DNA from: Thermotogota bacterium
GTDB taxonomy: Bacteria > Thermotogota > Thermotogae > MWEM01
Direction: 5' to 3'
Assembly (NCBI GenBank): GCA_035447925.1
Contig: DAOTHY010000001.1
Location: 108,300 to 172,299, forward strand
Length of the DNA stretch: 64,000 nt
In this document: one piece after another, positions 1 through 64,000 of the stretch
Layout: each line of letters opens with the position of its first letter
Position numbering within the stretch: the first letter of the stretch is position 1
Notes under the pieces: model-generated
Databases searched by the model: none
Told to the model about the DNA's origin: nothing
What the model saw: the letters and a program-made list of their open reading frames with translations, nothing else
Position numbers and translations under genes: made by a program

Positions 1-107
1 TTCCTGCTAGTATCGATAGAGAACTGGCATTGATTAAACTCCAAACCATGGGCATTCAAATCGATGAGTTGACGGATGAGCAAAAGAAGTATTTAACAAG
101 CTGGTGA
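1..107 (+). CDS. 3' end of upstream gene (partial); C-terminus resembles adenosylhomocysteinase (pattern P..IDRELA.IKL..MG..ID.LT.EQ..YL)
   Basis: Open frame from window edge ending ...[15 protein letters not shown] with TGA at 105-107. The motif spacing matches the AhcY C-terminal region. It is only 35 aa, so the call is weak. Confidence 0.35.
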
Positions 108-111
108 TGAA

Positions 112-1635
112 ATGAATATCGAGCGTGCCTTGATATCAGTCTATGATAAAACCGGTATTGAACACTTGGCATCTTATCTCAATAACAACGGTGTGGATAT
201 TATTTCAACCGGAGGAACTTATGAATACTTAAGAAAATTTGGCATCAAGGTTCAATCCGTTGAAGATTACACCGGTGTTGTGGAGATGTTTGATGGCAGG
301 ATCAAAACCATTAGTCCGAGAATTGCGGGTGGAATTCTTGCGGACAGGTCCAAAAGTGAACATATCAATCAAATGGTGAAAGCGAATATCCCCAACATTG
401 ACATGATCGTGGTCAACCTTTGTCCTTTCCGTGAGTTTTCGAAAAAAACATTTGATGAGTTTGAGCTGATCGATAAGATTGATATTGGGGGGATTAATAT
501 CATTCGATCAGCTGCAAAAAATTACAGAGATGTACTTCCTATCGTCGATCCGGAGGATTATGATAAGATTATTAAAAGTTTTGATTCGTGTGGGGATATT
601 CCGCTGCAAACCAGAAGGAAATTTGCACTTAAGGCATTTTACAGTACGATGAAATATGAAGAAAGTATACATGAAGCATTGTCGTTTTTATTTGCGGAGG
701 AGAAGTATAAACACTTAACATTAGAAAAACTTGAAGAATTTAAATACGGAGATAATCCGCATCAAGAAGCTTTTTTATTGAAAATAGCTGGTGAGGAATC
801 TTTGTTTGATCAAGTAGAATTTTTGAAGAAAGAATACCTCAGTTTAAGACTTTATCGGCAAATATTTAATGGTATTCATTTTATGAGGAATTTATCAACC
901 GGCGGGTTTACCCTGTTGATCAACTTGCAGCCGGTATTTTACTCCAACAAGGAAAATGATGAGATTTATTTAAAAATGATTGAAGAAGATTTTCGCAAAA
1001 GAAACCATGCAAATTCCGCTTTTATCTGTAAGGGTAGTTTAAGTAAAACAGTAGCTGAATACATTATCCGAAATAAAATAAGCACAGTAGTAGCCGTTGA
1101 TTATGATCACGATGCGCATGATTTGCTGATGAACTCTGATATTCAACTGTTGGTTAAATGTCACATTTCTGACTATTCAAAGACCCATCGCATTTTTTTG
1201 GAGAATGAGGTTCTCTTTCAGCAAAGGGACAATGTGGAGGATTTCGGGAACATTATTCAGGTTTATGCCCAGGAGAAAAATCGTTATCGAGATGATCTCC
1301 TTTTAGTTATTCAAATCATACGTGTTCTGGAAACGAATGCACTTGTGAGGGTCAAGGATGGCAGGGTCATTTCAATTGCCGATTCGCAGTTGGATGATGA
1401 GGAATTACTGGAAGTTGCAGCATCCAGATTCAAACTATTGACACAAAGAAACAAAGGAGGAGTATTAGGATTTGATGCTCCGCCCTCGTTAGCTGTTATT
1501 CAACAGGCTTATCAGCAGTGGCATGTTGACTGTATACTCAAACCAAAAAGCGAAAGAGATCGAGAAAAGATTATTGATTTTGCTAAGGTCAAGGGCATTG
1601 ATTTATATGAATTTGAAAGAAGGCATTACGCATAA
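112..1635 (+). CDS. purH: Bifunctional purine biosynthesis protein PurH-like (IMP cyclohydrolase/AICAR transformylase family), divergent
   Basis: Collinear with PurH over the full length. N-terminal MGS-like motifs are present (ALISVYDKTG, ISTGGT, DGRIKT, VVNLCPF, IDIGG, AAKNY). The central YGDNPHQ matches the YGENPHQ signature and the C-terminal EFERRHYA corresponds to the PurH terminus. Several normally invariant positions are substituted (LHP to ISP, GAGQ to ADSQ). Confidence 0.6.
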   Translation: MNIERALISVYDKTGIEHLASYLNNNGVDIISTGGTYEYLRKFGIKVQSVEDYTGVVEMFDGRIKTISPRIAGGILADRSKSEHINQMVKANIPNIDMIVVNLCPFREFSKKTFDEFELIDKIDIGGINIIRSAAKNYRDVLPIVDPEDYDKIIKSFDSCGDIPLQTRRKFALKAFYSTMKYEESIHEALSFLFAEEKYKHLTLEKLEEFKYGDNPHQEAFLLKIAGEESLFDQVEFLKKEYLSLRLYRQIFNGIHFMRNLSTGGFTLLINLQPVFYSNKENDEIYLKMIEEDFRKRNHANSAFICKGSLSKTVAEYIIRNKISTVVAVDYDHDAHDLLMNSDIQLLVKCHISDYSKTHRIFLENEVLFQQRDNVEDFGNIIQVYAQEKNRYRDDLLLVIQIIRVLETNALVRVKDGRVISIADSQLDDEELLEVAASRFKLLTQRNKGGVLGFDAPPSLAVIQQAYQQWHVDCILKPKSERDREKIIDFAKVKGIDLYEFERRHYA

Positions 1636-1657
1636 AAGAGCGACTCGGGAGGCCAAT

Positions 1658-2680
1658 ATGAACAAGCATATCGCAATATTTGAAGAACTCATTAAAGTTG
1701 AAGAACAGGCATTGAAAGAAATAGAAAGTGTACAAAGCCAAAAGGAACTTGAAGAAATCAGGATCAAATACCTCGGAAAAAAGGGAATACTGACCACTCA
1801 ATTTCTTAAGCGGTTGGGAACTCTTGATCCTCAAATAAGACCCGAAGTCGGTCAGAAAACCAATGTTAGCAAAGATGTGATCAATGAACAGTTAAGCATT
1901 AAAAAGGCGAGCTTAGAAGCCAGCGAAAAAGAAAAACTGGAAGAAGAACTATTTGTTGACATCTCACAGCCAGGTACAAGAAGACGAATAGGATTTGAAC
2001 ATTTACTAAAAAAAACCCAAAAGGAGATTGAGGATATTTTTATCTCACTGGGATATGCAGTGAAAGAGGGACCTGAGATTGAAACGGTTTTCTATAATTT
2101 TGAGGCTCTCAATACACCGGATTGGCATCCGGCAAGAGATGAGCATGACAGTTTTTATTTACTCGAAAACGAAAGACTATTACGTACACATACCTCTCCT
2201 GTTCAAATTCGAACGATGCAAAAAGAAGCTCCCCCCATTGCAGTTATCGCCCCAGGGAAGGTTTATCGCAGTGATTATGACGCAACTCATCTGCCCATGT
2301 TTCATCAAACTGAAGGTTTGTTTGTAGATCGGGATGTGAACGTGGGGCATTTAAAAGGGACTTTGGAATATTTTATGAAAGAATTATTTTCTGAAGATGT
2401 TGCCATTAGATTAAGGCCTTCCTTTTTCCCATTTACCGAACCCAGCTTTGAGGTTGATATTAGTTGGAAAGATAAGTATGGAAAAGAACAATGGCTTGAA
2501 GTTCTTGGTGCTGGAATGGTTGACCCCAATGTATTTCTAGCGGTTGGCTATGATCCTGAAATCTGGAGTGGTTTTGCATTTGGAGCCGGCATTGAACGGT
2601 TAACCATGCTCAAATATGGTCTGACTGATATCAGAGATCTTGTCAGAGGCGATATCAGATTCCTAAGACAGGAACTTTAA
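1658..2680 (+). CDS. pheS: Phenylalanine--tRNA ligase alpha subunit
   Basis: Class II aaRS motifs are present (FHPARDEHDSFY, LLRTHTSPVQIR, FFPFTEPSFEVDI, GAGMVDPNVF, GFAFGAGIERL). The ATG at 1658 is preceded by GGGAGG. The longer ORF from 1523 overlaps purH and is rejected. Confidence 0.9.
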   Translation: MNKHIAIFEELIKVEEQALKEIESVQSQKELEEIRIKYLGKKGILTTQFLKRLGTLDPQIRPEVGQKTNVSKDVINEQLSIKKASLEASEKEKLEEELFVDISQPGTRRRIGFEHLLKKTQKEIEDIFISLGYAVKEGPEIETVFYNFEALNTPDWHPARDEHDSFYLLENERLLRTHTSPVQIRTMQKEAPPIAVIAPGKVYRSDYDATHLPMFHQTEGLFVDRDVNVGHLKGTLEYFMKELFSEDVAIRLRPSFFPFTEPSFEVDISWKDKYGKEQWLEVLGAGMVDPNVFLAVGYDPEIWSGFAFGAGIERLTMLKYGLTDIRDLVRGDIRFLRQEL

Positions 2681-2691
2681 GGAGGACAATC

Positions 2692-5127
2692 ATGCTTATT
2701 TCCAAAAAATGGCTAAATAAATACATTAATGTCATGGATATCGAAGATGAGAAACTGGATAAGATGTTGAGTTTAAGTGGCACTTCTGTTGAACAGATTG
2801 AAAAACCGTGGGAAAAGATTAACGGAGTTTATACGGGGACTATCGTAAAGATTGACAATCACCCGAATGCTGACAAATTGATTATTTGTACAGTAGATAC
2901 AAATGATCAGCAGCACCAGATCGTAACAGGAGATACCTCTCTAAAAGAAGGAGACATGATTCCATTAGCAATAATTGGTGCAACCTTAAGGGATGGTTTT
3001 ACGATCAAGAATGCCCAATTGCGTGGAATTCCTTCGCAAGGGATGATGTGTTCTTTAGAGGAGCTAAAACTAGAATCAAAATCCAAAGGGGTTTACCGTT
3101 TAGAAGAAAAGGTTGAAAACGGGCTAGATGTTGTTCAACTGTTTGACCTTAATGATTCTGTTTTCGATCTTGAAATCACAGCCAACAGACCTGATGAATT
3201 ATCTGTTTTAGGTGTTGCCAGAGAATTAAAAGCCTTGTTAAGATCTCAGGTTGAAATCAAACAGCCTCCTTTTCAATATCAAAGCAGCGGAAAGAAAACA
3301 TCAGACTTTATTTCCATCCAAATAGAAGCCCCCCAATTCTGTAATCGCTACACTGGTATGATTATTGAAGATGTAGAAATAAAAGAATCACCATTATGGC
3401 TTAAAAGAGATTTAATGGCCATTGGAATAAGACCCATTAATAATGTGGTTGACATTACAAATTATATTTTGATGGAAACCGGCCATCCAGTTCATGCTTT
3501 TGATTACGATCAGCTAAAAAACAAATCCATAGTTGTCAGATTAGCTAAGGAAAAAGAGCGATTAAGATTACTTGACGAAAGTGAGCCTGAATTTGAAGGT
3601 GATGAGCTATTGATTACCGATGGTGAAAATCCGCTCGCTTTAGCTGGTATTATGGGCGGAGAAGGAACCGGTGTTAGTGAAGCGACCAAAACAGTTTTCT
3701 TGGAAGTAGCATATTTTAATCCTGTGAAGATCAGGAAAATAGCCAGAAGGTTAAATATCATGAGTGATTCTTCTTATCGTTTTGAGCGGGGAGTAGATCC
3801 AAATGATGCGGAATATGTTATCAAAAGGCTTGCTTACATGATTTCAGAGATTGCTTGCGGTCATCCGGCTCAATTATTGGACGTTTATCCGTCACCGGTA
3901 TCTGAAAAAAGGATTATTCTCAGGAAGACAAAAGTTGAGAGGCTTTTGGGAATCAAGTATACGGATGAACAAATCGAAGAATCATTACAAAACCTCGGTT
4001 TTGAATTGAACAAGATATCGGATACACCGAGTTGGGATGTTGTATGCCCGACTTTCAGACCAGACATTGAAAGAGAAGTGGATTTAGTCGAAGAAATTGG
4101 AAGGATTGTGGGCTACGAGAAAATACCACCCTCTATTCCCTATTTAAAGGGTATATCAAAATCAAGAGAGTCTTTTCAATCCTTCAGATACAAAATCAGA
4201 GAACTGGTTTTAGGAGCCGGTTATCATGAAATAATACCGATTTCATTGATTGACCCTGAGGATATACAGAGAATATCAAAAGACACTGAATTTTTATGGA
4301 ACAAAAATAAAATAGAGATTTTGAAACCGCTATCAAAGGATATGTCCGTTTTAAGACCGTCATTACTCATTACTTTATTAAAAACGATAGGATACAACCA
4401 TTCTCATCAACAGTATGACCTGAAGCTTTTTGAAACTGGAACCTCTTTTCTGCTGGATGATACAGGGGATTTCCAAGAGCAGGAGCGTCTGGTAATGGCG
4501 TCGTCGGGGAAAATTGATCCTGAAGATTATCAATCAAAAAAACATGTGGATTTTTTTAATTTCAAGGGTTCAATAGAGGAGATTTTAAGACATTTGGAAA
4601 TAGATAATGAAAAAATTATCTTTGAAAGGCCCAAAAATGGTACTATTTATACACAGATTATGTATCCGGCACAGTCCGCCATTATCATGTTCAACGGCCA
4701 AGAGATTGGTTTTTTTGGATTGATTAGAAATGAGATTCTTCAGTCATTTTCGATTACTGAAGGCACATACATGTGTGAACTGGATCTTAATACGTTGCAC
4801 TCTCTTCAAAAGATATCCAAGAAAAGATGGAGGTCCATTTTGGGAACGAATTTCCCTGCAAGTCGAAAAGACTTTTCAGTTCTAGTAGGAAAGGGAACTG
4901 AAATAGGACATATCATTAAAAAGATCAGAGAGATAGAGTTTGTTGAAAATGTAACCATCATTGATGTTTACAGCGGGAAAAGCATACCAAAAGGTTTTAA
5001 CAGCATCACATTATCAGTTTTATTTCGATCGACTGATCACACACTCAGCGAGGAAGAGTTGAATAAAAACTTCAAAGCAGTTGTTAAGATTTTTGAAGAA
5101 GAAAACTTGGAAATGAGAGAGGGATAG
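2692..5127 (+). CDS. pheT: Phenylalanine--tRNA ligase beta subunit
   Basis: 811 aa with the typical PheT N-terminus (MLISKKWLNKYI), a tRNA-binding domain and B3/4 and B5 regions. It lies immediately downstream of pheS with its own RBS (AAGGAGG). Confidence 0.9.
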   Translation: MLISKKWLNKYINVMDIEDEKLDKMLSLSGTSVEQIEKPWEKINGVYTGTIVKIDNHPNADKLIICTVDTNDQQHQIVTGDTSLKEGDMIPLAIIGATLRDGFTIKNAQLRGIPSQGMMCSLEELKLESKSKGVYRLEEKVENGLDVVQLFDLNDSVFDLEITANRPDELSVLGVARELKALLRSQVEIKQPPFQYQSSGKKTSDFISIQIEAPQFCNRYTGMIIEDVEIKESPLWLKRDLMAIGIRPINNVVDITNYILMETGHPVHAFDYDQLKNKSIVVRLAKEKERLRLLDESEPEFEGDELLITDGENPLALAGIMGGEGTGVSEATKTVFLEVAYFNPVKIRKIARRLNIMSDSSYRFERGVDPNDAEYVIKRLAYMISEIACGHPAQLLDVYPSPVSEKRIILRKTKVERLLGIKYTDEQIEESLQNLGFELNKISDTPSWDVVCPTFRPDIEREVDLVEEIGRIVGYEKIPPSIPYLKGISKSRESFQSFRYKIRELVLGAGYHEIIPISLIDPEDIQRISKDTEFLWNKNKIEILKPLSKDMSVLRPSLLITLLKTIGYNHSHQQYDLKLFETGTSFLLDDTGDFQEQERLVMASSGKIDPEDYQSKKHVDFFNFKGSIEEILRHLEIDNEKIIFERPKNGTIYTQIMYPAQSAIIMFNGQEIGFFGLIRNEILQSFSITEGTYMCELDLNTLHSLQKISKKRWRSILGTNFPASRKDFSVLVGKGTEIGHIIKKIREIEFVENVTIIDVYSGKSIPKGFNSITLSVLFRSTDHTLSEEELNKNFKAVVKIFEEENLEMREG

Positions 5128-5130
5128 TGG

Positions 5131-5493
5131 ATGTTCGTTACGAAAATCTTTAAATTTGATGCTGCTCATAACTTGATTCATTATCACGGCAAATGCGAGA
5201 AGTTACATGGCCATACCTATCGTTTGGATGTAACGGTATCTGGCGAATTAAATGAAGAAATGATGGTTCTTGATTTTATACAATTAAAAGAGATTGTTAA
5301 GAAACGAGCTTTGGATGTTCTTGATCATTCTTATCTCAATGAGTTGATCGAACAACCTAGTGCCGAGAATATCGCAATTTGGATTTGGGATAGGGTTCAA
5401 GGGGATTTAAAGACTGATAAGTATCATTTGTATGAAATTAAGGTTTATGAAACACAAACTAGTTATGTCGCTTACAGAGGAGAGGGACTTTGA
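5131..5493 (+). CDS. queD: 6-carboxy-5,6,7,8-tetrahydropterin synthase (QueD/PTPS family)
   Basis: 120 aa carrying the CxxxHGH zinc/catalytic motif (GKCEKLHGHTY) and KFDAAH. It fits the 6-pyruvoyl-tetrahydropterin synthase fold family. Confidence 0.75.
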   Translation: MFVTKIFKFDAAHNLIHYHGKCEKLHGHTYRLDVTVSGELNEEMMVLDFIQLKEIVKKRALDVLDHSYLNELIEQPSAENIAIWIWDRVQGDLKTDKYHLYEIKVYETQTSYVAYRGEGL

Positions 5494-5738
5494 TCGATAC
5501 CCTCATGTTTATCTTGTTAATGGTTCTCATTGGTTTACAGGTTCTACATTCGTTGATAAAAAAAAATAATTGGAATATACTCGTTCAAATGAACTCCATT
5601 GGCATGAAAGTTTTGGTTCTATTTCTAATTTATGCAATGATCAACGATTTATCATATATTCTGGATATCGTTGTGGTATTACTCGTATTGAATGTTGTTG
5701 GAACGATAATTATTTCCAGATACAACAGTAAAAATTAA
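5490..5738 (+). CDS. Small hydrophobic membrane protein, hypothetical
   Basis: 82 aa with two or three predicted TM segments. It overlaps the queD stop by 4 nt (ATGA). I recognise no family. Confidence 0.4.
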   Translation: MIDTLMFILLMVLIGLQVLHSLIKKNNWNILVQMNSIGMKVLVLFLIYAMINDLSYILDIVVVLLVLNVVGTIIISRYNSKN

Positions 5739-5779
5739 CAAAAAAATAATTATCATTATGTTTATTTGCAACATAAAAC

Positions 5780-5796
5780 TGATAAAATTATCATTA
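5780..5796. promoter_or_regulatory. Fur-box-like palindrome (TGATAA-AA-TTATCA) upstream of fur; a second related site AATAATTATCATTAT at 5746-5759
   Basis: A perfect 6-2-6 inverted repeat TGATAAAATTATCA, close to the Fur consensus TGATAATNATTATCA. It sits about 40 nt upstream of the fur start in an AT-rich intergenic region. Confidence 0.5.
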
Positions 5797-5833
5797 GTTA
5801 AGATGTAGCATATGGGAGGTGCTCAAGAAAGAA

Positions 5834-6271
5834 ATGGTAAATGATATTTTGAGAAAAGAATTAAAGGATAGAAATTTTCGTATAACGGCTCAAAGGGAGC
5901 TTATTATGAAAATTTTCGCTGAATCTCCTGAAGATCATCTAAGTGTTGAAGAAGTATACAGAAAATTATTGGACAAGAGATCCAGAATAAGTAAAGCAAC
6001 TGTTTATCGAACGGTAGAGTTGTTAAGCGATTTGGGATTATTAAGAAAGATTGAAATTGATGAAGGCATTGTTCGTTTTGAGTTGGCTGATTCTAATAAA
6101 CACGGTAAACATCATGTTATTTGTACGGATTGTGGTGATACAATCACCATACCCGATAAGCTGGTAGAGAAGATAGAAGAAATGGTAACAAATGAAATGG
6201 GATTTGAACCAGAGGATCACAACATAAAGTTTTACGGGAAATGTGCCAATTGTAAAAAAAATCAGAAATAA
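5834..6271 (+). CDS. fur: Ferric uptake regulator family transcriptional regulator (Fur/PerR/Zur)
   Basis: Winged-helix region (RITAQRELIMKIF, ATVYRTV) plus metal-binding HHVIC..C and C-terminal CANC motifs. The ATG at 5834 is preferred over the GTG at 5819, which abuts the RBS. Confidence 0.85.
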   Translation: MVNDILRKELKDRNFRITAQRELIMKIFAESPEDHLSVEEVYRKLLDKRSRISKATVYRTVELLSDLGLLRKIEIDEGIVRFELADSNKHGKHHVICTDCGDTITIPDKLVEKIEEMVTNEMGFEPEDHNIKFYGKCANCKKNQK

Positions 6272-6283
6272 AATCACATGATC

Positions 6284-6311
6284 AACGGGTGAAATAACTT
6301 TTTCACCCGTT
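6284..6311. terminator. Bidirectional rho-independent terminator between convergent fur and DUF503 genes
   Basis: Hairpin AACGGGTGAAA-taact-TTTCACCCGTT flanked by A/T runs on both sides. Confidence 0.6.
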
Positions 6312-6598
6312 TAAATGCTTTCCATTTGTTTTTTTTCCACAAACCCTTCACTGATTACTTCGATCTCCTCGATGTATTTTGATGCAATCGATTGTAGATA
6401 GTCATTTTTGCTGGCTAAAATACCGATAGTCAGCCCAATGTAATCAAGTGAATCTTGATGATGACTTTCGGCAACACATGTGTTGTTTGCGCTAATGATA
6501 AAGGTTTTAATCCGGTTTATGATGGATCTTTTTTCTTTAAGTGAAAAAACACCACTGATTTTAACTGTTAGTGTTAATTTAGCTAGTCTAAACATCAT
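6311..6598 (-). CDS. DUF503 (YlxP-like) family protein
   Basis: 95 aa. The size and the SLKEKR motif near the N-terminus are typical of DUF503 proteins. Confidence 0.55.
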   Translation of the reverse strand: MMFRLAKLTLTVKISGVFSLKEKRSIINRIKTFIISANNTCVAESHHQDSLDYIGLTIGILASKNDYLQSIASKYIEEIEVISEGFVEKKQMESI

Positions 6599-7381
6599 CT
6601 ATTTCCTTAAAAGCACCTGTGGCTTACCGTTATCTTCATGGTACACAATATAGGAATCGGCATGATAAACATTCTCCAATAGTCGATTGTTGATGACATC
6701 GCTGGGGGCACCCACATTCTCAAGATAAGAATCATTTAGAACGGCGATTCTATCGCAATAGAGTGAAGCAATGTTGATATCGTGAAAAATACCCACCACT
6801 GTTATACCATCTTCCTTGTTTTTTTTATATACTCGTTGAATCAACTGTTGAACATGACCGATATCCAGATGAGCGGCAAATTCATCTAATAAAATAATGG
6901 GAGTATTCTGGGCAAAGCACTTTGCGATTAATACCCTCTGTTTTTCTCCTCCGCTAAGGCGATTAAAGAGTTTGTCCTCAAAACCTTCTAGTTCCGCTTC
7001 CATGATAGCTCTTTTGACCATCAGACAGTCTTCTTTTGATTCGTCTGAAAACAGATTAAGATAAGGGGTCCTTCCTAAATGGACAATTTCTTCAACGGTA
7101 AAATCATAGGCTGGAGAAAATTCCTGCATCACCGCAGAAATCTTTTTTGCGATATCCTTTCTCTTCATTGTATTGATTACTGTTCCTAATATCTTAATGG
7201 TACCGGTAGCGGGGGTTAAAAATCCTAACAACAACTTAAAAAGGGTTGTTTTCCCCGCTCCGTTTGGTCCAATAATGCCAAAGAATTCTCCACGATTTAT
7301 TTCAAGGGATATATTGGATAAAACCGGTTTTGTTCGTATATCATATGCAAATGATAGGTCTTTTACTTGAATCATCTTCAC
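6599..7381 (-). CDS. ABC transporter ATP-binding protein (metal/iron-chelate type), orphan
   Basis: Walker A GPNGAGKTT, signature LSGGEKQR and Walker B ILLDEF are present, but followed by the atypical AAHLD. There is no adjacent permease or SBP gene. Confidence 0.8.
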   Translation of the reverse strand: MKMIQVKDLSFAYDIRTKPVLSNISLEINRGEFFGIIGPNGAGKTTLFKLLLGFLTPATGTIKILGTVINTMKRKDIAKKISAVMQEFSPAYDFTVEEIVHLGRTPYLNLFSDESKEDCLMVKRAIMEAELEGFEDKLFNRLSGGEKQRVLIAKCFAQNTPIILLDEFAAHLDIGHVQQLIQRVYKKNKEDGITVVGIFHDINIASLYCDRIAVLNDSYLENVGAPSDVINNRLLENVYHADSYIVYHEDNGKPQVLLRK

Positions 7382-7421
7382 TCCTTTCCTTCATTTAAAT
7401 CAATTGATCTGTCTATGATAA

Positions 7422-9929
7422 TCAAATTGATCCCAAAAGGGTGTTTTGAATTCCGATCTTTGGAATAATTTGATCGCCGATAACCAAATCGATGCTAAGC
7501 CTAAAATCCAGCCAGTATTGGATTCCGACATCATACCAAATTCCAATAATACCGGCAAATGGCATTTGTTTCGAAAGATCGATGTTTAGTCCGAAATGTG
7601 CAATTGGTGATGATATCTTGAATTTTCCCTCAGATGTTCCTACACTTGAAATAAAGTTCATAGGATACCAGGCTTCAGCTTGTAATGATGTTTTCGAATA
7701 GGCTGTTCTTTGACTGATCATACCGATCATTGAAGCTGGTAAAGGTAGTCCAATCCCGGTTTGAGAGAAAAATCCCGACGTGCCAAGCTGTATGACTTGC
7801 AAGAATTGTGGTACAGAAATGGGGTTGTCTGGGTAAACGATTGGTTGATAAGCCTGATGCAGGTAGACATCTGTAATCATTTTCCAGGATAAATCATCTG
7901 AAGTGTGATTGATTCCCATATTAATTGCTGTTTCGACATAGGCATTTCTTTGATCATTTCGTAACATGAATGGAAAATGAAAAGCTGCTTTGAGTTCTTC
8001 GTATGATTGATTTCCATTCCAAGTTAATTGAAAATCCGGAAACCCTCGGTGTATGATTGAATAATCCCAAGTGTATATCTCCCCTAACGAACCTAAATAA
8101 CCATACCAAATCCATTCTTTTAAGTCATCCCAACCGGCAAAACCTGTAACGCCTATTAAGTGATTATTCAAGAGAAATAATGCGGGAATGCCAAAACGTG
8201 GTATTGGGAAAGGTGTGTACTCTGTTTTCCATTCTTTGAGTACATTATCAACTGCAAGGTTTTCCTTTAAAACCAATTCAGAATAACTGATTTTATTTGT
8301 CTGGATAGTTTTTTCGACGTTAGCTGTGTGAATTAGTCGATTAAAATCAAAGCCTTTACCTGAATAAGATCGGAAATAAAATTGCCCTTCAAAAAATACT
8401 GGTTTAAAGGCACCAAAATGAGAATCTGTCAGCTTTTTTTGGGTTGATTGAGTTTCATTAAAGTGATAAATGTCATACTGGCCATCTTGATCACAGGCGT
8501 AGAGGATTCCCTCAGAACAAAGAAAAACATCTATTTCATTAGCCTGTGTCTGGAATAATACGTCCAATTGATTGCTTTGGACATCTAATTCGTAAATATC
8601 AGCATTTTTGTTATAAGTAATAGACATAATCAATCGTTGATCATAACAGCTGATATTGTTGATATAAAAATCAGGGCTGGGGGAAAGGAAATAAGAAATT
8701 TCATGAGTAAAAATATTATACGAAGCCAAACCCGTTCCCCCTTTTTCTAAAAAGGTGAAAAACAAAGTTTCATCATCCATCCACTCGCAGGAAAGTGGTC
8801 TGTGAATATCATCAACTTTGTTGAATGGGCCGGGGAAATGACCGATATAGAGTCCAAAATCATAATCTTCTAATCCATTTGCATTGGCGTATATCAAAGC
8901 ACATTGATCTGAAGGAGAAACTGAAAAAGCAGTAGGTATGGGAAGATGAATAGAGTTTTTCTCCAGTTTGTTTAAACGAATTAATGTAGTCTGTTGTCCA
9001 CCCATTTGAGAGAAATAGTAAAGAGAATTATCAGAAACTGAACTGATACCGGAGTAATAACCGGAATTTGTCATATTTTCAGCTGTAACGGTTTCAGAAG
9101 ACTTTTGCAAAGCAGTTTTTTCTTGAAGCCAAATATGCCAATCCGAGAGAAATAGGGAGAAAGACTTATCACTTATCTGTTCGATCATATTTATTAGATT
9201 GAAGCGATAAGTACTGCCGTATTCATTGATAAACTTCAAAAGCACTTGTGTACCGTACGTTTCTTCTATATATTGTATCAAATAAGCACCGTAGAGATAA
9301 TTGAATCCAGTGGGAGAAAACTCATAAGAGGTCATTCCTCCTGCAAGGCTAAGACCTCTAAAACCGTTATCCAATATTTCAGCTTTAAGATAGGAAAGAT
9401 AACGAGAATCGTTAAGTCTTCCTTCAGGGAATAGCAGAGATTCTGAAAAAATAGACACCCCTTCGTGTAAATAGGATGGAGTAAAAGCGGTATCAAACAG
9501 AATGGATACCGGATGTCCGAAAAGGCTTAATATGTCCTTTGTCCAATCGGATTTGTTGGCAACGAGAATATGAGTTAATTCATGGGAAAAAACAAAAGGT
9601 ACCCACCAAGGATAAGTATTGTTATAATAATCCGATGAATTTCTGTTGATATAGATGATAATGACATTTGAAAAGATATCTGCATAGGCGTTAGAAAAAT
9701 CAACCGTGTCTAAAAGATACACTTTTAATCTTTTTTTTAATGTAATGCCGTAAAATTCGGAAAGCTCTTGATATATTTCATTGCCTTCCTGTACAAGTTG
9801 AACGGCAACTTCCTGATACTGTTGCTGGTAAAGAACATCAAAGTATTTAGTTGGAAAAACAGAAAAAGACTGTGAAAAAGTAAGTTGAACAGCGATCAGA
9901 AACAGTAATAATGATAACCATCTTTTCAT
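7422..9929 (-). CDS. Exported multi-domain protein: signal peptide, HExxH (HELTH) metallopeptidase-like region, beta-propeller-like repeats, C-terminal amphipathic beta-barrel-like segment
   Basis: 835 aa. N-terminal signal peptide (MKRWLSLLLFLIAVQLTFSQ) and HELTHILV zincin-like motif. The middle region is rich in beta-strand repeats. The C-terminal ~200 aa shows an alternating hydrophobic pattern. Confidence 0.5.
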   Translation of the reverse strand: MKRWLSLLLFLIAVQLTFSQSFSVFPTKYFDVLYQQQYQEVAVQLVQEGNEIYQELSEFYGITLKKRLKVYLLDTVDFSNAYADIFSNVIIIYINRNSSDYYNNTYPWWVPFVFSHELTHILVANKSDWTKDILSLFGHPVSILFDTAFTPSYLHEGVSIFSESLLFPEGRLNDSRYLSYLKAEILDNGFRGLSLAGGMTSYEFSPTGFNYLYGAYLIQYIEETYGTQVLLKFINEYGSTYRFNLINMIEQISDKSFSLFLSDWHIWLQEKTALQKSSETVTAENMTNSGYYSGISSVSDNSLYYFSQMGGQQTTLIRLNKLEKNSIHLPIPTAFSVSPSDQCALIYANANGLEDYDFGLYIGHFPGPFNKVDDIHRPLSCEWMDDETLFFTFLEKGGTGLASYNIFTHEISYFLSPSPDFYINNISCYDQRLIMSITYNKNADIYELDVQSNQLDVLFQTQANEIDVFLCSEGILYACDQDGQYDIYHFNETQSTQKKLTDSHFGAFKPVFFEGQFYFRSYSGKGFDFNRLIHTANVEKTIQTNKISYSELVLKENLAVDNVLKEWKTEYTPFPIPRFGIPALFLLNNHLIGVTGFAGWDDLKEWIWYGYLGSLGEIYTWDYSIIHRGFPDFQLTWNGNQSYEELKAAFHFPFMLRNDQRNAYVETAINMGINHTSDDLSWKMITDVYLHQAYQPIVYPDNPISVPQFLQVIQLGTSGFFSQTGIGLPLPASMIGMISQRTAYSKTSLQAEAWYPMNFISSVGTSEGKFKISSPIAHFGLNIDLSKQMPFAGIIGIWYDVGIQYWLDFRLSIDLVIGDQIIPKIGIQNTLLGSI

Positions 9930-10005
9930 AAATTAGCCCCCTCAGTGATACTTTGCATTTTGACAAATATGATATATAATAAAAAAAACAAAGGGGAGGT
10001 AAAAA

Positions 10006-11157
10006 GTGGATATATACGAAAAGGCTCTTGAACGCCACAAAGAGTGGAAAGGTAAGATCTCAACTCATGTGAAATCCATCGTTCAAAACAAGGAAGATCT
10101 TAGTTTGGCTTACACCCCCGGGGTTGCAGCTCCGTGCAAAGAAATTGTAAATAATCCTGAAGCCCTTTATGATTATACAATAAAAGGCAATACAATTGCC
10201 ATAGTAAGTGATGGGTCAGCAGTGCTGGGATTGGGAAACATTGGCCCTAATGCGGCATTGCCGGTAATGGAAGGAAAAGCAGTTTTGTTCAAAGAATTTG
10301 CCGACTTAAATGCGTTTCCCATATGCTTAAATACTCAAGATTCAGAAGAGATCATTCGAACGGTTATCAACATTGCTCCCGTTTTTGGCGGGATTAACTT
10401 GGAAGATATTTCAGCCCCAAGATGTTTTTACATTGAAAAAAGACTAAAAGAAGCTCTGAACATTCCTGTGTTTCACGATGATCAACACGGAACTGCCATC
10501 GTGGTTCTTGCCGGGATCATTAACGCACTTAAATTGGTGAATAAGCACATCAATGACTGTAAAGTGGTTATCAATGGAGCGGGTGCTGCCGGAATTGCCA
10601 TTGCAAAACTGCTGATTGGTTATGGATTTGAAAGACTTGTATTATGTGATAAAAAAGGTGCTATTTATGATGGGGCACAATGGTTAAACGAAGAACAAGC
10701 TTCAATGGCTCTTCAAACAAACCCGCAAAAAGAAACGGGTGATTTGAGAAATGTAATCGTCCAATCAGACATTTTCATTGGAGTGTCTGCTCCAAATATT
10801 GTAGACGAGAAGATGATTAAGAGTATGAACTCCGATGCTGTTGTTTTTGCAATGGCCAATCCTGTTCCAGAAATTTTACCTGAAAAAGCAAAGGCTGCCG
10901 GTGCGAGAATTGTAGGCACCGGTAGATCAGACTATCCCAATCAGGTCAACAATGTACTAGCTTTCCCGGGAGTGATGAAGGCTGCAGTTAAGTGGAGAAA
11001 ACAGATAACCGATGAAGTTAAAATGGAAGCAGCCGAGGCATTAGCGGCTTTTATAAAACCATGCGAGTTATCGGATGATAAAATATTGCCTTATCCATTT
11101 GAGAAAGGGATTGCCGATCACATTGCAGAAGCAGTTGAGAGAATATTTCATGATTGA
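10006..11157 (+). CDS. maeA: NAD(P)-dependent malic enzyme (short form)
   Basis: 383 aa. It has the malic enzyme N-terminal LAYTPGVA and the NAD-binding [13 protein letters not shown], and matches the small prokaryotic malic enzyme family. Confidence 0.85.
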
Positions 11158-11175
11158 GTACAACTATCGGAGGGG

Positions 11176-12102
11176 ATGATGAGCAAAGTATTATTATTGG
11201 GAGAAGCTCTTATTGATTTTCTTTCAGAGGACTATTCAGAAACCTTATCAGAAGTAGAGGGTTTTGTCAGGCATGCGGGTGGTTCACCGGCAAATATCAC
11301 GGCAAATCTTCTAAATCTTGGAGAAGAAGCCATATTGATCACCAGAATAGGCAATGATCCATTTGGTGATTATTTGAAAAGCTCATTTAAAGAGAAAGGC
11401 ATAGATACATCTTATGTCCAAGTGGATATGCAAAGAAATACTTCTTTGGTGTTTGTTGCAAAATCAAAAGGCAACCCGAAGTTTTTACCATTGAGATCTG
11501 CAGATTATTATATTGAGAAACCAAAAACAATCAAAAATTTGCTTAATAATGTTCAATATTTTCATATCAGTACTTGGAGTATTTCACATCATCCTGCTCG
11601 ACAAACGGTGTTCAGCATTTTGGAAGATATTGAGAATTTTAACATTCGATTATGTTTTGACCCTAATTATCGGAAGATATTATGGCAAGAAAATGATGAT
11701 CCACTTGTGACTATATCAGAGGTTTTAAGAAAAACCTATCTTTGTAAACCATCAGATGATGATGCCTTTCATCTTTTTGGTAGAATGGAACATGAGGCGT
11801 ATATCCGTGAGTTTCATAGTTTGGGTGCAAAGAATGTTATTCTAACTTTGGGAAAAGAAGGGGCGTTAGTATCCAACGGTGAAAAAATCGTACATCAACC
11901 TTCTGTTAGTACAACGGTTGTGGATACAACCGGTGCTGGTGATGGCTTTTGGTCAGGTGTTTACAGCGGTTTACTTAATCATCAGGATATTTTTACTGCC
12001 GCTCAGTGGGGAAGTGCTGTTGCAGCTTTCCGTTTGAAAACCATTGGTTCAGATCTGCCTCTGCCAACGATGCAAACGATCCGAGCTGAGTTCTTGATTT
12101 AA
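11176..12102 (+). CDS. PfkB-family carbohydrate kinase, probable fructokinase
   Basis: N-terminal GEALIDF and GGSPANI motifs with the C-terminal anion-hole DTTGAGDGF. It is adjacent to the sucrose-phosphate synthase gene. Confidence 0.8.
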   Translation: MMSKVLLLGEALIDFLSEDYSETLSEVEGFVRHAGGSPANITANLLNLGEEAILITRIGNDPFGDYLKSSFKEKGIDTSYVQVDMQRNTSLVFVAKSKGNPKFLPLRSADYYIEKPKTIKNLLNNVQYFHISTWSISHHPARQTVFSILEDIENFNIRLCFDPNYRKILWQENDDPLVTISEVLRKTYLCKPSDDDAFHLFGRMEHEAYIREFHSLGAKNVILTLGKEGALVSNGEKIVHQPSVSTTVVDTTGAGDGFWSGVYSGLLNHQDIFTAAQWGSAVAAFRLKTIGSDLPLPTMQTIRAEFLI

Positions 12103-12173
12103 GAGTAATTAGAACAATATTTAATCCAACTAATCTACAAGATTATCTTTTGCGTCTTAAAAGGAGTGAACGA

Positions 12174-13580
12174 ATGAGAATAGCTTTTTTAAATCCACAA
12201 GGAAATTTTGATTCAAAAGACAGTTACTGGACACAGCATCCGGATTTTGGCGGGCAGTTGGTCTATGTCAAAGAGCTGGCTGCGGCTATGTCTGAAATGG
12301 GAATTAAAACAGACATTATCACAAGAAGAATCATCGATTCTAAATGGCCAGAATTTGATTCAGAATTTGATGCCTATACAAATAATGACAATTTGCGTAT
12401 TATTCGAGTCCCATGTGGACCTAATGAGTTTTTAAGAAAAGAAGACCTCTGGCCGTATTTGGACGAGTGGTCTGATCGAATTCTAGAGTTTTACAACAGA
12501 CAAAAAGAACAACCTGATTTTCTGACGGGCCATTATGGAGATGGAGGAATTGCCAGTGCCATGATTTCAAAGAAAGCCTCAGTCCCCTATTCTTTTACAG
12601 CCCATTCATTGGGTGCTTTGAAGATGGACAAATTGGGAATCAATCGTGAAAACATCAACGATTTTGAACGCATTTTTCATTTCAGCAAGCGATTAGCTGC
12701 TGAAAGATTATCCATGAAATATTCATGTATCAATTTTGTGAGTACTGAAATGGAGCGTTTTGAACAGTATGGACATCCGAAATATGAAAAGTGGATCAAT
12801 GTAAAGGATGATTCGCATTTTAAGGTTGTTCCTCCTGGGGTAAACAGAAAGATATTTAATGAAGAGCCAACCGACAAAGATGCGGCAGTTGTAGCATTAT
12901 TAAAAAAATACTCAAAGCCGTTGATTATTCTATCCAGTAGAATTGATGCAAAAAAGAATCATTTAGGTGTGATCAAAGCTTTTGCTACTGACCAGGAATT
13001 AAGAGAAAAGGCCCATTTGATGATTGTGGTCAGGGGTGTGGAAAATGTATATGAAAGCATTGAAGGGTTAAAAGAAAGCGAAAAAAAGATAGTAAAAGAA
13101 TGGTTGCTGTACATTAAGGAACACCATTTAAAAGATGATATTTCATTCTTTAATGCCAATAATCAACAGGATTTAGCCGCTTTATACAGAACAGCTCAAT
13201 TTCATCATTCTATATTCTGTAATCCAGCACTTTATGAACCCTTCGGATTAACGGTGATCGAAGCGATGTCTTGCGGTTTACCGGTAGCGGCAACCAAAAA
13301 CGGCGGGCCAAGTGAAATATTAAGTGAAAATGGCTTTAAATTCGGGTTTTTGTTTGATCCGGAAGACGTACAATCCATTATTAGTACACTAAAGGCAGCT
13401 ATTTTGCAGAAGAAAGAATACAGCCATTTTTCTCAGTTGTCCATATCCCGAGTACTTGAAAAATACACCTGGAAGAAAACTGCGCAAGACTATCTGAAAG
13501 AAATCAAACCTATACTAGCAGGATATCAAACAAAAGAGATTGACTTATCTGTTTTTTATAAAACATTGGAAAGACTTTAA
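12174..13580 (+). CDS. sps: Sucrose-phosphate synthase, glycosyltransferase (GT-B) domain only
   Basis: The SPS-type N-terminus is present (RIAFLNPQGNF, HPDFGGQLVYVKELA), together with the GT4/GT-B C-terminal motif EPFGLTVIEAMSCGLPVAATKNGGPSEI. The ATG at 12174 is preceded by AAAGGAGTG. There is no fused phosphatase domain. Confidence 0.8.
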   Translation: MRIAFLNPQGNFDSKDSYWTQHPDFGGQLVYVKELAAAMSEMGIKTDIITRRIIDSKWPEFDSEFDAYTNNDNLRIIRVPCGPNEFLRKEDLWPYLDEWSDRILEFYNRQKEQPDFLTGHYGDGGIASAMISKKASVPYSFTAHSLGALKMDKLGINRENINDFERIFHFSKRLAAERLSMKYSCINFVSTEMERFEQYGHPKYEKWINVKDDSHFKVVPPGVNRKIFNEEPTDKDAAVVALLKKYSKPLIILSSRIDAKKNHLGVIKAFATDQELREKAHLMIVVRGVENVYESIEGLKESEKKIVKEWLLYIKEHHLKDDISFFNANNQQDLAALYRTAQFHHSIFCNPALYEPFGLTVIEAMSCGLPVAATKNGGPSEILSENGFKFGFLFDPEDVQSIISTLKAAILQKKEYSHFSQLSISRVLEKYTWKKTAQDYLKEIKPILAGYQTKEIDLSVFYKTLERL

Positions 13581-13585
13581 TGTAA

Positions 13586-13939
13586 TGGTGGAGGCGGGGG
13601 GAATCGAACCCCCGTCCGAAAACAGCGCATAAAAGGCATCTACGTGCGTAGCTCTTGTTTGAATTTCAGATTAATATGGTACAAAAGCAAACCACATCAA
13701 TCCTATCTGCAAAGTTTTCCTCTATTTTAACGCAGAGATAAAAAAGAGTGAGCCCGAATTATCGTCGTTCTTTCATCCCGTCTCGAGCTAAACAGTCTGA
13801 AGAACGGCAGCCTTTTTAGGCTGCTAATGCAAATTCTGTTTCGTCAATTAATTTGATTGTTCACCCGTTTAACGAGTCTGATGAAAACTCGGCACGCTTC
13901 CTTATATTTGTCAGCTTCCGTCGAACCCTGATCGCCCCC
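13586..13939 (-). ncRNA. ssrA: tmRNA (ssrA), about 354 nt
   Basis: On the minus strand the 5' end is GGGGGCGAUCAGGGUUCGACGGAAGCUGAC and the 3' end is GGACGGGGGUUCGAUUCCCCCCGCCUCCACCA. This gives a tRNA-Ala-like acceptor stem with a G3:U wobble, a T-arm and a terminal CCA. The internal tag ORF ends ...DETEFALAA-TAA, carrying the canonical ALAA degradation tag. Confidence 0.9.
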
Positions 13940-14031
13940 GTAAGGGTAACCTTTTTTTTCTTCAACGATGATTGTACCATAAAACACTTTATTTTACAAC
14001 TATCACTTTTTCAGAATCATTCAACCTATTA

Positions 14032-14640
14032 TTATTTGATGACCTGATGATCAAGCCAATACAATAACTCATGACAAGCGAATTGTAATTCTTCCAAAGT
14101 TCCCATATTATAGATGACGTAATCGACTTTACTTGCATCAACACGTTGATTATCCAGAATCAGTTTGGTTTCTTCGAGAGTTTTTCTGTCCCGTTGTATG
14201 ATACGTTTGATAATCTCTTTTTCCGCAGCTTGTATTAAAACTGTGTAATCCAAAAAAAGTTCCATTTTCATTTCAAAAAGAACGGCGGCTTCAATGAAAA
14301 CTAAACTGTCTCCTTTTTCATGATGCTTGATAATCCATTTTTTAGCCTCTTCATTCATAATGGGGTGTAATATGGAGTTGAGTAAGGCAAGTTTTTTTTG
14401 ATCGACAAACACAATCTTTGACAATTTTTTTCGATCGATTTTTTGTGACTCATCCAAGATATGTTGTTTAAAACAAGATGTGAGTTTATTGACAACATCC
14501 TTTTCTCCCAGACAGTCATGGCCAACCCGATCCATAAAAAGGACCGGATAACCGGTCCTCATTAGATAACGTGCCACCTCACTTTTTCCTGATCCCATCA
14601 ATCCGGTAATACCGACGCTGATTTTTTTTTGCATCAGCAT
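14032..14640 (-). CDS. coaE: Dephospho-CoA kinase
   Basis: P-loop GITGLMGSGKS at the N-terminus and a length of about 200 aa. The start may instead be MQKK at 14634. Confidence 0.85.
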   Translation of the reverse strand: MLMQKKISVGITGLMGSGKSEVARYLMRTGYPVLFMDRVGHDCLGEKDVVNKLTSCFKQHILDESQKIDRKKLSKIVFVDQKKLALLNSILHPIMNEEAKKWIIKHHEKGDSLVFIEAAVLFEMKMELFLDYTVLIQAAEKEIIKRIIQRDRKTLEETKLILDNQRVDASKVDYVIYNMGTLEELQFACHELLYWLDHQVIK

Positions 14641-15996
14641 TTATTCGTTACCGGCAATATCCATTTCTTTGATGAGAACTGACGGAACATACATTCCGTG
14701 AGACATGACCATAGCCATTTGCTTATCCGATCCAATTTCTTGAATATTTTGAAGCATTCTTAAAAGATTTCCCGAAAGGGTTATCTGTTCGATCGGATAG
14801 GCTTTTTTTCCATCTTCGATTTTAAATCCTTCGGCACTTAGTGAAAACTCACCTGAAACCGGATTTGCCCCTGAATGCATTCCTTGAACACCCGTAATAT
14901 ATAAACCATCCTTCATGTGTTCAAATAAATCGTCCAAGTTCGCTTTCCCCTCTTGAAAATCAATATTTATGGGAGAAATGGACTCTGTTCCTTTATAACT
15001 TCTTCTGAAAGCGTTGCCTGTTGGTGAAACGCCGTCTTTTAAAGCTGTTTTAAGACTATGGAGATAGGTATTGAGAACCCCGTTGGAAATTATAGCCTTA
15101 TCTGTTGTAACGATTCCCTGAGAATCTGCCGGGCAGTTAAAAATGCTGTCTGGATAGTATCTTTTATCCAGAATGGTAATCTTTTCGGAAACGATTTTTT
15201 CTCCCAGTTTGTTTTTCAGCAGTGAAAATCCTTTTTGAACATTCTCCGCTGATATCATTTGAACGAGTAGTCCCAAGATGTTTCCCAGGACATTGTAATT
15301 TAAAACAACTTGGTATTTGCCGCTTTTGATGCTTTTAGCATCCAACAGACCAACCGCCTTTTCAGCAACAGAATTGGCTAATTTTTCAATATCTAACTTT
15401 TGTGGGTCCGTAGTAAAGTCAAAATCCATGCCAAATTTATTCTGTTTGCCGTTAGATGCCATGGCGCCGGCATACATTCCACCACCACCATTTTTATAAG
15501 TATATTCAATTTCATTTGAATTTGCAAAAAAAACTTCATTGTACATGTCATTATAAAAGCAGTATGGGACCATGATAATTCGACTGTCTTTCTTTTGGAT
15601 CTGTGCTTCCAGTAATTTTGTATCAGCAATTTTTTTGTTTGTCGAAATTTCATCAAAGGCCATGCTATAATCTTTCCAGTTTTTGATAACCACTTCTGAT
15701 GTGCTGATCGCATCGATATCATCCGAATCGATCAGTTGAAGATTTTCAAGGGCATCTATGACAATTCGCATGGCTTCATCTTCATTATAGTCTTCTGTAT
15801 AACTGTAGCCCGCTTTTCCGTTCTTTACGGCTTTAAAACTGGAACCTCCATTTTCTGCATCTTTATAACTTTGAATTTCCCCTTTGTTGATTGAACATTC
15901 AAATTCATGAGAACTGGTATGAAATAATTCGAAATTGTCAATTTCCTTTTGTCTTGCGTTTTGAAATACAAGCCTTTTGAATTCTTTGATATTCAT
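14641..15996 (-). CDS. pmbA: Metalloprotease PmbA/TldE (TldD/PmbA family)
   Basis: 451 aa TldD/PmbA-family fold protein. It is encoded directly downstream of tldD with a 1-nt overlap and lacks the HExxxH motif. Confidence 0.75.
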   Translation of the reverse strand: MNIKEFKRLVFQNARQKEIDNFELFHTSSHEFECSINKGEIQSYKDAENGGSSFKAVKNGKAGYSYTEDYNEDEAMRIVIDALENLQLIDSDDIDAISTSEVVIKNWKDYSMAFDEISTNKKIADTKLLEAQIQKKDSRIIMVPYCFYNDMYNEVFFANSNEIEYTYKNGGGGMYAGAMASNGKQNKFGMDFDFTTDPQKLDIEKLANSVAEKAVGLLDAKSIKSGKYQVVLNYNVLGNILGLLVQMISAENVQKGFSLLKNKLGEKIVSEKITILDKRYYPDSIFNCPADSQGIVTTDKAIISNGVLNTYLHSLKTALKDGVSPTGNAFRRSYKGTESISPINIDFQEGKANLDDLFEHMKDGLYITGVQGMHSGANPVSGEFSLSAEGFKIEDGKKAYPIEQITLSGNLLRMLQNIQEIGSDKQMAMVMSHGMYVPSVLIKEMDIAGNE

Positions 15997-17378
15997 CAGC
16001 TTCTACCCCCTACTAAAAGTTCAGAAACTCTTATGGTTGGTTGGCCGACATCAGCCGGAATTGAACCCGAAAGGGACCCGCACATCCCCTGATCTCTGGC
16101 CAGATCGTTGCCGATCATATCGATTTTCTTAAGAATCTCAAATCCTTTTCCGATCAGTGTTGCGCCCTTTACCGGTTTTGTAATTCTTCCGTTTTCGACC
16201 AGATAACCCTCTCTGACTGAAAAATTGAATTCGCCGGTTGAAGGATTCACCGATCCTCCTCCCATCTTCTTCGCATACAGAGCTTTTGGGGTATTAGCTA
16301 TGATCTCTTCAGGAAGAAATTCTCCGGGTAAAATGAACGTATTTGACATTCTGGAAGTGGGCGAATATGTATAATTCTGCCGTCTTGAGCTACCGGTAGA
16401 AGGCATGTTCATACGTATGCCACCGAGTTTATCGATGAGAAAACTTTTCAGAATGCCATTTTCAATAAGAACCGTTTTTTGTGTCGGGGTACCTTCATCA
16501 TCAATATTGGCAGATCCCCAGCCATTGGGAATTGTTGCATCGTCTACTGCGCTAACACATTCATTAGCAATTTGCTGCCCGAGCTTGTCGGCAAAAACAG
16601 AAGCGCCTTTGGCTACTGATGTAGCTTCCAACGCATGACCACATGCTTCATGAAAAATGACACCGCCAAATTTATTTGCAATGATTACAGGCATCATTCC
16701 GGCGGGTGCAAACTCTGCATTAATCATTTTGACAGCAATTCTTGCCGCTTCTTTGCCCATTTCTTTAACATCAAAAGTATTGTAAAATTCAAACCCCATG
16801 CCTGCTCCGGGTCCGACAAAACCGGTTTCTTTTTCATTGCCTTTTGTTGAAACGGCAAATATCATCAAACGGGTTCTGATCCTTTCATCTTCCGCCAACA
16901 ATCCTTCAGAGTTTGCGATGAGGATGTTTTGCCGGTAGTCAAAATAGTTCACTTTCACTTCACTGATTTGATCTGAATAAGATGAGGCACCTTCGTTTGC
17001 CAATTTCATCATTTGGTATTTTTCGTCTTTTTTTATTTGATCTGGGAATAGTAATATGGGGTTTAGATTATTTCTCTTGTTTTCAATCAGATTGAGTTCC
17101 ACAACTTGATTATTTTCTACTTCAATAGCTTGGGCGATTCTTTTCGAAGCGTTAACGACAGATTCTTCGGATAAATCATTTGTGTAAGCGTATATGGCTT
17201 TCTTCCCTGCAATGCCTCTCAATCCGACACCATGTATGACTCCTGAATTGACTGTTTCCAGTTTTCCATTATTCATCTCCATGTTATGGCCGGTTCGTTT
17301 TTCTAAAAACAGCTCGGCAAAATCAGCCCCACCAGCTTGAATGATGTTAAGGGCTTTCTCGATCAGTTTTCTTTTCAT
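15996..17378 (-). CDS. tldD: Metalloprotease TldD
   Basis: 460 aa carrying the TldD HEACGHALE (HExxxH) motif and glycine-rich C-terminal segments. Confidence 0.8.
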   Translation of the reverse strand: MKRKLIEKALNIIQAGGADFAELFLEKRTGHNMEMNNGKLETVNSGVIHGVGLRGIAGKKAIYAYTNDLSEESVVNASKRIAQAIEVENNQVVELNLIENKRNNLNPILLFPDQIKKDEKYQMMKLANEGASSYSDQISEVKVNYFDYRQNILIANSEGLLAEDERIRTRLMIFAVSTKGNEKETGFVGPGAGMGFEFYNTFDVKEMGKEAARIAVKMINAEFAPAGMMPVIIANKFGGVIFHEACGHALEATSVAKGASVFADKLGQQIANECVSAVDDATIPNGWGSANIDDEGTPTQKTVLIENGILKSFLIDKLGGIRMNMPSTGSSRRQNYTYSPTSRMSNTFILPGEFLPEEIIANTPKALYAKKMGGGSVNPSTGEFNFSVREGYLVENGRITKPVKGATLIGKGFEILKKIDMIGNDLARDQGMCGSLSGSIPADVGQPTIRVSELLVGGRS

Positions 17379-17379
17379 T

Positions 17380-18756
17380 TTAGCTCCCTCCGTTTTTTAA
17401 TTCACGAACAACCTTTTTGTTGTAGTTTTTGATTAATTCGATTTCGTCCACTGTTAATCCGTTTTTCCAGGAAAAACTAAGTATGGTATTGTTTAACATA
17501 AGTGGATCGAACCCGTTTGGTAATCGATCGTTTCCGAAAACTTTTCTAAAATCCACAGTACCCGGAATAGGAGTGTATTCGTTAATCTCCGGCATGATAT
17601 CTAATCCTTTACAGATATCATGGACTTCTATGGCTTCTTGAAGGCTTTGACCGGGAAGATTGATTAGAATAAATGCAGCAATTTCATTTTTTGTAAAACC
17701 AGTTTGCTTTAAAATATTCACAGCCCGGAAAAATTCTTTGTTTGTAACTTTGCCACCCGTAGAAGATTGCAGTTGAGGGTTTATTGTTTCCAAAGCTACT
17801 TTTATTGTTTTTACATTTGCCTTCATCATCAATTCAGCTGTATCTTGAGTAAGCAATTTGGCATGAATACCGTTCGGAATATGAATTATTATACCACGAT
17901 TGATGATATCTTTGTTGATCAGTAGTTGCAAGATTTTATCAAAATGGTTTTTGTGATTGATTAAAATCGCATCGTCAAAAAACGCAATGTTTTTTACATC
18001 GAACATGACAGAGTATCGGTCAATTGCTTCCACAATCTTTAGGGGATCTTCCTGAATGAAATCCTGTAAAAAAGGTGTTGCACAGTATGTACATCGATAC
18101 GGACAACCCAAAGAGGTTAAAAAAACCAAATGGCTCATAGGATGATCATACAAGTCATACAAAGGAATGAAGTCATGTCTTTTTTTGACTGTTTCACCAA
18201 TTTCGATGCCGTTCAAAGAAAGAAAATCGAGTACTTCGGACATTTTACTTTTTTTACAGACCAAATCCGCTCCTGAAAGATTTGAATGGTCTTGCATCAG
18301 ATTAGCGTAATTTCCTCCTAGAACAACGGTTGTATTTGGCATCATCTCCTTTACAGTTTTGATGGCTTCAAAAGGACCAGGATACCAATAGGTCATTGCG
18401 GAGGTAACAAAAACATAATCGGGATAGAATCCTGAGTTCTTGATTCGATTGAGTTTTTGCTCAAACAATTGTTTGGGTATTCCATATCTTTTAAAAAATC
18501 TTGGTACATGCGCTAATTGTGCTGGTTTTTTTACAACTTCGGAGAAAAATTTCCCAGTTCCATTCCATTTACTCTTAACCGGTTTTTCCATCAATGCGAC
18601 AAAATCAGGATCATAGCGATCAAGACAATCGATAAGTCTCAATTCGTGATTACTTTCGTGAAGCTTTCTTGCCAGCATTAACAATCCCAAAGGTTTTAGC
18701 CAATAATCATAGGAAGCGACATCATAAATCCATGGATTGATCAACAGTATTTTCAT
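17380..18756 (-). CDS. B12-binding domain radical SAM protein
   Basis: CxxxCxxC radical SAM cluster motif (LGCPYRCTYC) preceded by an N-terminal cobalamin-binding-like Rossmann region (MKILLINPW...). Confidence 0.7.
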   Translation of the reverse strand: MKILLINPWIYDVASYDYWLKPLGLLMLARKLHESNHELRLIDCLDRYDPDFVALMEKPVKSKWNGTGKFFSEVVKKPAQLAHVPRFFKRYGIPKQLFEQKLNRIKNSGFYPDYVFVTSAMTYWYPGPFEAIKTVKEMMPNTTVVLGGNYANLMQDHSNLSGADLVCKKSKMSEVLDFLSLNGIEIGETVKKRHDFIPLYDLYDHPMSHLVFLTSLGCPYRCTYCATPFLQDFIQEDPLKIVEAIDRYSVMFDVKNIAFFDDAILINHKNHFDKILQLLINKDIINRGIIIHIPNGIHAKLLTQDTAELMMKANVKTIKVALETINPQLQSSTGGKVTNKEFFRAVNILKQTGFTKNEIAAFILINLPGQSLQEAIEVHDICKGLDIMPEINEYTPIPGTVDFRKVFGNDRLPNGFDPLMLNNTILSFSWKNGLTVDEIELIKNYNKKVVRELKNGGS

Positions 18757-18771
18757 CAGAATTTTCGCCTA

Positions 18772-20163
18772 TCAGCTTGAGATAAAGTTTTTCTCCATGG
18801 AGAAAAATCCTACAACCGTTGGATCAAAGATCAAATTGATGCTTCCGACGGGACCGTTTCTTTGTTTGCCGATGATGATCTCTGCGGGATGTGGATGATT
18901 GAGCATTTGGACTTCTCCTACATCCTCCTCATCTTCAAATTTGGATCGCTTATAGTATGATTCTCTGTGAATGAATATCACTGTGTCGGCGTCCTGTTCG
19001 ATCGCCCCCGATTCTCTCAGATCTGACAATCTTGGCCTTTTGTCTTCCCGCTGCTCCACTGATCTGGAAAGTTGTGAGGCTGAGATCACAGCAATGTCCA
19101 TTTCACGTCCCAACACCTTTAGACTCCTTGAGATTTCTGATATTTCCTGTTGCCTGTTTTCTCTATTTCGACCGCTATTCATCAATTGCAGGTAGTCCAA
19201 TACGATGGCATCTAAACCATATTCCTTCTTAATTCTACGTACCTTGGTTCTAAGCCCTCTTGGATCGAGCATGGAATCGTCGTCAATGATAATGGATGCT
19301 TTCATGAACTTACTGGCTGCATCAGTTAATCTGTTCCATTCATCAGCAGAAATATCAGCTTTTCTAAGTTTTTCAAAATTAACCTTTGATTCAAGGCTCA
19401 GTAATCGTAGGGCAATTTGTTCGGATGACATTTCCAGACTGAATATCCCAACTTTATATCCGTAATCAACAGCCATATTGCGAGCAAGCTGTAAAGCTAA
19501 GGCAGATTTTCCCATAGAAGGTCTGGCTGCAACGATGACCAAATCTGAACGATGAAATCCAGTGGTCATTTCATCTAAGGCTTTAAATCCTGTAGCCAAT
19601 CCTGTAACCAGCAGAGAACCCTCCGGAGAATCGTGCCTTACTTTAATTTGATCCAATTTGTCAAAAGCATCATGAACGATTTTTCCAATGGGAGCGTAGG
19701 ATTTTTCGATATACCTTTCGCCAATGCTTAAAATGCTTCTTTCAGCTTGATCAAGAATATTGTCTACATCATCCAGACTGAAAGCACTCTCAACTATCTT
19801 ACTACCTGAATTAATCAGGTTTCTTAGGATGCTTTTTTCTCTTACTACCTTAGCATAATGTACTGCATGAGCTGAGGTGGGAACACTGTCAGCCAGTTGT
19901 GCGATAGATAATTCGCCCCCAACTGTTTCTATCTGCTTTTGCTTTCTCAAAAGATCAGAAACGGTTAACGGGTCAATAGCTTCTGCATCATCGTAAAGCA
20001 TTTCCATGCAGTTAAATATTAATTGGTTTGAATGATTGTAAAAATCTTCATGCCTAAGTATTTCAAATACATCTCCAGCCACTTCAGGATCGAGTAAAAT
20101 CGATCCGAGAACAGCCCTTTCCGCTTCTAAGTCATTTGGCGGGATCCTACTGATTTCTTGCAT
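18772..20163 (-). CDS. dnaB: Replicative DNA helicase DnaB
   Basis: DnaB N-terminal domain (DLEAERAVLGSILLDPE), Walker A (ARPSMGKSALAL) and RecA-like C-terminal motifs. 463 aa with no intein. Confidence 0.9.
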   Translation of the reverse strand: MQEISRIPPNDLEAERAVLGSILLDPEVAGDVFEILRHEDFYNHSNQLIFNCMEMLYDDAEAIDPLTVSDLLRKQKQIETVGGELSIAQLADSVPTSAHAVHYAKVVREKSILRNLINSGSKIVESAFSLDDVDNILDQAERSILSIGERYIEKSYAPIGKIVHDAFDKLDQIKVRHDSPEGSLLVTGLATGFKALDEMTTGFHRSDLVIVAARPSMGKSALALQLARNMAVDYGYKVGIFSLEMSSEQIALRLLSLESKVNFEKLRKADISADEWNRLTDAASKFMKASIIIDDDSMLDPRGLRTKVRRIKKEYGLDAIVLDYLQLMNSGRNRENRQQEISEISRSLKVLGREMDIAVISASQLSRSVEQREDKRPRLSDLRESGAIEQDADTVIFIHRESYYKRSKFEDEEDVGEVQMLNHPHPAEIIIGKQRNGPVGSINLIFDPTVVGFFSMEKNFISS

Positions 20164-20209
20164 ACCTTTTGATTCATCCTTTCAGTCTAAGTCCTTAAAA
20201 AAGCCCTTC

Positions 20210-21094
20210 TCAAACTTTTTGAGTATTTCTTTTTCTGCCATATTTTCTAATGACAATGAACAACATTATGCCAAAGGCAATTAATACCAGACTGATCACT
20301 TGGGCAGCCCTAAAATCTCCCCAGTAGAGACTGTCTAATCTCAAACCTTCTATGAAGAACCTCGCAATTGAATATGTGATCAAATACAGTGACAAGATCT
20401 CTCCGAAATTCTTTCGTTTATTTTTATAAAACCAAAATAAGAACACGAAGACACCTATATTCCAAATGGATTCATATAAAAAAGTCGGATGAAAGAATTC
20501 ATACGATTGATAACCAGGCATTCGATATTCGACGGGTACATACATTTTCCAAGGCAAATCAGTTGGAGAACCGTATGCTTCATGATTGCAAAAATTCCCC
20601 CAACGACCGATCGCTTGTGCCAAAGGCAGCAGTAAAGCGGCAATGTCAAAGCCTTGGAGAAAGGTAAATGTACATTTTTTTCTGAGTTTGGTATAGATAT
20701 AAACCCCCAGCATAGCACCAATAATACCACCATGAATTGCCATACCGCCTTGCCAAGTTTTGAATATATCCCAAAATGATCTTTGTGAGTAGATATGCCA
20801 CATCGAAAAAACATAATACAATCTTGCACCAATGATTCCCGTAATAACTCCCACGATAAGTGCTTCCGCTACATGTTCATCATCGATTCCTTCCTTAATT
20901 GCAAGCTTTCTGCCAATTAGATAGCTCATAATGATGCCTGTGGCGATGATCAAACCATACCAATGAATCTCAAATGGACCAGCGATAAAGATCACTGGGT
21001 CGATGAAGATTTCATTGGCAAAACTCGCTTTTAGGAAAAAAAATAATCCGATACAAGCCGCAAGAATTAAAACACCCACTGCTATCTTTTTCAA
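20210..21094 (-). CDS. lgt: Prolipoprotein diacylglyceryl transferase
   Basis: Multi-TM protein with the Lgt signature (IHWYGLIIATGI..., GRWGNFCNHEAYG). Confidence 0.85.
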   Translation of the reverse strand: MKKIAVGVLILAACIGLFFFLKASFANEIFIDPVIFIAGPFEIHWYGLIIATGIIMSYLIGRKLAIKEGIDDEHVAEALIVGVITGIIGARLYYVFSMWHIYSQRSFWDIFKTWQGGMAIHGGIIGAMLGVYIYTKLRKKCTFTFLQGFDIAALLLPLAQAIGRWGNFCNHEAYGSPTDLPWKMYVPVEYRMPGYQSYEFFHPTFLYESIWNIGVFVFLFWFYKNKRKNFGEILSLYLITYSIARFFIEGLRLDSLYWGDFRAAQVISLVLIAFGIMLFIVIRKYGRKRNTQKV

Positions 21095-21106
21095 AGTTCT
21101 TCCCCC

Positions 21107-22141
21107 TTAATTCTTTTGATTTTTTAGCTGACCGCAAGCCCCTGCAATATCTGTTCCTTTTTCATGTCTCACCACCGTTTCTATACCGCCTTGTTCTAAA
21201 CAAGCTTTAAAAGCAGCAACATGTTTGACACTTGGCCTTTCAAAGTCTGGATTGACAGGGTTTACGGGGATAAGGTTTACGTTGATCTTTAATTCTTTCA
21301 ATGCCTTCAATAATTGAGTGGCGTTTTCCATTGAATCATTGACACCTTTGATCAATAAATATTCAATAGTGACTCGTTTTCCTGTGTGTTCATTGTATTG
21401 TCTGATTGTATTGATCAGTTGCTCAAAGGGGTATTTTTTATTCACAGGCATGAGTTGATCTCTAATCTCGCTGTTTGGAGCATGCAGAGATATAGAGAGA
21501 ACGACTTCCGGAAAATCTTCTGACATTTTTAATATACCGGGAATAATCCCTGCAGTGGAAATTGAAATTCTTCTTTTTGATATATCAAAAGCCTCTTTGG
21601 AATGGAATATGTGAATGGCTTTTTTGACGTTGTCGTAGTTTAAAAAAGGTTCACCCATACCCATAAAAACAACATTTCCGATTCTTTCCCCATGCTCTGC
21701 GCTCATGGCCAAGATTTGAGAAGTGATTTCTGATACCTTTAAATTTCTTACGAATCCGCCTTTTCCTGTAGCACAGAAACTACAGTTCAGACTGCAACCA
21801 ACTTGAGTAGAAATGCATGCTGTAATTCTGTCTTTGTGAATCAGAAGGACGGATTCAATTTGCTCACCATCGTGTAAATCCCAAAGATATTTCTTTGTTT
21901 CGTCAACTGAAGATATCAACAGCTGATTTAATGTCGGTAATCCAATGGTGTATTCTTTGATCAGGCTTTCTCTGAAGTCTTTTGAAAGATTATGCATTTT
22001 TTCAAAACTGAACACATGCTTTTTATAAACCCAATCAAATACTTGTTGAGCTCTAAATGCCTTGATATCTCGTTGTTGAAAGTGTTCCTTTAATTGATTT
22101 AGTTCAAATTCAAGAATGTTTATCATTGATCGTCTCTCCAT
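21107..22141 (-). CDS. rlmN: 23S rRNA/tRNA (adenine-C2)-methyltransferase RlmN (radical SAM)
   Basis: CxxxCxxC motif (GCSLNCSFCATG), GMGEPFLN and the C-terminal catalytic Cys region. Confidence 0.85.
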   Translation of the reverse strand: MERRSMINILEFELNQLKEHFQQRDIKAFRAQQVFDWVYKKHVFSFEKMHNLSKDFRESLIKEYTIGLPTLNQLLISSVDETKKYLWDLHDGEQIESVLLIHKDRITACISTQVGCSLNCSFCATGKGGFVRNLKVSEITSQILAMSAEHGERIGNVVFMGMGEPFLNYDNVKKAIHIFHSKEAFDISKRRISISTAGIIPGILKMSEDFPEVVLSISLHAPNSEIRDQLMPVNKKYPFEQLINTIRQYNEHTGKRVTIEYLLIKGVNDSMENATQLLKALKELKINVNLIPVNPVNPDFERPSVKHVAAFKACLEQGGIETVVRHEKGTDIAGACGQLKNQKN

Positions 22142-22703
22142 TAATTAATATCCGATTGTAAGCAAATACCGTTTCTTTAAGCAAAAGATGTCCTTTTTGT
22201 AAGGCATATTTGATTTTCCCCTTTAAAACCAGAAAAAAAGCAGCATCTAAATCTTGAAGGGATAATTTTCTCAATTCATCTATTCCCGGATACACTCGAT
22301 TTTTCTCCAATGAATCGGCAACAAAGATGATTTTACCAATCTTCGAACCAAACTGATAACCACTTGTATGATAGTGAACAGCTTCAGCTATTTCATCGAT
22401 CCTTGATAATTCAGGATATCTTTTTTTTAAATCGTCAGCTGCCAATCTTCCATGCAGGAGTAAGGGATTTTTCAGTTCTTCATCGGACAAGTGCATTTGG
22501 TTTTCATTCGCTAAAACAAGTAGTTCATCTCGTTTCCGATTCCTAAAGGCATCATGATAGAGTGCCGCAATTTTTACCTGGAATTGTTCTTCGTTGTGTT
22601 TATCTGCCAACAAAACTGAATAATCCAAAACACCCATGGTATGCTGTAAGCGTTTTGGATTCAATTGGTTTTTTAGTCTTTTGGTTATTTCTTTAACGAT
22701 CAT
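22110..22703 (-). CDS. yqeK: HD-domain protein YqeK family (bis(5'-nucleosyl)-tetraphosphatase-like)
   Basis: HD motif (H...LYHD). I place the start at the internal ATG at 22703 (MIVKEITKRL), 8 nt after the upstream gene stop. The 266-aa ORF extension overlaps that upstream gene and is rejected. Confidence 0.65.
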   Translation of the reverse strand: MIVKEITKRLKNQLNPKRLQHTMGVLDYSVLLADKHNEEQFQVKIAALYHDAFRNRKRDELLVLANENQMHLSDEELKNPLLLHGRLAADDLKKRYPELSRIDEIAEAVHYHTSGYQFGSKIGKIIFVADSLEKNRVYPGIDELRKLSLQDLDAAFFLVLKGKIKYALQKGHLLLKETVFAYNRILINGETINDKHS

Positions 22704-23961
22704 ATCTGATTTCAAAAGTGATCTCCGCTTCCATATTCGAGTGTAAGATAAGAGGTATTTGCAACAGTGTTGCACTAGGTCTTTCAAAATCGTAAACATC
22801 CACCTCAACATCTGAATCTCTGGGTAAAGTAAAATTGAGCTGAATGGTTTTTTCTTCATCCGAGAAATTTTTTGTTGTAAACTTATAGGCTTCAAAATAG
22901 GTATTACCACTTCGATTGGATTGAATCAGTTCAACTTTTCCCTGCAAATCATATGCTTTTCCGAAACTGATTTCCAAAGCTTGCCCTTTATTTGAATTGC
23001 CTGTGGTGTTTTCTCCTAAAAATACAGTTTTTCCGTCAGTTTTGTTCTGTAGTCTAATCTTTCCAGCCATCAAATCTTGAGAAAGTTTAGATATTTTGAT
23101 GGTTTGATCTAAAGATTCGAAATCAGAATTATAATTGGAGTAATGTGTATTAAAAGTATAGATTGTTTCGTATGATTCTTTTGCAGAAAAAAACTGAATA
23201 TAATCTGCAGTAGATTTTGAAAAGCAGAATGTCCCAGGAATAGAATAAATCTTATAATCACTTATATTTTCTGCTGTGACGCCAATACTTGACATTTCGG
23301 AATCATACAGATAACTTCGTGCGGCTTTCATGGCATAATTTGATGAAACACGGTTGGGATCACCTGAAAAAATAAAGAGGTTGTCAGTTTGAATATCTTT
23401 TGTAGTCTGATTGTTGATAACAAGGGTTCCAAAAATGTCAACCTGATGATTAGTTTCATCTAAGTTCATGTTGTAGATGGTCTGATAGGATAAGTTTGTA
23501 AACATATAGGAAAAATCCACTTTATCGATATAATTTTTAAAATCAAGATCCAGATATTGATGTGGTTGTCTGATGTTAACTGTTTCAAAAACCGCTGTTC
23601 CTTCATTTGGAATAAAAACACCGTTATTATCTGACAGAAGAACTGGTTGATTCAAAAGTAGCGTAAATGGTTTGGTTGTTCCATCATTGAATCGCCATTT
23701 AATGGTTTGCCCTACAGATTCTCTTAACGCTTCGTCGTAGTTGAACGATTCAACGATCACATGTTGATAAGATTGAGGATAGGGATCGGAGGAGAATGAA
23801 TCGGATAGCCAGCTATCAGGAATTTCCAACTGATAGTTCTCGGATTGAACAGCCACAGTCCCCCCTTTTATTGCCAATGCATTGGGATAGATCATGAGAA
23901 ATTCATTCCCTAGCAGTGTTAATGATATTAGAAACATGATGCAAACAATCATTTTTTTCAT
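22693..23961 (-). CDS. Exported hypothetical protein (signal peptide)
   Basis: 422 aa with an N-terminal signal peptide (MKKMIVCIMFLISLTLLG). It is beta-rich and I recognise no family. Confidence 0.5.
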   Translation of the reverse strand: MKKMIVCIMFLISLTLLGNEFLMIYPNALAIKGGTVAVQSENYQLEIPDSWLSDSFSSDPYPQSYQHVIVESFNYDEALRESVGQTIKWRFNDGTTKPFTLLLNQPVLLSDNNGVFIPNEGTAVFETVNIRQPHQYLDLDFKNYIDKVDFSYMFTNLSYQTIYNMNLDETNHQVDIFGTLVINNQTTKDIQTDNLFIFSGDPNRVSSNYAMKAARSYLYDSEMSSIGVTAENISDYKIYSIPGTFCFSKSTADYIQFFSAKESYETIYTFNTHYSNYNSDFESLDQTIKISKLSQDLMAGKIRLQNKTDGKTVFLGENTTGNSNKGQALEISFGKAYDLQGKVELIQSNRSGNTYFEAYKFTTKNFSDEEKTIQLNFTLPRDSDVEVDVYDFERPSATLLQIPLILHSNMEAEITFEIRYDR

Positions 23962-23973
23962 TAGAATAGCCTC

Positions 23974-24531
23974 CTATTGCCATAGTTGTGTTTTACTTGT
24001 AGAGATGGCTTTTGCGCCACACTGAAATAGACGATTGGTTTCTTCTTTGGTTTCAATCAAACCGGCTGCAATCATATCTTCTGTTTTCAAACGATTGGCT
24101 TTAAGGTAATTGTATACCTTAGGGAAAGCGCTACCGGGAAGTATTTCCAAAAACATAGGATTGATATTTGTGATCATCTCATTAATTCTCAACAATGAAT
24201 TGCTATCTAGGGCAAAACTTCTAAGTACATTAGGAACACCATAACTGTTGGCTATTTCTATCATTTTGGGCTTTACTGTAATGATGCCATCCACTCCCTG
24301 TAAAGTAGCATATCGAAATGCGTATTCTCCATTTCCCAAGCCCTCACAAAAATCAATATCCAAAAAGACTTTAAACCCCTTTTTTTTAATAATTCTAATG
24401 TGATTTCCCAAATTAACCAGGTCTGAACTTAAAAGAAAAACAGTATCGCCGGTATAAAGATCGAGTTTATCGATTTCCTCTTTGGGGTTCCATAAGGCCG
24501 CAATAATCTTTGATAGTTGAAACGATTTCAT
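23974..24531 (-). CDS. glpP: GlpP-family protein (glycerol-3-phosphate responsive antiterminator-like)
   Basis: 185 aa, collinear with the GlpP family, including the C-terminal ILPG..P and AISTS.T.LW motifs. Confidence 0.6.
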   Translation of the reverse strand: MKSFQLSKIIAALWNPKEEIDKLDLYTGDTVFLLSSDLVNLGNHIRIIKKKGFKVFLDIDFCEGLGNGEYAFRYATLQGVDGIITVKPKMIEIANSYGVPNVLRSFALDSNSLLRINEMITNINPMFLEILPGSAFPKVYNYLKANRLKTEDMIAAGLIETKEETNRLFQCGAKAISTSKTQLWQ

Positions 24532-25424
24532 TCCAATGGCCTGCTTTGAACAAAAGATACAAATTTTGCAGCTAGGTCCGGATCGAACAGTTTTCCTTTA
24601 TCATTTGCGATATTTTCCAACGCTTCAGAGGGACTCATCACACCAATTGAAAATTCAGAATCGACAGTGTTGAGTGCGTTATCAAACCAGTTAATAATAG
24701 CCAATACTCTAACCCAATACGGAATTTCTTCGCCTTTAAGGCCATCCGGGAATCCTTTGCCATCATATCTTTCATGATGTCCCCTTACAAACGGAACAAA
24801 ATCGTTTAAAACCTCTAAAGTTGATATATAAACCGAACCTGTAATGGTATGATCCTGTCCTGTTTCTTCAAATGTCCTTAAACGGGTGGGTGAGTATAAC
24901 ATGAGTTGTTCCACTCCGATTCTACCCACATCATGAAGCATACCATAATGGATAAAGAGGTTTCTTTCCTGCTTGGCAGCTCCTAATTCTTTTGAAAATT
25001 GATCAAAGAGATTTGCCACACGTTGTGAATGGCTGTATCCTTTGGAATCTTCGACTTCCATTAAAACAATCAACGGCTCCAATACAGATATGATGCGTCT
25101 TCTCATTGAATAAGGAGAGCAAAAATCAAAATTGGCATTGATATGATGCTCCAAAAACCAATTGACTCCTAAGAAGATGTTTTTGTTGTTGATGGTATCT
25201 TCAAGAAAGAACTTCATTTCACCTTCAATAAAACCAAATATTCCCTTTCCTTCCAAAATCTGCAGATGGGTGCCACTTTTTTTAATATCATCTTGATCAC
25301 TTATCATTGCGTTAACAGGGTATGGAATATATTCCAAATAAACATCCAGCAACTCTTCGATTATTTTTCTGAAGATATCATTATCGATTTTTAGAAAATC
25401 ATAAGACTTCTTTTCTGCAATCAT
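24528..25424 (-). CDS. HD-GYP domain protein (predicted cyclic-di-GMP phosphodiesterase)
   Basis: HD motif (LHDVGRIGV) and HHERYDGKGFP (HHExxDGxGYP-like). Confidence 0.7.
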   Translation of the reverse strand: MIAEKKSYDFLKIDNDIFRKIIEELLDVYLEYIPYPVNAMISDQDDIKKSGTHLQILEGKGIFGFIEGEMKFFLEDTINNKNIFLGVNWFLEHHINANFDFCSPYSMRRRIISVLEPLIVLMEVEDSKGYSHSQRVANLFDQFSKELGAAKQERNLFIHYGMLHDVGRIGVEQLMLYSPTRLRTFEETGQDHTITGSVYISTLEVLNDFVPFVRGHHERYDGKGFPDGLKGEEIPYWVRVLAIINWFDNALNTVDSEFSIGVMSPSEALENIANDKGKLFDPDLAAKFVSFVQSRPLE

Positions 25425-25440
25425 ATTTTTTCCTCCATTG

Positions 25441-26124
25441 TTATCCGAAGATGCCGGATAGATTTATAAACAACGTGTTGAATCCTGAAATAATAGGGTT
25501 CATTATCGCTTGGACTACACCGGTCAGGATGAGTACCAACAACAACAGTATACCGTATACTTGATATTTCATGACTGTTTTCATATGTTTTGTTGTTATA
25601 AATACAGACCATAAAGCTGCAGCATCTAATGGCATGATCGGAATGAGATTAAATACTGCAATGACTAAATTTACTACCATAAATGAACCCAAAACATCAG
25701 ATAAATAGTTTATCATAAAAAAGGTGTTTTTTGGATTTTGATTTAAAAACCAGCTGTATTTATGGATACCGAAACCATAGAATACCAGAGCAGACAGAAT
25801 GGCTACAATGATACTTAATGCAGGTCCTGAAAATGCGAGAATGAATGTATCTTTATTTTTATTTTTCAATTTAAGTGTGTTTACCGGTATTCTTCTTGAC
25901 CAGCCAAAACTAAACAATATAAAGCACAATAATCCGATAGGGTCGATATGTTTTAACGGGTTTATTGTATATCTTTTCAATAACAGGGGGGTGTCATCTC
26001 CCATTTTCTTTGCCATAAAAGCATGACCAAACTCATGAATACCAAGTGCAAATAATATAGCTGGAGTTCGCACCAATATCTGCCTTAAAAAAACAGTCAA
26101 ATCAAATACTTCAAAAAAGATCAT
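25441..26124 (-). CDS. Site-2 protease family (M50) intramembrane zinc metalloprotease
   Basis: Multi-TM protein with HEFGHAF (HExxH) in the first TM region. The second zinc-ligand motif would be expected in a later TM segment. Confidence 0.7.
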   Translation of the reverse strand: MIFFEVFDLTVFLRQILVRTPAILFALGIHEFGHAFMAKKMGDDTPLLLKRYTINPLKHIDPIGLLCFILFSFGWSRRIPVNTLKLKNKNKDTFILAFSGPALSIIVAILSALVFYGFGIHKYSWFLNQNPKNTFFMINYLSDVLGSFMVVNLVIAVFNLIPIMPLDAAALWSVFITTKHMKTVMKYQVYGILLLLVLILTGVVQAIMNPIISGFNTLFINLSGIFG

Positions 26125-26133
26125 AAAAATCCT

Positions 26134-27393
26134 TCATTCATACAATCTGACGAATTTATCCATGAATTGTTTCTTGATTTCTTGCTCATCAATGGTTGGA
26201 TAGGTGCCAAAATGATAAATCAATTGGCCGTCTACCATTGTTGCCACAACATCTGACCCCCTGCCTGAATAGACGATGTTGGAAATAGGGTTCTTAAAAG
26301 GGATCAAATTGATATTTTCTGTATCAATAAAGATGATATCCGCTTTTTTCCCTTTTTCGATTATTCCGAGATTTTTGTGACCGAATGCTTTTGCTCCATT
26401 TACTGTTGCCATTTTGAAGGAAGTCAATGCTGGGATTACTTGCGGATCCTTTGTTTTTCCTTTGTGAATCAGTGATGCGACTAACATTTCCCTAAACAGG
26501 TCCAATGAGTTATTGCTGGAAACACTGTCAGTGCCCAGACACACGTTGATTCCCGCTTCAATCATTTTGTCTACAGGAGCTATACCATTGGCTAATTTTA
26601 AGTTGGAGATGGGATTATGAGCTACTGAAACATTAAATTCTTGTAAAACGTTTATATCTTCAGGACTTGCATATACACAATGTGCTGCAATTGTTTTTGT
26701 GTTAAATAAACCAATTTCAGCCAATTCCCTGAAAGTATATTGATCGCTTTCTCTTTGGCTTTCTTTTAGGTGTATGTGCATCAGGGCATTCAGCTGGGAC
26801 GTTACATCACTGACCTTTCTTAAATAGTTTTTTGAACACAAATAAGGCGAATGAGGTCCAAATCCGATGGAGATTCTGCCGTTAGAAGATCCGTGGTGTT
26901 TTTCATATGCGTCGATGTTTTTTTTAAGCCTTTGACCGTCATCCATGGCTTGATCCTGTAACCCTCTGCAGATGTAAGCACGCATCCCAAAATCACTAAC
27001 TGCACGGGTTATCGAATCCAATGACATATACATGTCCACGAAAGTTGTAATGCCGTTCCTTGCCATTTCCATTTGAGATATCATTGTAGAAAGATATATT
27101 AGTTCTTCATCTAAGCGATCTTCCAAGGGGACAATACGGTTAAAAAGCCATTCTTCAAACGGTAAATCATCACCTGCACCTTTTAACGCTGCCATCCCGG
27201 AGTGAGTATGTGAGTTGATCAGGCCCGGCAAAGCCAAGACTTTTTTGTTTTTCAAATCTATGGTTGATAAATCTTCTTCATTACAAAACCCTTCGCCAAT
27301 TTCTGAAATGATATCATCTTCTATGATCATGTAGCCGTTGTTGATGATTTTTTCGTTTTGTAAAATTTGTATCCCTTGAATGAGTTTTTTCAT
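26134..27393 (-). CDS. Amidohydrolase-family deaminase (MtaD/SAH deaminase-like)
   Basis: Metal-binding HxH motif (LINSHTHSGMAALKGAGDD). The length and the C-terminal HxxD are typical of the MtaD/guanine deaminase subfamily. Confidence 0.7.
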   Translation of the reverse strand: MKKLIQGIQILQNEKIINNGYMIIEDDIISEIGEGFCNEEDLSTIDLKNKKVLALPGLINSHTHSGMAALKGAGDDLPFEEWLFNRIVPLEDRLDEELIYLSTMISQMEMARNGITTFVDMYMSLDSITRAVSDFGMRAYICRGLQDQAMDDGQRLKKNIDAYEKHHGSSNGRISIGFGPHSPYLCSKNYLRKVSDVTSQLNALMHIHLKESQRESDQYTFRELAEIGLFNTKTIAAHCVYASPEDINVLQEFNVSVAHNPISNLKLANGIAPVDKMIEAGINVCLGTDSVSSNNSLDLFREMLVASLIHKGKTKDPQVIPALTSFKMATVNGAKAFGHKNLGIIEKGKKADIIFIDTENINLIPFKNPISNIVYSGRGSDVVATMVDGQLIYHFGTYPTIDEQEIKKQFMDKFVRLYE

Positions 27394-27396
27394 GAT

Positions 27397-27744
27397 TCAT
27401 CCCCTTTTTGAAAAGCGGTTGTTTTGTTCATATTCATTTTTGGATTTGAAATAACCGTTTTTTACGGCTCTTTTTCCTACTGATACCTGATCGATGGAGT
27501 GTTTCGTTTGATGAGTTAGGTTTTTAAGCATTTCTAGCATTTCGGACTCTAGTTTTTCTACTCGACGAAGCACTGATCGTTCAGCTTCACGATCGGTGCT
27601 TTTGGCATGAGCCAATGAAGTTATCATTTCACTTCTTATATCTAGATTAGAGGCCAATAATTCATATTTTCCCGTCTTTATGAGTTCCATTATTTTTTTT
27701 GAGATGTTTTCGATCTCAGTCATAACTTCCAAAGCTGATTTCAT
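27397..27744 (-). CDS. Hypothetical coiled-coil protein
   Basis: 115 aa, helical and charged. Its ATG overlaps the downstream gene and there is no recognisable motif. Confidence 0.4.
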   Translation of the reverse strand: MKSALEVMTEIENISKKIMELIKTGKYELLASNLDIRSEMITSLAHAKSTDREAERSVLRRVEKLESEMLEMLKNLTHQTKHSIDQVSVGKRAVKNGYFKSKNEYEQNNRFSKRG

Positions 27745-27855
27745 GCACCATCACCCTTACATCAATGCTTTTGTGTATTATAACATTTAATCACCATAAT
27801 CAATGTAAGAAGTTGTTAAGATGTGGTAGAATAAACGAAAATTATTGGAGGTGTT

Positions 27856-28941
27856 ATGATGAACAATAAGTTTTTTGTGATCTTGATCATAGTTGTTCTA
27901 TTAGGATGCTATTCTTTTTCGAATTCTTTAAGAATCGCTTGCTTAATTAACGGTGAATTAGGTGATAAATCCTTTTTCGATTCTGCAGCAAAGGGGTTAG
28001 ATATGATTGAACAGCGAGTAAACGCTCAAACAAAAATTGTTGAAATGCAATATAACACGGCTGTATGGGAGCCCACGCTGGATGATATTTCAAGCCTTGG
28101 GTATTACGATCTGATCGTGGCGGGGACTTGGCCGATGGTTGATCCGGTTACAAGAATCGCACAATATTATCCTGATAATCACTATATTATTTATGATGCG
28201 AAGATTGATTTTTCTCAGGGGAATTTGAACAATGTTTATGCTATATCTTACAAACAAAACGAAGGTGCTTTTTTAGCCGGAGCTTTAGCTGCTTTAGTTT
28301 CCGGTTCTAAAGATATAAAATATACCAGAGATACCAACACGATTGGCGTCTTAGGAGGTGTAGATTCACCAATTGTCAATGATTTTATCATCGGGTATAT
28401 CAAAGGGGCTCAGTATGTGGATGAAAACATCAAAGTGTTAGTATCATATGCCGGTGTTTGGAATGATCCTGTCAAAGGAAAAGAATTAGCCAACGTCATG
28501 TATCAAAATGGGGCAGATGTAATTTTTAATGTAGCGGCCAATACAGGGAATGGTATTTATCCTGCTGCTGTAGAGCATGATGCTTGGGCTATTGGGGTTG
28601 ATTCCGATGTTCATTTGCTTTTTGAAGACTCTCATCCTGAGTTTAACGAACATATCTTAACATCTATGCTGAAGGATATCGGGCTTTCACTATTCAAGGC
28701 AGTTGAGCTTTACAAAGAGGGAAAACTGGAATTTGGCAGCAACTGTGTGATGGGAATCAAAGAAGAAGTAATCGGATTAGCATACAATGATTATTTTACT
28801 CAATTTTTGAATGAAAATCCGAATATTGCCTATCAACTACAAATGATAAAGGAACAGTTGTTAAGTTCTCAGATCAAAGTTCCCACCGCTATTGGAAAAT
28901 CAACTCAGGAAATATATGGTATAATTAATTCAGCTAATTGA
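27856..28941 (+). CDS. BMP-family (PnrA/Med-like) ABC transporter substrate-binding lipoprotein
   Basis: Signal peptide with a lipobox-like LLGCYS. The periplasmic binding fold resembles basic membrane protein/nucleoside-binding proteins. Confidence 0.65.
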   Translation: MMNNKFFVILIIVVLLGCYSFSNSLRIACLINGELGDKSFFDSAAKGLDMIEQRVNAQTKIVEMQYNTAVWEPTLDDISSLGYYDLIVAGTWPMVDPVTRIAQYYPDNHYIIYDAKIDFSQGNLNNVYAISYKQNEGAFLAGALAALVSGSKDIKYTRDTNTIGVLGGVDSPIVNDFIIGYIKGAQYVDENIKVLVSYAGVWNDPVKGKELANVMYQNGADVIFNVAANTGNGIYPAAVEHDAWAIGVDSDVHLLFEDSHPEFNEHILTSMLKDIGLSLFKAVELYKEGKLEFGSNCVMGIKEEVIGLAYNDYFTQFLNENPNIAYQLQMIKEQLLSSQIKVPTAIGKSTQEIYGIINSAN

Positions 28942-29035
28942 TGGATATGACAAATGAAAATCTGCTAAACTTGATTAGATACGAATGAGGATATAATGAG
29001 CCTCAATGATTATGATTGTGTGAAAGGAGTTTGAT

Positions 29036-29464
29036 ATGTCGAAAGCCAAAATGGGAGATACGGTTCAAGTACACTATACCGGTTCATTGGAGGATGGTAC
29101 ACAGTTTGATACCTCTTTGGAAAGAGAACCATTAGAATTCAAAATAGGAGGTCATCAGGTGATACCGGGGTTTGAAAATGCAGTGATTGGAATGGAAAAG
29201 GGTGAAAAAACAACCATCAGAATTCCACCTGAGGAAGGTTATGGAGAATACGATGAAAAACTCAGGTTTATTTTTGATAAATCTCAATTCCCAAATGACT
29301 TGGAATTGGAACCGGGGTTAAGATTAAATGTTCCGGGTGAAGGAGGCAAGGTTGCGTTATTCACTGTTGTAGATATTCTCGGTGATGAGGTTATTCTGGA
29401 CGGCAATCATCCCTTGGTCGGTCAAACACTCATTTTTGATTTGGAGCTAGTAGGGATCTTATAA
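29036..29464 (+). CDS. slyD: FKBP-type peptidyl-prolyl cis-trans isomerase (SlyD-like)
   Basis: GDTVQVHYTGSLEDGTQFDTS...FKIGGHQVIPGFENAVIGM matches the FKBP domain with an inserted-flap region. Confidence 0.8.
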   Translation: MSKAKMGDTVQVHYTGSLEDGTQFDTSLEREPLEFKIGGHQVIPGFENAVIGMEKGEKTTIRIPPEEGYGEYDEKLRFIFDKSQFPNDLELEPGLRLNVPGEGGKVALFTVVDILGDEVILDGNHPLVGQTLIFDLELVGIL

Positions 29465-29568
29465 TATTCTATTAGGAAATTGAACCCTTTGAATGAATTT
29501 GATGATTCTTTGCGTCTGATAATGATAGCAGTTGTTGGTGTCGATATAATCATAAAGGGGGTCGTTAT

Positions 29569-29710
29569 TATGAGATTTACCGTCGATTATTTAACAGGAG
29601 ATACAATCAAATCGGTCCATGTAGATGCAGCGAACCAAAAGGAAGCAAAGATAAAGATTAAAAAGAAACTAGGAAAAGAAAAAATTGTAGGGGTAAAAGT
29701 ACAAAATTGA
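29569..29710 (+). CDS. Small lysine-rich hypothetical protein (46 aa)
   Basis: ATG preceded by AAGGGGG. It is followed immediately by a strong terminator. I place the start at the internal Met of the 76-aa ORF. Confidence 0.35.
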
Positions 29711-29716
29711 TAGAAG

Positions 29717-29745
29717 AAAAGGTGCTGAAAAGCACCTTTTTTATT
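29717..29745 (+). terminator. Rho-independent terminator
   Basis: Hairpin AAAAGGTGCT-gaaa-AGCACCTTTT followed by a T-run. Confidence 0.75.
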
Positions 29746-29818
29746 GGATTGTCTGACAGTAAAAATTGCATTTTTCAACACTTTGTGATAGCATAAAGTG
29801 TATGATTAGGGGGGGATT

Positions 29819-30427
29819 ATGGCGGTTAAAAATGTTATTTTTGATATTGGAGGGGTCCTTTTAGAGTGGAATCCCATGAAATTATTGACTTCAATGTTTG
29901 ATGTCAAAAGAGCAGAAATATTAAAGGCAAACATGATGGATTCTACTTATTGGGCTGAATTAGATAGGGGAACTTTCAGCATCAATCAAGCAGTCACGTT
30001 ATTTTCTCAGAAAATACCCGAACTAACAGAAGAAATTAGATATGTCTTAACAGCGATGATCAATTATCTTCCGGTTATCCAAGAGAATGTGAACATTCTT
30101 TATGAGCTTTCAAAGGCAAATTACCGGCTCTTTGTTTTGTCCAATTTCCAACGTGAGGGTTTCTCTGAAGCTTATAGAAAACATGATTTTTTTAAACTTT
30201 TTGATGGATTGGTCATTTCATCGCATGAGAAAATGATTAAACCAGAAAAACAAATATATGATCTGATACTCAACCGTTATTCTCTTGTCCCTTCAGAGAC
30301 AGTATTCTTCGATGACTCGTTTGAAAATATCAACAAGGCAAATCAAATGCATATCATAGGCGTTCATACACCCACCCCTTCGCAGCTAAATCATTATTAT
30401 TTAAAAGAATTAAAAAGGAATAAATAA
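29819..30427 (+). CDS. HAD-superfamily hydrolase, subfamily IA
   Basis: N-terminal DxG motif (VIFDIGGVL) and C-terminal FFDD. Confidence 0.7.
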   Translation: MAVKNVIFDIGGVLLEWNPMKLLTSMFDVKRAEILKANMMDSTYWAELDRGTFSINQAVTLFSQKIPELTEEIRYVLTAMINYLPVIQENVNILYELSKANYRLFVLSNFQREGFSEAYRKHDFFKLFDGLVISSHEKMIKPEKQIYDLILNRYSLVPSETVFFDDSFENINKANQMHIIGVHTPTPSQLNHYYLKELKRNK

Positions 30428-30428
30428 C

Positions 30429-31553
30429 ATGTTCTTTGAATCCATAGTGGAATGGTTTATTTACTCTAATCTTGCTATGATCAATATGATGGCACAATAT
30501 TTCGAAAATGCGCAGTTCTCGCCTTTACAAATAGGTGCACTCATGTCGATCGTACCAGGAATGGCTTTGATCGCCAATCCATTTTGGTTTAGTCTAAAAA
30601 GAAGGGTTGGCGAGAAAAAAACGTTAAAGTACCTTACCCTTATCCCAGCTGTTTTAGTTTGGGGCATTTATCTTTTACCAGGTTTTTCCCCAAAGTTGAT
30701 TGCTTTAATTCTTTTTGGCTTTTTTGCCAGTTCAATAGTACCCATTGGAGAAGCCGGAGTCATGGAATCATTAATGGCAAAGGGTTTTCATTTAGATAAA
30801 GCAAGGTTGATGGGGACGATCGGTTTCTCAAGTATCTCTTTTGTGTCTGGATTTCTCTTTGAAATTAGTTTTGTTTTTATGTTTATTATTTCAACTGCAG
30901 CCCTTGTATTAACTTTTTGTTTCTCAAAAAAACTGCAGACGTATGAAATGGTTAGTCAGAGAAAATATACAACCGATAACTCAGGGAACTCAAAGACTTT
31001 TTTATTTATGCTATTAACGGCTACGATTGGTATCATGGGAATCTCTTTTTGTGGTTCTTTTTTACCTTTGCTTGTTTCTCAAAAAGGGTTCCCTGATAGT
31101 ACCGTGGGTATTAGTTTTGCTGTACTTTCTATTTGTGAAGTGCCTTTTTTATTGTTTGCAAAAACCATCATTAAAAGAACAGGTTCTCTTTTTTTAGTAG
31201 CAACCGGGATTCTTGCTATTGGAATCAGATTAATCATAACGCCTTTGGCTCAAACACCTCTACAACTTGTATTAACGCATATCTTACATGGTTGGAATTA
31301 TATCGTGATCTACTATGCTATTTTTAACTATATTCATTTCAAGATTCCCGAAAAGCGTGCAAACAAAGCGCAAGCAGCTTTTTGGATGATTATTCAAGGT
31401 GGAGGTTTTTTGGTCGGGTATCTCGGGGGAGGGATCATGGTTGAACTCTTTGGACTGATAAGTACCTATCAAATTCTTTCAGTGATGATGTTCATCTTAT
31501 CAGTTCCTCTTTTTGTATGGTATTTTGCAACTTTATTTGGAGGTTCAAAATGA
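30429..31553 (+). CDS. MFS transporter
   Basis: 374 aa with about 12 TM helices. Its stop overlaps the next gene start (ATGA). Confidence 0.7.
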   Translation: MFFESIVEWFIYSNLAMINMMAQYFENAQFSPLQIGALMSIVPGMALIANPFWFSLKRRVGEKKTLKYLTLIPAVLVWGIYLLPGFSPKLIALILFGFFASSIVPIGEAGVMESLMAKGFHLDKARLMGTIGFSSISFVSGFLFEISFVFMFIISTAALVLTFCFSKKLQTYEMVSQRKYTTDNSGNSKTFLFMLLTATIGIMGISFCGSFLPLLVSQKGFPDSTVGISFAVLSICEVPFLLFAKTIIKRTGSLFLVATGILAIGIRLIITPLAQTPLQLVLTHILHGWNYIVIYYAIFNYIHFKIPEKRANKAQAAFWMIIQGGGFLVGYLGGGIMVELFGLISTYQILSVMMFILSVPLFVWYFATLFGGSK

Positions 31554-32827
31554 AAAAAACCATTCTTGCATATACGGTTATCCTTATGATTCTTGTACTT
31601 ATATTGTATTTTTTTTCCATGTCTTGGATGAATTTTTTATTTCGTCCCAACCTTAATAAAGAACTTGAAATTCTTATTTCAGAGCAACCAATGTTACATC
31701 CAAAGATTAGTGAGAAACAAGTGTCAGACTTTACCAATGCAGTTGAGTTGGTTTCTGGAAAAATTGGTTTGTTTACCGATCATTTTAAATATTTTGAGAA
31801 GTTAGCTCCAGCCTTTACGTTTTTTCAAGATACGTTTACCTATTTGGATTTCTGGGAGGGAACACTTCACTCCGCTTCGGTTTTTCCCTGTCTCTTTTTT
31901 TATAGAGGAGGAAAGGTGTTGGTCCGGGAGTCGATTGGGAATCGTGTTCCTCCTGGAGCTGAGATTAAAGCAATTAATGACCAGCCTATTGATGAGATAA
32001 TGAAATATTATCAACAATTCGTTTATGCCTCATCCGCTGAAGAAAGAAGTTTCTGGGTTATTGAAAGGGATTTGCTAAATTACTATCCGGAATTTTTCAA
32101 AGCGAAAGAGTTTCTGATTAAATATGAACATAATGGAACGGATTATCAAGAGAGCGTTGAAAGCGTGCCTTGGAAGGAGTTTAACTCATGGAGACAGCGG
32201 ATCCAATCAGAGGTCTATCGTTTCAAACAACAAGGTGATTTAGCGGTCTTAAAACTTTATGATTTATCCTATGCTGAACAAACTGTTCATAAAATTAAAG
32301 AAATAATGCTTCAAATTATCGATTCAAAGGCATCAAAGCTACTCATTGACTTAACAGATACAAAAGGAATAGGCGATAACTATTATTCGCTTCAAATGCT
32401 TTTATCGTTTCTATCAGGAAAAGAAGATTATTTGATCCAAAAACAAACTACTCGATATACTCAGCAGTCAGATGCGTTTGCGGTGATTCAACAGAATGAA
32501 ATTTTTCAAGGTGATGTGTATTTTTTGATTAGTGACTACTCAATATATCCGTATATCTCGACTCTGATTTCCTTTTGTCAACGAACACATACTGGACAAT
32601 TCATCGGAGAGCAACCCTTGAGTTTGGAATCCTTTTTATCAAATCCCAATCATGAACCTCTTTACATCTCTTATCTTATTCCTAAGGTATGCAGAACATA
32701 CAATGAAATTCAGTCGATAAATGATGAGGAATACATCGTTAAATATTTTTCACTAGCTAATGAAGATTATCTGGAACTAATGTTTTTTACCAAAGATTAT
32801 CTTTCATATTTATCAGATTTTAAGTGA
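31550..32827 (+). CDS. Membrane-anchored PDZ/peptidase S41-like protein (catalytic serine motif not conserved)
   Basis: N-terminal TM anchor. The PDZ-like segment (GGKVLVRESIGNRVPPGAEIKAINDQPIDE) is followed by a region resembling the S41 DLR.N.GG core, but without a GSASASE-type motif. The ATG at 31550 follows GGAGG. Confidence 0.45.
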   Translation: MKKTILAYTVILMILVLILYFFSMSWMNFLFRPNLNKELEILISEQPMLHPKISEKQVSDFTNAVELVSGKIGLFTDHFKYFEKLAPAFTFFQDTFTYLDFWEGTLHSASVFPCLFFYRGGKVLVRESIGNRVPPGAEIKAINDQPIDEIMKYYQQFVYASSAEERSFWVIERDLLNYYPEFFKAKEFLIKYEHNGTDYQESVESVPWKEFNSWRQRIQSEVYRFKQQGDLAVLKLYDLSYAEQTVHKIKEIMLQIIDSKASKLLIDLTDTKGIGDNYYSLQMLLSFLSGKEDYLIQKQTTRYTQQSDAFAVIQQNEIFQGDVYFLISDYSIYPYISTLISFCQRTHTGQFIGEQPLSLESFLSNPNHEPLYISYLIPKVCRTYNEIQSINDEEYIVKYFSLANEDYLELMFFTKDYLSYLSDFK

Positions 32828-32926
32828 TCCAGTAAACGATATGGTAAAATAGTCTATCAAAAAAAGATGTATAATTTCGAGTATTGCCAGTTTTCAAAAA
32901 GATTTTTTTTTGAGTCATGAAGGAGC

Positions 32927-33661
32927 GTGTTTATCGTGGATAATCAATTATCGATATTGCTTGCTGAGGACGATTTAATCAGCCGAAGGTTGATAAAAAT
33001 TCTCATTGAGAAATTGGGGCATAAGGTTTTTGTAGTAGAAAACGGCAAAAAAGCCTTCGAAGCATACCAAACAAACCAATATGATTTGGTTCTGATGGAT
33101 ATTCAGATGCCTTTGATGGATGGATTGGAATGCACGAAAAAAATTAGAGAATTCGAACAGCATACAAATCGATTACCTGTTACAATCATTGCGGTAACAG
33201 CTCATGCCATGATTGGAGATAAAGAAAAATGTATAAAGGCAGGTATGGATGATTACATCACCAAACCGATTGAAGAAAAGGTGTTAATGGAAAAAATCGA
33301 TAAACTTCGTTTGAATCAAACAAAGACATTAAAAACAGGTAATATTGAATTACTAAATAAGCTTTTTGACAATAGCTCAGATGTTCGGGAGATTGTTTCA
33401 GACTTTTTGGAGTATTATCCGCATCAGTTAAGCTTAATTAAACAAAAAGCAAAGGAAAAATCATTTGATGAGTTTGCTGAGCTTGTACACAAGCTCAAAG
33501 GTAGTACATCAAACTTTGAAGCGGAGAAAGTTGTAGACACTCTGAAAAAACTGGAAGTTTATGCTGGACAATCCGATCAAGCGTCTATAGAAAAGTTACT
33601 GCTGACACTTGACACTGAACTTGAATCTTTAAAGCATTATCTCCATAAATATCAAAAGTAA
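32927..33661 (+). CDS. Response regulator receiver (REC) fused to C-terminal HPt phosphotransfer domain
   Basis: REC motifs are present (ILLAEDD, DLVLMDIQMP, IIAVTAHA, KPI). The C-terminal HKLKGSTSNFEAEKV matches the HPt HxxKGS phosphorylatable-His motif. Confidence 0.7.
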   Translation: MFIVDNQLSILLAEDDLISRRLIKILIEKLGHKVFVVENGKKAFEAYQTNQYDLVLMDIQMPLMDGLECTKKIREFEQHTNRLPVTIIAVTAHAMIGDKEKCIKAGMDDYITKPIEEKVLMEKIDKLRLNQTKTLKTGNIELLNKLFDNSSDVREIVSDFLEYYPHQLSLIKQKAKEKSFDEFAELVHKLKGSTSNFEAEKVVDTLKKLEVYAGQSDQASIEKLLLTLDTELESLKHYLHKYQK

Positions 33662-33685
33662 TTGATAACGGATCTGGAGGCAAAA

Positions 33686-34852
33686 ATGGTCAATAACAAA
33701 AACTACAAAGGTTATATCAGAACTTTTTCGCAGTTTGTCTTTATTAAGGATAATGAAAAGTCTGAAAAGGATTTTCCTGGTGCAAAAAAGGCGCTGGATA
33801 TCTTTAAAAACCTTTTGACAAATTATGGTCATAAAGTCCAAAAAACAGAACTATGTGAAATATTTTGGCCAGATATGAGTGAAGAAAAAGCAAAACAAAA
33901 CCTCTCTTCAAATTTGTACTACTTAAGAAAAGGTCTGGATAAGATATTTGAAAAGGAATCGTTTGGTAAATTTTTTATCAGATCCAATTCTCATGTTTGC
34001 TGGTTAAATAAGCCCCCTGAAATGGGATTGGATTTTGAGGTTTTTGAAGAACTAATTGAACAAGGGGACAGTCAATCCAATCAGGCTCTGAAAAAACGTT
34101 ACTATTTCGATGCCTTGGAAATTTATACAGGTGATTATTTACCTTTTTCAAATTACAATTGGGCGATACGAAAAAGAAAGGAATACCAGGAAAAGGCAAT
34201 TCATGTTATTCTCAAATTGATCGGAATGGATGATGTGCTTTCTGAAAATGAAAAAGAGAATTTATTTGAGAAAGGGTTCTCAATCGCTCCATTAAACGAA
34301 GTATTGGTTCTAAAGAAACTTGAATTTTTAAGACAACAAGATAAGGTTTTAGACATAATCAAGGTTTTCAAAGATTTTAAAAATAGACTTGAGTCTGAAG
34401 TATCCATAGCAGTTCCCCGAGAAATTGAACTCTTTATGGCTGATATTCTTAAAAGAAATACTGTTTCAAAAGTACCAAATGAATTTAAAGCCCATCAGAA
34501 TTATGTGGAAATAAATGAGTTGCAAAAACTGATCTCTTTTGAGTTAAATGCCAGGAATCCAAAAACACTTTTATTGTCGGTGAATCTTCTGAATGGCTTG
34601 GAAAACCAAAAGGATATCAAAAAAATGTCAGAACATCTGTTTAGAAGTGTTAGAGGCGGAGACCGCATTTCATATTCGAATAACCATTTATTTATTCTTT
34701 TTACTGAGATACAAAAGATCGATTTGCCAAGCCTGATTGAGCGTTTTTATCCGTATTTTGAAAAATATTTTAAAGAAACGGGTGCAAAATACAAGTGGCA
34801 TGAAATTAAACATAAAAAAACGAAATTGATAACATATGGCGAATGGAAATGA
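33686..34852 (+). CDS. Hypothetical regulatory protein: N-terminal BTAD/SARP-like region, C-terminal degenerate GGDEF-like segment
   Basis: LYYLRKGLDKIF and YYFDALEIYTGDY resemble the bacterial transcriptional activator domain. The C-terminal RGGDRISYSNNHLFILF resembles a degenerate GGDEF core. The ATG at 33686 follows GGAGG. Confidence 0.4.
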   Translation: MVNNKNYKGYIRTFSQFVFIKDNEKSEKDFPGAKKALDIFKNLLTNYGHKVQKTELCEIFWPDMSEEKAKQNLSSNLYYLRKGLDKIFEKESFGKFFIRSNSHVCWLNKPPEMGLDFEVFEELIEQGDSQSNQALKKRYYFDALEIYTGDYLPFSNYNWAIRKRKEYQEKAIHVILKLIGMDDVLSENEKENLFEKGFSIAPLNEVLVLKKLEFLRQQDKVLDIIKVFKDFKNRLESEVSIAVPREIELFMADILKRNTVSKVPNEFKAHQNYVEINELQKLISFELNARNPKTLLLSVNLLNGLENQKDIKKMSEHLFRSVRGGDRISYSNNHLFILFTEIQKIDLPSLIERFYPYFEKYFKETGAKYKWHEIKHKKTKLITYGEWK

Positions 34853-34871
34853 AAAATGAGGTGAAAGGGAC

Positions 34872-36149
34872 ATGCTTGATGTAAAAGAATTGAGAATCAA
34901 TCCAGAGCGGATTAAAAGAGCAATGGAAACAAGAAATGAAGATCCTGGACAAATTGATGCAATCATTTCTTTGGATGAGTCCAGGCGCGAAATCATACAA
35001 AAAGCGGATGAGTTAAAGGCTCAGAGAAATATACTTTCAAAAGCGGTTGCCAAATTAAAATCATCCGGTAAGAACGAAGAAGCCAACAAGAATATTGAAG
35101 AAAGTAAAGAAATAGGGAATAAAATAAAAGAATATGATGACCAATTGAGGGAAATAGAAATACAGCAAGAAGCAATGGTTTCCCGATTGCCAAATATTCC
35201 ATCGGAAAAAGTCACTATCGGTAAAGATGAGAAAGACAATGTGGAAGTTCTAACATGGGGAGAACCAAAGGAGTTCGATTATGAACCAAAGCCGCATTGG
35301 GAAATCGGTCCTGAACTCGGAATGATGGACTTTGAAAGAGCTTCAAAAATGAGTGGAGCGAGGTTTGTTGTTCTGACCGATGGAATTGCAAGATTAGAGA
35401 GGGCTTTGATTAATTTCATGCTGGATTTTCATATTCAAAACGGGTATAAAGAGGTTAATATTCCGTATCTTGTTAAAAGAGAAACCATGTATGCAACCGG
35501 TCAGTTACCCAAATTTGAAGAAGAGGCCTATAAAACAACCCCGGATGATATGTTCCTGATACCGACAGCGGAAGTTTTTCTGGCAGGAATGCATAAAGAT
35601 GAAATCATGGAAGAGCAAGACCTGCCGTTAAAATACTGTGCCTATTCAGCGTGTTTCAGAAGAGAAGCCGGCAGTTATGGCAAAGACGTCAGGGGGATGA
35701 TCCGTGTTCATCAATTTGAAAAAGTAGAGCTGGTTAAATATACTAAACCTCAAGATTCTTTTGATGAACTGGAACGATTAACGAACGATGCGGAAGGGAT
35801 ATTAAAGGCTTTGGAATTACCCTACAGAAAGATTATGTTATGCACGGGTGATATGGGATTTGGTTCAGCCATGACGTATGATTTAGAGGTATGGCTTCCA
35901 TCATACAATAGTTATAAAGAAATCTCGTCATGCTCCAATGATACTGATTTTCAAGCAAGACGCGCAAATATGCGATATAGGAACAAAGAGAACAGGTTAG
36001 AGTTCCTTCATACATTAAACGGCTCGGGACTGGCTGTGGGGAGAACGTTAGTCGCTATTTTGGAAAACTATCAAAACAGAGATGGTACGGTTAGCATTCC
36101 AGGAGTTTTAAAGGGATATATGGGAGGGGCAGAAAGGATTTTCGGATAA
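34872..36149 (+). CDS. serS: Serine--tRNA ligase
   Basis: N-terminal coiled-coil ([12 protein letters not shown]) and class II catalytic motifs ([33 protein letters not shown]). Confidence 0.9.
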
Positions 36150-36249
36150 TTTGAACTTTCATCTTTTTGGGGGAGTCTAAATATCTGTAGTATCAATAAA
36201 AACAAACCCCTCAAAAAGATGAATAAAAATATGAAACCCCTCACATTTA

Positions 36250-36282
36250 AAAGCGGACATTACCCCCTCGTCCGCTTTTGTG
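36250..36282 (+). terminator. Rho-independent terminator after serS
   Basis: Hairpin AAAAGCGGAC-attaccccctc-GTCCGCTTTT. Confidence 0.65.
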
Positions 36283-36403
36283 ATGATGGTTGACCAGTTT
36301 TTTTAAAATACTTAGATTGAAGTGAAAATTATGGTCTGCCTCAGATGTCTTTTTTTTTAAATGATATCGACGGTCATCGTCTAGAAATGAAAGGAAGTTG
36401 TGA

Positions 36404-37690
36404 ATGAGAATGTCATCTGATCAAGAAATGCTTGATTTACTAAAGAAAGAAGTTATACCGGCATTGGGCTGTACAGAACCGATAGCGGTTGCATTGGCAG
36501 CAGCTAAAGGAAGAGAAACTCTGGGAGAAGAAACAGGGAAAGTCCATGTATTTGTCAGTCCTAATTTGTTCAAAAATGGAATGGGAGTGGGAATTCCTGG
36601 GACTGGAATGGTTGGTCTACATATGGCTGCTGCATTAGGAGCATGTGGAGGAGAATCCAAATATGGGTTAGAAGTACTCAAGCATGTGAGAAAGGAACAC
36701 ATAGAACTGGCTAAACAAAAGCTTGAGCGAAATGAAATAGAAATTGAAATTAAAAAACATTCCAATCCTCTGTTTGTTGAATGCATCTGTTATAACAAAA
36801 ACATGACTCACGAGACAAAAGTTGTTATACAGGAGGAGCATTCGAATATTTCTTTGATAGAAAGAGACAATCGAATCTTATTTCAAAAAGAAGCCGGTGA
36901 TTTAAAAGACAGTAGTGAAAATATCAATGAGAAATTAACAGTGGATCAGATCATCAATTTTTCAATAACTGTTCCGATCCAAACATTATCCTTTTTAACA
37001 AAGGCAGTGCAGATGAACATGGCAATTTCAAAAGAAGGTTTGGAAGGTGACTATGGACTAAAAATCGGAAAGACCATGCTTTTACAATCCAATCATGATG
37101 ATTATCATTCGTGTCTATCATCATATGTTGTTGCTTTGACAGCATCAGCAGCCGATGCCAGAATGTCAGGCTGCGTGCTTCCTGCAATGAGTAATAGTGG
37201 AAGCGGAAATCAGGGAATAAATGCAACAATCCCCATTGTTGTTTACGCTCAGAAAATGCATATCGAAGAAGAGAAAATGTTGAGGAGTCTTGCGATGAGT
37301 CATCTTTTAGCTATTCACATCAAATCATATTTGGGAAGACTTTCAGCGCTTTGCGGTATAGTCGCTGCATCAACGGGAGTAGCAGCAGGTTTAACTAATT
37401 TAATGGGTGGCTCCAAGGAAGCAATTGTTCTATCAATGAAGAATCTGATTGCAAACTTGACGGGGATGATTTGTGATGGGGCAAAGCCAGGATGTGCTTT
37501 AAAGGTTGCATCCGGTGTCAATGCTGCTTATCTTGCTGCAAGATTAGCAATTGCCGGCAATGGTGCTACCGAGAATGACGGGATAATCGAAGAAGATATA
37601 GAAAATACAATAAAAAATCTTGCCAATATCGGTTCTCAAGCCATGAAAATAACAGATGAGTATATTTTAAACATCATGGTATGTAAATAA
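36404..37690 (+). CDS. L-cysteine desulfidase family protein (UPF0597/YhaM-like, serine dehydratase-like fold)
   Basis: The GCTEPIAVALAAA motif is characteristic of the YhaM/CdsB family. The protein is 428 aa. Confidence 0.65.
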   Translation: MRMSSDQEMLDLLKKEVIPALGCTEPIAVALAAAKGRETLGEETGKVHVFVSPNLFKNGMGVGIPGTGMVGLHMAAALGACGGESKYGLEVLKHVRKEHIELAKQKLERNEIEIEIKKHSNPLFVECICYNKNMTHETKVVIQEEHSNISLIERDNRILFQKEAGDLKDSSENINEKLTVDQIINFSITVPIQTLSFLTKAVQMNMAISKEGLEGDYGLKIGKTMLLQSNHDDYHSCLSSYVVALTASAADARMSGCVLPAMSNSGSGNQGINATIPIVVYAQKMHIEEEKMLRSLAMSHLLAIHIKSYLGRLSALCGIVAASTGVAAGLTNLMGGSKEAIVLSMKNLIANLTGMICDGAKPGCALKVASGVNAAYLAARLAIAGNGATENDGIIEEDIENTIKNLANIGSQAMKITDEYILNIMVCK

Positions 37691-37750
37691 TCATGTTCTT
37701 TAAGAAAAAGACAAACAAAACGAATACAAGTCAAGGAGTTTTAAAAATCG

Positions 37751-39532
37751 GTGATTGTAACTAAAAAAATGAGTCCAAAACAAATTTTAAAACAATACTA
37801 CGGCTATGACGAATTTCGATCAGGACAAGAAGCTATTATCGAATCGATCTTGAGCAAAAAAGACACCATGGCGGTTATGCCAACTGGAACTGGAAAATCA
37901 CTGTGTTTTCAGATTCCTGCATTGATATTTGAAGGGAAAAGCATTGTCATATCACCACTTATTTCTTTGATGAAAGACCAAGTGGATAATCTTCGAACAA
38001 TGGATATTCGGGCGGCTTATATCAATAGTAGTCTTTCTCAGGAGGAAGTGCATTTAAAAACACAGGAATTTGTCAATGGTGACAGCAAGATTCTTTACAT
38101 CGCACCGGAGAGAATGAAAGCTTTTTCTTTTCAAGAAGGAGTATCTTCAATAGAAATAGAACAGGTCGCCGTTGACGAGGCGCATTGTGTATCACAATGG
38201 GGACATGATTTTCGGCCGAGTTATCAATTGATCAGGGAGTTTGTGAATCGTTTAAAAGGTAATCCGGTGATAAGCGCTTTTACGGCGACGGCCACAAAAG
38301 AAGTTAGACAAGACATTGAACAATTATTGGGGCTAAGGCAACCTCGCCTTTTTAATTTGGGAATAAAACGTTCCAATATATACATTGAAGTAATCAAGGG
38401 GCAAAACAAACGAAGATTTCTTGAAAACTTGATTGATAAGCGATATGGCGAATCCGGAATCATTTACTGTTCCACTCGCAAAACAGTAGATGAAATGTAT
38501 CTTTATCTGAAAAAGAAAAACATTAAAATCGGAAAATATCACGCCGGTATGGAATCTGAAGAACGAAAGACAATGCAAGAATCGTTTATTTTAGAGGATA
38601 CCGACATTATGGTTGCAACGAATGCCTTTGGGATGGGGATAGACAAGCCAAATATCAGATATATTGTTCATTACAATATGCCTAAAAATTTAGAATCCTA
38701 TTATCAGGAAATTGGGAGAGCCGGGCGTGATGGCGAGGCTTCACAGGCATATTTGCTATACAGCGAACTGGATAACCGTGTTCAACGCTTTTTGATTGAA
38801 AGATCGGAACTGAAAGATGAAAGACTATTGAGTGTTAATACTAAGCTACAGGATATGATCAATTTTTGTCATACCCATGAGTGTTTATGGAATTCCATTG
38901 CTCATTATTTTGGTGAGGATGTAGAAGGTGAATGCAAAAACTGCAGGAATTGTTTAGACGAAAACCTGATTAAATCAGATATTACCATTGATACACAAAA
39001 GGTACTTTCCTGTGTATATCGAATGAATCAATCTTATGGTGCATCAACGATTGCGAAAGTATTAAAGGGATCAAATAGCTCTAAGATCAAATTAAAAGGA
39101 TTTGAAAGATTGTCAACTTACGGTATAATGAAAGAGATGAAAGAAAGGGATATCAGAGAACTGATCAACTTTCTATCTGCAGAGGGATATCTGGAAGTAA
39201 GTAGCGGTTTATATCCAATTATCAAACTAACAACTCAGTCATGGCAGGTATTGAAAGGAAAAAAAAGAGTCTTTAAAAAGACAAGTTCGTTCAAACATAA
39301 AAACGATCAAGACACACGATTATTCCAGGAATTAAAGGAATTAAGAAAACAGATATCCCTTGAAGAAAATGTTCCGCCTTATATTGTTTTTCCTGATTAT
39401 TCACTTCGGGAAATGAGCTGTTTGAAACCACAAACCGGTGAAGAACTTTTGAGCATAAAAGGAGTCGGGGAAAAGAAACTGCAAAAATACGGACAGAAAT
39501 TTCTTGAATTGATTATGACTTATAAAGGATAA
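37751..39532 (+). CDS. recQ: ATP-dependent DNA helicase RecQ
   Basis: It has the N-terminal YGYDEFRSGQ and Walker A PTGTGKS, the DEAH box (DEAHCVSQWGHDFRPSY) and zinc-binding cysteines (CHTHECLWNS...CKNCRNC). A C-terminal HRDC domain is present. The start may be the ATG at 37769 instead. Confidence 0.9.
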   Translation: MIVTKKMSPKQILKQYYGYDEFRSGQEAIIESILSKKDTMAVMPTGTGKSLCFQIPALIFEGKSIVISPLISLMKDQVDNLRTMDIRAAYINSSLSQEEVHLKTQEFVNGDSKILYIAPERMKAFSFQEGVSSIEIEQVAVDEAHCVSQWGHDFRPSYQLIREFVNRLKGNPVISAFTATATKEVRQDIEQLLGLRQPRLFNLGIKRSNIYIEVIKGQNKRRFLENLIDKRYGESGIIYCSTRKTVDEMYLYLKKKNIKIGKYHAGMESEERKTMQESFILEDTDIMVATNAFGMGIDKPNIRYIVHYNMPKNLESYYQEIGRAGRDGEASQAYLLYSELDNRVQRFLIERSELKDERLLSVNTKLQDMINFCHTHECLWNSIAHYFGEDVEGECKNCRNCLDENLIKSDITIDTQKVLSCVYRMNQSYGASTIAKVLKGSNSSKIKLKGFERLSTYGIMKEMKERDIRELINFLSAEGYLEVSSGLYPIIKLTTQSWQVLKGKKRVFKKTSSFKHKNDQDTRLFQELKELRKQISLEENVPPYIVFPDYSLREMSCLKPQTGEELLSIKGVGEKKLQKYGQKFLELIMTYKG

Positions 39533-39536
39533 AAAA

Positions 39537-40397
39537 ATGGATAATGGATTGATAAAACTGGGTTCCAAGACTTTGACTGATGATCTTGAAAGAATATTTA
39601 ACAATACGATAAGCGAGTACTCATTTAAAACCTTTTTTAATGCCTTGAAAGATGAAAAAAAGGTGTTGGGTTTATTCGTTTATACCAAAGGTTTTCCGAC
39701 AATGTTCATTTATATTTCTCAAACAGGTCCATTTCTGATTGGTCTTTCAAGTACCAATGATGTGCCGAAAAAGGCTGTAACCAAGAAAAGTATTACCATT
39801 CCACAGGAATTTTCAGAAGAATACTGTGAATTATTCAGAAGACTACACGTTCCTCAACCGGAAGAAACGAGCATCAAGATGTTTTTGGGTATGTTCAGCG
39901 AAGCGGTTTCCATACCTTCCTTTTCTTTGGTAGGGAAAAAACGAGAAACGGTGGAACTTTTAAATCGAGAAGGAGTCTATGGAGAAAATTTTCTGTCAGC
40001 TGCTGGACTCTTTTCTGAAGAAAAGCTTTTGAAAATTCTGACTGCTTATGAAAGATGGAAAGAGGAAGGCTATCGATTTGATTTCCAAGATAACAAAGCC
40101 CTTTTTTCAATGAGAATGCCAAAGAAATCAAAAAACACGGAAAACGAAGACCGGGCAATAGCGGCCATGATTAATCACATGCTTTCTAAAACCTATCCGA
40201 ATGTTTTTTTGCCTACAGAAGGTCTTTCTCTCAGCGGTGTTCCGAATGTTTTAACGACTTTTTTTATCAAATTCGATAGATTACCAAAATTTCTTTCAAA
40301 CTTAGATCCCTTTATTGCACGCTTTAACAAATCGTCAGGTGAAATTGATACGATTATTGAAGAAATATTAGTTCCTAAGATGAATTTTCTAAAGTAG
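39537..40397 (+). CDS. Hypothetical protein
   Basis: 286 aa, soluble and probably co-transcribed with recQ (4-nt gap). I recognise no motif. Confidence 0.4.
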   Translation: MDNGLIKLGSKTLTDDLERIFNNTISEYSFKTFFNALKDEKKVLGLFVYTKGFPTMFIYISQTGPFLIGLSSTNDVPKKAVTKKSITIPQEFSEEYCELFRRLHVPQPEETSIKMFLGMFSEAVSIPSFSLVGKKRETVELLNREGVYGENFLSAAGLFSEEKLLKILTAYERWKEEGYRFDFQDNKALFSMRMPKKSKNTENEDRAIAAMINHMLSKTYPNVFLPTEGLSLSGVPNVLTTFFIKFDRLPKFLSNLDPFIARFNKSSGEIDTIIEEILVPKMNFLK

Positions 40398-40426
40398 GTG
40401 CTTGATGAACATTTTAGAGGATCAAA

Positions 40427-41011
40427 ATGCAGACTTTATCCATTATTGCTGGAATATTTAAAAATCATAAGATAGAATTGGTAGAAGATGCTCGGACGAG
40501 ATATACACCTGCGAAGGTCAAGAATGCGGTTTTTTCCATATTAGAATCAAGAAAAGATATCAATGGTTCCATGTTTCTTGATTTATGTGCCGGTAGTGGG
40601 CAAATGGGTTTTGAAGCACTTAGTCGTGGTGCTTCACTGATTCATTTTGTGGATATCTCAAGTCATTCGATTAAAACTCTTAAAAACAATGTTCAAAAGC
40701 TGATGGTTTGTGACCAGGTCAGACTATTCAAAAAAGATGTGATTCGTTTTTTAAGCAGTCCTCCACAAACATACGATTTGATCTTTATCGATCCGCCATT
40801 TACTGAAATTTTATTTAATAAAATTGTCAGAAAATTACTCGAAACTGATTCGATTTTAAAAGACAATGGAAGAATCATCGTAGAGTCTGAAAAAGGATTT
40901 AGCGTTGATCATTCAGATCTATATGAATTAGAGGATGCATATCTCTATTCATCGATAAAAATAGAAATATTCAAGAGAAAGGAGAAAATAGATGAACATA
41001 GTAGGTGTTGA
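40427..41011 (+). CDS. rsmD: 16S rRNA (guanine966-N2)-methyltransferase RsmD
   Basis: SAM motif DLCAGSGQMGFEALSRGA and the catalytic DPPF. Confidence 0.8.
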   Translation: MQTLSIIAGIFKNHKIELVEDARTRYTPAKVKNAVFSILESRKDINGSMFLDLCAGSGQMGFEALSRGASLIHFVDISSHSIKTLKNNVQKLMVCDQVRLFKKDVIRFLSSPPQTYDLIFIDPPFTEILFNKIVRKLLETDSILKDNGRIIVESEKGFSVDHSDLYELEDAYLYSSIKIEIFKRKEKIDEHSRC

Positions 41012-41927
41012 TTTAGGTGGAACGAATATCAAAGCCGCTTTAGTTGATGAAAGTGGTGAAATTAGTATGCAAAAAACGACAAAGACCTTTGCCAACGAAG
41101 GAACTGAAATGATCTGTGATCGCATTATTGAACTGATAAAAGACTTAGCTCAGAATGAAGTTGTAAAAGTTGGTATTGGTTCTCCCGGTTCAATAGATAG
41201 AGAAAACGGTGTGATTAAATACGCTAACAACATTACAGCTTTAAATGGTGTCAAAATTGTTCAAAAGATAAAAGAAAAGACAGGTTTTGATGCCTATCTT
41301 GAAAACGATGCCAAAGCAGCAGCTCTCGGTGAAAAATGGTTTGGTTCCGCAAAAAATACTGAAAATTTTATCGTTTTAACCTTAGGTACGGGTGTGGGTG
41401 GCGGTGCATATACTGAAGGCCATTTGATTGTAGGTGGACATGGATTTGGTGGAGAAATCGGACATATGATTGTTGATCCTAGTGGTCCAGTTTGTAGTTG
41501 TGGCAGTAAGGGGTGCCTGGAAACTTTTTCGTCTGTTACCGGAATGAGGGAGTGGGTTAAGATTTTCAAAGAGCGGTATCCCGATTCGCTTGTTTTTAAA
41601 CATTCTGAAAATGGCTTTATTGATGCGAAGGCCATTTTTGATGCATATAAGGAAGGCGATCGCTTGGCAACATTGGTTGTAAGGAAGTTTAACTGGGGGT
41701 TGGGTATTGGAATTGGATCTTTGGTGAACATTTTCAATCCCGATTTAATAATTTTATCAGGGGGAATATCAAGGGCAAATGATATCTTTCTTGAGGAAGT
41801 TAAGCAAGTAGCACATGAACATACATATCCATCATTATCTCATTCTTATGATATAATAATCAGCGAATTAAAAGAAAAAGGAGCAATCTTGGGAGCTGCT
41901 TCAGTGGCGCTAGAGAGAACCAAATAA
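40992..41927 (+). CDS. glcK: ROK-family glucokinase
   Basis: N-terminal ATP motif (VGVDLGGTNIK) and the ROK zinc motif (GHGFGGEIGHM...CSCGSKGCLE). Confidence 0.8.
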   Translation: MNIVGVDLGGTNIKAALVDESGEISMQKTTKTFANEGTEMICDRIIELIKDLAQNEVVKVGIGSPGSIDRENGVIKYANNITALNGVKIVQKIKEKTGFDAYLENDAKAAALGEKWFGSAKNTENFIVLTLGTGVGGGAYTEGHLIVGGHGFGGEIGHMIVDPSGPVCSCGSKGCLETFSSVTGMREWVKIFKERYPDSLVFKHSENGFIDAKAIFDAYKEGDRLATLVVRKFNWGLGIGIGSLVNIFNPDLIILSGGISRANDIFLEEVKQVAHEHTYPSLSHSYDIIISELKEKGAILGAASVALERTK

Positions 41928-41953
41928 TCTTTATCTTACTACGGAGGTGTGGT

Positions 41954-42895
41954 ATGTCAGTAAATCTAAAGGGAAGAGATTTGATTAGTATTAAAAACTT
42001 GACCCCGGAGGAGTTTTTCCAGTTTATCGAAACAGCCATTTCGTTAAAAACAGGCCTAAACATGGGTCAAAGGCCGGATATCTTGAAGAACAAAACCCTA
42101 GCTGAGATTTTTCAAAAACCGTCTCTAAGAACAAGGGTTTCTTTCGAGTCATCAATGACCCATCTGGGAGGACATGGTATTTATTTAGGACCCGATGATA
42201 TTAAATTGGGACAAAGGGAAACAACTGAGGACATTGCGAAAGTGCTTTCAGGTATGGTAGACGTAATCATGGCAAGGGTATTCGAAAACAAAACAGTCAA
42301 GGAACTTGCTCAATATGCAACAGTACCTGTAATCAACGGATTGTGTGACTACGAACATCCCACTCAAGCTTTAGGTGACTTTTTAACAATTTACGAGAAA
42401 TTTAGACGTTTTGAAGGGTTAAAAATTGCATATATCGGTGACGGAAATAATGTTTGCAATTCCACCATCTTTTCCGCCGCTTTGATGGGAACACATATCA
42501 CAGCCATAACAGCACCCGGATTTGAACCCACACCGGATGTCATAAGTGATGCTGAAAAATTAGTGGAAAAGTACAATACTGGTTCAAAGATAGCGGTTAC
42601 CAATGATGTAGATGAAGGCATAAATGATGCAGATATTGTCTATACGGATGTTTGGGCAAGTATGGGCCAAGAGGCCGAAGCCGAAGAAAAGAAAAAGAAA
42701 TTTCTCGCTTATCAGGTTGACATGGAAAAATTCAACAAAGCTAAACCTACTGCTATCTTTATGCACTGCTTGCCCGCTCATTATGGTGAAGAGTGCACGC
42801 ATGAGGTTGCTCATCATGCAAGAAGTGTCATTTTTGACGAGGCTGCAAACAGAATGCACTCAATAAAAGCAATATTGGCATTAGTTACCCCATAA
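41954..42895 (+). CDS. argF: Ornithine carbamoyltransferase-like (ATCase/OTCase family)
   Basis: The carbamoyl-phosphate site STRTR, the HPTQ motif and the OTCase-type HCLPA motif are all present. Confidence 0.75.
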   Translation: MSVNLKGRDLISIKNLTPEEFFQFIETAISLKTGLNMGQRPDILKNKTLAEIFQKPSLRTRVSFESSMTHLGGHGIYLGPDDIKLGQRETTEDIAKVLSGMVDVIMARVFENKTVKELAQYATVPVINGLCDYEHPTQALGDFLTIYEKFRRFEGLKIAYIGDGNNVCNSTIFSAALMGTHITAITAPGFEPTPDVISDAEKLVEKYNTGSKIAVTNDVDEGINDADIVYTDVWASMGQEAEAEEKKKKFLAYQVDMEKFNKAKPTAIFMHCLPAHYGEECTHEVAHHARSVIFDEAANRMHSIKAILALVTP

Positions 42896-42908
42896 CCAAT
42901 AAAAATTC

Positions 42909-42936
42909 AGGGGCAATGATTCATTGCCCCTTTTTG
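42909..42936 (+). terminator. Rho-independent terminator after argF-like gene
   Basis: Hairpin AGGGGCAATG-att-CATTGCCCCT followed by TTTTT. Confidence 0.75.
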
Positions 42937-42967
42937 ATGATTTCAATTACTTCAAACAAAGGGGACA

Positions 42968-43726
42968 ATGATGATGAAAAAGATGAACTCAATACTCTTT
43001 TTTTTCTACACCATTTATTATCTTTTTGCGGCAGTGATCCTGTTGTTGTACGGATATATACAACTAAAAAAAGCTCTTAAAATAGAAAAAAAGAATGGGA
43101 AAGCGGCTGCTCAAAAATATATCAGAAAACGTTCTCCCGGATTTTCAAGGAGATTATTTACTTGGTGTGGCATTCATCCACAAATTCAACAATTGGATAA
43201 TATTCCTTCTCAGGATAATTATATTATTTGTATGAATCATCAGAGTTATCTTGATCCCATGTTAATCCTGGGATTTATATCAGAAAACATTTTTTTACTT
43301 GCCAAAGAAGAACTGAACCGTGCTCCTTTCTTCAAAGAGGCTATGAAATTATTTTGTATCACCATTGACAGAGATGACCCCAAAAATGCGGTCAAGGCAT
43401 TAAGAAAGATTTTGGAATACTTAAAAAATGGCGAAAGCATAGGACTCTTTCCCGAAGGAACACGGACAAAAGACAACTTAATCGCAACTTTTGCCCCTGG
43501 CAGTTTAAAAATTGCCTATAAGAGCAAAAAAATACTCGTCCCCCTTGTTGTGGATGGAACAGGCGATGCTATGCCCAGAAAAAGTTGGATCGTCCGACCT
43601 GCGAAAATACAGGCTATTATCCTTGAACCTGTTCACCCTGATGATTTTCCATCATACGAAGTATATGAATCAACCATTCAAGAAAGAATGCAACAAGGAT
43701 TAAATAGCCTGAGACTTGGTCATTAG
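42968..43726 (+). CDS. plsC: 1-acyl-sn-glycerol-3-phosphate acyltransferase
   Basis: LPLAT motifs NHQSYLD and FPEGTRT, with an N-terminal TM anchor. Confidence 0.8.
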   Translation: MMMKKMNSILFFFYTIYYLFAAVILLLYGYIQLKKALKIEKKNGKAAAQKYIRKRSPGFSRRLFTWCGIHPQIQQLDNIPSQDNYIICMNHQSYLDPMLILGFISENIFLLAKEELNRAPFFKEAMKLFCITIDRDDPKNAVKALRKILEYLKNGESIGLFPEGTRTKDNLIATFAPGSLKIAYKSKKILVPLVVDGTGDAMPRKSWIVRPAKIQAIILEPVHPDDFPSYEVYESTIQERMQQGLNSLRLGH

Positions 43727-43765
43727 TCCAAACGATAGGGCTTCTGGATTCTCGTTCAGGTATCC

Positions 43766-44773
43766 TCACCAAAATTCCGGTTTTGGTTTTCTTTCCATTA
43801 AATCTTCGATGCATTTTAAAGGGTCGCTATCCTCATAAAGTACCTGATAGACCTTTTCAGCAATGGGCATTTCAATTTTTTTAGTTTTCAGTATTTTCAT
43901 TAGAGCCTTGACCGTGTAAATACCTTCAGCAACCATGTTCATATTTGATAGAATCTGGTCGATTTTTTTCCCCTTTCCAATCTCTTCACCTACATATCTG
44001 TTTCTACTGTGTTTACTCGTACAGGTGACAATCATGTCGCCGATTCCGGAAAGCCCCATAAAAGTTTCTCTTTTAGCTCCCAGAAACTCTCCAAAACGTC
44101 TCATTTCCATGATCGCCCTTGTAATCAGTGCCGCTTTTGTATTATCCCAGGGTCCAAGACCGTCAATAATGCCAGAAGCAATGGCGTAAATATTCTTCAG
44201 TGCCCCACATAGCTCTACACCGACGACATCGTCGTTTGTATAAACACGAAAATAATCGGTGCTGAATATTGCTTGTACTTCTTTTAGAGTATCTCGATTA
44301 TGGCCCGCTGCGACAATATTAGTAGGAATCATATCCAATACTTCTTCTGCGTGTGTTGGGCCTGAGAGTGAACAATAGGGCGCTTTTTCACCGAAATGTT
44401 CCTGACAAATCTGGTGGATGAATTGACCGGTTTCTATTTCGATCCCTTTGGATAAATTGACGATGGTCTTTTCTGTAGGAGGCAATTCACTTATTACTGT
44501 TCTCACTGCCTGTGTGGGTATCGCAATGACGATCATCTCTGCTTTTTGGATAGCCTGATGCAGATCATTCGTTAGACAGATGTTTTGGGGTAATTTTTTT
44601 CCAGGGAAATAATAAGGGTTTTCGTTCCATCTCATACTTTCGATGACTCTTTCGTCTTTTGTCCATCCAACCATATCATGACCCCTTAAGGCTAATAATC
44701 TCGAAATGGCAGTTCCCCAACTACCAAAACCTAAAACGGTGATCCTCACGATTATTCCTCCCTTTGATAGCAA
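43766..44773 (-). CDS. gpsA: NAD(P)H-dependent glycerol-3-phosphate dehydrogenase
   Basis: N-terminal Rossmann motif (ITVLGFGSWGTAI) plus typical GpsA core motifs. Confidence 0.85.
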   Translation of the reverse strand: MLSKGGIIVRITVLGFGSWGTAISRLLALRGHDMVGWTKDERVIESMRWNENPYYFPGKKLPQNICLTNDLHQAIQKAEMIVIAIPTQAVRTVISELPPTEKTIVNLSKGIEIETGQFIHQICQEHFGEKAPYCSLSGPTHAEEVLDMIPTNIVAAGHNRDTLKEVQAIFSTDYFRVYTNDDVVGVELCGALKNIYAIASGIIDGLGPWDNTKAALITRAIMEMRRFGEFLGAKRETFMGLSGIGDMIVTCTSKHSRNRYVGEEIGKGKKIDQILSNMNMVAEGIYTVKALMKILKTKKIEMPIAEKVYQVLYEDSDPLKCIEDLMERKPKPEFW

Positions 44774-44775
44774 TT

Positions 44776-45555
44776 TTATGTGTTGTTTATTGTCTTTCGT
44801 ACTGCATCCAGATATGCTTTCATAGCTATGAAATCACGTTTTTCAATGATTTCGGTTAGAGTATTTAATTGAGAATGGATCAGCTTGATTTGTTTAGTGG
44901 TATAGGGGTTGAAAAGTATCTCTGCCAGTAAATAATCATCTTCATTCATCAAATTTTGTGCAATGTGCATATGTTTTTTAAATGTTGTGCCCGGTACAGC
45001 TTTTTCCTTTAGGCAACTACCAAATACCAAAGAAGAAATAAAGGGTGTAGCCAATGAATAAGCCATGATTTGATCATGATCTTCAAATGAATACTCATAC
45101 AGATTTAGTCTCAAAGAATTGAAAAAAGCTTTAAAAAAAGAATGACCGATTTCATCGGATTCTTTAATAATAACTGCGTTTTCTGAAGTAAGATCGTTAA
45201 TATTGGCAAATGTGGGACCAAACATGGGATGAGTAGAAACGAAACGATGGGAATGGTTCTGATAAAAAACTTTAAGTCCGTATTTTACAGATGTAATATC
45301 CGACAGAATTGTGGAATCAGGAATCAACGACATAATTTCTTCAAAGGCGATAATGGTTTTGTTTAGAGTGACGCAATTAATAACCATTTCAGGTTCAAAT
45401 TCTTTTAACTCTTTCAAAACCGAAAAACGTTTGACATGATACAAGTGTTTCATTTGTTTTGGATCCGGATCGTAAATCGCTACTTCATGGTCTTGATTTA
45501 ACTCCTCAGCAAACCATTTCCCCATTTTCCCGGCGCCTAAGATAAATATCTTCAT
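44776..45555 (-). CDS. tyrA: Prephenate dehydrogenase-like NAD(P)-binding protein
   Basis: Rossmann ILGAGKMG and the HPMFGP motif typical of prephenate/arogenate dehydrogenases. Confidence 0.6.
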   Translation of the reverse strand: MKIFILGAGKMGKWFAEELNQDHEVAIYDPDPKQMKHLYHVKRFSVLKELKEFEPEMVINCVTLNKTIIAFEEIMSLIPDSTILSDITSVKYGLKVFYQNHSHRFVSTHPMFGPTFANINDLTSENAVIIKESDEIGHSFFKAFFNSLRLNLYEYSFEDHDQIMAYSLATPFISSLVFGSCLKEKAVPGTTFKKHMHIAQNLMNEDDYLLAEILFNPYTTKQIKLIHSQLNTLTEIIEKRDFIAMKAYLDAVRKTINNT

Positions 45556-45632
45556 AGATTCCCCTCTCTTGATTAAAAAATGAAAAGCTCAGCACATTGT
45601 ATCACAACGAATCAGTAACCGGTTTATCTGTG

Positions 45633-47987
45633 TTATGGTATTTGTTTCCAAAAATGATCAAGAATGGATCTGATTTCTTTTTCATTTCTGATACTAATGG
45701 CATGAGACCAATCGGCAGGAAAAATGAACGGGTAAGGTTTTCTGATAAAGCGTTCGTCTATGAGAATAACTGCTCCCTTATCATCATGTGATCGAATCAC
45801 TCTGCCAACTGCTTGCATAACTTTGTTGGCTCCAGGAATAATATAGGCGTATTCCCAACCTTTCCCCAGTTTTTCTTGATAATAGTCTTTTATAATATCT
45901 CTGTCAAATCCAATTTGAGGCAAACCAACTCCAACAATGATGGCTCCGCTTAATCGACTGCCGATTAGATCGATTCCTTCACCAAAAATCCCGCCCATCA
46001 AGACAAAACCGACAAAAGTCTGTTCGGGGGAGTGTTTGAAAGCATCTAAAAATGCTTCTCTTTCAGATTCGCTCATGAGAGGTGTTTGCATCCTTGTTAA
46101 GATATGTGGGCATTTTTCTGTGAACAAATGGTAGATCATTTCCATGTATTTGTAGGATGGGAAAAAAACCATATAGTTACCCGTGTGTTTGGTCATCAGT
46201 TCGATATTCTTTACGATAGCAGCTGCAGAGTATATTCTCGCATGGTATTTAGTGGAAATCTTAGAATTAACCAGTAAACAAAGTCTTTGTTGATTAAACG
46301 GCGACCTAAGAATCAGAGAATAATCGTCATCTTTAGAACCAAACAACTGTTTGTAATAATCCAGAGGTGATAATGTTGCAGAAAAAAAAACGCATGAGCT
46401 TCCTTTTTCTATCATTTCTCTAATATGAAGAGAAGGATCGATACAGTAAAGGGTTAAAGTTTCTTCGGTATTATCGTAAATGGTGATATAATGATCGTCA
46501 TATCTTTCCATTGCATTATTGAAGGTGTTTAATTCGAAAAAGTAATCAGTGAGTTTTTCCTTTAACGCATCAAACCCAGGCGTCATCAGGTAAGAAGCAA
46601 TTTCTTTTAAAACTGTTTCAAGGGGTTCTTTGATATCTTCAGGCAGTTCTTTTTTTTTCCATTTTGTCTCCAAATTCTCATTGAGGAAATAATAAGCGAC
46701 CTCTGTTTCCAATTTTCTGGCACTGATGGCTATTTTTGACTCAGTATGCCTGACATCGTTTCGCAATTTGCGTAAACGATCAAGGGAGAGAGGTGCTGAA
46801 TACATTTCTCTTGATCTATCTGGAAGGTTGTGGGCTTCATCGATCAAAAAGATATAAGGTCCTTTTTCTTCAAAATATCGTCTCAGATAAGCCCGTGGAT
46901 CGAATAAATAATTATAATCGCAAATAATGCAATCCGAAAACTCTGACAAATCCAATGAAAGCTCATAAGGGCAAATTGAAAATCGCTTTGCATGCTCTTG
47001 TATCATTCTGCGGCTGTAATGTCCTTCTTCTTTTATTATTTCAAGTAAAGCATCGTTAATCCTGTTATAATGGCCATTGGCATAAGGACAACTGTAAGGA
47101 TTACATTTGAATTCCTGATTGATACACATTTTTTCTTTGGCTGTGATCACGATTGATTTTAATTTTAGTCCTTTTGTTCTTAGAAGATTTAGGGTGTTTT
47201 CTACAGTCTGTCGAGTGATGGTTTTAGAAGTAAGATAAAAAAGAGGACCGGCCAAGTTTTTCTCCATGGCTTTAATTGATGGAAATAGCGTTGCCAGAGT
47301 TTTACCGGTTCCGGTAGGTGCTTGTGCAAATAATTTCTTGTTGTCCTTTATTGTATGGTATACCATAATGGAGAACCTTCTCTGACCTTCCCGGAAATGA
47401 GGGAAAGGGAATTGCAGATTCTTGATGCTGGTATTTCTCAGCTCAATCCAGTCATCTTTTAACTTTAACCATTTGGAATATAGAACACACAATTCATTGA
47501 AAAAATTCTCAAGGACTTCTTTGGAGTAAAAAAAATCAAGATGCTTCATGTCTTCCGTATCGATGTTAAAGTAAGTGATTCGCAAATGAACAGATTCCAA
47601 TTTTTCTCTGCTACAAATCATATGACCATAACACATACACTGTCTAAGGTGGTTTTGATCCAAAATAGCATCAATATCTTCCAAAGGTACTTTTGTTGTT
47701 TTTATTTCATCAACTGTTATTTCTTTCTGATGAGTGTGTATTCCATCGGCTCTTCCGAATATTGATAACAACATTTTTTGGTTTTGATAAATGCCGTTCA
47801 AATAGACTTCACTTTCATATTTTCCTGGAAAACTGTCTTCATACTGTTTTTGAATTCGCTTATGTGCTTTAGTCCCAATAGTGGCTCTTTCTCTCATATC
47901 CGGGGCATTGAAGCGATTATCTAGATTTCCCGATCTGAATAAAAATTCAATAAGTTCCCTAACCGATACCGAATGCTCTTTCAACAA
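45633..47987 (-). CDS. DinG/XPD(Rad3)-family Fe-S DNA helicase fused to N-terminal RecB/Cas4-like PD-(D/E)XK nuclease domain
   Basis: The N-terminal ~190 aa carries SVSVRELIEF (an SxSxL..Y/F-like nuclease N-motif), GRADGI (GxhD), VDEIKTTK (D/E-x-K) and a CxC..C cluster (CMCYGHMIC). The helicase has Walker A (AQAPTGTGKTLA), an XPD-type 4-Cys Fe-S insertion (C..C..C...C) and DEAHNL. The TTG start at 47987 has an AAGGAG RBS and overlaps the upstream gene stop. Confidence 0.7.
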   Translation of the reverse strand: MLKEHSVSVRELIEFLFRSGNLDNRFNAPDMRERATIGTKAHKRIQKQYEDSFPGKYESEVYLNGIYQNQKMLLSIFGRADGIHTHQKEITVDEIKTTKVPLEDIDAILDQNHLRQCMCYGHMICSREKLESVHLRITYFNIDTEDMKHLDFFYSKEVLENFFNELCVLYSKWLKLKDDWIELRNTSIKNLQFPFPHFREGQRRFSIMVYHTIKDNKKLFAQAPTGTGKTLATLFPSIKAMEKNLAGPLFYLTSKTITRQTVENTLNLLRTKGLKLKSIVITAKEKMCINQEFKCNPYSCPYANGHYNRINDALLEIIKEEGHYSRRMIQEHAKRFSICPYELSLDLSEFSDCIICDYNYLFDPRAYLRRYFEEKGPYIFLIDEAHNLPDRSREMYSAPLSLDRLRKLRNDVRHTESKIAISARKLETEVAYYFLNENLETKWKKKELPEDIKEPLETVLKEIASYLMTPGFDALKEKLTDYFFELNTFNNAMERYDDHYITIYDNTEETLTLYCIDPSLHIREMIEKGSSCVFFSATLSPLDYYKQLFGSKDDDYSLILRSPFNQQRLCLLVNSKISTKYHARIYSAAAIVKNIELMTKHTGNYMVFFPSYKYMEMIYHLFTEKCPHILTRMQTPLMSESEREAFLDAFKHSPEQTFVGFVLMGGIFGEGIDLIGSRLSGAIIVGVGLPQIGFDRDIIKDYYQEKLGKGWEYAYIIPGANKVMQAVGRVIRSHDDKGAVILIDERFIRKPYPFIFPADWSHAISIRNEKEIRSILDHFWKQIP

Positions 47988-50900
47988 TAGTTTTCTCCTT
48001 GGACGTTCTCAGAAAAAGCCTCAGAAAAATCCGTTGAATGCAAGTTGGTATTTGATGTAATCAATCGAACAGGGGAATCGTCCCCATAAATAATGAAGCC
48101 ACCCCATATCCATGAAGGGGCTTCTCCCCACTGGCTTCTCAACTGATGAATCAATTTCTGTTTTGAGGCCTTTAAAGCTTCGGATTTTTTCATCCCGGTC
48201 AGTAGGAAATTGTAAAAAAAAGACATTAGTTTTACCGTAAAAACATCCGGTACATTCCATAGGCTGACCATAACTGATGAAACACCTGAAGAAATCAAAG
48301 CTGAACAAAGCCCCATGATACCCTCTCCTGGATTTATTTGACCAAGACCGGTTTTACAAGCAGAAAGTACAACAATTTCTGTATTGAGTAAATTTACTGA
48401 TAAAATATCCGATGCCGTTAATAAGCCATCTTCATAAATTTCCGGTATAGTCTCACCTCTAAGAATATTGTTAATGCCACTTAAAGCTATACCGCAACGC
48501 GCATAGGGATGTACATCTACCCGATTTTCGAGATAAAAACCATGGGTGGCCAAATGGAGAATAGACGGGGACGTTATTTTTTTCATTTCACCATCATTTA
48601 CAGAATCTTTGCTGAATACGAACACATCATCCTTTTTTAAGCCTTGTCCAAAGAGAAGGTTTGATATTTCCTGCGCTTCAGAAGCGGTTCCAGGTAATTC
48701 TTCAAATTCTTCCAATTCTTTTATCAACAGCTGGTTCTGGTAAGAGATTTCTTTTTTAAGGTTTGGATCATTATTGATTTCAAATGAGGGGTTGGCAAAA
48801 ATATATACTTTGTTATTAAATTCTTTGACATTTTCTTTTTGATTAATCAAATCCCTTCCTGAACAAAGGTATTGAACAGCGTAGTTTTCTATGAGATAAT
48901 GACCGTTTTCGCAAATAAGTGTTTCAAAAGGAAGGTTGTTAAACTCACCATCAGGTGAAACAAATAGTTTGTTAATTCGGGAAAGATTAAGTTGCGTTTG
49001 ATTTTGAAAAAGAATCTGCCATATTTTTTGATGGAATAACTCAGGTGCTGAGCTGTTTTGAAGCACAGCCGAAGGGGATTTCTCCCCACGCATATGGCCG
49101 GTTTCACGAAATTGGCCCTTCTTGATGATCTGTTCAATTTCGCTGGCATTGTCAATAAAATAATAATGTGTTTTGTCATGATGGATATAGAACAGGATAT
49201 AGCCAGTCGTTTGATTTTGTCTCGTGGATCTTTTTTTGTCTTGACTGTAGACAACCGATTCATAAAAATCAAAAAAGTTAAATTTAAAAATATCCACAAA
49301 CAAAGCGTCTTGAGGAATCTTGCTTTGTAGCAGTTTGAGCGTTGCTCTTTTTGTTTTTGAATGTAATAGAAACGTTGATTCAGGTGACATGCGGAAAGCA
49401 CTGGCTATTCTGCTTTCAATTGTATCAGCCTTTGAGTTGAGTTCTTTTATCTTTTTTCTGTTTTCCTCAGCAGTTTCACTAAAATAACCTTTGGTTGTCC
49501 GCAGTACAATTTCTTCTTTTATCCTGATCAACGACTCAAAGAGGTCTTTTAAAAATGGGTTTGTGCCTTTTAAAATGGAGTGATAACGTTCGACTCCTGT
49601 TTCAAAAACGACCGCTTTTCTTCTTAAAATAATGCCAAAGATCTCTTGCATCATGTCGTTTATTTGAGAGTCATTCACTTTTTGTTCTTTTTGGAGTAGA
49701 TAAAAAAGACTAAGAAGTTTGTTCAATTCACCATCTATTCGTTGTAAAAAATTCCATGCATAGTCTCTGGAAAAGGATGTTGATACTTCAAGCAGTATAT
49801 CATTTTGGATATCAGTCGCTTCCTTGAGGATGTTATAAGCTGCTTCTGGTTGAGAGAAGACAATGAAACTGTGTGCGAGCATACCTAAGATCTTGGTATA
49901 CTGAATATGTCTTTTTCCGGTTAATTGTTCTTGTATTTTCAACGCCATTTCCAAGTTGTCAAAAGTGGATAAGTCATCTTGGTTGATGAGATAGATTTTT
50001 GAAAGATTGGAAAGAATTTTAATTTTAATATCAGGAATCATTTCACAGGACTGCAACGGTTTTAATATTTTCATGGCTTTAGCTGTATTCCCCAAGTTGA
50101 TTAGCAAAACAGCATAATTAATTTTGATTTTCAACAACGTAATCGGCATGTTTTTTGTATTACAGTTCAGCAATTCTTCAAAGCCTTGTTGAGCAACTTC
50201 CAATTTACCCAGATGAAGCTGTGCTGAGAGAAGGTTGTTGCAGGTGGTGATGGTTTTTGGATGATCCTTTCCGAAAATTTTTTGTGAATAATCAAATGAT
50301 TTTTGTAAATGATTTTCCGCTGCTTCGTAATTCCCGGTTTCCAAATACAACACACCCATATTATTTTCTATGGTGTCTGTTAATTCATCTGTTCCGTTTA
50401 ATTGTGAGATTTCTAGTGCCATCAGATATTTTTCGATAGATTTAGCGTATTTTCCCCAATACTGATACAAAAGTCCCGTATTCCAAAGGGTTTTGATATA
50501 GTCTTCAATGTGTCCGATAATTTCGCTTTCGAAAATCTTTAAGACTTCAGTAAAAATTTTTTCAGCTTCCGTAAATCTACCTAATTCAGTATATAAAAGC
50601 GCTAAATTGGAAGACGTTTCAATTGTATCAGGATGAGAACCGCCAAAAAGAGCTCTTCGACTATCATAAGCTTGTTTATAATAATCCATTGCAAAATCAT
50701 AATTTCCTTTATAATAATGCAATTCTCCAAGGAGGTTTTTGATAAAGGCGATAAAGTCATTATTTGGTTGAGTTCTCTCCATTTCCTGCTTTAAAATTTT
50801 TAGTACTAATGCTTCAATATGATCGAAAAATCCAAAAAGCAAGCAAGTTTGATTAATCATCAGGGTTAATTCTTTTTTTGACGAATAATTATATTGATTG

Positions 50901-51016
50901 TCTACAAGCATTTGTTCAACGATTTGTTCTGAATACTCAAGAAATTGATCAGTTTGCTGCAGTTTTGCGAAGCCTTTTATTTTTTTTTTAATGTTTTTGA
51001 GAGATGAATTTTCCAT
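47981..51016 (-). CDS. TPR-repeat CHAT-domain protein (caspase-like cysteine protease, clan CD fold)
   Basis: 1011 aa. The N-terminal two-thirds contain many TPR-like repeats (e.g. AMDYYKQAYDSR..., YEAAENHLQKSFDYSQK...). The C-terminal CHAT domain has the catalytic His (ILHLATHGFY) and Cys (VLSACKTG) at the expected spacing. Confidence 0.75.
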   Translation of the reverse strand: MENSSLKNIKKKIKGFAKLQQTDQFLEYSEQIVEQMLVDNQYNYSSKKELTLMINQTCLLFGFFDHIEALVLKILKQEMERTQPNNDFIAFIKNLLGELHYYKGNYDFAMDYYKQAYDSRRALFGGSHPDTIETSSNLALLYTELGRFTEAEKIFTEVLKIFESEIIGHIEDYIKTLWNTGLLYQYWGKYAKSIEKYLMALEISQLNGTDELTDTIENNMGVLYLETGNYEAAENHLQKSFDYSQKIFGKDHPKTITTCNNLLSAQLHLGKLEVAQQGFEELLNCNTKNMPITLLKIKINYAVLLINLGNTAKAMKILKPLQSCEMIPDIKIKILSNLSKIYLINQDDLSTFDNLEMALKIQEQLTGKRHIQYTKILGMLAHSFIVFSQPEAAYNILKEATDIQNDILLEVSTSFSRDYAWNFLQRIDGELNKLLSLFYLLQKEQKVNDSQINDMMQEIFGIILRRKAVVFETGVERYHSILKGTNPFLKDLFESLIRIKEEIVLRTTKGYFSETAEENRKKIKELNSKADTIESRIASAFRMSPESTFLLHSKTKRATLKLLQSKIPQDALFVDIFKFNFFDFYESVVYSQDKKRSTRQNQTTGYILFYIHHDKTHYYFIDNASEIEQIIKKGQFRETGHMRGEKSPSAVLQNSSAPELFHQKIWQILFQNQTQLNLSRINKLFVSPDGEFNNLPFETLICENGHYLIENYAVQYLCSGRDLINQKENVKEFNNKVYIFANPSFEINNDPNLKKEISYQNQLLIKELEEFEELPGTASEAQEISNLLFGQGLKKDDVFVFSKDSVNDGEMKKITSPSILHLATHGFYLENRVDVHPYARCGIALSGINNILRGETIPEIYEDGLLTASDILSVNLLNTEIVVLSACKTGLGQINPGEGIMGLCSALISSGVSSVMVSLWNVPDVFTVKLMSFFYNFLLTGMKKSEALKASKQKLIHQLRSQWGEAPSWIWGGFIIYGDDSPVRLITSNTNLHSTDFSEAFSENVQGENYC

Positions 51017-51036
51017 TTTTACCCCTCTCTTTCTTT

Positions 51037-51828
51037 TTAGGAGAGTTTGCTCTGCTTTTGTATAGAAAAGGGTTCAAAAGCTAGTAGGTATTTTCCTGGG
51101 TTTAACCCTTCAATTGAAACCTCAAACTGATCTTTGTTTTTTGATTCGTAAGCCGTTCGAATGATGGGTTTTCCGCTTTGAGTGGGGATTAATATGATCA
51201 CGGGTGAAGATTGCCAACCTGGTGCTTTATTGCAAATAATGTGTATGGCCTTTGTTTGAGAATGAGCCTGTATTTCTAATATCATCTTTTCTTGTAAATA
51301 GCCATTAAGTATATTTTCGCGTTTTTTCTCGAATGGTGTGTTTGTGTTTCCCCTCATAGCGAATGATTCCACTGGGTACTTGAATACAAGAGGGTTTTCC
51401 GGATTCATGGTGCTTTTTTTAAAGATTTTTGTAATATTTGATATGCCGTTATATGAAGTATCCATGACTACATCCACAGTATTGCTTATGAAAACACCCC
51501 ATTCTTTTAGCCAGTTTAAAATTCTGATTCTGATAGATTGATCTTGATATGGAAGTTCTTTCAGAATATTGATCATCATTTTTTGGCTCCGGGTAGGTTT
51601 TTCTTCTGTCCATTCCTGAAAAGAAATTGAGAAATCCAAGGCCTTTGTGAGCCTTGACAAACACAGGTCACATTCATTTAAATGCTCTTCCATTCGGATG
51701 ATTTCTTCCATCGGTAAAACTGGAATTTCCTTGCTATGATGAATAGGAGGGTAAAAAACAGACCTTTTTTGGATATATTCAGAATCAATGTATTTTTCGA
51801 TTTGTTCAATCGTCAAATGCTCTTTCAT
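51037..51828 (-). CDS. Putative anti-sigma factor, zf-HC2 type, soluble
   Basis: It carries the HLNECDLCLSRL (H-x3-C-x2-C) motif typical of zf-HC2 anti-sigma N-domains. It lies immediately downstream of the sigma factor gene and has no clear TM helix. Confidence 0.5.
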   Translation of the reverse strand: MKEHLTIEQIEKYIDSEYIQKRSVFYPPIHHSKEIPVLPMEEIIRMEEHLNECDLCLSRLTKALDFSISFQEWTEEKPTRSQKMMINILKELPYQDQSIRIRILNWLKEWGVFISNTVDVVMDTSYNGISNITKIFKKSTMNPENPLVFKYPVESFAMRGNTNTPFEKKRENILNGYLQEKMILEIQAHSQTKAIHIICNKAPGWQSSPVIILIPTQSGKPIIRTAYESKNKDQFEVSIEGLNPGKYLLAFEPFSIQKQSKLS

Positions 51829-51895
51829 AATAACACCTCACTATTCTTGTCGATCACATGATTATACTTTGCTTCTTATGATCATGTCGCATGAC

Positions 51896-53002
51896 TTAAC
51901 TTTCCAGTACTTTTTTTCTCAGCCTTTTAAGAACTCGATGATTCCAGTCTCTTATATTTTTTAAAGGATCCTTTCCAAAAAAAACGGATAATGACAAGTC
52001 CGCTAATGGATCATCAAGATAATCTTGTAGATAGCTTCTTGATTGATGATCTTTGGTTGGGATTACATCCTTAAGGATTAACATCAACTGATTTTCAAGG
52101 GGTTTGAAGATCTCCTCTAACTCTTCAATATCATGAAAAGAACTCTTTGAAAAAGATGTTTTCATCTCTTGAAAGAGCCTTGATAAAGGCAAATCGGATA
52201 ATGCTGTGATGTCGGTTCTCTCATCCGTTATCTTTGTTAATAAGACGACCAACACTTGCCAAGGATAACCTCCTACCGCAACCATTTGTTCCAGGAAATG
52301 TCTTTCTTGGGTTGTTTTTTCTTGTATTTGATCTGGTGAAGGGTCTTTTGAGATCGCCCAAAAAATTGGAGTAGTATCCTGCTCGTTTTGTTCGTTAAAA
52401 TCTGAAACAAGTGTTTCAGGAATTGTGGTTTCATCTTTAACCAAATGATCTGCGATGGAAATCAGATAACTAAATAGTGTGCCTTTGTATGGATTAAAAT
52501 TCGTAGCGTATCGTTCAAAGCGTTGAAAAGTTTCCAACATCAGATCAGTACATCTATTATTGAAATACTCGGTTCCCTTTATCCCTAAAAGATTTTTACT
52601 AATGTATGATTTGATTGGTAAGCTGTATTCTCGATACAATTCATTCATTCCAGATGCTTTTCGTTTTGTTATCAGTTTTAAAAGTAATAAATCTTGGCAG
52701 ATTCTGAACATCCACATCCGATAGAGTTCCATCTGATTATCAATATGTTCTTCATACACAAAGCTATTAATTCTGGTCCATGATATTTCTCGTGTTTGTT
52801 TGATGAATTGTTCTATCGTTTTTTCCATTTTCTTTTTATCGGATGATTGACCTTCAAACTCTTTTCGAAAACGAAGTTTTATTTTTGATTTAAGCCTTGT
52901 TATCAAAAAAGGTGACTGGTCAGTGCTAAATGCTATATACTCATGATAAAGTTGTTTAGTCTCATTGATCAGTTGTTTGTTTACCATGTTGTCCTCCGTC
53001 AA
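51896..53002 (-). CDS. Sigma-70 family RNA polymerase sigma factor (ECF-like, extended)
   Basis: Region 2 matches DLMLETFQRFERYATNFNPYKGTLFSYLISIADHLVKD (D-L-x-Q-E-x-F ... F-x-x-W/Y-L-x-x-I-A-x-N). The region 4.2-like C-terminus is NIRDWNHRVLKRLRKKV. A ~140-aa N-terminal extension and a long 2-4 linker are atypical. Confidence 0.55.
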   Translation of the reverse strand: MTEDNMVNKQLINETKQLYHEYIAFSTDQSPFLITRLKSKIKLRFRKEFEGQSSDKKKMEKTIEQFIKQTREISWTRINSFVYEEHIDNQMELYRMWMFRICQDLLLLKLITKRKASGMNELYREYSLPIKSYISKNLLGIKGTEYFNNRCTDLMLETFQRFERYATNFNPYKGTLFSYLISIADHLVKDETTIPETLVSDFNEQNEQDTTPIFWAISKDPSPDQIQEKTTQERHFLEQMVAVGGYPWQVLVVLLTKITDERTDITALSDLPLSRLFQEMKTSFSKSSFHDIEELEEIFKPLENQLMLILKDVIPTKDHQSRSYLQDYLDDPLADLSLSVFFGKDPLKNIRDWNHRVLKRLRKKVLES

Positions 53003-53025
53003 TTCTCTTTGTGATCACGGCCTTA

Positions 53026-53772
53026 CTATTTTAGCATATCATCTGATTCATTGATTTCTGGTTGAGAAAACAGATTGTAAATATCGTTTTCATTTAATTC
53101 TTTATATTCTCCTGGTTTCAAAGATGGATCTAATCGAAGAGATCCAATGGCTATTCGATCTAATTCAATGACTTCAGAATGGACCGTTTCAAACATCTTT
53201 TTAACTTGATGGAATCTTCCCTCCGTAATTCCAAGACAAATGGTAAATTGATCTGAGTTTACATCACAAATCTTAAAATAAGTGACAGGTTTAGTCTGAA
53301 AGTCTTTAGTGATTTGAATGCCTTCGAAAAAGAAGTGTGTATCCTCGGGATTAAAATGTATGACAACGGCTTTGTATAATTTTTGGACTTTTTTTGAAGG
53401 CGAAATAATTGAATGTACCAAATCTCCCTGAGTGCTTAATATAAGTAACCCCGTTGTATCAACATCTAATCTTCCTGCAATGGCATAAGTCGGGTGAGGT
53501 TTTTTAATCAGTTCAATAACCGATGGATAACCTGACTCACTTTCGTTAGATGAAACAAATCCCTTTGGCTTATTCATCATAATCGTACTGATTGGTTTTA
53601 TCGTAATAGGTTGACCTTTAAGAGATATGTTTGTTTCAAAATCAACTATTGTGGAAGGTTCTAAACAGATTCTACCGTTCAAGGAAATCAATCCGCTTTT
53701 AATCCATTTTTTCACTTCACTTCTTGACCCATAGCCTGTATTTGAAAGATAACGATCAAGTCTCATTGCCAA
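53026..53772 (-). CDS. rsuA: 16S rRNA pseudouridine synthase (RsuA family)
   Basis: S4 domain (MRLDRYLSNTGYGSRSEVKKWI) and catalytic Asp motif (GRLDVDTTGLLIL). Confidence 0.8.
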   Translation of the reverse strand: MAMRLDRYLSNTGYGSRSEVKKWIKSGLISLNGRICLEPSTIVDFETNISLKGQPITIKPISTIMMNKPKGFVSSNESESGYPSVIELIKKPHPTYAIAGRLDVDTTGLLILSTQGDLVHSIISPSKKVQKLYKAVVIHFNPEDTHFFFEGIQITKDFQTKPVTYFKICDVNSDQFTICLGITEGRFHQVKKMFETVHSEVIELDRIAIGSLRLDPSLKPGEYKELNENDIYNLFSQPEINESDDMLK

Positions 53773-54662
53773 TTTTTACTGCCTCTTGCAAAATAGATTT
53801 CAGAACAAATTAATCTCAATCTTTCCAACACAAAAGCTTCATCGGAATGAATCAGATAACCTGTGTTGAAATGAGTCAAATTGATCAATCTCGGATCTTT
53901 GAAGAATACAACTGCCTGATCCAGTATGGGAGCTGCTAACGGCCTGTAAAAAACTTGAAAAGACTCCATCGAAAATCTCTTTTTGAGTGGGGTGATTCCT
54001 GCTAAAATGATTTCCTGCCTTAGGTCTTTTTCATTAATAACCTTTTGAGACCATTGCCAATCCATGTGAGTCAGTAATGATGGATAATAAAGTACTTCTC
54101 CCGAATAATCAATCACGGCAACGGCCATATCCAGAAATCTTTGTTCCTCTGCTTGGAAATCTTCCAATAAAATTGCAGGAAAGATCTTTTTGTGTTTTAG
54201 GTTAAGAATGAGTTCGTCGTTTAAACCGTATTTAGTGCTTAACACAGGGAAAATACCCCCTGCCATCAAGCCGTTTGTAATCCATTCGATGGACTGTGAT
54301 GCTTTATATGGATCTACGGAAAAAAAAGGGGCAATCACTTCATCAAAACTCCCTTGTATGACTTGTATATTATCAGACATTACTTGACTGTAACCGATCA
54401 CACAGGCTTTGCTGTCAGAAGCTTTTGCCTTTTGAGCCATCAACAGACCAAAACTGAACAGAATATTGGGATCAGTAATGGTTCCAAGAACAAAAGGACT
54501 AATGTCGTTTAAATAATAGGGTAAAGCAGGATAATAAATACCCCAATCAGTATTTGTATGTATGATTTGCTCTTGCAGTCCCTCAACAGTGCTTTGAGCA
54601 CCAAAATTAATGGAGCAAATCAGAATAAAGATGACTGAGAATGTGATAAACCCCTTCTTCAT
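53763..54662 (-). CDS. Exported hypothetical protein
   Basis: I place the start at the internal ATG 54662 (MKKGFITFSVIFILICSINF, a signal peptide). It still overlaps the upstream Cof gene by 56 nt, so the start is uncertain. Confidence 0.4.
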   Translation of the reverse strand: MKKGFITFSVIFILICSINFGAQSTVEGLQEQIIHTNTDWGIYYPALPYYLNDISPFVLGTITDPNILFSFGLLMAQKAKASDSKACVIGYSQVMSDNIQVIQGSFDEVIAPFFSVDPYKASQSIEWITNGLMAGGIFPVLSTKYGLNDELILNLKHKKIFPAILLEDFQAEEQRFLDMAVAVIDYSGEVLYYPSLLTHMDWQWSQKVINEKDLRQEIILAGITPLKKRFSMESFQVFYRPLAAPILDQAVVFFKDPRLINLTHFNTGYLIHSDEAFVLERLRLICSEIYFARGSKNWQ

Positions 54663-55443
54663 TGTTGGTTTTATCAAGGCAAAGTGTCGCAGCCTTTTTA
54701 AGCTTTGGTGTAGCGTTGGCCATAGCAATAGAATAGCCCACCACTTCAAATGCGTATATGTCGTTGTCACCGTCTCCTATCATAATGGTTTGCTTTGGAT
54801 TCAGATTCAGGTACTGAAGTAATTCCAATGTTGCGATTCCTTTGTTTGTTGTGTTTGGGATGTAATCTAAATAAATTGAAAAAGACTTAAAAATATTTAC
54901 CTTCTTTGAGAATAAATTCAGACTATCTTTTTCTATTTCGTGTAGAAATTCAGGTTGACCAATAGCCAATATTTTGTCAACCTTTGTGCCGCTTTTTGTG
55001 CAGTTTGATCGGATCAATTCTGTGAGACTTTCTACAACAAGATAATTGATACCGGCGTGAGCGGCATAATGTTTGATTTGATCATTATCTTCTTCCACAA
55101 TCAACTGGTTATTGATATAGGCTTGTCTGTGACACCTCTTTGAACGAAGAAATTCAATGATTTTTGCTGCTGTTTCGTTGTCTATGAAATGGTGGAAAAT
55201 TGGTTTTAGTTCTCCGGGTATTGTGATTAAACTTCCATTGTAACTTATGATTGGGAATTGATCTGTACCGAAATATTTATTGATGATATGATGGGCAGAA
55301 TCCAGCATTCTACCTGTGCAGAAGATGATGGATATCCCTTTTCGATGAATGGTTTTTAATAAATCAATTGTTTTGATAGATATTTTTAATTCATCATCTA
55401 AGATTGTTCCGTCTATGTCTAAAACAACCGTTTTGTAATTCAA
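54607..55443 (-). CDS. Cof-type HAD-IIB phosphatase
   Basis: N-terminal VLDIDGTIL and C-terminal GDGDNDI motifs. Confidence 0.75.
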   Translation of the reverse strand: MNYKTVVLDIDGTILDDELKISIKTIDLLKTIHRKGISIIFCTGRMLDSAHHIINKYFGTDQFPIISYNGSLITIPGELKPIFHHFIDNETAAKIIEFLRSKRCHRQAYINNQLIVEEDNDQIKHYAAHAGINYLVVESLTELIRSNCTKSGTKVDKILAIGQPEFLHEIEKDSLNLFSKKVNIFKSFSIYLDYIPNTTNKGIATLELLQYLNLNPKQTIMIGDGDNDIYAFEVVGYSIAMANATPKLKKAATLCLDKTNNEEGVYHILSHLYSDLLH

Positions 55444-55479
55444 TTTTTACTCCTTTCGTTTATATAGGGTTCAATCAAA

Positions 55480-57447
55480 TTATGAAGTCATGGTATGTTG
55501 GTGGATAATTTCACCAATTTCAGCTTCAAGTGTATTGTAGATTGACTGAGTGCTTAATCCGGTTTCATGTAGTAATTCGTCTCGATTTCCTTGAGTGATA
55601 AACTGATCAATACCCAAACAAATTGTCTTAAAAATCTGATTTTGATATTTTTCCTTGAGAAATCCGATCAGATGTTCTCCGAATCCCCCAGTACGCATCC
55701 CCTCTTCAATTGATATAACTATTTTTTGTTGATTTGTGATGTTGTTCTCTGGATTGAACAGTTGTTGAATGAGTGAAGTGTCTATCGGTTTAACCGAAGT
55801 TACCTTTACCAGGCGAATCGGGAAATTAACCTTGTTGATCATTTGCTTGCATTGATTGAACATAGTCCCCAAAGCAAAAATGATAAGTTCTATTTTGGGA
55901 TTGTATTGATGATTTTGGATGATTTCCCACTGTTCAGGATCTTTTTTTTCATCGTTGAAAATGATTTTATCAATTTCTTCATAAGATATGTCTTCCAGAA
56001 CACGAGGATACCGGATAAAAATGGGATTGGCGACATTCCATTTTTTCCCCATCAGAAAATTCATGATTCTTACCATATTGCTTACGGAGTCAGGGGCATA
56101 TACTTTGATATTCGGAATGGGGTTTAGCATGTTTATGTCAAATGTTCCGTGATGAGTTGGTCCGTCATTACCAACCAAACCAGCACGGTCTACAGCTACT
56201 ACCAGCGGTATTTTTTGTAAAGCTATGTCGTGAATAATCTGGTCGTAGGCTCGTTGTAGAAAGGTGGAATAGACCGCATAAAGAGGATGAAATCCCTTTA
56301 GTGCCATTGCACCGGCAAAGACCAGTGAGCTTTGTTCCGTGATACCCAAATCGAAAAAACGTTCTTCGCACGACGCCTTGAAATGGTGAAGGCCGGTACC
56401 GATATCCATCGCTGAAGTTATGGCTATCAAACGGTCATCGTAATCAGCAAATTTGGCAAGTGTATAACCCATTGCATCACTAAAGGATAACTGATCAGAT
56501 TTCTTTTGATCGGGAGATGTATTCTTTTCAAGGGGACTGACACCATGAAAGATATTTGGTTTTGCCTCTGCATAGTCGATGCCACATCCTTTTTTAGTGT
56601 GAATGTGCAGTACGACGGGTTTTTTATATCCGTCTTTGATATTTGCCAAAACCCTGATGAGTGTCTCTAAATCATGACCATCAACAGGCCCAAGGTATTT
56701 AAAACCCATTGATTCGAATATCGAATCGGGGAGAAGATTGTGTTTCATGTTGTCACGGATCCATTCAAGAATTGTTTCTAATCCGGTTAAGTGTGTTTCA
56801 CGTAAGAAGGATTTCAATTGTTTTTTAAAGGTATTATAACCTTTTCCTGTGCGTATCAGCGAGAAATTATTTGCGAAAGAGCCAACGTTGTCCGATATGG
56901 ACATACCGTTATCGTTTACAATGATTTTTAAATTACTTTTTTGACCTACCACTTGATTCAGTGATTCCAATGCATTACCTGAAGTAAGAGCACCGTCTCC
57001 TATGACAGCAATAACTTCGCCCGGTTCTCCAGAAAGTTTTTTTGCCTTTTCAAAACCCAAAGCAGCTGCAATGGAAGTTCCAACATGTCCGGCTCCAAAT
57101 GAGTCATATTTGCTTTCGAAGATATTGGTGAAGCCGCTTATTCCTCCCATTTTTCTTAATGTTTTAAAGGATTGCATTCTTTCGGTAAGGATTTTGTGTG
57201 TATAGGTCTGATGTCCTGTATCCCAAACAAGCATATCCTTTTCTGGAAAATCAAAGACTCGATACAAAGCCAAAGTCAATTCCACTGTTCCTAAATTAGA
57301 AGATAAATGTCCTCCGTTTTGTTGAACGGTTTCTACAATAAAATCTCTGATTTCATGGGCTATGCTTTGAAGTTCTCCAATATCAGAATTTTTAATCACG
57401 TTGATGAGATTTTTAGATTCAAAAAGGACTTCTTTAAAATCACTCAT
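55480..57447 (-). CDS. dxs: 1-deoxy-D-xylulose-5-phosphate synthase
   Basis: 655 aa, transketolase-like, with the TPP motif GDGALTSGNALE and the Dxs N-terminal GHLSSNLG. Confidence 0.9.
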   Translation of the reverse strand: MSDFKEVLFESKNLINVIKNSDIGELQSIAHEIRDFIVETVQQNGGHLSSNLGTVELTLALYRVFDFPEKDMLVWDTGHQTYTHKILTERMQSFKTLRKMGGISGFTNIFESKYDSFGAGHVGTSIAAALGFEKAKKLSGEPGEVIAVIGDGALTSGNALESLNQVVGQKSNLKIIVNDNGMSISDNVGSFANNFSLIRTGKGYNTFKKQLKSFLRETHLTGLETILEWIRDNMKHNLLPDSIFESMGFKYLGPVDGHDLETLIRVLANIKDGYKKPVVLHIHTKKGCGIDYAEAKPNIFHGVSPLEKNTSPDQKKSDQLSFSDAMGYTLAKFADYDDRLIAITSAMDIGTGLHHFKASCEERFFDLGITEQSSLVFAGAMALKGFHPLYAVYSTFLQRAYDQIIHDIALQKIPLVVAVDRAGLVGNDGPTHHGTFDINMLNPIPNIKVYAPDSVSNMVRIMNFLMGKKWNVANPIFIRYPRVLEDISYEEIDKIIFNDEKKDPEQWEIIQNHQYNPKIELIIFALGTMFNQCKQMINKVNFPIRLVKVTSVKPIDTSLIQQLFNPENNITNQQKIVISIEEGMRTGGFGEHLIGFLKEKYQNQIFKTICLGIDQFITQGNRDELLHETGLSTQSIYNTLEAEIGEIIHQHTMTS

Positions 57448-57640
57448 TTTCTAGGCTTCTCCTGATTTCTTCTATCTTTATTTGAGATTCTTCAAGTTGT
57501 TGTTGAGCTTTTTTGTATAAATCAACTGCCGTTTGATACTTTTTTATCGCTTCTTCTAGGCCTACATCATCTTTCTCCAGCTCTTTTGCTATATCAGCCA
57601 ATTCATTTAAAATATCTTCGATTTTTCTTTTCGTTGCCAC
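57440..57640 (-). CDS. xseB: Exodeoxyribonuclease VII small subunit
   Basis: 66-aa helical protein (LEEAIKKYQTAVDLYKKAQQQL). It overlaps the dxs start. Confidence 0.8.
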   Translation of the reverse strand: MATKRKIEDILNELADIAKELEKDDVGLEEAIKKYQTAVDLYKKAQQQLEESQIKIEEIRRSLENE

Positions 57641-57650
57641 CCTATCGCCT

Positions 57651-58919
57651 CTAAATTAAGTTTTTATTGATTGAAATGATTTTTGAATTTGCCATACCGT
57701 CTTGTAGATAAATGTTTACCAAATCACTTGCTTTCAATTGTACCACACTATTTACGGTTATTCCGCCTTTTTCTATTTTAGCATACCCTTTTTTCAGATA
57801 TTTTAAAGGATCGTTTGCCTTGATTTTTTCAATATTGACTACCAAATTGGTATGCAATTTACTGAATTTTAATTCGGCGAACGGTGTTTGAAGCATTTTG
57901 TTGATCAAAGACAACCGTTGCCGTTTCTCACTCGTTATTTTTTCTATATGATTTTCAATCTGATTCATTTGAATCTGAAGACTCTTTAACTCTTCCGCAA
58001 CAACTCTGGCAGGCTCAAAATGATGGATTATTTTCATGGTATGGTTCAACTCGACAAATTGGTTTTCGATTTTTCTTTTGATGATAAGACGTATTTTCTC
58101 AATCTCGTTTTTTTTGGATTCTATCAGTTCTTTCATATCTGGTGTTGCCAAAACTGCTGCTGCTGTGGGTGTTGAACCAACCGCATCTGCAGCATACTCT
58201 GACAATGTATGATCTGTTTCATGTCCCACTCCCACGATGATTGATTTCTGGCATTTTCGAACTGCCTTTACCACATCGGGGTGATTAAAGCACCAAAGGT
58301 CTTCAATAGCTCCCCCGCCTCTCACCAGTAATAAGATCTCTGACTGAGAACATTCTGCCGCTTGAATAGAATCTACAATTTCATTTATCGCCTTTCCCTG
58401 CACCCCCGAATGAAATAACTGAATGACACATTCCGGATACCGTTTTTCGATTGTTTTGATGACATCCTGAAAAGCGGCGCTGCTTCTTGAAGTAATGACT
58501 CCAATCACTTTGGGGTAATGAGGTAGTGGTTTTTTTTCTTCTGGAGGTTTAGGAATTATTTTTTCGTTAATCAATGTTTGTTTGATTTGTTCATATTCCA
58601 GCATCAGAAGTCCGGTTTTGGAAATCTCTCTCATGGATTTGATATAAAACTGGAACTCTCCCCTGGGTTCATATATTGAAAGATAACCGTATGCCTCTAC
58701 AATGCTTCCCTCTTTTATGGTATTGGTAATTTGTTTGGGTATCATAAAATAAACACTTTTTAAAACTGCATTTTTTTCCTTTAAAGTCAAATAAGCGTGT
58801 TGTGCATGAATTTTGAACGTACCGATTTCACCTTGTATTTGAATATATCCTCCTATCTCATGATGTTGCTCAATAATCTCTTTTGCTTTTTGAAGTATCT
58901 CTGTAACAGTATAAACCAT
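57651..58919 (-). CDS. xseA: Exodeoxyribonuclease VII large subunit
   Basis: The OB-fold N-terminus (MVYTVTEIL...GEIGTFKIHA) is typical of XseA. I place the start at the internal ATG 58919, preceded by AAGGAGAT. Confidence 0.85.
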   Translation of the reverse strand: MVYTVTEILQKAKEIIEQHHEIGGYIQIQGEIGTFKIHAQHAYLTLKEKNAVLKSVYFMIPKQITNTIKEGSIVEAYGYLSIYEPRGEFQFYIKSMREISKTGLLMLEYEQIKQTLINEKIIPKPPEEKKPLPHYPKVIGVITSRSSAAFQDVIKTIEKRYPECVIQLFHSGVQGKAINEIVDSIQAAECSQSEILLLVRGGGAIEDLWCFNHPDVVKAVRKCQKSIIVGVGHETDHTLSEYAADAVGSTPTAAAVLATPDMKELIESKKNEIEKIRLIIKRKIENQFVELNHTMKIIHHFEPARVVAEELKSLQIQMNQIENHIEKITSEKRQRLSLINKMLQTPFAELKFSKLHTNLVVNIEKIKANDPLKYLKKGYAKIEKGGITVNSVVQLKASDLVNIYLQDGMANSKIISINKNLI

Positions 58920-59008
58920 ATTATCTCCTTCAAGATCTGAAATATTTTCAATCAGTTTTCGTCTTCTATTATACCCCAAGGGGGTATAAATTTTGGAGGT
59001 GTCATTTT

Positions 59009-59245
59009 ATGCACAAAAGAATAGTCATTTATTCCACACCCAGTTGTCCACATTGTACTTCTGCAAAAAGATATTTTAAGGAGTTAGGTATTCCTTTTAA
59101 AATCTACGATGTATCCAAAGACAGAAATGCTGCAGAAAAGATGGTCAAAAAAACTGGTCAAATGGGAGTACCAGTCATAGAAATAGGTAATCAAGTGATG
59201 GTCGGATTCAATAGAGATAGAATTGATAAAATGCTTGACGTATAG
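59009..59245 (+). CDS. Glutaredoxin-like protein (CPHC active site, YruB/NrdH-like)
   Basis: 78 aa with a CPHC redox motif in a thioredoxin fold. Confidence 0.75.
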   Translation: MHKRIVIYSTPSCPHCTSAKRYFKELGIPFKIYDVSKDRNAAEKMVKKTGQMGVPVIEIGNQVMVGFNRDRIDKMLDV

Positions 59246-59272
59246 TGAAAAAGGAGTTCGCTCCTTTTTCAC
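59245..59272. terminator. Bidirectional rho-independent terminator
   Basis: Hairpin GTGAAAAAGGAG-ttcg-CTCCTTTTTCAC between convergent genes. Confidence 0.7.
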
Positions 59273-61056
59273 TGATGTTCTTTTTGAAGACACTTTAGTA
59301 ATAAACCGTCAAAACTTTTGGAATGGTGATTAGCTATTCCAATGTTGGTTTTTAATTCGATGTTGATTCCAATTTGTTTTATTTTTTTATCATAATAGAT
59401 ATCATCGCACATTTTTTCAATTTTAGATCTTGCATCTTTCTCTTTCAGATTACAGAAATAAAGTAAAAAGGTTCCTTCTTTATAGATGCCCATGATGTCA
59501 CTATTTCTTATCGTAGCACTAATGATTTCCGACATTCTTTTCAGAATGATTTTTGCTACAGATAAACCGTATTTGTCCTTGATTTGTGAGTAATTTAGCA
59601 GTTCTAAATAAACGAGTATTCCACTATCATCATATCTTCTGATTTTGTCTAATTCCCGGTTAACCATCTCACTGAAAGTGGAGAAGTTTTTTGTTATACT
59701 GAGTTCTTGAGGGCTCAATCCTTTTTTCATCGCATAGATCAATGAAATGTAACGGGATAAAACTTCGAAGATGGTTTTTCGGATATCACTAACTTCCGTC
59801 AGTAGGGTTCCACATAAATTGACAAGATATTCTATTTTGAATTGTCCCAGTTCCAAAATCTGTTGTTGGTGCAAAGGATCTTCATCTGCTGTCGAACCTT
59901 TGACATAATCTTCTCTTTCTTTTGAAAAAACGAGATTCTCATTGATGATCAGTTTCATTACGCAAAAGCCCTCATTTTTTTCAAAGGACATTCGAAAAAG
60001 CGCTTGAAGTGAATCTGAAAAATCGATTTCTTCCTGATTCATCAAATTGTAAAAGTATTTGTCCAAATAGTCCATATCGTCTTTCAGTTCTAATAGCTGC
60101 TCACGATATAGAGACAGTTTTTCAACGTATCTTTTCATTTCTTTTTTGTCATTATCATAGTTCAAAAATTTCTCGTTGAGTTTTCTAAATAAAAGCCTTT
60201 GAAAATGGCTACTTGATTCAATCAGTTTTTCGGGAACTTGGCCTTCATCGATGATGACGGATAAAGATTTTTCCATCGCTTCTTTCCTTATTTTATTTTC
60301 TGTTTGTTGTTTATATTCGGCTAAGAAAATGACTATTAATCCAAAAATAAAAGGAAGAATGGAAAATAGAAACGGGGGAATAATTTCTTTGATAAAGGGA
60401 AGATAAACAACTAATCGATAATTATTCAGATTTTCGGAGTAGCTCATGAAAAGTGATGATTCTGATATAAAAAGTGAAGAACGAATCCAATGAAAATGAT
60501 CCTTCTCAAAATAATTGACTAGGGAAATATCATTATTTTTATACAAATAACCGTTATTGTTCTCATCAAAAATCAAAAAATGTGCTAAATCTAAATTCTC
60601 AAGATTGTTTTTAAAAAAACGCTGTGCTGAAAGTGTTCCCAAATAAATCCTGTTTTTTTCAATAATACCCATGTCAAAGCAGATGTCATTAATGATGGGA
60701 TCGTAATAAAAATCAGACAAAACAATTCTTTCTGTTTGAATCTTAGTAAATATGGAATGACCGCTGATGTTCATAATGGAAGGGATCAATTCGCCATACT
60801 GTAGCAATACATCCCCTTCTGTATCTGAAACCAAAACCCGCTGAAAATTTTCCGGATTAGATACCATTTGAATAGCACTCTGATTATAAAGGGTATCAAA
60901 AAGATTCACAAGATAGGTTGTTCGATCTTTAAGCAAGTTGATTAAGGACTGATAATTTGAAAAACCATAAAAAATCATGTAAATCAAATATAGAACAATC
61001 CATATTAATCTTAAACCGTTATATGTTATTTTTAAGGTTGTTTTTTGTTCTTTCAT
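59269..61056 (-). CDS. Membrane sensor protein with C-terminal degenerate GGDEF-like domain
   Basis: N-terminal TM helices, a second TM region near residue 230, then a GGDEF-like fold lacking the GG(D/E)EF motif (IMGIYKEGTFLLYF). Confidence 0.5.
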   Translation of the reverse strand: MKEQKTTLKITYNGLRLIWIVLYLIYMIFYGFSNYQSLINLLKDRTTYLVNLFDTLYNQSAIQMVSNPENFQRVLVSDTEGDVLLQYGELIPSIMNISGHSIFTKIQTERIVLSDFYYDPIINDICFDMGIIEKNRIYLGTLSAQRFFKNNLENLDLAHFLIFDENNNGYLYKNNDISLVNYFEKDHFHWIRSSLFISESSLFMSYSENLNNYRLVVYLPFIKEIIPPFLFSILPFIFGLIVIFLAEYKQQTENKIRKEAMEKSLSVIIDEGQVPEKLIESSSHFQRLLFRKLNEKFLNYDNDKKEMKRYVEKLSLYREQLLELKDDMDYLDKYFYNLMNQEEIDFSDSLQALFRMSFEKNEGFCVMKLIINENLVFSKEREDYVKGSTADEDPLHQQQILELGQFKIEYLVNLCGTLLTEVSDIRKTIFEVLSRYISLIYAMKKGLSPQELSITKNFSTFSEMVNRELDKIRRYDDSGILVYLELLNYSQIKDKYGLSVAKIILKRMSEIISATIRNSDIMGIYKEGTFLLYFCNLKEKDARSKIEKMCDDIYYDKKIKQIGINIELKTNIGIANHHSKSFDGLLLKCLQKEHQ

Positions 61057-61072
61057 TTGACTCCCTTAATCT

Positions 61073-62110
61073 TTAGTCTAATTTAGATAACACATTTAAA
61101 CCTTCTTCGGAGAAAGAAATAAGGTAGAAAGGTGTGTAAATTTGGTTTCCTTCAATCCTTAAAGGTATTTGCGGGTTTTTTTTAAGATAGGATTTGAGTG
61201 ATTCTGAATCCAAGGGTTGATTTTGTAAAAAGAGTTGTGCTAATAAATTGGAGATCATCGACAAAAGGCTGTTTTCATTATTAAAGTCAGTTATTCCGGT
61301 AGGATTAGCCAAAGTGATTCCATTAACACCATAGACATTTGAGCCGCTATAATACCTTACACGTTCACTGGAGTTCTCGATCAGTAAAATGATTTTATTG
61401 CGTGGGAAGCCTACGATATGTTCCAATAAATCAATTGTATTCTTTTCCTTTAGATTAATGATCAAAAAATCGGGGTTGATTTCTGATAAAGTTTTTCCCA
61501 TAGAATTGAAGAGATTTTCTGAATCGGCCCTTTCATTTAAAAAAATACTTTCTTTTTTTCCGTCGAGATGAAGTAAAAAGGATTCCATTTGATCTTTGTT
61601 GTTAATTTCGCTTATCACCAAAACCGATTGTGTCGGATTTATGTCAAATAACTGGTTAATCGCATTGGCTACGAGTTTGGGAAGAGGGAGTATATTGAGT
61701 ACATTATTCTTGTTATCCGACACTTCAAAATGCCCATTGTAAAGAGTGATAAAAAAAGAGGATGCGTATTCATTCGATTGCGAAAAGGCATTCAATAATT
61801 CTTCATTATTGAATTTACAAACAATAACATCGGATACACCTGATTTGATAATGCTTTTTAAATGCGACTCAAAATCCAATGTATTTTGATAGTATTTTAA
61901 TAAATAATCTATTTCATGAATAGACAGCTGAGTATGGGTTTGAATCTCCTGATGGATTAAACTTGATTGAGTCAGTTGAACTGTCTCGCCCTCTTTTGGC
62001 GCCAAAAAGGCGATTCTCAACTTTTCTCCTTTTTCCAGGAAAAAGAAAAAAACAATGCCGCTGACTATGATGATAATAGACAAGTAGAACACCGTGGTCA
62101 ATTTTTTCAT
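61073..62110 (-). CDS. Membrane-anchored periplasmic-binding-like hypothetical protein
   Basis: N-terminal TM/signal anchor followed by an alpha/beta region. It is probably co-transcribed with the downstream sensor. Confidence 0.4.
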   Translation of the reverse strand: MKKLTTVFYLSIIIIVSGIVFFFFLEKGEKLRIAFLAPKEGETVQLTQSSLIHQEIQTHTQLSIHEIDYLLKYYQNTLDFESHLKSIIKSGVSDVIVCKFNNEELLNAFSQSNEYASSFFITLYNGHFEVSDNKNNVLNILPLPKLVANAINQLFDINPTQSVLVISEINNKDQMESFLLHLDGKKESIFLNERADSENLFNSMGKTLSEINPDFLIINLKEKNTIDLLEHIVGFPRNKIILLIENSSERVRYYSGSNVYGVNGITLANPTGITDFNNENSLLSMISNLLAQLFLQNQPLDSESLKSYLKKNPQIPLRIEGNQIYTPFYLISFSEEGLNVLSKLD

Positions 62111-62718
62111 CAGACTAACCTTTCAGATAAGTAGATCCTAATTCCTCCGCTTTTAACAAGTGTTTTTACATTACTAAATACTTCTCTCATAAACTGCATA
62201 ATTCTATTTCCACCTTTATTATGATAAGCAACTACTTGAATTGTTCCGTTCTGCCGAAGATGATCGTGAGATTCTCTAATCGCTCGCATCCATACTTCTT
62301 TTCCGGCTGCTAAAGGGGGATTGAATAAGATCATATCAAATTGATTTTCTAACCAAGGTTCAAATAAATCACCCGATTTTGTGATTGCCTGTATATTATA
62401 ATTCAATGCATTTTCCTTGGCAAATCTTACAGCTCTTTCGTTAATGTCGCTCATGTACAGATTTAAATCAGGATTTTCTTTGACAAGAATGATTCCCACC
62501 GTACCGTAACCACATCCCAGATCTAACAAGTCTTTTCCGTTTAACCGGATATTGTCAATAAAACATGTTGTTGCACGGTTGGCTTTTCCAAAGGCAAAAA
62601 CACCAGAGGGGCTTTTTAACTTGTACTGATGACCATTTTTAAGTTTGATGCAAGCCTCTTTTACAATCAGATGAGACTTTGGTTGTTTTGAGTAATAATG
62701 ATCTGAAGTTTGTGTCAT
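62110..62718 (-). CDS. Class I SAM-dependent methyltransferase (RsmC/YabB small-domain type)
   Basis: SAM motif LDLGCGYGTVG and the catalytic NPPL motif. Confidence 0.7.
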   Translation of the reverse strand: MTQTSDHYYSKQPKSHLIVKEACIKLKNGHQYKLKSPSGVFAFGKANRATTCFIDNIRLNGKDLLDLGCGYGTVGIILVKENPDLNLYMSDINERAVRFAKENALNYNIQAITKSGDLFEPWLENQFDMILFNPPLAAGKEVWMRAIRESHDHLRQNGTIQVVAYHNKGGNRIMQFMREVFSNVKTLVKSGGIRIYLSERLV

Positions 62719-62721
62719 TCA

Positions 62722-63594
62722 TTAATCCTCTTCTTCCGGTAGTTCCTCTAAATCATCATCTGAGGATACTGGTTTTGAAATGATGGAATCTTTTCTTTCC
62801 CGGAAATAATCAAAAGGGATGTCCCTTTTGTTACCATCATCAGTAGTCGCTGAAACCATTTTTTTAAAGATATTGCAACCAATGACTTTACATACTTCTT
62901 CATTATACTGGATAATACTCCCCGGATCTGGGATCTCTGCCAGAATTTCTTCATAATTGTCCAGTTCATATTTCAGACAACAAAGTAACCGTTTACATTG
63001 ACCGGATATTTTTGCCGGATTGATCATCATTTGCTGTCTCTTTGCATCTCTTAGTGTGATTTTATCAAATTCTCGTTTGAATCTTCTACAGCAGACCGGT
63101 TGACCACACATACCAATGCTACCAATAAATTTCAACTCATCCCTGACACCCACTTGCCTTAATTCAATGCGGGTTTTAAAGCAATGAGCCAATTCTTTTA
63201 CAAGTTCCCTAAAATCAACTCGTCCTTCAGCACTGAAATAAAAGAGAAGTTTGGAACGATCGAACATGTATTGCGCTTTTAGCAATTTCATCGGCAAATG
63301 AAGTGAACGGATCTTTTCTTGACATATGCCAAATGCTTCTTCAGCATCCTCATTGTTTTCCAGCTCAGTACTTATATCTTGTGGCGTTAATGGTCTTAAA
63401 ATCGGTTTGACTTCATAGTCAATATCATCCATATCCAGTTCTTTTGGACCATTGATAACCTTTCCCACATCCAATCCGAAAAAACTCATTCCTAACACCT
63501 TTTCGCCTCTTTTCAGATCTCCTTCATATGTAAAATAATATTTCTTCCCAAACTCGAGAAATTCCACTTCATATACTTTTGCTATCATTCCCAT
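62722..63594 (-). CDS. ricT: PSP1-domain protein YaaT/RicT (stage 0 sporulation protein-like)
   Basis: PSP1 C-terminal domain with conserved Cys (CGQPVCCRRF...CKRLLCCLKYE). Confidence 0.8.
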   Translation of the reverse strand: MGMIAKVYEVEFLEFGKKYYFTYEGDLKRGEKVLGMSFFGLDVGKVINGPKELDMDDIDYEVKPILRPLTPQDISTELENNEDAEEAFGICQEKIRSLHLPMKLLKAQYMFDRSKLLFYFSAEGRVDFRELVKELAHCFKTRIELRQVGVRDELKFIGSIGMCGQPVCCRRFKREFDKITLRDAKRQQMMINPAKISGQCKRLLCCLKYELDNYEEILAEIPDPGSIIQYNEEVCKVIGCNIFKKMVSATTDDGNKRDIPFDYFRERKDSIISKPVSSDDDLEELPEEED

Positions 63595-64000
63595 TATTTT
63601 CGCTCACTTTCATGTATTAATTTCTGTGTTTTCATAAGATAGTTGATCATCAACAGTTCTGTATTCATCGATACTTGATGCATGTTTTTTATAGTTTCTA
63701 AGAAAAGGAAATATTCCCGTAATGTGTTTTTTTGTGTTAATATTTTCAGCTTCTTCTGAATGAATAATTTAGTCAAATAGGTATAACTGTTCGAACCTAA
63801 TAAAGCCTCTGCATTAAAAATAAGCAACGCATAGAAAATTCTTTCTGTTATTGAAAATAGATCTTTAAAAAAGATGTTATTGAAATGACTTACGGATGAT
63901 GATTCTTTTGACACTTTATTGATGCTTTTTTTGGAAAATAGATTTCTAAGATCTAGGAGAAAACAGTCAATTTCTTGTGGATTTTCTGAACTGACAAGGA
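63594..64000 (-). CDS. Partial CDS (runs off window end); possibly DNA polymerase III delta-prime (HolB) C-terminal region by synteny
   Basis: The reading frame stays open to the window edge. It sits immediately upstream of yaaT, as holB does in Firmicutes, and overlaps the yaaT start by 1 nt. I did not verify the sequence identity. Confidence 0.3.
   Translation of the reverse strand, partial: LVSSENPQEIDCFLLDLRNLFSKKSINKVSKESSSVSHFNNIFFKDLFSITERIFYALLIFNAEALLGSNSYTYLTKLFIQKKLKILTQKNTLREYFLFLETIKNMHQVSMNTELLMINYLMKTQKLIHESERK

Follow-up and report, generated by a model that had tools for sequence, protein, structure and literature searches.

The TPR-CHAT gene in the window, i.e. the whole 64-kb stretch of Thermotogota DNA that was analysed, probably works together with a sigma gene and an anti-sigma-like gene as a protease-triggered gene switch. 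This reading follows from the position of the CHAT gene, which has an intact predicted active site and is the third gene in a conserved sigma/anti-sigma-like cassette (Table 1). The order sigma, anti-sigma-like (ZAS-like), TPR-CHAT is kept in the genomes of nine Thermotogota species (GTDB species), and also in distant metagenomic lineages in which the sigma factor is just 27-28% identical. The last two genes are separated by 20 nt in the window and overlap by 4 nt in two other loci (L029 and L032). Generic TPR-CHAT proteins have no such sigma/anti-sigma-like neighbours, and the genes flanking the cassette, including the downstream helicase, vary between the loci that carry it. Because the TPR-CHAT gene is the third member of this conserved set, the cassette, rather than its housekeeping flanks, is its functional context. 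A first-pass annotation had described a lone active protease in housekeeping surroundings; the flanks are indeed housekeeping genes, but the protease is not alone.

Table 1. Features of the cassette and its immediate surroundings, in coordinates of the window
Feature	Position	Strand	Basis or remark
DinG/XPD-family helicase with N-terminal PD-(D/E)XK (Cas4-like) nuclease domain	45633..47987	-	Pfam, PADLOC
TPR-CHAT protein, 1011 aa	47981..51016	-	ORF list; Pfam CHAT and TPR matches
CHAT domain (caspase-like, clan CD), aa 663-979	48080..49030	-	PF12770
Candidate catalytic Cys887 (codon TGT, LSAC motif)	48356..48358	-	Invariant; aligned with DdvA Cys907
Candidate catalytic His825 (codon CAT, ATHG motif)	48542..48544	-	Invariant in alignments
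Arg643-Gly644, variable linker directly N-terminal of CHAT domain	49085..49090	-	Conservation
TPR repeats with profile support, aa ~76-321	50054..50791	-	Pfam TPR_12, TPR_10
Soluble anti-sigma-like protein, 263 aa	51037..51828	-	
Conserved linear motif FKYPVESFAMRGN, anti-sigma-like linker	51346..51384	-	Invariant residues; low pLDDT
HLNECDLC, HxxxCxxC zinc-anti-sigma motif (His49, Cys53, Cys56)	51661..51684	-	
His4, fourth candidate zinc ligand of the 263-aa protein	51817..51819	-	
Bipartite promoter-like motif TGCGACA-N17-GTATAAT, sigma/anti-sigma intergenic region	51861..51891	-	Conservation
Divergent ECF-like sigma factor, 363 aa	51896..52987	-	Start ATG 52987
Extended -10 element TGCTAAAAT, upstream of sigma gene	53028..53036	-	Overlaps stop codon of RsuA-like gene

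The C-terminal CHAT domain and the intact caspase-like His/Cys motifs claimed for the 1011-aa ORF are both present. The Pfam CHAT profile PF12770 matches the domain far beyond chance (E=2.3e-57, 195.1 bits, cut-off 24) and over its full length (profile positions 5-289 of 289). The motif ILHLATHGFY begins at aa 819 and VVLSACKTG at aa 882, and the two candidate catalytic residues within them are invariant in eight orthologues as well as in eight independent lineages, with overall identity down to 22%. The codon of the Cys had been located exactly, and the two motifs had been given in the right order, although the distance between His825 and Cys887 is 62 residues rather than ~65. Likewise, the interval originally assigned to the domain (47981..48900) does lie over CHAT, but it cuts off ~45 residues at the N terminus of the domain and includes a non-conserved C-terminal tail. 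In the profile alignment of the CHAT domain, Cys887 falls in the column of Cys907 of PDB 8rot_B (DdvA), which is the catalytic Cys of that protein (PMC11506125). The PF12770 match, the invariant dyad, and the alignment with a CHAT protease of solved structure thus support the prediction of a clan-CD/CHAT protease domain, with an intact predicted dyad, behind a TPR platform.

This platform had been proposed to be a TPR solenoid of ~700 aa. The repeats are real, but they are demonstrated only for aa ~76-321, where TPR_12 (E=3e-40, 136.7 bits) and TPR_10 (E=1.5e-24, 85.7 bits) match; TPR_1 and TPR_2 also match the protein above threshold. The TPR part is kinesin-light-chain-like, and kinesin-light-chain TPR structures match with E values down to 7.9e-26. 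Residues 322-660 are conserved, yet no profile matches them. As assessed by hydropathy, the protein has no transmembrane (TM) segment, and it has no signal peptide. Its orthologues span 80-22% identity, and its ATG lies 6 nt downstream of the Shine-Dalgarno sequence GAGAGGGG. In the otherwise variable linker preceding the CHAT domain, Arg643-Gly644 is unchanged in all eight orthologues compared, and xRG is found at the aligned position in seven of eight lineages. Speculatively, this dipeptide may be an autoprocessing or pseudosubstrate site.

The first gene of the cassette, the ORF of which extends back to a TTG at 53002, encodes a sigma factor consisting of an N-terminal helical extension of ~100 aa, a sigma-2 domain with the corresponding fold, a disordered, acidic linker, and a C-terminal domain that is sigma-4-like but atypical and carries GYPWQ ... 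RDWNHRVLKRLRK. Sigma70_r4 matches neither this protein nor any of its 86 relatives, and no profile sees the C-terminal domain as sigma-4; by eye only, the C terminus (...NIRDWNHRVLKRLRKKV) looks like a sigma-4.2 recognition helix. Structure prediction was done for this protein and for its 263-aa partner, which is composed of an N-terminal helical zinc-finger (ZAS-like) domain, a flexible linker, and a C-terminal β-sandwich, with neither a TM segment nor a signal peptide. In the partner, H4, H49, C53, and C56 do not vary among 14 sequences drawn from all lineages. The zf-HC2 profile (PF13490) does not match the window's protein, and its best score in the family is below threshold (20.7 bits, cut-off 22.2, E=4.4e-4, for the L018 partner), as are the other matches (E=0.019 to 0.068); no anti-sigma came up in PDB profile searches. 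The linker harbors a conserved linear motif in which E154, F156, M158, R159, and G160 are invariant, and remote homologues retain an Arg followed by Gly or Ser. Residues 152-161 have a pLDDT <50 and lie between the two folded domains. The motif is a candidate CHAT cleavage site, with cleavage predicted to occur after Arg159.

Two conserved promoter-like elements flank the sigma gene. The extended -10 element TGnTAnAAT occurs in 16 of 19 loci, 21-51 nt upstream of the sigma start (38-51 nt in 15), and appears to be the gene's own promoter, which is housekeeping-type and constitutive-looking. The bipartite motif has its sole strict match in the window in front of the anti-sigma gene; by chance, 0.09 matches would be expected per 64 kb (0.6 with the loose pattern). 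It is conserved 5' of the anti-sigma gene in most lineages, L039 being without a TGCG motif. In other lineages, the same motif is also found 5' of module-adjacent lipoprotein and PEGA-protein genes, with two copies in L011 and L012 and four in L029. It is a candidate cognate promoter of the cassette's sigma factor, and the candidate regulon genes encode envelope proteins (lipoprotein and PEGA-domain). Because the motif is akin to a housekeeping sigma-70 promoter, with GCGACA near TTGACA and a TATAAT -10, it may not be specific to this sigma factor.

We give even chances to a model in which the three genes form a cytoplasmic signalling module with TPR-CHAT as its sensor and protease arm. In brief, (i) the sigma factor would be made from its constitutive-looking promoter, (ii) the soluble anti-sigma would sequester it through the N-terminal His/His/Cys/Cys zinc domain, (iii) a cytoplasmic signal would be bound by the TPR superhelix, or by the β-sandwich of the anti-sigma, (iv) the CHAT domain would then cut the flexible anti-sigma linker after Arg159 (FAMR|G), and (v) loss of the truncated anti-sigma would set the sigma factor free. 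Freed sigma would transcribe from TGCG(A/G)(C/A)A-N16-17-GTAnnA(T/A) promoters. The only one in the window would drive the anti-sigma/CHAT genes themselves, generating feedback, and in other lineages the neighbouring envelope genes may respond as well. Points against this model are the sub-threshold profile scores of sigma and anti-sigma, a sigma C-terminal domain that no profile sees as sigma-4, the related sigma/ZAS pair of L038 with no nearby CHAT gene, the missing TGCG motif of L039, and the likeness of the bipartite motif to a sigma-70 promoter.

That same promoter-like motif, directly 5' of the anti-sigma/CHAT genes, means that CHAT expression may be sigma-dependent, and the protease could instead be the output of the system. 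ZAS proteins of the RsrA and ChrR type sense thiol/redox stress directly and release their sigma factor. Here, the ZAS anti-sigma would do the same, and sigma would raise TPR-CHAT, a protease that would then have other targets, cellular or envelope-related. The His/His/Cys/Cys set, which is invariant, is reminiscent of ZAS sites that are redox-sensitive, and one locus (L038) has a related sigma/ZAS pair with no CHAT gene within 8 kb. However, many ZAS proteins do not sense redox state, and this scenario offers no reason why the Arg-Gly motif of the anti-sigma linker should be invariant, or why even in very distant lineages the anti-sigma and CHAT genes should be strictly adjacent and translationally coupled. 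We judge it unlikely as a replacement for cleavage of the anti-sigma by CHAT, with which it is nonetheless compatible, since feedback is possible.

For a defence role, at which the first-pass annotation had hinted by naming TPR-CHAT proteins as signature components of several defence and signal-transduction systems, no support was found. None of the three cassette proteins is matched by PADLOC, and the window contains no cas genes, no Cas7-11 or Csx31, no CRISPR or other direct-repeat array, and no ORF exceeding 1011 aa. The cassette has the GC content of its flanks. It occupies a fixed chromosomal position next to housekeeping genes, and its divergence parallels theirs; it therefore looks vertically inherited. 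The downstream helicase, the start of which overlaps the CHAT stop by 7 nt, matches Helicase_C_2, DEAD_2, and, weakly, PDDEXK_1 in Pfam, and the DinG model in PADLOC (E=8e-120). It is 61-88% identical across clades and is not beside the module in L013, L029, L030, L032, and L039; judging from these comparisons, it is a housekeeping-like neighbour and does not belong to the module's core. An anti-phage or abortive-infection sensor, in which TPR-CHAT would recognise a phage protein and freed sigma would turn on distant defence genes, would be in line with both characterised CHAT-sigma links (Craspase and DdvA/DdvS) being defence-related, and with two loci (L032 and L017) where the cassette sits amid caspase-PEGA-FGE-sulfatase and VWA proteins that recall conflict systems. 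Nevertheless, the PADLOC result, the content of the window, the signs of vertical inheritance, and a candidate regulon made up of envelope proteins all speak against it, making it distinctly improbable.

The sigma factor itself could be the substrate. Its extension of ~100 aa is unusual, and its top NCBIfam match is the BldN family, in which an N-terminal extension is removed by proteolysis (PMC7826278). TPR-CHAT might then mature the sigma factor by removing an inhibitory pro-sequence, as in pro-sigma BldN, sigma-E, and sigma-K. However, the extension has a predicted helical structure with residues that are invariant family-wide, such as W75, so that a structural domain fits better than a disposable pro-peptide. 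Moreover, the region joining the extension to sigma-2 showed neither a conserved linear motif of the Arg-Gly type nor a disordered junction, and shorter sigma relatives without the extension (L018) still keep a ZAS-like partner. We consider maturation of sigma very doubtful. Finally, an incidental adjacency, with TPR-CHAT serving as some generic scaffold or protease unconnected to its neighbours, is barely credible: many TPR-CHAT proteins do stand alone, but the three-gene order is kept across lineages at 22-28% protein identity with unrelated flanks.

With the anti-sigma as the presumed substrate, the cassette is a cytoplasmic analogue of DdvA/DdvS and Csx29/Csx30/CASP-sigma, split and independent of CRISPR, and occurs on its own in Thermotogota chromosomes. 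DdvA/DdvS of Myxococcus xanthus likewise combines an ECF sigma factor, a ZAS-type anti-sigma domain, and a TPR-CHAT part with a His-Cys dyad, the ZAS anti-sigma being fused to TPR-CHAT in DdvA (PMC11506125; PDB 8rot). Among PDB sequences, DdvA matches the window's CHAT profile best, and CHAT proteolysis of the anti-sigma linker is its proposed mechanism too. Whereas DdvA spans the membrane as one polypeptide, with its ZAS domain in the cytoplasm and its dimeric TPR-CHAT part in the periplasm, the window encodes these parts on separate genes as soluble proteins, neither with a TM segment or signal peptide, which rules out a DdvA-type fused anti-sigma. In addition, DdvA/DdvS controls a CBASS/CRISPR island, whereas no defence genes are nearby here, and the window's sigma factor differs in its N-terminal extension and atypical C-terminal domain. 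In the Type III-E Craspase arm, composed of Csx29 (TPR-CHAT), Csx30, and CASP-sigma/RpoE, Csx29 cleaves Csx30 and thereby relieves inhibition of CASP-sigma (PMC10028731). Activation of Csx29 depends on Cas7-11 and target RNA. Csx30 (~565 aa) has no sequence relationship to the 263-aa protein, and its cleavage follows Met or Leu, whereas we infer Arg as P1 here. A Type III-E Craspase identity was rejected: the neighbours are housekeeping genes, arrays and larger ORFs are lacking, and PADLOC has no match for CHAT.

The CalpL-CalpT-CalpS system of type III CRISPR reportedly follows the logic proposed here, in that a signal activates a protease, which cuts an anti-sigma and so frees an ECF sigma factor, all in the cytoplasm; its CRISPR-associated protease CalpL, however, is said to be a Lon-SAVED protein activated by cyclic oligoadenylate, in place of CHAT. 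Separase (peptidase C50) also joins a TPR-like superhelix to a caspase fold, although it has no significant sequence relationship to the window protein, and the L039 CHAT is a sub-threshold Peptidase_C50 match. Separase cuts an unstructured (S/D/E)xExxR motif behind its Arg and is controlled by a pseudosubstrate or by autocleavage. The Arg-Gly in the anti-sigma and pre-CHAT linkers would fit an Arg specificity of this kind, as in separase and Arg-specific clan CD proteases (metacaspases). With classical ECF/ZAS pairs (RsrA/SigR, ChrR/SigE, and RsiW/SigW), the cassette shares the sigma-then-anti-sigma order and the sigma-2 fold, and HxxxCxxC with its upstream His is a ChrR-like HHCC set. In contrast to these pairs, neither partner reaches the curated thresholds of Pfam and NCBIfam, the sigma gene comes with an extended -10 element of its own, the specific motif is placed between the genes for sigma and anti-sigma, and the anti-sigma carries a C-terminal β-sandwich and is followed by a dedicated caspase-like protease gene.

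As assessed by Pfam, the large ORF at the end of the three-gene cassette encodes a protein whose residues 663-979 match CHAT over the full length of the domain (E = 2.3e-57, 195 bits versus a cut-off of 24); several TPR families match closer to the N terminus, over residues ~76-321 (TPR_12, E = 3e-40; TPR_10, E = 1.5e-24). The first-pass annotation had named a CHAT protease from its His and Cys motifs, and both motifs were found (His825 in ATHG, Cys887 in LSAC), in the order and at roughly the distance reported, but they are separated by 62 residues rather than ~65. Similarly, the domain itself was correctly recognized, but it spans 48080..49030 instead of 47981..48900, and TPR repeats are matched over about 250 residues, not over the ~700 aa that had been assigned to an N-terminal TPR platform. 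His825 and Cys887 are invariant in 8/8 orthologues and also in 8/8 independent lineages, with full-length identity down to 22%. When the PDB was searched by sequence, the full-length protein retrieved only kinesin-light-chain TPR structures, which its TPR part resembles, and no CHAT structure. A profile of the CHAT domain was required to reach DdvA and Csx29, both weakly (E 0.0099-0.83), the best solved relative being DdvA (PDB 8rot_B, E = 0.0099), followed by Csx29 chains (E 0.35-0.83). In this alignment, Cys887 occupies the column of Cys907 of 8rot_B, which is the catalytic cysteine of DdvA (PMC11506125); proximity of His825 and Cys887 in space is predicted by homology. Judged from sequence, the CHAT protease is real, far beyond chance, and by itself it is an ordinary PF12770 member, already annotated as such in public records.

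Upstream of the CHAT gene, and on its strand, lie two genes that Pfam does not match. For the first product, 132 relatives were retrieved when 1.84 billion representatives were searched by profile. Because Pfam detects Sigma70_r2 in 66/86 scanned relatives (and Sigma70_r4 in 0/86), we identify this protein, through its relatives, as a divergent ECF-like sigma factor. It consists of a conserved helical N-terminal extension of ~100 aa, a sigma-2 domain (NPYKGTLFSYLISIADHLVKDE), a disordered acidic linker, and an atypical C-terminal domain (GGYPWQ ... NIRDWNHRVLKRLRKKV) that, from its pattern only, may be sigma-4-like.

The second product is an anti-sigma-like protein of 263 aa with no hydrophobic segment. 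Its structural model (pLDDT 68.7) predicts a helical N-terminal domain (7-115), a low-confidence region (124-161), and a C-terminal beta-sandwich (167-251). Besides Met1, the only residues invariant in 14 sequences covering all lineages are His4, Tyr13, Glu47, His49, Cys53, and Cys56. The HxxxCxxC with an upstream His is the ligand pattern of a zinc-binding anti-sigma (ZAS), and we take this ligand set to be ChrR-like HHCC. A PDB profile search with the family gave zero matches. The N-terminal domain had a sole match, the ERV1 sulfhydryl oxidase (E = 0.004), which we consider spurious, as it is driven by the H-x3-C-x2-C string and shows no conservation of the FAD-binding motifs of ERV1. The middle of this low-confidence linker holds a linear motif whose residues Glu154, Phe156, Met158, Arg159, and Gly160 do not vary between close homologues. 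Remote homologues keep the linker Arg followed by Gly or Ser (AMR|G, TRR|GG, PSR|GG, QAR|G, SGR|S, LR|SG). An Arg-Gly pair in the protease itself, Arg643-Gly644, echoes this linker; speculatively, it may be an autoprocessing/autocleavage or pseudosubstrate site.

Features of the cassette and associated loci (window coordinates unless a locus is named)
Feature	Position	Strand	Remark
DinG/XPD-type Fe-S helicase with fused N-terminal PD-(D/E)XK (Cas4-like) nuclease	45633..47987	-	
TPR-CHAT ORF	47981..51016	-	1011 aa
Cys887, within LSAC	codon 48356..48358	-	62 residues past His825; first-pass motif present
His825, within ATHG	codon 48542..48544	-	first-pass motif present
Arg643-Gly644	49085..49090	-	variable linker just N-terminal of CHAT domain; kept in 7/8 lineages
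Anti-sigma-like protein	51037..51828	-	263 aa; member of very small family
Linker motif FKYPVESFAMRGN	51346..51384	-	in anti-sigma-like protein
TGCGACA-N17-GTATAAT	51861..51891	-	sigma/anti-sigma intergenic region
Sigma gene	51896..52987	-	
Extended -10 element TGCTAAAAT of sigma gene	53028..53036	-	overlaps TAG stop of upstream RsuA-like pseudouridine synthase gene
Lipoprotein family	L004:2501-3805	-	
Lipoprotein family	L011:8582-9880	-	
Lipoprotein family	L012/L024:8571-9875	-	
Lipoprotein family	L026:6751-8073	-	
Lipoprotein family	L027:1542-2861	-	
Lipoprotein family	L030:8470-9819	-	
Lipoprotein family	L029:15853-16491	+	

The order sigma, ZAS-like, TPR-CHAT is found in all sufficiently long loci of nine GTDB species genomes, labeled Thermotogota or "uncultured Thermotogaceae". 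The same order occurs in four metagenomic loci (L029, L030, L032, and L039), whose identity to the window is 27-28% for sigma and 22-26% for CHAT. The genes are tightly spaced: 20 nt with a good Shine-Dalgarno separate the anti-sigma stop from the CHAT start in the window, and there is a 4-nt gene overlap in the cassettes of L029 and L032. Flanking genes differ between clades: the window's clade has dxs, a HAD hydrolase, and RsuA, a different clade has an amylase and a divergent lipoprotein gene, and other loci have IF3, M20 peptidase, transketolase, or caspase-PEGA proteins. P0016 and P0022, two generic TPR-CHAT proteins of comparable length, have no sigma/ZAS-like neighbours. The exception to the triad is L038 (6886-9995), a sigma/ZAS-like pair with no CHAT gene within 8 kb. 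The three genes very probably form one functional module. Within Thermotogota, identities are 33-73% for the anti-sigma, 37-80% for CHAT, 47-81% for sigma, and 61-88% for the downstream helicase. Cassette divergence follows that of the housekeeping genes, only faster, and its GC content is that of its flanks, which fits vertical inheritance.

The surroundings of some remote loci are of a different kind. In L032 (664-3654, 8762-10534) and L017 (1-6720), the cassette is beside large Peptidase_C14 (caspase)-PEGA-FGE-sulfatase proteins or beside VWA, CarboxypepD_reg, and FGE-sulfatase proteins. These neighbourhoods differ from that of the window and recall conflict systems. An unrelated metagenomic contig (L041:1-10654) carries at least three large tandem TPR-CHAT paralogues (995, 1169, and 995 aa) and a fourth large gene of unknown family, which shows generic TPR-CHAT proteins with a quite different genomic lifestyle.

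Two promoter-like elements accompany the cassette. An extended -10 (TGnTAnAAT) lies 21-51 nt 5' of the sigma start in 16/19 loci (38-51 nt in 15), which suggests that the sigma gene would be transcribed constitutively by the housekeeping sigma. A bipartite motif, TGCG(A/G)(C/A)A-N16-17-GTAnnA(T/A), is present in most lineages and absent at L039. In its strict form, it has a single match in the 64-kb window, between the sigma and anti-sigma genes, versus 0.09 expected; two other matches to the motif, at 14227 (-) and 18594 (+), are within coding regions and at chance level. The motif is also upstream of the divergent gene for a 435-aa lipoprotein in clade 2 (L004, L011, and L012). L029 has four copies within 5 kb, one each upstream of the anti-sigma gene, a lipoprotein homologue, the gene of a secreted protein with a PEGA domain (Pfam E = 3.9e-9), and a ~100-nt terminator-ended stretch. 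The lipoproteins form a family of 435-453 aa with a signal peptide followed by Cys and no Pfam match, encoded divergently from the sigma gene or just 3' of the cassette in four lineages; no homologue was found in the 64-kb window. We propose the bipartite motif as a candidate cognate promoter, defining a candidate envelope regulon, with the caveat that its GCGACA/TATAAT scores as sigma-70-like as well. The L029 copy ahead of the ~100-nt stretch (14769-14905) is directly 3' of the CHAT gene, with a strong terminator hairpin (AAAAAAGCCCTC...GAGGGCTTTTTT) ~100 nt further on and no ORF in between; it may specify a small sigma-dependent transcript, or the hairpin may be the terminator of the convergent PEGA gene. 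In L038, a TGCGGAA...GTATAT motif lies between the two genes, and upstream of the pair is the gene of a secreted protein of 364 aa with a C terminus that looks PEGA-like.

The best-supported reading of the cassette, to which we give about an even chance, is a protease-gated sigma switch operating by cleavage. The sigma factor would be held by the ZAS-like protein until the TPR superhelix or the anti-sigma beta-sandwich senses a signal that activates the CHAT domain. The latter would cut the anti-sigma linker after Arg159, the predicted P1 residue, and the freed sigma would recognize its candidate promoters and transcribe the anti-sigma/CHAT genes, as feedback, and envelope genes. There is precedent for each step in Csx29/Csx30/CASP-sigma, DdvA, and separase. 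Indeed, the TPR-CHAT protein Csx29 cuts a flexible loop in Csx30, which relieves CASP-sigma inhibition (PMC10028731), DdvA is a ZAS anti-sigma fused to TPR-CHAT for which linker self-cleavage has been proposed (PMC11506125), and separase cleaves after Arg within unstructured motifs.

The motif ahead of the anti-sigma/CHAT genes and the HxxxCxxC pattern also bear on a rather unlikely alternative, in which CHAT is an output controlled by sigma and the ZAS domain is a redox sensor. A role in defence, which would be compatible with the protease-gated switch, is doubtful, considering that the CHAT, sigma, and anti-sigma proteins have no PADLOC hits, that neither cas genes nor CRISPR arrays are present, and that the cassette appears to be vertically inherited. 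It is improbable that CHAT matures the sigma factor by acting on its N-terminal extension, conserved as this is, in a BldN-like manner. With the same order kept among differing flanks, incidental adjacency of the three genes is highly improbable.

The proposed switch would work like DdvA/DdvS and Csx29/Csx30/CASP-sigma, but the cassette lacks defining features of both. Type III-E CRISPR is characterized by Cas7-11 and a CRISPR array, neither of which accompanies the cassette, whereas DdvA is a fused transmembrane polypeptide, unlike the cassette proteins. In full-text literature searches, CHAT or TPR-CHAT occurred with sigma or anti-sigma only in papers on DdvA and CRISPR type III, and CHAT goes unmentioned in the main text of the paper that re-classified ECF sigmas. 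Release of an ECF sigma by a CHAT/caspase-like protease is documented to date in defence islands only (Craspase, and DdvA as a fused transmembrane protein). A soluble three-protein version would be experimentally tractable, its cut (Arg159|Gly160) and target promoter being predicted and its catalytic residues, His825 and Cys887, defined. It could show how bacterial TPR-CHAT proteases switch on and what their substrates are, would assign roles to two unannotated families (a sigma missed by standard sigma-70 profiles and its zinc-finger partner), and points to the candidate envelope regulon. Since it is compact, the cassette is also a potential orthogonal protease-gated transcription switch. More tentatively, it is possible that it represents a free-standing, chromosomally fixed, cytoplasmic protease/anti-sigma/sigma cascade, free of CRISPR, cyclic nucleotides, and membrane, with Arg-specific ZAS cleavage, Arg-Gly self-regulation, and a Thermotogota envelope regulon. 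If so, it could be ancestral stock for both the Csx29/Csx30/CASP-sigma arm and the fused DdvA.

The helicase-nuclease gene downstream was considered as a fourth component, given the 7-nt overlap of its TTG start with the CHAT stop and its conservation in clades 1 and 2; its AAGGAG Shine-Dalgarno is inside the CHAT gene. We treat it as a neighbour because its identity range resembles that of housekeeping genes and it is missing beside the cassette in five lineages (L013, L029, L030, L032, and L039). It matches a DinG model that PADLOC files under type IV CRISPR (E = 8e-120); we read this match as generic DinG similarity because of its housekeeping-like evolution and the absence of cas genes.

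Elsewhere in the window, the sole Rfam family is a tmRNA gene at 13586..13939 (-) (RF00023, 183 bits). A 335-aa ORF at 53763..54770 (-), between the HAD phosphatase and RsuA-like genes, has no Pfam/NCBIfam match; its position is conserved in the window's clade, and the called genes of related loci encode about 265 aa. Finally, public records 100% identical to proteins P0001, P0075, and P0092 (window 47981..53002) are labeled "Bacteroidales bacterium", whereas every related genome carries the label Thermotogota or Thermotogaceae, also the one that shares the gene order and has 81% identical proteins; one of these source labels is probably wrong.

Follow-up and report, generated by a model that had tools for sequence, protein, structure and literature searches.

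A conserved sigma-like, ZAS-like and TPR-CHAT gene triad in Thermotogota suggests a CRISPR-independent, cytoplasmic sigma switch

How a sigma factor might be freed from an anti-sigma partner that is not anchored in the membrane is the question raised by three neighbouring genes in the 64-kb window of Thermotogota DNA analysed here (the window being the whole stretch). A first-pass annotation had read them as an extended sigma-70 factor, a soluble protein with an H-x3-C-x2-C zinc finger and a CHAT protease, and had concluded that, with no transmembrane helix in the partner, proteolysis by the CHAT protein was the implied release route. The reported open reading frames (ORFs) of the sigma-like, partner and TPR-CHAT proteins are all present on the minus strand in an ORF check, and the features used below are as follows.

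53028..53036, minus strand: extended -10 promoter element TGCTAAAAT, housekeeping sigma-A type
51896..53002, minus strand: sigma-like ORF as first read, with a TTG start; corrected to 51896..52987
51896..52987, minus strand: sigma-like protein, 363 aa, ATG start at 52987
51861..51893, minus strand: promoter-like bipartite element CATGCGACA-N17-GTATAAT, in the 67-nt sigma-like/partner intergenic gap
51037..51828, minus strand: soluble ZAS-type anti-sigma candidate, 263 aa
51661..51684, minus strand: HLNECDLC codons (H49-x3-C53-x2-C56), core of the putative zinc-binding anti-sigma motif, invariant in 27/27 family members
47981..51016, minus strand: TPR-CHAT caspase-like protease, 1011 aa
45633..47987, minus strand: DinG-family helicase with an N-terminal PD-(D/E)XK nuclease-like region (Pfam)

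The sigma-like gene is slightly shorter than had been annotated. A length of 368 aa had been given from TTG 53002, but this codon falls within the ribosome-binding site of ATG 52987, which is preceded by GGAGG and is the start in 17 of 17 homologs; the actual length is 363 aa. The N-terminal extension, put at ~140 aa, is closer to ~100 aa, given that shorter relatives align from query residue ~100. It is helical (residues ~1-100) and is followed by an ECF-type sigma-2 domain (~101-190), a disordered acidic linker (190-213), a conserved helical insert with a GYPWQ motif (218-300) and a putative HTH-like sigma-4 equivalent (~301-363). The long spacer described between regions 2 and 4, ~110 aa from sigma-2 to the HTH-like part, consists of the acidic linker and the conserved helical domain. 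At 363 aa the protein departs from the minimal architecture of sigma-2, short linker and sigma-4 (about 170-220 aa).

The sigma-like protein itself lies below Pfam and NCBIfam thresholds, direct scans giving only sub-threshold sigma hints, and its assignment, like that of the partner, was reached by transitive homology and from moderately confident AF2 models (pLDDT 79 and 69). Its superfamily comprises 133 clusters at 50% identity. In an exhaustive HMMER search Sigma70_r2 is carried by 73 of 111 distant relatives, and the superfamily profile matches solved ECF sigmas at 7.6e-21. The predicted fold shows an ECF-type sigma-2 domain, and the regions 2.1-2.4 expected of an ECF (group 4) sigma factor are found, with the signature positions kept (D..E.F ... 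F.YL..IA....D). The close-family profile (A1) reaches only E=0.17 against the PDB, and hhalign of the A1 and A4 profiles against E. coli RpoE, for which an approximate sequence was used, places sigma-2 in register at an insignificant score. Taken together, the 363-aa protein is best read as a very divergent ECF-like sigma factor.

Region 4 is a different matter. The first-pass annotation had made its claim depend on detection by profile searches, and no profile detects it: Sigma70_r4 or r4_2 is matched by 0 of 111 relatives, and hhalign against the approximate RpoE sequence is insignificant for sigma-4. The C-terminal 150 aa instead form a conserved module of no known family, the profile of which, used alone, retrieves no sigma-3, sigma-4 or other known domain in Pfam or the PDB. 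The final ~60 residues resemble a degenerate sigma-4: Foldseek alignments to ECF sigmas of 148-186 residues span 208-270 columns and take in both ends, with weak E values of 0.025-0.5, and the C-terminus has an HTH-like sequence pattern, this span and this pattern being the sole support for a sigma-4 equivalent.

For the partner, both the motif and the solubility that had been reported are borne out. H-x3-C-x2-C is present as HLNECDLC at residues 49-56, and the best 19-residue Kyte-Doolittle mean is 0.85, in line with a protein without a transmembrane helix. H4, H49, C53 and C56 are invariant in 11 close homologs and also in 17 sequences down to ~20% identity, and H49, C53 and C56 are invariant in the 27-sequence alignment. 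The partner therefore combines H-x3-C-x2-C with an upstream His/Cys ligand, as ZAS proteins do, and like them it is co-conserved with a putative cognate sigma. The first ligand lies 45 residues from the motif, compared with 25 in shorter relatives, the spacing being extended by a variable insert of ~20 aa; in the relative at L019 the ligands are H6/H31/C35/C38, the same ligand positions as in ChrR. Residues ~1-115 form a helical anti-sigma domain, the N-terminal helices making an anti-sigma-like bundle, and residues ~117-251 an Ig-like beta-sandwich, with a flexible loop (~124-161) that holds the near-invariant R159. The partner itself has no Pfam or NCBIfam match, while zf-HC2 (Pfam) is matched by 13 of 27 members of its family and the top PDB matches of the family profile are RslA, ChrR, DdvA-ZAS and RsrA. 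Because of the conserved HxxxCxxC with its N-terminal His, the zf-HC2 matches in the family, the PDB profile matches and the lack of a transmembrane helix, it is best read as a soluble ZAS-type anti-sigma factor.

The third gene, the ORF of which is separate from that of the partner and 20 nt away, encodes a clear TPR-CHAT protein (CHAT, Pfam E=2.3e-57; TPR_12, 3e-40), with a TPR array at residues ~76-410 and a CHAT domain at 663-979. The catalytic dyad, H825 (HLATHG) and C887 (SACKTG), is conserved in 11 orthologs, including that of the distant locus L016. A phmmer search of the PDB returned kinesin-light-chain TPRs only, and no Csx29, DdvA or separase. Neither a signal peptide nor a TM-like segment outside the domain core is present, and the protease is cytoplasmic.

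The adjacency of the CHAT gene to the sigma-like/partner pair, noted from one locus, proves to be a linkage far beyond chance. All 13 Thermotogota loci have the triad, and it recurs in L016/L017, where sigma identity is ~27% and the flanking genes are unrelated; it is also unchanged where the upstream flank (L001) or the downstream flank (L013, no helicase) differs. In each of the 13 Thermotogota loci, and likewise in L014, L016, L018 and L019, the partner gene is the next one 3' of the sigma-like gene; of 45 additional metagenomic loci, about 30 show the two families in this order. CHAT genes adjoin the pair in L030, L037, L041, L049 and L064-66 as well, so that the triad extends to several loci with shorter sigma relatives. 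Elsewhere in the superfamily the third gene encodes a TPR-Ser/Thr kinase, and Clp-like ATPases and CHAT-NTPase fusions also occupy this position; the alternation of CHAT and kinase fits an interchangeable input enzyme acting on the sigma/partner pair. Within a Thermotogota lineage the triad seems to have been passed on vertically, as one of the core regulators. Its flanks are housekeeping genes and no CRISPR-like array occurs in the 64-kb window, and a link to CRISPR was rejected on these grounds. PADLOC likewise makes no defence-system assignment: no model matches the sigma-like or CHAT protein, and the partner gives one weak match only (Cas3, E=0.0084).

Two promoter-like elements accompany the genes. 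It had been suggested that a motif upstream of 53002 might recur elsewhere in the genome; no such motif was found there. The site carries a housekeeping-type extended -10, TGCTAAAAT, which lies about 45 nt 5' of the sigma-like start codon and overlaps the preceding pseudouridine-synthase gene at its stop codon. In an alignment of 12 Thermotogota loci, each has TG(T/C)TAAAAT or a close variant at an unchanged distance from the start. An ECF-type autoregulated promoter 5' of the sigma-like gene was thus rejected in favour of this conserved extended -10. The second element, CATGCGACA-N17-GTATAAT in the sigma-like/partner gap, occupies this position in every Thermotogota locus, and a generic promoter scan flags it too, as GCGACA-18-TATAAT. 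With a two-block matrix trained on seven loci, the top two matches in the held-out loci L001 and L012 were the intergenic element and a site 5' of a divergent lipoprotein gene, the two best sites scoring 20.8 bits against 13.3 or less otherwise; among the most distant loci the matrix no longer discriminates. For the strict promoter pattern, the window has one occurrence, and about one is expected by chance, so that the significance of the element rests on its positional conservation. We regard it as a candidate promoter read by the sigma-like factor. It could instead be a sigma-A promoter, because its -35-like half, GCGACA, agrees with the housekeeping TTGACA at four of six positions and its -10 half in the window is TATAAT.

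From these parts a three-component, fully cytoplasmic sigma/soluble anti-sigma/CHAT signalling module can be proposed, a reading to which we give an even chance. The divergent ECF-like sigma would be made constitutively from the housekeeping extended -10 promoter and be held inactive by the soluble zinc-binding ZAS-type partner, whose N-terminal helical domain, with putative Zn ligands H4, H49, C53 and C56, would clamp it while the C-terminal Ig-like beta-sandwich serves as a handle. The TPR-CHAT protease would be the input element, sensing a signal via its TPR array and then cutting the anti-sigma, most likely in the flexible loop that joins the helical domain to the beta domain, near R159, after which housekeeping proteases would clear the fragments. 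The freed sigma would direct RNA polymerase to CATGCGACA-N16/17-GTAT promoters, one of which precedes the anti-sigma and protease genes and could provide negative feedback; in sister lineages another such promoter would precede the divergent lipoprotein gene. Binding of sigma to anti-sigma, zinc binding, CHAT cleavage of the partner, its cut site and the reading of the element by the sigma-like factor are all steps that we infer; what we observe is the gene structure, the family-level domain identities, and the conservation of the dyad, of the zinc ligands, of both promoter-like elements and, at depth, of the triad. The earlier argument by elimination does not carry the central one: soluble anti-sigmas occur in 10 ECF groups (PMC7826278) and non-proteolytic release is open to soluble ZAS proteins, so that the exclusion of RIP leaves more than one route. 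Proteolytic release by the CHAT protein is plausible.

Release without proteolysis would also accommodate several of these observations. The partner could be a redox- or zinc-sensing protein of the RsrA/ChrR type, with the CHAT protein not the activator of the sigma factor but its output, either a regulon member or an effector acting on other cellular targets. The profile of the partner family matches ChrR and RsrA, the family conserves a CxxC pair together with two His ligands, soluble anti-sigmas are an established class (PMC7826278), and the promoter-like element directly 5' of the partner and CHAT genes means that CHAT expression could depend on the sigma. We nevertheless find this explanation unlikely, as the replacement of CHAT elsewhere by TPR-Ser/Thr kinases, Clp-like ATPases or CHAT-NTPase fusions suits interchangeable regulators better than a common effector, and as the known TPR-CHAT systems beside sigma/anti-sigma pairs act upstream of the sigma (PMC10028731, PMC11506125).

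The CHAT protein might otherwise act on the sigma-like protein, removing its ~100-aa extension in the manner of pro-sigma processing (cf. Bacillus pro-sigma-E and pro-sigma-K), with a separate role for the partner. The extension is conserved in 17 full-length relatives with no recognisable function, and extended sigma and CHAT occur together in all Thermotogota triads and in L016. However, at L037 CHAT follows the partner beside a sigma relative that has no extension (match region about 265 aa), the predicted structure of the extension is one of well-folded helices packed against the protein, unlike a disordered pro-peptide, and no conserved exposed loop separates it from sigma-2; such processing seems very improbable. 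Only a little less improbable is that the 363-aa protein is no functional sigma at all but a sigma-2 adaptor or decoy (cf. the PhyR sigma-like domain), or a transcription regulator with another DNA-binding domain, acting together with the partner and CHAT in a different pathway. Any such role would be at variance with the retained region 2.1-2.4 signature, with Foldseek alignments that cover both ends of full-length ECF sigmas, with a conserved bipartite -35/-10-like element at fixed spacing beside the genes, and with the pairing with a ZAS protein, a hallmark of real ECF sigmas.

Comparison with known systems suggests that the proposed CHAT-triggered module is a CRISPR-independent relative of switches in which a protease releases a sigma. 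To our knowledge, CHAT-triggered sigma release has so far been known only in CRISPR/defence loci (Craspase), with DdvA as a proposal. In the type III-E Craspase, the TPR-CHAT protein Csx29 cleaves Csx30 and CASP-sigma is released (PMC10028731). Shared features are a cytoplasmic TPR-CHAT protein with a His-Cys dyad beside an ECF-like sigma and a soluble inhibitor (putative in the triad), the cleavage of which frees the sigma in Craspase (PMC10028731). Craspase differs in having Cas7-11 and a CRISPR array, neither of which is found at the triad, and in its inhibitor, Csx30 being ~565 aa and the putative triad inhibitor a 263-aa ZAS protein; in the PDB, Csx29 is not among the sequence matches of the CHAT protein. 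Nor can the signal that activates the triad be crRNA-guided target RNA. In DdvA of Myxococcus xanthus a ZAS domain and a TPR-CHAT domain are joined in one protein (PMC11506125), and DdvS/DdvA resembles the triad in tying a CHCC/HHCC anti-sigma domain to TPR-CHAT and an ECF sigma (PMC11506125, PMC6061681); the DdvA ZAS domain is a weak match of the partner-family profile (8rlz_A, E=0.025). DdvA, however, is a single transmembrane protein whose ZAS domain is cytoplasmic and whose TPR-CHAT domain is periplasmic, whereas the triad encodes separate soluble proteins from separate ORFs, neither with a TM helix or signal peptide, and would involve no step at the membrane. The sigma factors differ as well, DdvS being of the canonical ECF type and the triad sigma having extra domains and no recognisable sigma-4.

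ChrR-sigmaE and RsrA-sigmaR share with the triad a soluble anti-sigma with an H/C-x(~25)-H-x3-C-x2-C zinc site. ChrR consists of an N-terminal anti-sigma domain and a C-terminal beta-rich domain, and RsrA and ChrR are released by thiol oxidation or singlet oxygen; neither is known to have a dedicated adjacent protease for its release. The partner is set apart from both by its ~20-aa insert between first ligand and HxxxCxxC, and its C-terminal domain is an Ig-like sandwich and not a cupin. CalpL-CalpT-CalpS and SAVED-CHAT/PCaspase with PCc-sigma belong to type III CRISPR/CBASS loci and use proteases activated by cyclic oligoadenylate via SAVED domains (bioRxiv 10.1101/2023.06.23.546230). In them too a signal-activated protease cuts an anti-sigma-like protein or joins a sigma cascade, but the triad has neither a SAVED domain nor a CRISPR or CBASS context. 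The conserved gene neighbourhood of ECF54 includes CHAT-domain proteins, and other ECF groups lie beside Ser/Thr kinases (PMC8999054, PMC7826278), as do several members of the sigma-like superfamily. By their descriptions these groups are set apart, having canonical sigma-2 and sigma-4 and no anti-sigma, whereas the triad family pairs with a ZAS protein and has no detectable sigma-4.

More tentatively, and with less confidence than for the module itself, the loci may represent a widespread and hitherto undescribed superfamily of cytoplasmic three-component sigma switches, combining an ECF-derived sigma, its canonical sigma-4 replaced by or remodelled into a ~150-aa module reading an unusual CATGCGAC -35, a soluble ZAS anti-sigma with an Ig-like handle and an interchangeable TPR-linked input enzyme (CHAT or, in sister lineages, Ser/Thr kinase), the CHAT version being a free-standing, CRISPR-independent counterpart, and possible source, of the Craspase/Csx30/CASP-sigma and DdvA logic. 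If true, a soluble, stand-alone triad among housekeeping genes would make caspase-like sigma release a general bacterial signalling device and not a CRISPR accessory, and an active sigma would widen the range of -35-reading domains, as sigma-I did. The alternation of CHAT and TPR-kinase at one position would be a natural experiment on how a single sigma/anti-sigma pair can be coupled to either proteolysis or phosphorylation. Being small, soluble and accompanied by a candidate promoter, the parts lend themselves to a direct test by reconstitution in E. coli.

One candidate for a fourth component, the DinG-family helicase (Helicase_C_2, 1.7e-37; DEAD_2, 1.2e-14; PDDEXK_1, 0.0011), was rejected for lack of conservation: locus L013 has no match, and in L016 an M20 peptidase gene takes its place. 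PADLOC returns matches to DinG/Cas3-type helicase models only. The helicase is probably a lineage-specific neighbour outside the module, adjoining the CHAT gene in most Thermotogota loci and overlapping the CHAT stop by 7 nt in the window.

Four close-set open reading frames occupy the minus strand of the window between 45.6 and 53.0 kb:

51896–53002 as listed, 51896–52987 from the true start, minus: sigma-like gene
51037–51828, minus: gene of the 263-aa partner, 67 nt downstream of the sigma-like gene
47981–51016, minus: 1011-aa TPR-CHAT gene, 20 nt beyond the partner gene
45633–47987, minus: 784-aa helicase gene, overlapping the stop codon of the CHAT gene by 7 nt

The first-pass annotation read the sigma-like protein from 53002, as 368 aa. 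ATG 52987 is the common start of 17 of 17 homologs and has GGAGG 5–10 nt upstream, and TTG 53002 falls within that same ribosome-binding site; the true start is thus ATG 52987, with a predicted product of 363 aa. The sigma–partner–CHAT order is retained in 13/13 Thermotogota loci, and the loci from species-representative genomes all come from uncultured Thermotogota MAGs. Identity across loci is 31–73% for the partner, the fastest evolving, 40–82% for the sigma and 60–88% for the helicase, and at one locus (L001) the upstream flank of the triad differs. The decisive case for linkage is P0033, a relative of full length whose identity is only ~27%. There the sigma, a 245-aa gene and TPR-CHAT again stand in that order between entirely different flanks (gatAB, serine dehydratase, M20 peptidase), and the 245-aa partner shows the family motif and a match to the partner profile. 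A metagenome scan with short relatives added 45 loci, in about 30 of which the sigma is followed by a same-family partner. One NCBI MAG record assigns a protein identical to that of the window (51896–52987) to a ‘Bacteroidales bacterium’, probably through a binning or classification error; the nine species-representative genomes with the family (loci L005–L013) are all tagged Thermotogota or Thermotogaceae.

Three independent lines of evidence establish an ECF-type sigma-2 domain in the sigma-like protein. By itself it scores E = 0.083 against Pfam Sigma70_r2 (13.1 bits, cut-off 24), with region 4 not found in the Pfam scan, and 2.4e-4 against NCBIfam TIGR02952, far under threshold. Its close family comprises 17 clusters of 42–100% identity, all about 360 aa, with precomputed Pfam domains in 0/17. 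Run exhaustively in HMMER, the family profile reached 133 representative clusters, and among the 111 scanned for Pfam sigma domains 73 match Sigma70_r2 (best 2e-18) and none Sigma70_r4. The relatives’ profile also matches solved ECF sigmas (AlgU 7.6e-21, RpoE 8e-19, SigW 2e-17), in alignments that all end after sigma-2. Of the two sigma regions claimed earlier, region 2 is therefore upheld but region 4 is matched by none of the 111 relatives. The C-terminal ~150 residues, profiled by themselves, retrieved nothing informative from Pfam or PDB, and hhalign of the family against RpoE was insignificant. The sole positive support for a possible sigma-4 equivalent at the C-terminus consists of structural-model alignments and a sequence pattern: Foldseek alignments of the model to ECF sigmas of 148–186 residues span 208–270 columns, a length that would fit matches at both sigma-2 and a C-terminal HTH with ~110 residues inserted between them, and the terminal ...FFGKDPLKNIRDWNHRVLKRLRKKVL is HTH-like, with W348 nearly invariant throughout the superfamily. 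The predicted architecture is:

residues ~1–100: N-terminal helical extension
residues ~101–190: sigma-2
residues 190–213: acidic linker, disordered
residues 218–300: conserved helical domain with GYPWQ motif
residues ~301–363: HTH-like C-terminal part

The N-terminal extension is real but measures ~100 aa rather than the ~140 aa proposed, and the long spacer between regions, present as the ~110-residue insertion, is no mere spacer but a disordered linker plus a conserved domain. Shorter relatives (~270–300 aa) lack the extension and otherwise share the architecture. The C-terminal ~135-aa module (GYPHQ ... NISDW motifs) also occurs in ~160–190-aa proteins without sigma-2 (L020 2401–2961 and L021 2002–2562, with a 903-aa Ser/Thr kinase gene shortly downstream; P0083 and about 30 representatives like it), which may be genuine proteins in their own right or products of truncated gene calls.

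The 263-aa partner gave no match in Pfam and NCBIfam scans. Its H-x3-C-x2-C motif, noted in the first-pass annotation, is confirmed as HLNECDLC (residues 49–56): H4, H49, C53 and C56 are invariant in 11 close homologs and 17 sequences down to ~20% identity, and H49, C53 and C56 still so across the 27-sequence family alignment. In the window protein a variable insert of ~20 residues lies between the first His and this motif; shorter relatives have putative ligands H6/H31/C35/C38 (L019), the same positions as in ChrR. Pfam zf-HC2 is reached by 13/27 family members (best 9.6e-6), and the top PDB matches of the family profile are RslA (0.0036), ChrR (0.024), the ZAS domain of DdvA (0.025) and RsrA (0.057). 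Most ZAS features are present at the family level. The reported lack of a transmembrane segment likewise stands, the highest 19-residue hydropathy being 0.85. The partner is a predicted soluble ZAS-type anti-sigma with an additional Ig-like domain; a near-invariant Arg, R159 (...YPVESFAMRGN...), is modelled in a loop of low confidence that joins the two domains.

In the 1011-aa protein a TPR array is followed by a CHAT domain (E = 2.3e-57), with no signal peptide or membrane helix found. Its caspase-type dyad, HLATH825G / SAC887KTG, is kept in 11/11 orthologs examined; no closeness by sequence to Csx29, DdvA or separase was found, and no PADLOC model matches it. Elsewhere the third gene varies:

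L030, L037, L041, L049/50, L064–66: TPR-CHAT or other CHAT
L024, L028, L032, L033, L036, L053 (sister branches): Ser/Thr kinase with TPR repeats
L027, L045: Clp-type (ClpB-like AAA+ protein and FHA-Clp_N protein, respectively)

Such variation points to one sigma/anti-sigma pair that can be coupled to phosphorylation or unfolding in place of proteolysis.

We rank one mechanism as most likely, although as a whole it deserves about as much doubt as belief: the partner’s zinc-bound helical domain would sequester the sigma, the TPR array would sense a signal and activate the CHAT dyad, CHAT would cleave the partner, plausibly within the R159 loop, and degradation of the fragments would release the sigma. 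Metacaspases and separase cleave after Arg. Craspases, in contrast, cleave after Met or Leu (PMC11506125), which makes the R159-loop site speculative. An invariant pair with interchangeable TPR-linked enzymes is the pattern to expect of a third protein that serves as input and inactivates the anti-sigma through cleavage or phosphorylation; that redox or zinc triggers release and CHAT is the output seems unlikely. We consider it quite improbable that the 363-aa protein is not a true sigma. It shares sigma-2 with ECF sigmas, but not their minimal architecture or a detectable sigma-4. Pro-sigma processing, with removal of the N-terminal extension, is the least credible reading, given that CHAT also stands beside an extension-less sigma in L037, which argues against the extension as an obligatory CHAT substrate.

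The first-pass annotation proposed looking upstream of 53002 for a promoter motif repeated elsewhere in the genome. What lies there in all Thermotogota loci, some 45 nt ahead of the sigma start codon, is TG(T/C)TAAAAT, by its sequence a housekeeping-type extended -10, and the candidate element is instead between the sigma and partner genes:

53028–53036, minus: extended -10 of the sigma-like gene, overlapping the upstream pseudouridine-synthase stop codon
51861–51893: element CATGCGACA-N16/17-GTAT(A/T)A, between the sigma and partner genes at every locus

Given the conserved extended -10, the sigma gene appears to be transcribed constitutively and not autoregulated. The -10 sits in the last codons and stop (…GAT GAT ATG CTA AAA TAG) of an RsuA/RluB-type pseudouridine synthase gene (53026–53772, minus), so coding sequence and promoter are co-constrained. 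A two-block matrix of the intergenic element was trained on seven loci, with L001 (17 kb) and L012 (21 kb) held out. On both strands of these, its two best matches are the intergenic element and a site upstream of a divergent lipoprotein gene, both at 20.8 bits (next best 13.3 and 9.8); its power drops in the most distant loci. Within the window one occurrence of the strict pattern was found and about one is expected by chance, and the evidence for the element is therefore its positional conservation. The gene of this lipoprotein (~440 aa, without a Pfam domain and predicted from a signal peptide and lipobox Cys) diverges from the sigma-like gene, and homologous genes lie beside the triad in three divergent lineages:

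L001 6576–7877, minus
L004 1539–2861, minus
L016 5512–6864, minus

The lipoprotein gene has a CATGCGACA-N17-GTATAAT-type element ahead of it in L001 and L012, just as the anti-sigma gene does, and is thus probably a regulon member; tblastn found no ortholog within the 64-kb window. The element is a candidate promoter of the sigma-like factor that would drive the anti-sigma and protease genes, as negative feedback, and the lipoprotein gene; alternatively, it could be a sigma-A promoter of an unusual type.

Soluble ZAS anti-sigmas are classical. Soluble anti-sigmas are known for 10 ECF groups (PMC7826278), and ECF54 has CHAT proteins nearby and no anti-sigma (PMC8999054). The window locus lacks the Cas7-11, CRISPR and Csx30 that define Craspase as well as the fusion and membrane helix that define DdvA, and full-text literature searches returned no account of a sigma/ZAS/TPR-CHAT triad that is split, soluble and independent of CRISPR. 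The principle is known already; what is new, and directly testable, is that the module is soluble and stands alone, that its sigma is remodelled and that the family is modular, with a protease or a kinase.

The helicase (45633–47987, minus) is of the DinG/XPD family with an N-terminal PD-(D/E)XK (Cas4/AddB-like) nuclease region. It accompanies the triad in most of the Thermotogota loci, though in neither L016 nor L013, where a search of the locus gave no match. Its match to the PADLOC DinG model (type IV-A CRISPR-associated, 8e-120) probably marks a general DinG relative rather than a defence-system component. Upstream of the pseudouridine synthase gene, a 335-aa ORF (53763–54770, minus; about 265 aa as called in L003) with no Pfam domain on record keeps its position in related loci at 54–82% identity. 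Because the start as listed runs into the preceding HAD-hydrolase gene, translation probably begins further downstream.
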